A program made the translations under genes and the position numbers. DNA of 13,530 nt from contig JAWBON010000032.1 of assembly GCA_038826135.1 (NCBI GenBank), positions 1-13,530 on the forward strand, in the 5' to 3' direction. Shown here piece by piece: positions 1 through 13,530 of this stretch. The notes beneath the pieces were generated by a model. That model searched no databases, was not told the origin of the DNA, and saw only the letters and a program-made list of their open reading frames with translations. Numbering within the stretch: position 1 is the first letter of the stretch; each line of letters opens with the position of its first letter. This DNA comes from Candidatus Odinarchaeota archaeon (lineage in GTDB: Archaea > Asgardarchaeota > Odinarchaeia > Odinarchaeales > Odinarchaeaceae).

Positions 1-2
1 CT

Positions 3-1253
3 CTGAGGACAGGTGACGTTGTATACTTAGTTAACCAGAAAAAAGAGGAACGGATTAAACGGCTGGGTTTAATGGAGATAACTGATATACTAGACTGTGA
101 AAGTGTACCCGCTGGGAACCTGTTCGCAGTATTCGGTTTTATTACACCCGCTGGTGAAACCTTTATTCAACCAGGTTCATCTATTCCTCCTTTCGAGGAG
201 ATAACATATGTAGCTGAACCTGTAGTTAGTAAGAGTATAAAACCTGTTGATCCGCAGGATTTAGCTAGACTAGGAGATGTTGTATCTAAGTGGATTATGG
301 CTGATCCTACCGCTGAATTTAAATTTAACCAGGAGAGCGGCGAATACATTCTTAGCGGTATTGACCCTCTTCAAATAGAGATATTAACTAAAAGAATAAA
401 CGATCAGGTTCCGATAAATGTAAGCCCGCCTGTAATAGTGTACCGGGAGAAAGCTATAAAACAGGGTGTAGAAATACACACTAAGTCTCCGAACGGCCAT
501 AACCGTATAAAACTTTACATTGAACCTTTAGATGATACTACAGTGGAGCTTATAAAGAAAGGTGAGGTGACAGCGGATCAGGATCCTAGAGCCAGAGGAG
601 ACATACTTAGAGTGAAAGCTCACTGGGATGCGAAACTGGTTAGAAAAATATGGGATGTTTATGGTACAAATATTTTCATCGATAATACTAGTGGCGTTCA
701 GAGACTTGAACGGATAAAATCGTATATTATCTCTATTTTCAGAGATTTTATCAATGGCGGTACACTTGCTAAAGAGCCTGTGATGAATCTTAAAGTTATT
801 ATGACTGATGCGACTGTTCACGTTGACCCGGCTCACACAGGCTATCATGAAATAGCTGGGATGGTCTCCTCCGCTCTTAACATCAGCTTTTTAAGCGGTG
901 AACCTAAACTTTATGAACCTATTCTTAAAGTTAACATTAAAACACCTCTCGGAACTGAAGGCGAGATTATTAAGGTGATTAACAAGCATAGGGGTCAGGT
1001 TATTAACATGGAGACGGAGGAGGATACTGCTGTTATAACCGCTTCAATCCCAACCGCTGAAACACTTGGAATAGCTGACGAGTTTAGAAGTGCAACGTCC
1101 GGAAAAGCATTCTTCGGATACGAGTTTACCGGATTTCAACCTCTACCTGAAAATCTCCAGGTCTCTAAGATACTTGATATTCGGAAGAGGAAGGGGCTTT
1201 CAGAAGAACTTCCGTCTGTCAAGTCTTGGGAGAGATTCATATATAAAATGTAA
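3..1253 (+). CDS. Archaeal elongation factor 2 paralog (aEF-2p-like), 5'-truncated; domains II (part) to V
   Basis: The frame is open from position 3 (LRTGDVVYLVNQKKEERIKRLGLM), so ATG72 is internal. EF-2 landmarks: EPVVSKSIKPVDPQDL, DPT..NQESGEYILSG, PPVIVYRE, SPNGHNRI, KEPV, LYEPI, RGQV, FRSATSGKA, IRKRKGL. Divergent at the domain III motif (SGIDPLQ vs SGMGELH) and the diphthamide loop (HVDPAHTG vs HxDxxHRG). Confidence 0.9.
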   Translation: MRTGDVVYLVNQKKEERIKRLGLMEITDILDCESVPAGNLFAVFGFITPAGETFIQPGSSIPPFEEITYVAEPVVSKSIKPVDPQDLARLGDVVSKWIMADPTAEFKFNQESGEYILSGIDPLQIEILTKRINDQVPINVSPPVIVYREKAIKQGVEIHTKSPNGHNRIKLYIEPLDDTTVELIKKGEVTADQDPRARGDILRVKAHWDAKLVRKIWDVYGTNIFIDNTSGVQRLERIKSYIISIFRDFINGGTLAKEPVMNLKVIMTDATVHVDPAHTGYHEIAGMVSSALNISFLSGEPKLYEPILKVNIKTPLGTEGEIIKVINKHRGQVINMETEEDTAVITASIPTAETLGIADEFRSATSGKAFFGYEFTGFQPLPENLQVSKILDIRKRKGLSEELPSVKSWERFIYKM

Positions 1254-1270
1254 TTTTCCTATTTAAGAGG

Positions 1271-1702
1271 TTGATTTACACGGTTAGAAATGAGGCTGTA
1301 GCCGCGCTCGCAGGCGGATTAATCGGTTTCGGAGACCCGCTTATAAAAATTAGCATGGAGGCGGCTGGCCTTACTAATTTTTTATTCTATGATATTCTAA
1401 GCTGGGTTCCGCTTATTCTTAACTGGCATTTTCTACTAGGCATGAGCATGGCTTTAATCGGTAGCATAATCTATGTTGTAGCTTTAGCTAATGGTAAAGC
1501 CTCTATAATTAACCCTCTCTCCGGCGGAGCATCATATATAACAATAGTTATCCTGTCAAGTATTTTTCTAGGTGAAGCCGTCACTGTTCCGAAAACTATC
1601 GGAATATTTATCATCATAATAGGCATCTACCTGTTAAGCCATCTCTCTTCACCAAGTAAGTCACTGAATGTGCGAGATAAAAAATTAGAGGAGAATAGTT
1701 AA
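1271..1702 (+). CDS. Small 4-TM DMT/EamA-superfamily membrane protein (first of a pair)
   Basis: 143 aa with four hydrophobic segments and a DMT signature (ALANGKASIINPL..ITIVILSSIFLGEAVT..KTIGIFIIIIGIYLL). TTG start preceded by AAGAGG; the exact start is uncertain. Confidence 0.8.
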   Translation: MIYTVRNEAVAALAGGLIGFGDPLIKISMEAAGLTNFLFYDILSWVPLILNWHFLLGMSMALIGSIIYVVALANGKASIINPLSGGASYITIVILSSIFLGEAVTVPKTIGIFIIIIGIYLLSHLSSPSKSLNVRDKKLEENS

Positions 1703-2094
1703 TGTTTCAATTAGAGAATCTTTTAGTGAGTGTACTGTTAGCGGTAGCCGCTTCTGCGATATTCGGTGTAGCTACACCTCTATTTAAGAAGGCTACGATG
1801 ACTGTTGGAGAGATAAGAGTTCACGAGTTTAAACAGGATTTCAGCGGGAATGTTAAAAAACTTCTTAACAAGTATATGGCTGTAGCAATAATTCTTCAAT
1901 TATCCGCCTGGCTGATATTCTTGATGGCGATATCCAGATACCAGATAAGTATAATAGTACCGGTTTTATCTACCACATATATTTTCGCAGCATTCTACTG
2001 TAATCGTTTTCTTAAAGAGAAGCTAACTTGGAAGGAAATACTAGGTATTCTAATAATAATCGTCGGTGTGGTTGTTTTAACGTTTCCATTTTAA
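1702..2094 (+). CDS. Small 4-TM DMT/EamA-superfamily membrane protein (second of a pair)
   Basis: 130 aa with four TM segments and an EamA-like C-terminus (ISIIVPVLSTTYIFAAF..FLKEKLTWKEILGILIIIVGVVVL). Start overlaps the previous stop (TAATG, 1700-1704). Confidence 0.85.
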   Translation: MFQLENLLVSVLLAVAASAIFGVATPLFKKATMTVGEIRVHEFKQDFSGNVKKLLNKYMAVAIILQLSAWLIFLMAISRYQISIIVPVLSTTYIFAAFYCNRFLKEKLTWKEILGILIIIVGVVVLTFPF

Positions 2095-2135
2095 CATTAA
2101 TAAACAAGTATAATAAAAGTCTGGTTTAACGGGGA

Positions 2136-2166
2136 TTAAACATTTTCAGTTTTAAACATTTCAGTT
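2136..2166 (+). repeat. Imperfect tandem direct repeat TTAAACATTT(T)CAGTT x2
   Basis: TTAAACATTTTCAGTT at 2136-2151 is followed directly by TTAAACATTTCAGTT at 2152-2166, differing by one T. It lies in the intergenic region upstream of the acyl-CoA synthetase. Confidence 0.7.
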
Positions 2167-2344
2167 AGATTATCTAATAAGTCAACTGGTTAATATATGA
2201 TTAAGCTAAAACTTGTTGAAGATAACTTTTCCAAACTGTATTAAAAATATTAGTTACAGGTTTCACTAAATAAATTTTAAGTTTAACACTGAAGTTTTTC
2301 AAGCCGAAACTTCTATAAGTATCCCGTTTGAAATAACCATACAA

Positions 2345-4471
2345 GTGATGGTGAACATGCCTGACTCCGACACAACTCTTAAAACACTTTTTAACCCTGC
2401 ATCGGTTTGTATAATAGGTGCTTCCGCTAAGCCTGGTAAACTAGGCTACAATATTTTGGATAATATTATCAAATACGGGTTTAAAGGTAGGATTTACCCT
2501 GTTAACCCTAACTACCAGACTATTTTAGACCACCCCGTTTTTCCAAGTGTAAACGCGGTACGGGATGAAATAGACTTAGCTGTTGTAGCAATACCGGCTG
2601 ACAGCGTCTTGGATGTGGTTGAGGAGTGTGGTGTTAATCGTGTTAAGAACATAGTTGTGATCTCAGCGGGGTTTAAAGAGACAGGTAAAGAGGGGGCTGA
2701 AAGAGAGCGTGTTCTTAAAGAAATATGCAGTAAATATGGGATGAGGCTGTTAGGCCCTAATTGTTTAGGTGTTATAGACACGTTTACTCCTCTAAACGCG
2801 TCTTTCTCAGCTCAGATGCCTCTTAAAGGTAATATAGCGTTTATCTCTCAATCCGGGGCTTTAGGGACAGCTATACTAGACTGGTCTTTTAAGAATAGAA
2901 TAGGCTTCAGTAAAGTTATAAGTTTAGGTAATAAAGCGGATCTTGATGAATCTGATTTTATACTAGCTTTATCCGAGGATGTTAACACGAAAGTTATATT
3001 GTTATATATTGAAGATGTGAAGAACGGCAACCGGTTTGTTAAATCTCTTACAAAAGTTGTTAAGAAAAAACCTGTGCTTGTTTTAAAATCCGGTTCGTCA
3101 GCAGCCGGTCAGAGAGCCGCTGTCTCCCACACAGGCTCCCTTGCTGGTAGCAATATAGCTTATGAAACCGTGTTTAAACAGTTCGGGGCTTTACAGGTTA
3201 ACACAATATCAGATTTATTTAATTATGCTAAAGTATTCTCCACACAGCCAACTCCCAAAGATAATTCTGTTTGTATTTTAACCAACGCGGGAGGCCCTGG
3301 CATTATAGCTACAGACGCGTGTGAGAAACATGGTTTAAAACTCGCTCAACTTCAACCTGAAACTTTGAATGCTCTCAGAGAATGTTTACCGTTAAACGCT
3401 TCTATATATAATCCTATTGACATCTTAGGGGATGCTCAACCTGATAGGTATTATAAGGCTTTAGAAGTACTTGCGGATGATATTGGTATCAGCTCTCTGA
3501 TTATTATTCTAACCCCTCAAGCGACTACTAAACCTACTGAAACAGCTGTTGAACTAGTTAAACTTATAGTTAAAATAGGTAAACCTGTTGCAGCTGCTAT
3601 AATGGGCGGGGAGCAGGTGGCTGAGGCTAAAAGGATCCTGTCAGATAATAATATTCCTGTTTTCAGTTTTCCAGAGGATGCTGTTGAAAGCATATCTGCT
3701 TTAGTTCGTTATCAATTTATAGTTGGGAAGAAGGTGCCGCATAAAAAATTCAAGGTTAAGGTTGATAGAAAACCTGTGGAGGAGATAATTCAAAAAGTTT
3801 TAGGTGAAAACAGGCGGACTCTGCTTGGGGGTGAAGCGTGTAAGATTCTTTCCTTTTACGGTGTTAAAACTCCTAAAGTATTTTTAGCCACGAACAGTGA
3901 TGAAGCGTGCGACGCCGCTGCTAGAATAGGTTACCCTGTAGCTTTGAAAATAGCTTCACCTGATATAATCCATAAATCCGATGTGGGTGGTGTGGCTTTA
4001 AATGTGAAATCTGATGAGGATGTTAGAAAAATCTTCGTCGGGATGATTTCCAGCGCGCATAAACTTTTCCCCACAGCTAGAATATACGGTGTTGAAGTTT
4101 ATGAACAGGTTGATAAAGGCAGAGAGATAATAATCGGTGTCAACAGAGATCTTCAATTCGGGCATTTATTAATGTTCGGATTGGGAGGAGTATACGTTAA
4201 CTTTCTGAGAGATGTCTCCTTCAGACTCATACCTGTGAATGTTAGGGATGTAGATGAGATGATCAGAGAGACGAAAGTTTATAATTTGCTTAAGGGAGTG
4301 AGGGGGGAGCCTTCTTCCGATATAAAAGAATTGGTTGAGACGATTTTAACAATATCACAGTTAGTGGAGGACTTCCCTGTAATCTCAGAGTTGGATATTA
4401 ATCCCATATTCGTCTATAATAAGGGGAAAGGATGCATAGCTGTTGATGTTAAAATGTCTTTATATACTTGA
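2345..4471 (+). CDS. acdAB: ADP-forming acyl/acetyl-CoA synthetase, fused alpha-beta (ACD)
   Basis: CoA-binding LFNPASVCIIGAS..PGKLG, GPNCLG, SQSGALG, SLGNKADL, phospho-His SHTGSLAG, TNAGGPG, NPIDILGDA, then an ATP-grasp beta domain (GYPVALK, HKSDVGGV, FGLGGVYV, ELDINP). No GNAT domain, so not PatZ/YfiQ. The start may be 2345, 2348 or 2357. Confidence 0.93.
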   Translation: MMVNMPDSDTTLKTLFNPASVCIIGASAKPGKLGYNILDNIIKYGFKGRIYPVNPNYQTILDHPVFPSVNAVRDEIDLAVVAIPADSVLDVVEECGVNRVKNIVVISAGFKETGKEGAERERVLKEICSKYGMRLLGPNCLGVIDTFTPLNASFSAQMPLKGNIAFISQSGALGTAILDWSFKNRIGFSKVISLGNKADLDESDFILALSEDVNTKVILLYIEDVKNGNRFVKSLTKVVKKKPVLVLKSGSSAAGQRAAVSHTGSLAGSNIAYETVFKQFGALQVNTISDLFNYAKVFSTQPTPKDNSVCILTNAGGPGIIATDACEKHGLKLAQLQPETLNALRECLPLNASIYNPIDILGDAQPDRYYKALEVLADDIGISSLIIILTPQATTKPTETAVELVKLIVKIGKPVAAAIMGGEQVAEAKRILSDNNIPVFSFPEDAVESISALVRYQFIVGKKVPHKKFKVKVDRKPVEEIIQKVLGENRRTLLGGEACKILSFYGVKTPKVFLATNSDEACDAAARIGYPVALKIASPDIIHKSDVGGVALNVKSDEDVRKIFVGMISSAHKLFPTARIYGVEVYEQVDKGREIIIGVNRDLQFGHLLMFGLGGVYVNFLRDVSFRLIPVNVRDVDEMIRETKVYNLLKGVRGEPSSDIKELVETILTISQLVEDFPVISELDINPIFVYNKGKGCIAVDVKMSLYT

Positions 4472-4491
4472 AAAAAACTATAGGTGATAGT

Positions 4492-5553
4492 ATGAAATCT
4501 CTATTTGTAACCTCTTGGGAGGGATTCTCCGGTAAAACAGCTTTCATATTAGGTTTCTCGCAAATATTAGTGGAGCATGGATTTAAGGTAAGCTATTTTC
4601 GCCCTGTAGGTAGACCTCAAACCTCCGTTACAGAGGGGCTTATCGACCCGGATGTTTTATTGATGAAAGAAGCTTTACAACTATCTTTCCCTGTCAGTGA
4701 ACTGGCCCCTATCTTAATAGAACCGAATTATTTGAGCATCTACGCTAATAAAGATGTGGAAGCGGTGAAGGCTAAAATCTTAGAGCAGTATACTAAGATA
4801 GCTAGTAAATCAGATTTAATAATGGTTGAGGGCGGGCTTTCACCTGAAACCATGACCGCGTTCAACTTAAATAATATAGATGTCGCTGGATTTTTAAATT
4901 CAAAAGTTCTGATCATCTCCGGCGGTGTCAGTGATAATTCTATAGAGAAAATACTATTTTATAAAAATATTTTTGATATGAGAGGGATACCATTTGTGGG
5001 GGCTGTTTTAAACCAGGTACCACCGCACATGGTTGATAAGGCTAGAAACGAGTATTCTAAAATACTTAATAGTAGGGGTGTTAAAGTGTGGGGTGTAATA
5101 CCCCGAAACTATGAGATAACTTCTCCAACCGTTAGAGAAGTCTTAGAATTATTAGAAGGTGATGTGCTCGTTAACGGTGATGTTAACAGGATTATTGGAA
5201 ACATATTCATAGGTGCTATGCAAACCGAGTCTTCTCTAAGATATTTCAGAAGGTCTGAGAATAACGCTATTATAACAGGCGGGGATAGGCCTGATATTAT
5301 ATCAGCCGCTGTGGAGACGAATGCTTCTGTAATAATTCTAACAGGGAATCTAAGACCCACAGAACAGGTGTTGGTTAAGGCTGAGGAGAAAAATATCACG
5401 GTTATAATGGTTCCCCAAGACACTTATACCACTGTTAAAATTCTTGAGTCTCTTACAGGTAAAATCCGCCCATCTGACAGTTACAGAATAAATTTAACTA
5501 AGAAAATGGTGGCTGAGTATATTCCTTGGAGAGAACTTTACGCAGCTATTTAG
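4492..5553 (+). CDS. Phosphotransacetylase N-terminal-like protein (BioD-like/AAA_26 + DRTGG), no Pta catalytic domain
   Basis: SLFVTS..GFSGKT, YFRPVG, MVEGG, GAVLNQVP, IGAM, IITGGDRPD, ILTGNL. The protein ends after the DRTGG domain. ATG4492 has RBS AGGTGA at 4482-4487 and is preferred over the TTG4468 in the ORF track. Confidence 0.88.
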   Translation: MKSLFVTSWEGFSGKTAFILGFSQILVEHGFKVSYFRPVGRPQTSVTEGLIDPDVLLMKEALQLSFPVSELAPILIEPNYLSIYANKDVEAVKAKILEQYTKIASKSDLIMVEGGLSPETMTAFNLNNIDVAGFLNSKVLIISGGVSDNSIEKILFYKNIFDMRGIPFVGAVLNQVPPHMVDKARNEYSKILNSRGVKVWGVIPRNYEITSPTVREVLELLEGDVLVNGDVNRIIGNIFIGAMQTESSLRYFRRSENNAIITGGDRPDIISAAVETNASVIILTGNLRPTEQVLVKAEEKNITVIMVPQDTYTTVKILESLTGKIRPSDSYRINLTKKMVAEYIPWRELYAAI

Positions 5554-6817
5554 TTTTTTGAAGTTCTTTAATTATTTTCTCAGCAACATCCACTCTTATT
5601 TTACCGATTTTAATAAGCTCCTCAACCACCCGATCTATAATATCCTCTCCCGCGCCGGCTGTAATCGCTATGTTTCTAGCGTGGAGCCTCATATGCCCTC
5701 TCTGAATTCCTTCAGTTGCTAAAGCCCTAATAGCCGCGAAATTCTGAGCTAAACCTAATGCAGCTGCAACCTCTCCTAATTCATTAGCGGTTTTCACATT
5801 CAAGATTTTTATTGCAAGCTGAGCTATAGGGTGAACTTTAGTAGCCCCGCCGACTAAGCCCACAGCCATAGGCAGTTCTATCGAACCTACTAAATTCCCT
5901 TCAACATCTTTCTCCCATCTTGTTAAAGGCTTATAACCACCGTTTAAAGCAGCGTATGCGTGAGCGCCAGCTTCAACAGCTCTTGTATCATTACATGTTG
6001 CCAGCATTAAAGCAGTTATACCGTTCATAATACCTTTATTATGTGTAGCGCATCTGAATACATCCGCTTCAGCGAACGCGTACGCGTCGATTATTTTATC
6101 CACAACATCTTCACCACCAAGAGCCTCTTTATCAAATGTTGCTTTAGCCCTTGATAAACGGTAAACTGCAAGATTTGAAATAATCCTTAAACCAACTCTG
6201 CCCCCTGTGATCTGGGATACTTTATCAGTAAGCGCCTCACACATAGTGTTGACAGCATTAGCACCCATAGCATCTCGAGTATCAACTAATAGATGAATGA
6301 TAAGCATGGGGCCTCTCGCAGAGTCAAGTACTCTGACAACAACATCTTTAGCACCTCCCCCAAACCTGTTTAGAACAGGATCCTGCTCATTAGCTATTCT
6401 AAGCAGTTCTGCTTTATTATTTAAAAGCTCAACTCTCTTAGCATACGGGTCTCTTACTCCGAGAATTTGAATCTGACCTATCATAACAGGGTCGGTGCTA
6501 TTTGTGTAGAAACCGCCTCGAATCCTAGCGAGTTTAGCAGCATTAGAAGCAGCTGCTACAACAGAAGGCTCCTCTATAGCCATTGGGATAAGATAGTCTC
6601 GACCGTTAATAAGAAAGTTAACGGCTATACCTAAAGGTATTCTCGTAGTCCCTATAACATTTTCAATCATTTTATCAGCGACGCTTGTAAGCGGGTCATC
6701 CACGTCGCCGAGTGTCTCTAAATCTTTATCTGTTAATCCAGCGAAATTTTTAACAAGTTCTCTTCGCTGAGTAATCTTTAACTTGTAGAATCCGCTTATA
6801 TTCGAAGTCTTCTCCAA
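5546..6817 (-). CDS. mvaA: HMG-CoA reductase, class II (bacterial/degradative type)
   Basis: ENVIG, PMAIEEPSVVAAAS (catalytic Glu), DAMGAN, ATHNKGIMNG (Lys), NDTRAVEAGAHAYA (Asp), GIQRGHMRLH (His). A TTG start at 6817 (MEKTSNISGFYKL) with upstream AAGGTGG is preferred over the 6832 start. Confidence 0.95.
   Translation of the reverse strand: MEKTSNISGFYKLKITQRRELVKNFAGLTDKDLETLGDVDDPLTSVADKMIENVIGTTRIPLGIAVNFLINGRDYLIPMAIEEPSVVAAASNAAKLARIRGGFYTNSTDPVMIGQIQILGVRDPYAKRVELLNNKAELLRIANEQDPVLNRFGGGAKDVVVRVLDSARGPMLIIHLLVDTRDAMGANAVNTMCEALTDKVSQITGGRVGLRIISNLAVYRLSRAKATFDKEALGGEDVVDKIIDAYAFAEADVFRCATHNKGIMNGITALMLATCNDTRAVEAGAHAYAALNGGYKPLTRWEKDVEGNLVGSIELPMAVGLVGGATKVHPIAQLAIKILNVKTANELGEVAAALGLAQNFAAIRALATEGIQRGHMRLHARNIAITAGAGEDIIDRVVEELIKIGKIRVDVAEKIIKELQKTK
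5554..5559 (+). terminator. Possible oligo-T terminator of the acd-DRTGG unit
   Basis: A T6 run directly after TAG 5551-5553; archaeal intrinsic terminators are often oligo-T. It is short and lies within the antisense HMGR coding region, so it may be chance. Confidence 0.3.
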
Positions 6818-6832
6818 ATAATCCACCTTCAA

Positions 6833-6949
6833 AAATATTGTGTAAAATAATTATTATATCCATTATTCCGCTATAAAAAAACTTTTCTACTAGGTATTTT
6901 AAATAAAATTTATAAAAAGGGTTGTCCGATTGATTTTAGAGGTTTTTTC
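6833..6949. promoter_or_regulatory. Divergent promoter region between the HMGR gene and the hydrolase gene
   Basis: AT-rich gap with a TATA-like TTTATAAA at 6909-6916 preceded by an A-rich tract, and an RBS-like AGAGGT at 6938-6943 before ATG6950. Confidence 0.5.
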
Positions 6950-8584
6950 ATGCTAAAACACGCTCATATAATAGCGGTTTTGGTTGGTATAATTGTTCTC
7001 ACTCCGTCAATTACAATCGTGAGTGTTAGCAATATTAACACTCCCTGTACAACAATGCAGGTTTTAACAGATGATGGTGTGCCTGTGGTCTTCGATGTTA
7101 TAAAGAAGCCTGCAGCTTCTAGTAACGCGCCTGTGGCTGTTCTAATACACGGCTTCTCAGGTAATAGGAAAATGATGAAGATGATAGGGCTTGCTTTAGC
7201 TGATAAAGGTGTGGTATCTGTTCTGGTGGATTTAAGAGGGCATGGGGATAGTGGAGGCTTTATGAGTTATGTTAACAGTTTCGACGCTGATATTCAAGCT
7301 GTACTAGGTGAGTTAGCTAGTAAATCTTTAGGTAATATAAGCCGGCTTGTTTTTATAGGTCACAGTATGGGTGGAAGTGTGGCTGTAAATATGAGTAAAA
7401 TCCTTCAACCTTTAGCTACTGTTGGAATCGCTCCTGCTATCTCACCTTCATCTGTTAATATTACTGACCCTGAAAATCTTCTATTGATAATATCTGAAGG
7501 GGACACTGTGATTGATAACCAGGCTGTTATTAACGCATTCTATGAATCGATTAACGGAACAGGTGAGCCTAATATTATATATTATGCAGGCGGTTCTGAA
7601 AAAAAGCTTTTCACAGATGATTATTCAGATCATCTTAGTGTACTTTACAGGCCTCCTGTTATAGATGAAATCGTTAAATGGGTTACAAGAATTGTTTTAG
7701 GGGTGGAAGAGTCTTCTTCAATTAACAGTGATCTTATCGGTGCATGTGTGTTCTCAGCTGTTATAGGTGGTTTAATGATCTTATTACCGTTCGGTCATAA
7801 AATATTGCAATATTTTAGGAAGCGGAATGGTACGCCTCTAGTTACTGTAGATATACGACCCCGTAAAGCGTTTATATACTCTGTAATAGGTTTTATAGCG
7901 GCAAGTGTGGGTGGGGCTGGGTTAACTGTTTTGTTATCTTTACCGTTTTTTATAGTAAGCCCGCTGCTTTTCACAAACTTTGTCACCGCGCTGTTTTTAG
8001 GGAATTCTATCGCAATAGGGGTTTTAGGAGGGGTTCAGCTTAGGAGAAAGATAGGTAAATCTTTTTTTAAAAGATTTTTTAACCTTATGTTAACTCGTAA
8101 TCTAATTTATAATTTGATAGCAGGGTTTATTTTAGGAGTGTTATTAATCATACTATTCTATACCACTATCGGCAGTAATACCACATCTACTCTGTCAACA
8201 TCACCTGTTAGACTAGCATTTTTAATGTTGTATTTGCCTGTATACTTGTTGGTTTTCCTATTATATGAGTTATTTTTCCGTGGTTTAATTAGACATGAGC
8301 TGGGTTCGGGAGTATTGTCAGCTATAACTAGCTGTATTATTCAGATAACGGTTATGCTTTCTTCGCTTCTAATTCAAATATTAATTGCAACAGTGATTCT
8401 GCAACAGAATGTTTCTTTCATACTACTGGGTCTTCCCTTCATAATCCTTCTTGTATCTGTTTCCACAATTATCAGCGCTGTTTTCTATGAGGCCTCTAAT
8501 GGTTGGCTGACTCAAATACTCTCGAATGCTCTGCTACTATCCTCGATAGCTATAGCTTTATCGAATATAATCTACATATTCTAA
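6950..8584 (+). CDS. Membrane-anchored alpha/beta hydrolase with a polytopic C-terminal membrane domain
   Basis: N-terminal hydrophobic helix, oxyanion LIHGFSG, DLRGHGDS, nucleophile elbow GHSMGG (Ser codon 7364-7366), candidate Asp (EGDTVID) and His (SDHLSVL), then about 7-8 hydrophobic segments. Confidence 0.85.
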   Translation: MLKHAHIIAVLVGIIVLTPSITIVSVSNINTPCTTMQVLTDDGVPVVFDVIKKPAASSNAPVAVLIHGFSGNRKMMKMIGLALADKGVVSVLVDLRGHGDSGGFMSYVNSFDADIQAVLGELASKSLGNISRLVFIGHSMGGSVAVNMSKILQPLATVGIAPAISPSSVNITDPENLLLIISEGDTVIDNQAVINAFYESINGTGEPNIIYYAGGSEKKLFTDDYSDHLSVLYRPPVIDEIVKWVTRIVLGVEESSSINSDLIGACVFSAVIGGLMILLPFGHKILQYFRKRNGTPLVTVDIRPRKAFIYSVIGFIAASVGGAGLTVLLSLPFFIVSPLLFTNFVTALFLGNSIAIGVLGGVQLRRKIGKSFFKRFFNLMLTRNLIYNLIAGFILGVLLIILFYTTIGSNTTSTLSTSPVRLAFLMLYLPVYLLVFLLYELFFRGLIRHELGSGVLSAITSCIIQITVMLSSLLIQILIATVILQQNVSFILLGLPFIILLVSVSTIISAVFYEASNGWLTQILSNALLLSSIAIALSNIIYIF

Positions 8585-9576
8585 ATGTAATTGTTTTCCA
8601 TATACCAGTTAATCGTTTCTTTTAACCCGCTTCGCAAATCATATTTTGGCCGATAACCTAGTTCACGCTTAGCTTTTTCAATGCTATACGCTCTGTTACA
8701 ACAAACCGAGTCTGCTGTGCTAACATGATATAAGAAATTATCTCTTCCAAGCAGCTTGTTTACCCCCTGTATTGGAGCGATCATAAGCTTGGCTAGATTT
8801 TTTGAAATATGTTTACAAGGAGGTTTTCTATTTGTAAGTTCAGCTAATATTTTATAAACTTCATTATAGGTGTACGCTTTATCTTCACTGATAATATAAG
8901 TTTGGTTTCTCGACTTATCGCTTTTTTCTAAAGCTAAAGTAAAACCTTCTACAACATCTTTCACATGAACAAACTGAACAAGGTTTTCACCACTACCCAC
9001 GATGAATCTTGTCCCAAGAGAATTTTTAGCGAAACATGTAATAGTCCAGTAGGAGACGTCGTTAACATTCCTGGGGCCGTATATTCCAGACGGTCTTATT
9101 ATCGTGTATTCTAAGCCTTTTAAACCGTATTTTTTAACTATCTCCTCAGCTTTTAACTTAGATTTACCGTACTCGTATACAGGGTTAGGTTCAGTGTCTT
9201 CATCCGCGGGTGGATTTGGCACAGGCCCAATAACCTCGGTTGTACTACAGTAAATCAGCCGTTTAACCTTGTTTTTTAAAGCCGCTTCCGCTAAGTGCTC
9301 GGTGCCCTCGACATTGATTTTTTGATAGAGTTTTTTACTTCCGTGAAAAGTATAGTAGGCTGCTAGATGAATCACTACATCAACTCCTTGAACAACGCTT
9401 TTAATAGTTTCAGGTTTAGAAAGATCAGCGTATCTTAACTCGGAGACTAAGTTTTCAATCAATTCTATGTTGCTGTTCTCTCTTACCATACCTATAATCT
9501 GGTATCCTTTGCTAGCTAAATGCTCTATTAAATGGCTTCCTAAAAATCCTGACGCACCGGTTATGAGGATCTTCAT
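8581..9576 (-). CDS. Extended SDR, NAD(P)-dependent epimerase/dehydrogenase (3-beta-HSD/OleD-like branch)
   Basis: ILITGASGFLG, VIHLAA, INVEGT, YCST, catalytic YGKSK, IRPSGIYGP, FVHVKDV, KAKRELGYRP. RBS AGGTG at 9585-9589. Confidence 0.9.
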   Translation of the reverse strand: MKILITGASGFLGSHLIEHLASKGYQIIGMVRENSNIELIENLVSELRYADLSKPETIKSVVQGVDVVIHLAAYYTFHGSKKLYQKINVEGTEHLAEAALKNKVKRLIYCSTTEVIGPVPNPPADEDTEPNPVYEYGKSKLKAEEIVKKYGLKGLEYTIIRPSGIYGPRNVNDVSYWTITCFAKNSLGTRFIVGSGENLVQFVHVKDVVEGFTLALEKSDKSRNQTYIISEDKAYTYNEVYKILAELTNRKPPCKHISKNLAKLMIAPIQGVNKLLGRDNFLYHVSTADSVCCNRAYSIEKAKRELGYRPKYDLRSGLKETINWYMENNYI

Positions 9577-9597
9577 ATCTAGAACACCTTTAAAAGA

Positions 9598-11058
9598 CTA
9601 AAATATTTCATATGGGTGTTTACAATCTCTCCTATATACCGTGTATGTGAACATTGATGGTATAGCAGCACCATCATATGGTTCTAAAGCGCTTCTCATA
9701 TACATGTCCCCTAAGTTTGTAACTCTGAATATACCTGTGTTCGCTATGTCTTCCATTATTTTCTCTCTATTAGCGTTAGATAAAGCTAACCCTATTGATT
9801 GAACCTTGTCAACACCTTTAAAAGCAGTGTTAAAGGGGACCTGCTCTATGTGTTTAAGCGCTTCCTGTAATCTTTCCACAACTATTATTTCAATGAATCT
9901 TTTACGATTGTATATGTTGAATTCTGGAAGACTATCCGTTAACTCGTTTAAAACACTTTTCTCCTTAGAAATCACTATTGTCCACGGATTATCCTGGTTA
10001 CTTGATGATAATACTTTGACGCCTTTAAATTGAAGTGTTCTTCTAGCGCTTTGGAGAAGATAAAGGCTATCGCCTTTATTTTTCATTTTAAATTCACCGC
10101 CGATAATGTCTAAGAATTTCGCTACACGCTCAGCGAACAACGAAGCCTCCTCAGCTTTACCTATAAACACTGCTTGAGTGGGGGAGCTGCAGAGCTGTTG
10201 ATCGTAGATTATTATGTTTAAAGCCAGCTCTTTAGCTGCTGTTTCAGCTGAAGCCGCGTCTATAATAGCTAAGCCTGTTAAAGGACCGTTAACGACAAGT
10301 TTAGGGTGATGCGGGTTTTCAGCTATAAGTTTAGCTATAACGGTTCTAGCTGGTTCCCCACCCCAGAAGTTCACCAAACCTAAGTGAGCTTTAGTTAACA
10401 AATATTTTAGGGTTGGGCTGTCATGTGTAAAATAACTTATTACTATTGATGAGAGAATTCTCTCCGCCAGCTCGTTTTGTTCAGCAAGCTCCTTCAAGTT
10501 TTTATAAACTTCGATGATTCCAAGATAATTTGAAAGTGAGGGCTTAAGTATAGTTAAATTTCCTGTTATAAGTGAGAGTGTTGTTGGTATAAGGGGTGGT
10601 ATCAGAGAGTTACCGGAGCTTATTATAAAAACAGGTCCTGCCGGCATATACTTGAAATACTCTTTTTCAGATATTTGAATGAATTTATAAAGGCCTTCAA
10701 TGCCATTACTGAAAGACGCTTCCAAGTTTCGTCTAATATTCTCCTCGCTTAACATATATGATACTAGATTAAACTCTAATTCGATTAGACGTTCACTGTA
10801 ACCTGTAGACTCGGATAAAGTTTTCTTTAAATTCTCTAGCCTTCCACTCTTTAGCTTCTCTTGCCATAGCAAGCCCAGTTTATTAAATATCATAATTCGG
10901 TCTTCTATAGGGGTCTTAGATAAGCTTAACTGAATTAACTTAGATTCTTTTAGAGTCTCCTCTAAAAACTTCTCACCGAGTTCGAATACGTCAATTCCCC
11001 CGATTGTTTTTTGAACAACATCATTTGTGGGTTTAAACGTCATTGGTTTTATATCCAT
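9598..11058 (-). CDS. LuxC-family acyl-CoA/acyl-protein reductase (ALDH-like fold)
   Basis: PAGPVFIISSGNSLIPP, GNLTILKPS, VNFWGGEPA, NGPLTG, and YDQQLCSSP, which matches the LuxC active-site YDQQAC.S motif (Cys codon 10189-10191). RBS GAGGT at 11065-11069. Confidence 0.85.
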   Translation of the reverse strand: MDIKPMTFKPTNDVVQKTIGGIDVFELGEKFLEETLKESKLIQLSLSKTPIEDRIMIFNKLGLLWQEKLKSGRLENLKKTLSESTGYSERLIELEFNLVSYMLSEENIRRNLEASFSNGIEGLYKFIQISEKEYFKYMPAGPVFIISSGNSLIPPLIPTTLSLITGNLTILKPSLSNYLGIIEVYKNLKELAEQNELAERILSSIVISYFTHDSPTLKYLLTKAHLGLVNFWGGEPARTVIAKLIAENPHHPKLVVNGPLTGLAIIDAASAETAAKELALNIIIYDQQLCSSPTQAVFIGKAEEASLFAERVAKFLDIIGGEFKMKNKGDSLYLLQSARRTLQFKGVKVLSSSNQDNPWTIVISKEKSVLNELTDSLPEFNIYNRKRFIEIIVVERLQEALKHIEQVPFNTAFKGVDKVQSIGLALSNANREKIMEDIANTGIFRVTNLGDMYMRSALEPYDGAAIPSMFTYTVYRRDCKHPYEIF

Positions 11059-11068
11059 TTTTAAACCT

Positions 11069-12334
11069 CTACTTCCTGCTCATCATTTCCTCTAATGTTC
11101 CACCACAGGCTCTTTGAAGATCCCATCCCTCTTGAGGTGTAAATCTTCTCACATATGTATATTCTTTACCGTAGAATCTATCAGAACTATGAGCTTTCAT
11201 AAAATCGCCTGGATAGAATAGTTCAAGCCATGAGGTTGTGAACGGGTTGAATATCCCAAGCACACCTTCCTTGCCCTCGTCTTCTTCTATTAACTCGAAT
11301 GTTTTAGGGTCTAGTAGAAAAACATGTGATAGGGGGTATGGTACTTTATCCATAACACCGAAGCGGTCGATTAAAGCGGTTAAGGTCTCCGTCATTCCTA
11401 AAACATCCATAAAAGGCGCTGGCTGTTCTTCCCCATGTTTACTCTTAGCTTTAAAATATTTTCTTGATAAACTGACTATTTTATCATATGAGGGTAGATC
11501 CGTGAATCCTTTAGTCCCTCCCCCTGTTACAACTAAACCTCCTTTTCCAAGATTAACAGGCGGGGCTGTAGTGACTAACCGGTACATTAATTTTTTCAAG
11601 AAATTCATTTTATCAAATTTATCAGCCATAAGGTAGACGCCGGCTGGTGCTGTGAAAAACAGTTTAGGCTCTTCCTTGCTTTTAAGGAATTTGACAACGT
11701 TTTCTTTATTTAATTCAAGTCTCTGCCAATCCGTAGTACCGTCTTTGTTTCTAACCAGATTCATACCATATAATAATGGGATTTTTTTATTATCTAGTGT
11801 TAGATCAACGAATGCCACGAAGTTTAGTTTATGTCTTAATTCTGGAGCTGCCATGAATAAGGCTATTCCTTTATTCTGCTCTAAAACATCGCCGTAAACA
11901 TATTCAAATAAGTCTGTGTTAGCTTTAATCATTATAGCTAGGTCAATTGGACTCCTGTATATTTTAACAGGGGTTTTACCGGTGGTTCCGCTTGATGTAA
12001 AATACTCTCCTCCGGGTTCCGCGTCTTTTATTAAGAATTGTTTATGCCCTTCTCCTCTGAGCATATCCGCTGGTACAGCGAGCTTCGCTAAATCCTGGAA
12101 ATCCGCGTTTTTAGGGTTAACATCTAATTTTTCAAAAGTCTCTTTATAATAATCGCTTCTACGAGAGAAGAAATCTAACGCCTCTCTTAAGAGGTTTTTC
12201 CTAAGTTTTTTAAGATAGTCCGCTGATTTATTAAATAAATCATTGCTGTTTACAAGACCCCATATTTTCTGAACGTAAGGATCTTTTAATAATTTACTCT
12301 TTAAAGCGGATTCAAGTATTTGTTTCGAATTCAT
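11069..12334 (-). CDS. LuxE-family acyl-protein synthetase (LuxE/PaaK branch of the ANL superfamily)
   Basis: P-loop YFTSSGTTG, VTGGGTKG (cf. GGGWK), LGMTE (cf. YGMTE), YPGD, and C-terminal QRACGGT matching the LuxE acylated-Cys RGC motif (Cys codon 11105-11107). Directly upstream of the luxC-like gene, with RBS GGTG. Confidence 0.8.
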   Translation of the reverse strand: MNSKQILESALKSKLLKDPYVQKIWGLVNSNDLFNKSADYLKKLRKNLLREALDFFSRRSDYYKETFEKLDVNPKNADFQDLAKLAVPADMLRGEGHKQFLIKDAEPGGEYFTSSGTTGKTPVKIYRSPIDLAIMIKANTDLFEYVYGDVLEQNKGIALFMAAPELRHKLNFVAFVDLTLDNKKIPLLYGMNLVRNKDGTTDWQRLELNKENVVKFLKSKEEPKLFFTAPAGVYLMADKFDKMNFLKKLMYRLVTTAPPVNLGKGGLVVTGGGTKGFTDLPSYDKIVSLSRKYFKAKSKHGEEQPAPFMDVLGMTETLTALIDRFGVMDKVPYPLSHVFLLDPKTFELIEEDEGKEGVLGIFNPFTTSWLELFYPGDFMKAHSSDRFYGKEYTYVRRFTPQEGWDLQRACGGTLEEMMSRK

Positions 12335-12433
12335 TTTTCAACACCATTTTTAATTAAATTAGTTCTGCCTTTTTATTTTAATTCTATGGATAGATTTATT
12401 TATTTTTTGTTTTTCTAATATCGGGGTGATATA
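12335..12433. promoter_or_regulatory. Divergent promoter region between the luxE-like gene and the aminotransferase
   Basis: 99 bp, extremely AT-rich, with an RBS at each end (GGGGTGAT 12423-12430 on +; GGTG on - before 12334). No individual TATA box could be assigned confidently. Confidence 0.45.
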
Positions 12434-13528
12434 ATGTGGGAGGAAGCGGATATTCCTATTTCCCCAGTGTCTATAAGTGACATGATAAGAGTGGTTGAAA
12501 ACCGTGATAAGATAAAAGTTACGCGGTTCGATGTCGCGGAGCCGTATTTCAACCCTCCTGAAAACGCTGTAAAAGCCACATGTAAAGCTGTTAAAGAGGG
12601 TTACAATAGATACTCGCCGACTAAAGGCATCCCTGAATTAAGAGAGGGATTATCCTGTTTTCTTAAAGAGAGCAGAGGGGTCGTGTACTCTCCTGAGGAA
12701 ATAATTGTCACACCCGGATCTAAGTTTGCATCTTACTGTGTTTTCGCTTCTCTTTTAAAACCGGGTGATGAAGTTATATTGCTAACTCCCTTTTGGAGCA
12801 GTTTCAAAGCTATTCCTACACTGCTCGGTGTGAGAAATATTAAAGAGGTGTTAACTGACCCGCCTTATAGACTTAATAGAAAACGCTTCCAGGAGCAGGT
12901 TACAGATAAGACTAAACTGGTTGTTTTAAACACGCCTAATAATCCCACAGGTGGAATACTAGATAAATCAGATCTTGAATTTATTGTAGACTTAGCTTTA
13001 GAGAAAAACTTCTATATTTTATCAGATGAAGTTGACTGGGCTTACACTTATGATGGTAATGTTCATTATAGTCCTGCAGCTATTAAAAGCGGGTTTGAAA
13101 GAACGATTATCATAGACAGTTTCTCCAAAGTGTTTTGTATGACTGGTTGGAGAGTCGGTTTCGCAGCTGGGCCTCGGAGTGTAATTGATAAGATGAATAT
13201 AATTCAACAGCATACTGTGACAGCTCCCGTGACTTTTGCGCAGAAAGCTTGTTTTGAAATTCTAGCCGACTATAAAAAATATGTTAAAAACCTGGTTTCC
13301 TCAGCCTTAAATAAGAGGAACATGATTGTAGACGGGTTAAGGAAGATTAACAGATTAAAATATCATGTTCCAGCTGGAGCGTTTTATCTTTTCCCACGTG
13401 ACTTAGAATGCGTTAACTCGGAGACGCTGTCAATTGAGCTTTTAAATAAGGCGCACGTAGCCGTCACACCAGGAGCAATCTTCGGAAAAGGATCTGAATA
13501 CAATTTTAGAATCTGTTATGCTATCCCG
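12434..13528 (+). CDS. Class I/II PLP-dependent aminotransferase (AspC-like), 3'-truncated by the window; absent from the ORF track
   Basis: Manual translation from ATG12434: MWEEADIPISP..AEPYFNPP..YSPTKGIPELRE..IIVTPGSK..LKPGDEVILLTPFW..LNTPNNPTG..ILSDEVDW..DSFSKVFCMTGWRVGF (Lys codon 13127-13129)..PAGAFYLF..VAVTPGAIFG..FRICYA. No stop before the window end. Confidence 0.92.
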   Translation, partial: MWEEADIPISPVSISDMIRVVENRDKIKVTRFDVAEPYFNPPENAVKATCKAVKEGYNRYSPTKGIPELREGLSCFLKESRGVVYSPEEIIVTPGSKFASYCVFASLLKPGDEVILLTPFWSSFKAIPTLLGVRNIKEVLTDPPYRLNRKRFQEQVTDKTKLVVLNTPNNPTGGILDKSDLEFIVDLALEKNFYILSDEVDWAYTYDGNVHYSPAAIKSGFERTIIIDSFSKVFCMTGWRVGFAAGPRSVIDKMNIIQQHTVTAPVTFAQKACFEILADYKKYVKNLVSSALNKRNMIVDGLRKINRLKYHVPAGAFYLFPRDLECVNSETLSIELLNKAHVAVTPGAIFGKGSEYNFRICYAIP

Positions 13529-13530
13529 GA

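Follow-up and report, generated by a model that had tools for sequence, protein, structure and literature searches.

Three co-oriented genes on the minus strand of an Odinarchaeum (Asgard) genome, found within a 13,530-nucleotide stretch of DNA (referred to here as the window), probably form a self-contained operon that would reduce a free carboxylic acid in two steps, first to the aldehyde and then to the alcohol, using ATP and NAD(P)H. We place the probability of this reading at roughly 0.6. If the proteins work as in the LuxC-LuxE fatty acid reductase, the LuxE-like enzyme would adenylate the acid using ATP, and the acyl group would then move to Cys410 of the same enzyme, on a tail that replaces the C-terminal subdomain and CoA. 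From this tail the group would pass to Cys290 in the LuxC-like protein, which would free the aldehyde with NAD(P)H, and the extended SDR would most likely turn the aldehyde into a primary alcohol. Homology, conservation of the catalytic residues, a strict gene order and purifying selection were observed directly; the formation of a complex, the reaction's direction, the part played by the SDR and the choice of cofactors are what we infer.

The open reading frames (Table 1) lie where a sequence-only reading of the window had placed them. They are separated by 10 nt (LuxE-like/LuxC-like) and 21 nt (LuxC-like/SDR), with no gap inside the operon longer than 21 nt, and a GGTG/AGGT motif is found 6-10 nt 5' of every start codon, matching the earlier description of three co-oriented genes that each have their own ribosome-binding site. 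The motifs named in that reading (the adenylation loop, here SSGTTG; the C-terminal RAC cysteine, here RACGG; YDQQLCSS; GxxGxxG, here GASGFLG; and YxxxK) and both cysteine codons were likewise found in place. A gene for an ADP-forming acyl-CoA synthetase is located near the cassette in the window.

Table 1. Features of the cassette (positions in the window)
Feature	Position	Strand	Remarks
LuxE-like acyl-protein synthetase (P0001)	11069..12334	-	421 aa ORF
LuxC-like acyl-thioester reductase (P0002)	9598..11058	-	486 aa ORF; aldehyde dehydrogenase superfamily
Extended SDR (P0003)	8581..9576	-	331 aa ORF; predicted aldehyde reductase
Cys410 codon (TGT) of the LuxE-like protein	11105..11107	-	predicted acyl carrier in the tail
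Cys290 codon (TGC) of the LuxC-like protein	10189..10191	-	in YDQQLCSS; predicted catalytic thioester Cys
Presumed promoter region of the operon	12335..12433	.	AT-rich 99-bp divergent intergenic region, operon vs aminotransferase gene; promoter function presumed

The reading of the first protein as LuxE-like was upheld, short of membership of the curated family. When a profile of the LuxE-like family (A1) was compared with the PDB, the best match was LuxE (7xc6_E, E 6.3e-23), followed by PaaK (2.8e-6), and the alignment paired K275 with K238, R396/R397 with R354/R355 and C410 with Cys364. In the published structure, LuxE is missing the ANL C-terminal subdomain and has a flexible tail, and roles have been described for Lys238, Arg354-Arg355 and Cys364 (PMC9157457). 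Among 22 sequences of the archaeal family, K275 was invariant, as were S114, S115 and T117 of the SSGTTG phosphate loop (residues 114-119), while R396/R397 and Cys410 were each kept in at least 90 %. Cys410, in the tail motif RACGG, is the sole cysteine of the protein. The AF2 model had a pLDDT of 87.5 overall, falling below 50 in the tail (residues 404-421), and its best fold matches were the N-domains of PaaK1, HCL and BT_0428 (Z ~27); residues 13-403 aligned with residues 7-330 only of PaaK1. On this model the protein is an ANL large domain lacking the C-terminal subdomain, with a flexible, Cys-bearing tail of ~20 residues predicted in its stead. The curated LuxE models, however, do not recognise it. 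PF04443 gave no match to the protein, even at E 10, and none in a genome-wide search, and NCBIfam NF052244 (LuxE) scored 17 bits where its cut-off is 550. PF04443 was nevertheless carried by 87 of its 100 nearest named Atlas clusters, and hhalign to a canonical Asgard LuxE gave a probability of 97.5 % with a shared tail motif that includes the Cys. The sequence comparisons thus indicate a protein that is LuxE-type, though not a member of the family as curated. ATP-dependent self-acylation at Cys410 and transfer to the LuxC-like protein are predicted by analogy.

For the second protein, the earlier assignment as LuxC-type was confirmed. PF05893 (LuxC) matched with E 3.4e-33 and 115.5 bits, well above the cut-off of 21 and with an equal bit score in a genome-wide search, and the only strong PDB match was LuxC (7xc6_A), with 1.3e-9 for the single sequence and 7.7e-23 for the family profile (A2). 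The catalytic candidate Cys290, within YDQQLCSS (residues 285-292), was invariant in 22 sequences, as were YDQQLC, N150 and P259, and aligned with Cys296 of LuxC (chain index 285 in 7xc6_A). For the long, hydrophobic, L-shaped substrate cleft of LuxC, L107, W111 and M114 of LuxC correspond to L94, L98 and Y101 of the archaeal protein, and S118, A121 and F297 to E105, I108 and S291, the mapping being confined to N-terminal cleft positions with the C-terminal cleft element unaligned. NCBIfam NF052251, the equivalog model for luminous LuxC, scored 65.6 bits, its cut-off being 750, so that by sequence the protein is a member of the LuxC family and not an orthologue of luminous LuxC. Together, the two proteins are a divergent archaeal branch and not lux orthologues; as they are rejected by PF04443 and the NCBI equivalog models, they may use another substrate than lux, and perhaps even another carrier chemistry.

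The cassette had been described as free of luciferase and of luxD, and this held beyond the window, which contains neither luxA/B nor luxD. A genome-wide search with PF02273 (LuxD) gave no match in this 93 % complete genome. PF00296 had three matches, on other contigs, and these were rejected as LuxAB luciferase because all are Mer-like F420-dependent oxidoreductases. A lux bioluminescence operon was therefore rejected. Our literature search found no paper characterising an archaeal LuxE-LuxC-SDR cassette, in agreement with the earlier supposition that no archaeal system of this kind had been characterised.

Of 26 archaeal loci, drawn from several phyla, 24 kept the gene order LuxE-LuxC-SDR; the SDR is thus conserved beside the other two genes in relatives, and it was always last in the operon. 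Within the Odinarchaeum genus dN/dS was 0.04-0.12 for all three genes, and the trio is under purifying selection. Both the recurrence of the order and these ratios argue that the arrangement is not due to chance. In one distant relative LuxE and LuxC are naturally fused in a single frame of 884 aa, which, like the shared gene order, speaks for functional coupling. Against the proposed operon function, one genome (G905) has a LuxE-like gene with neither LuxC nor SDR. No conserved fourth gene, including any conserved lipid gene, was found among the neighbours in the 26 loci. An aminotransferase gene is divergently adjacent to the cassette, a neighbour seen in the Odin genus only, and in one locus an aldehyde:ferredoxin oxidoreductase lies upstream. 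Cultured archaea that carry the cassette include Thermofilum pendens, Infirmifilum uzonense and Methanosuratincola.

The SDR contains GASGFLG at residues 7-13 and Y136-x3-K140, and G7, G10 and G13 of GxxGxxG, S111/T113, Y136 and K140 were invariant in 22 sequences. PF01370 matched with E 5e-49 and the AF2 model had a pLDDT of 94.3. The top NCBIfam models, all under their cut-offs, were HpnA (169.5/367.65), SdmB (123.3/600) and OleD (118-121/580), in that order, while a thioester-reductase domain model matched weakly. The best PDB match was gox2253 (3wj7), which we take to be an aldehyde reductase, and the best reviewed structural neighbours were SdmB, NSDHL/ERG26, 3beta-HSD and OleD. Identity to the closest relatives was 22-29 %, with scores below every curated cut-off. 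Since NSDHL/SdmB and OleD use 3-hydroxy or 3-oxo carboxylic acids, not aldehydes, the SDR could act before acid activation. With the LuxE/LuxC chemistry unchanged, it might prepare the acid, by reducing a 3-oxo acid or by oxidising or decarboxylating a 3-hydroxy acid as in OleD and NSDHL/SdmB, or else the aldehyde might itself be the product and be used elsewhere, for example in amination. The NCBIfam ranking, the structural neighbours and the adjacent aminotransferase would fit one or other of these. Such a role for the SDR nevertheless seems unlikely: the family matches are distant and below cut-off, the best solved structure may point to aldehyde reduction, the SDR is invariably the final gene and the aminotransferase is confined to one genus. 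Reduction of the aldehyde to a primary alcohol is the most likely function of the SDR.

The host had been judged a likely Asgard archaeon, with which its assignment to Odinarchaeia agrees. Within the Asgard archaea the cassette was found in only 4 of 400 genomes, all from a single genus (1 of the 85 sampled). Its identity to the copies in Thermoproteota and Methanomassiliicoccales was 58-67 %, compared with 34-41 % for EF-2, which makes lateral transfer likely, and in the tree the Odin clade nested with Archaeoglobaceae and Methanomethylicia sequences. Thermophilic Thermoproteota or Euryarchaeota are the probable donors of the Odinarchaeum cassette. PF04443 matches were present in 84 of 351 Asgard genomes and in none from the Odinarchaeum genus; judged by such matches, LuxE/LuxC-like pairs as such are not rare in Asgard archaea.

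Because the SDR has lipid-type relatives, and given the precedent of the family, we slightly favour a hydrophobic acid (fatty, isoprenoid or aryl) as the substrate. Conceivably, the products are fatty or isoprenoid alcohols that go into an archaeal lipid yet to be described. The suggestion that it bears on Asgard lipid biology was weakened, as it occurs in one genus, was apparently acquired laterally and travels with no conserved lipid gene, and its fatty or isoprenoid substrate is putative. For Asgard biology this calls for caution, the operon being a probable lateral acquisition restricted to Odinarchaeum among Asgard archaea and not a heritage trait bearing on eukaryote-like lipids.

Very small genomes in which much of vitamin biosynthesis has been lost still carry the cassette, suggesting an important rather than an accessory role. 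It could be essential to streamlined archaea that are auxotrophic for vitamins, as a scavenging system that restores the usable alcohol from an oxidised, carboxylated form of a universal metabolite (e.g. a thiamin or thiazole acid), an idea to which we give little credence, although it could explain the extreme conservation across phyla, the lateral spread and how Odinarchaeum, which has ThiC and ThiD(N), copes in the absence of Thi4, ThiG and ThiM. Salvage or repair that turns an oxidised, carboxylated cofactor fragment (for example thiamin acetic acid, thiazole acetic acid or a pyrimidine carboxylate) into the alcohol again is very unlikely. A salvage of this kind, from acid to alcohol, has been proposed for OarX (PMC11223231), carriers of the cassette are mostly vitamin auxotrophs, Odinarchaeum has the thi gene content just given, and the very high cross-phylum sequence conservation fits a universal small substrate. 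In Thermoproteota, 3 of 40 carriers and 13 of 20 non-carriers had Thi4; for ThiC the figures were 8 of 40 and 12 of 20, respectively. These counts come from related genomes and are not independent. The unrelated control PdxS was depleted as well (4/40 against 7/20), so the thi pattern looks like general auxotrophy or lineage. Moreover, ThiM occurred in just 4 of 51 carriers, no thi genes were among the neighbours in 26 loci, no TPP riboswitch was near eight cassettes, those of Methanomassiliicoccales included, and the archaeal SDR is of the extended and not the FabG-like OarX type. That the module runs oxidatively, an alcohol or aldehyde being converted to a thioester on LuxC with conservation of the energy or onward transfer of the acyl group, is scarcely credible: the usual direction in the aldehyde dehydrogenase superfamily is oxidative, and this would aid fermentative archaea with alcohols and aldehydes, but we know of no LuxE-type enzyme that works in reverse. 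The acyl-CoA synthetase and aldehyde:ferredoxin oxidoreductase neighbours would fit this direction but are unconserved across loci, and according to a review the active-site Cys is all that LuxC has kept of the residues used by other aldehyde dehydrogenases.

Among the known systems closest to the proposed acid-to-alcohol operon is the LuxC-LuxE fatty acid reductase of Photobacterium phosphoreum (PDB 7XC6; PMC9157457). Shared features are an adenylating enzyme that lacks the ANL C-terminal subdomain and bears a Cys on a short flexible tail, the catalytic Lys and Arg pair, an ALDH-type reductase with YDQQxC, and adjacent genes. In contrast to the luminous bacteria, the archaeal cassette lacks luxAB, luxD and luxG, has the order E-C and not C...E, includes a dedicated SDR and is found in an anaerobic thermophilic archaeon, and its proteins score too low for Pfam LuxE and for the NCBI equivalog models of LuxE and LuxC. 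The canonical LuxE/LuxC-like pairs of other Asgard archaea share the two-enzyme logic and the C-terminal tail R-x-C-G-x-T-x-x-E, with a LuxC-like gene adjacent in 6 of the best 10 loci. Their LuxE is recognised by PF04443 and is ~23 % identical to the family in the window, and no counterpart of the SDR was found at the 10 loci (~1.5 kb either side of the gene).

A luciferase-free LuxE and LuxC pair used for purposes other than light is also found in the flagellin glycosylation islands of Aeromonas, where it sits among genes for an ACP, a FabG-like protein, an AMP-ligase and glycosyltransferases, partners that the archaeal cassette lacks; these proteins are uncharacterised and have been proposed to act in lipo-sugar synthesis (PMC7874193). 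The OarX-type thiamin salvage candidates resemble the cassette in their proposed acid-to-aldehyde-to-alcohol repair by an activating enzyme and an SDR, but they are bacterial, under TPP riboswitch control, in thi-gene clusters and with a FabG-like SDR, none of which is seen in the archaeal cassettes examined (PMC11223231). The closest relatives of the SDR in sequence and structure are gox2253 and the extended SDRs 3beta-HSD, NSDHL, SdmB, OleD and HpnA. These are NAD(P)-dependent carbonyl/alcohol oxidoreductases of non-sugar, mostly hydrophobic substrates, and to our knowledge none partners a LuxE/LuxC pair. Carboxylic acid reductases (A-PCP-R) and fatty acyl reductases likewise combine ATP-dependent activation of an acid, a thioester and NADPH-dependent reduction to the aldehyde or alcohol. 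Those enzymes rely on a carrier domain with phosphopantetheine and on an R domain of the SDR type, whereas the cassette would use a protein Cys as the carrier and an ALDH-type first reductase. Enzymes that reduce free acids to aldehydes are rare and useful in biocatalysis, and the cassette would represent a thermophilic, three-protein version without a carrier cofactor that is conserved in many anaerobic archaea.

The cassette consists of genes for a LuxE-like protein (P0001, 421 aa), a LuxC-like protein (P0002, 486 aa) and an SDR (P0003, 331 aa), separated by 10 and 21 nt, with a GGTG/AGGT motif upstream of each of the three starts. When the sequence was read, the three co-oriented genes and all of the motifs named in the sequence-only reading were found in their places, and the positions of the two cysteine codons (11105 and 10189) were exact. 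The host genome, from an Odinarchaeum species, is 1.26 Mb and 93% complete.

Features of the window and how each was identified
Feature	Position	Strand	Source
EF-2 gene (fragment)	flank, within window		
Two half-size EamA-like genes	1271-2094	+	Pfam/NCBIfam search
ADP-forming acyl-CoA synthetase and DRTGG/AAA_26 partner	2345-5553	+	Pfam/NCBIfam search
Class II HMG-CoA reductase	5546-6832	-	Pfam/NCBIfam search
Alpha/beta hydrolase, 544 aa	6950-8584	+	Pfam/NCBIfam search
SDR	8581-9576	-	ORF calling on window
LuxC-like	9598-11058	-	ORF calling on window
LuxE-like	11069-12334	-	ORF calling on window
Aminotransferase	flank, within window		Pfam/NCBIfam search

Several neighbouring genes overlap. The two EamA/TMEM234-like membrane proteins (143 and 130 aa) are encoded in tandem by genes that share one base at 1702, and they probably form a heterodimeric small transporter. 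The acyl-CoA synthetase is a fused protein of 708 aa; its gene overlaps by 4 nt that of the DRTGG/AAA_26 protein, which is similar to the N-terminal portion of phosphotransacetylase. These two genes converge on that for the HMG-CoA reductase (NAD-type model, 500 bits), with an 8-nt overlap. The gene for the 544-aa hydrolase, present in only three of the four Odinarchaeum loci, is convergent with the SDR gene (4-nt overlap). The alpha/beta-hydrolase domain is N-terminal (residues about 50-215), and the C-terminal residues, about 300 in number, had no Pfam match. A LuxD-like role in releasing the acid is conceivable for this protein.

P0002 is a clear member of PF05893 with an invariant YDQQLC motif, and LuxC was its sole match in the PDB, which supports the LuxC-type assignment proposed for it. 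For P0001, there were no Pfam matches, a PDB search with the single sequence was likewise empty, and the NCBIfam matches, to FlxY, PaaK and LuxE, were weak and N-terminal. Its homology to LuxE is visible only through a family profile. When a profile of 22 members was searched against the PDB, the LuxE of the Photobacterium phosphoreum LuxC-LuxE fatty acid reductase (7XC6) was matched at E 6.3e-23, with PaaK-type ligases next at 3e-6 or worse. In the profile alignment, K275 of P0001 corresponds to LuxE K238, R396/R397 to R354/R355 and C410, the sole cysteine of P0001, to Cys364; of these LuxE residues, Cys364 is the acylated cysteine and the others are the adenylation/thioesterification pair, according to a cryo-EM study (PMC9157457). 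The cassette is homologous to the reductase, and its catalytic residues are conserved.

The AlphaFold model of P0001 (pLDDT 87.5) superposes on the N-terminal domain alone of PaaK-type enzymes (Z about 27), and residues 404-421 are disordered. The predicted architecture matches the defining one of LuxE, with a flexible Cys-bearing tail in place of the C-terminal subdomain. In an Atlas feature search, PF04443 was carried by 87 of the 100 named clusters nearest to P0001, and a canonical Asgard LuxE aligned to P0001 at 97.5% probability, with an R-x-C-G-x-T-x-x-E tail in both.

The gene order LuxE-like, LuxC-like, SDR was kept in 24 of the 26 loci examined, including those in Methanosuratincola, Methanomassiliicoccales, Sulfolobales-like MAGs and Thermofilaceae, amongst others, so the SDR does accompany LuxE and LuxC in relatives. 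One exception was an assembly gap, with 10 N in place of LuxC and most of the SDR (G897, L069). The other was an orphan LuxE-like gene in a member of the Thermoproteota (G905, L068), where a LuxC-like gene is absent from the whole assembly. Within Odinarchaeum, dN/dS was 0.04-0.12 for all three genes. No conserved fourth gene was found across the 26 loci, and the neighbours (UbiA, a ComB-like phosphatase, M20 peptidase, AOR, GrpB, MFS, thioredoxins and HMGR) were each lineage-specific. The downstream HMGR of Odinarchaeum was rejected as a functional partner because it is the only copy in the genome, and hence a housekeeping neighbour. The earlier statement that the system comes with neither luciferase nor LuxD was borne out genome-wide: no LuxD was found in the host genome, and its three luciferase-like matches, on other contigs, are Mer-type F420 enzymes.

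In a distant relative, LuxE and LuxC form one 884-aa protein in a single frame (P0134), which supports the two cassette proteins working together. This fusion (L010:8001-10655) shares about 30% identity with the proteins of the window, and its gene follows one for a radical SAM/SPASM protein, two unknown genes and one for a carbamoyltransferase. The SDR is absent there, and the locus may represent a different pathway on the same reductase. An apparent 898-aa fusion in L074 was rejected as an ORF-calling artefact in a 60% G+C genome, the two matches being in different frames.

P0003 belongs to the extended SDRs, and both its cofactor motif and its catalytic motif are intact. The nearest solved structure is gox2253, which we take to be an aldehyde reductase, and among reviewed proteins the closest in structure are SdmB, NSDHL/ERG26, 3beta-HSD and OleD; these relatives are non-sugar reductases, mostly lipid-acting. 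The best-supported reading of the cassette is the LuxCE mechanism plus one extra step. ATP would be used to adenylate an acid, and its acyl group would be transferred to Cys410, after which the tail would swing into the LuxC-like protein and hand the acyl group to Cys290. Reduction by NAD(P)H would free an aldehyde, which the SDR would turn into an alcohol. We infer the formation of a complex between the LuxE-like and LuxC-like proteins, the direction of the reaction, the cofactors and the role of the SDR.

That the cassette is instead a thiamin-salvage system has a low probability. Salvage of oxidised thiamin fragments from acid to alcohol has been proposed in the OarX paper (PMC11223231). 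In a co-occurrence sample of 71 genomes and four families, Thi4 (3/40 against 13/20) and ThiC (8/40 against 12/20) were rarer in cassette carriers than in non-carriers among the Thermoproteota (Fisher tests, also applied to ThiM and PdxS; related genomes are not independent). However, ThiM was mostly absent from carriers (1/40; non-carriers 0/20), no TPP riboswitch was found near eight archaeal cassettes and there were no thi genes among the neighbours at the 26 loci. As PdxS, an unrelated control, was also depleted (4/40 against 7/20), the Thi4 and ThiC pattern is read as general auxotrophy or lineage and not as a specific thiamin link. Carriers tend to be general vitamin auxotrophs, which fits a scavenging lifestyle without thiamin specificity. 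Odinarchaeum (G000, G301-G303) has ThiC together with a gene of ThiD(N) length, while Thi4, ThiG, ThiM and PdxS were not found in the genus, including in a complete 1.42-Mb genome. From its gene content, Odinarchaeum has no apparent known route to the thiazole moiety of thiamin or to PLP.

The cassette's LuxE-like gene was found in 40/401 Thermoproteota, 7/401 Thermoplasmatota and 4/400 Asgard genomes, the last all from the window's genus (1/85 genera). The family is a small one, with 51 clusters (50% identity) in a set of 1.84 billion representatives. Identity between the Odin LuxE-like protein and its counterparts from other phyla is 58-67%, whereas the EF-2 fragment of the window is only 34-41% identical to those of the same genomes. 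In a quick tree with a poorly resolved backbone, the Odin clade was nested, together with Archaeoglobaceae and Methanomethylicia sequences, in a shallow clade. Together, these observations indicate that the Odinarchaeum lineage probably acquired the cassette by lateral transfer; otherwise, extraordinary constraint together with massive loss would have to be assumed. The Odin HMG-CoA reductase shares 53-60% identity with the class II enzymes of cassette-bearing Thermoproteota, and in one of these genomes (G1048, L055) about 7 kb separates the reductase gene from the cassette, which may reflect co-transfer or coincidence.

Canonical PF04443 LuxE genes (e.g. in L081-L090), a family distinct from that of the cassette, were found in 84/351 Asgard genomes (31/78 genera), with a LuxC-like gene adjoining in six of the ten best loci, so LuxE/LuxC-like pairs are not unusual in the phylum. 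The mechanism proposed in the sequence-only reading is plausible, but its Asgard-lipid framing finds no support, as the cassette is confined to a single Asgard genus and apparently laterally acquired. This is a genuine, conserved cassette that lends itself to experiments, but in the present case it is not unique and does not inform on biology specific to Asgard archaea. A literature search found no paper on an archaeal member. Among characterised systems, the LuxC-LuxE fatty acid reductase comes closest, and the cassette, as known here from sequence, resembles it on every testable point. The cassette differs in failing both NCBI equivalog cut-offs as well as the curated LuxE model, and in having an obligatory SDR in addition.
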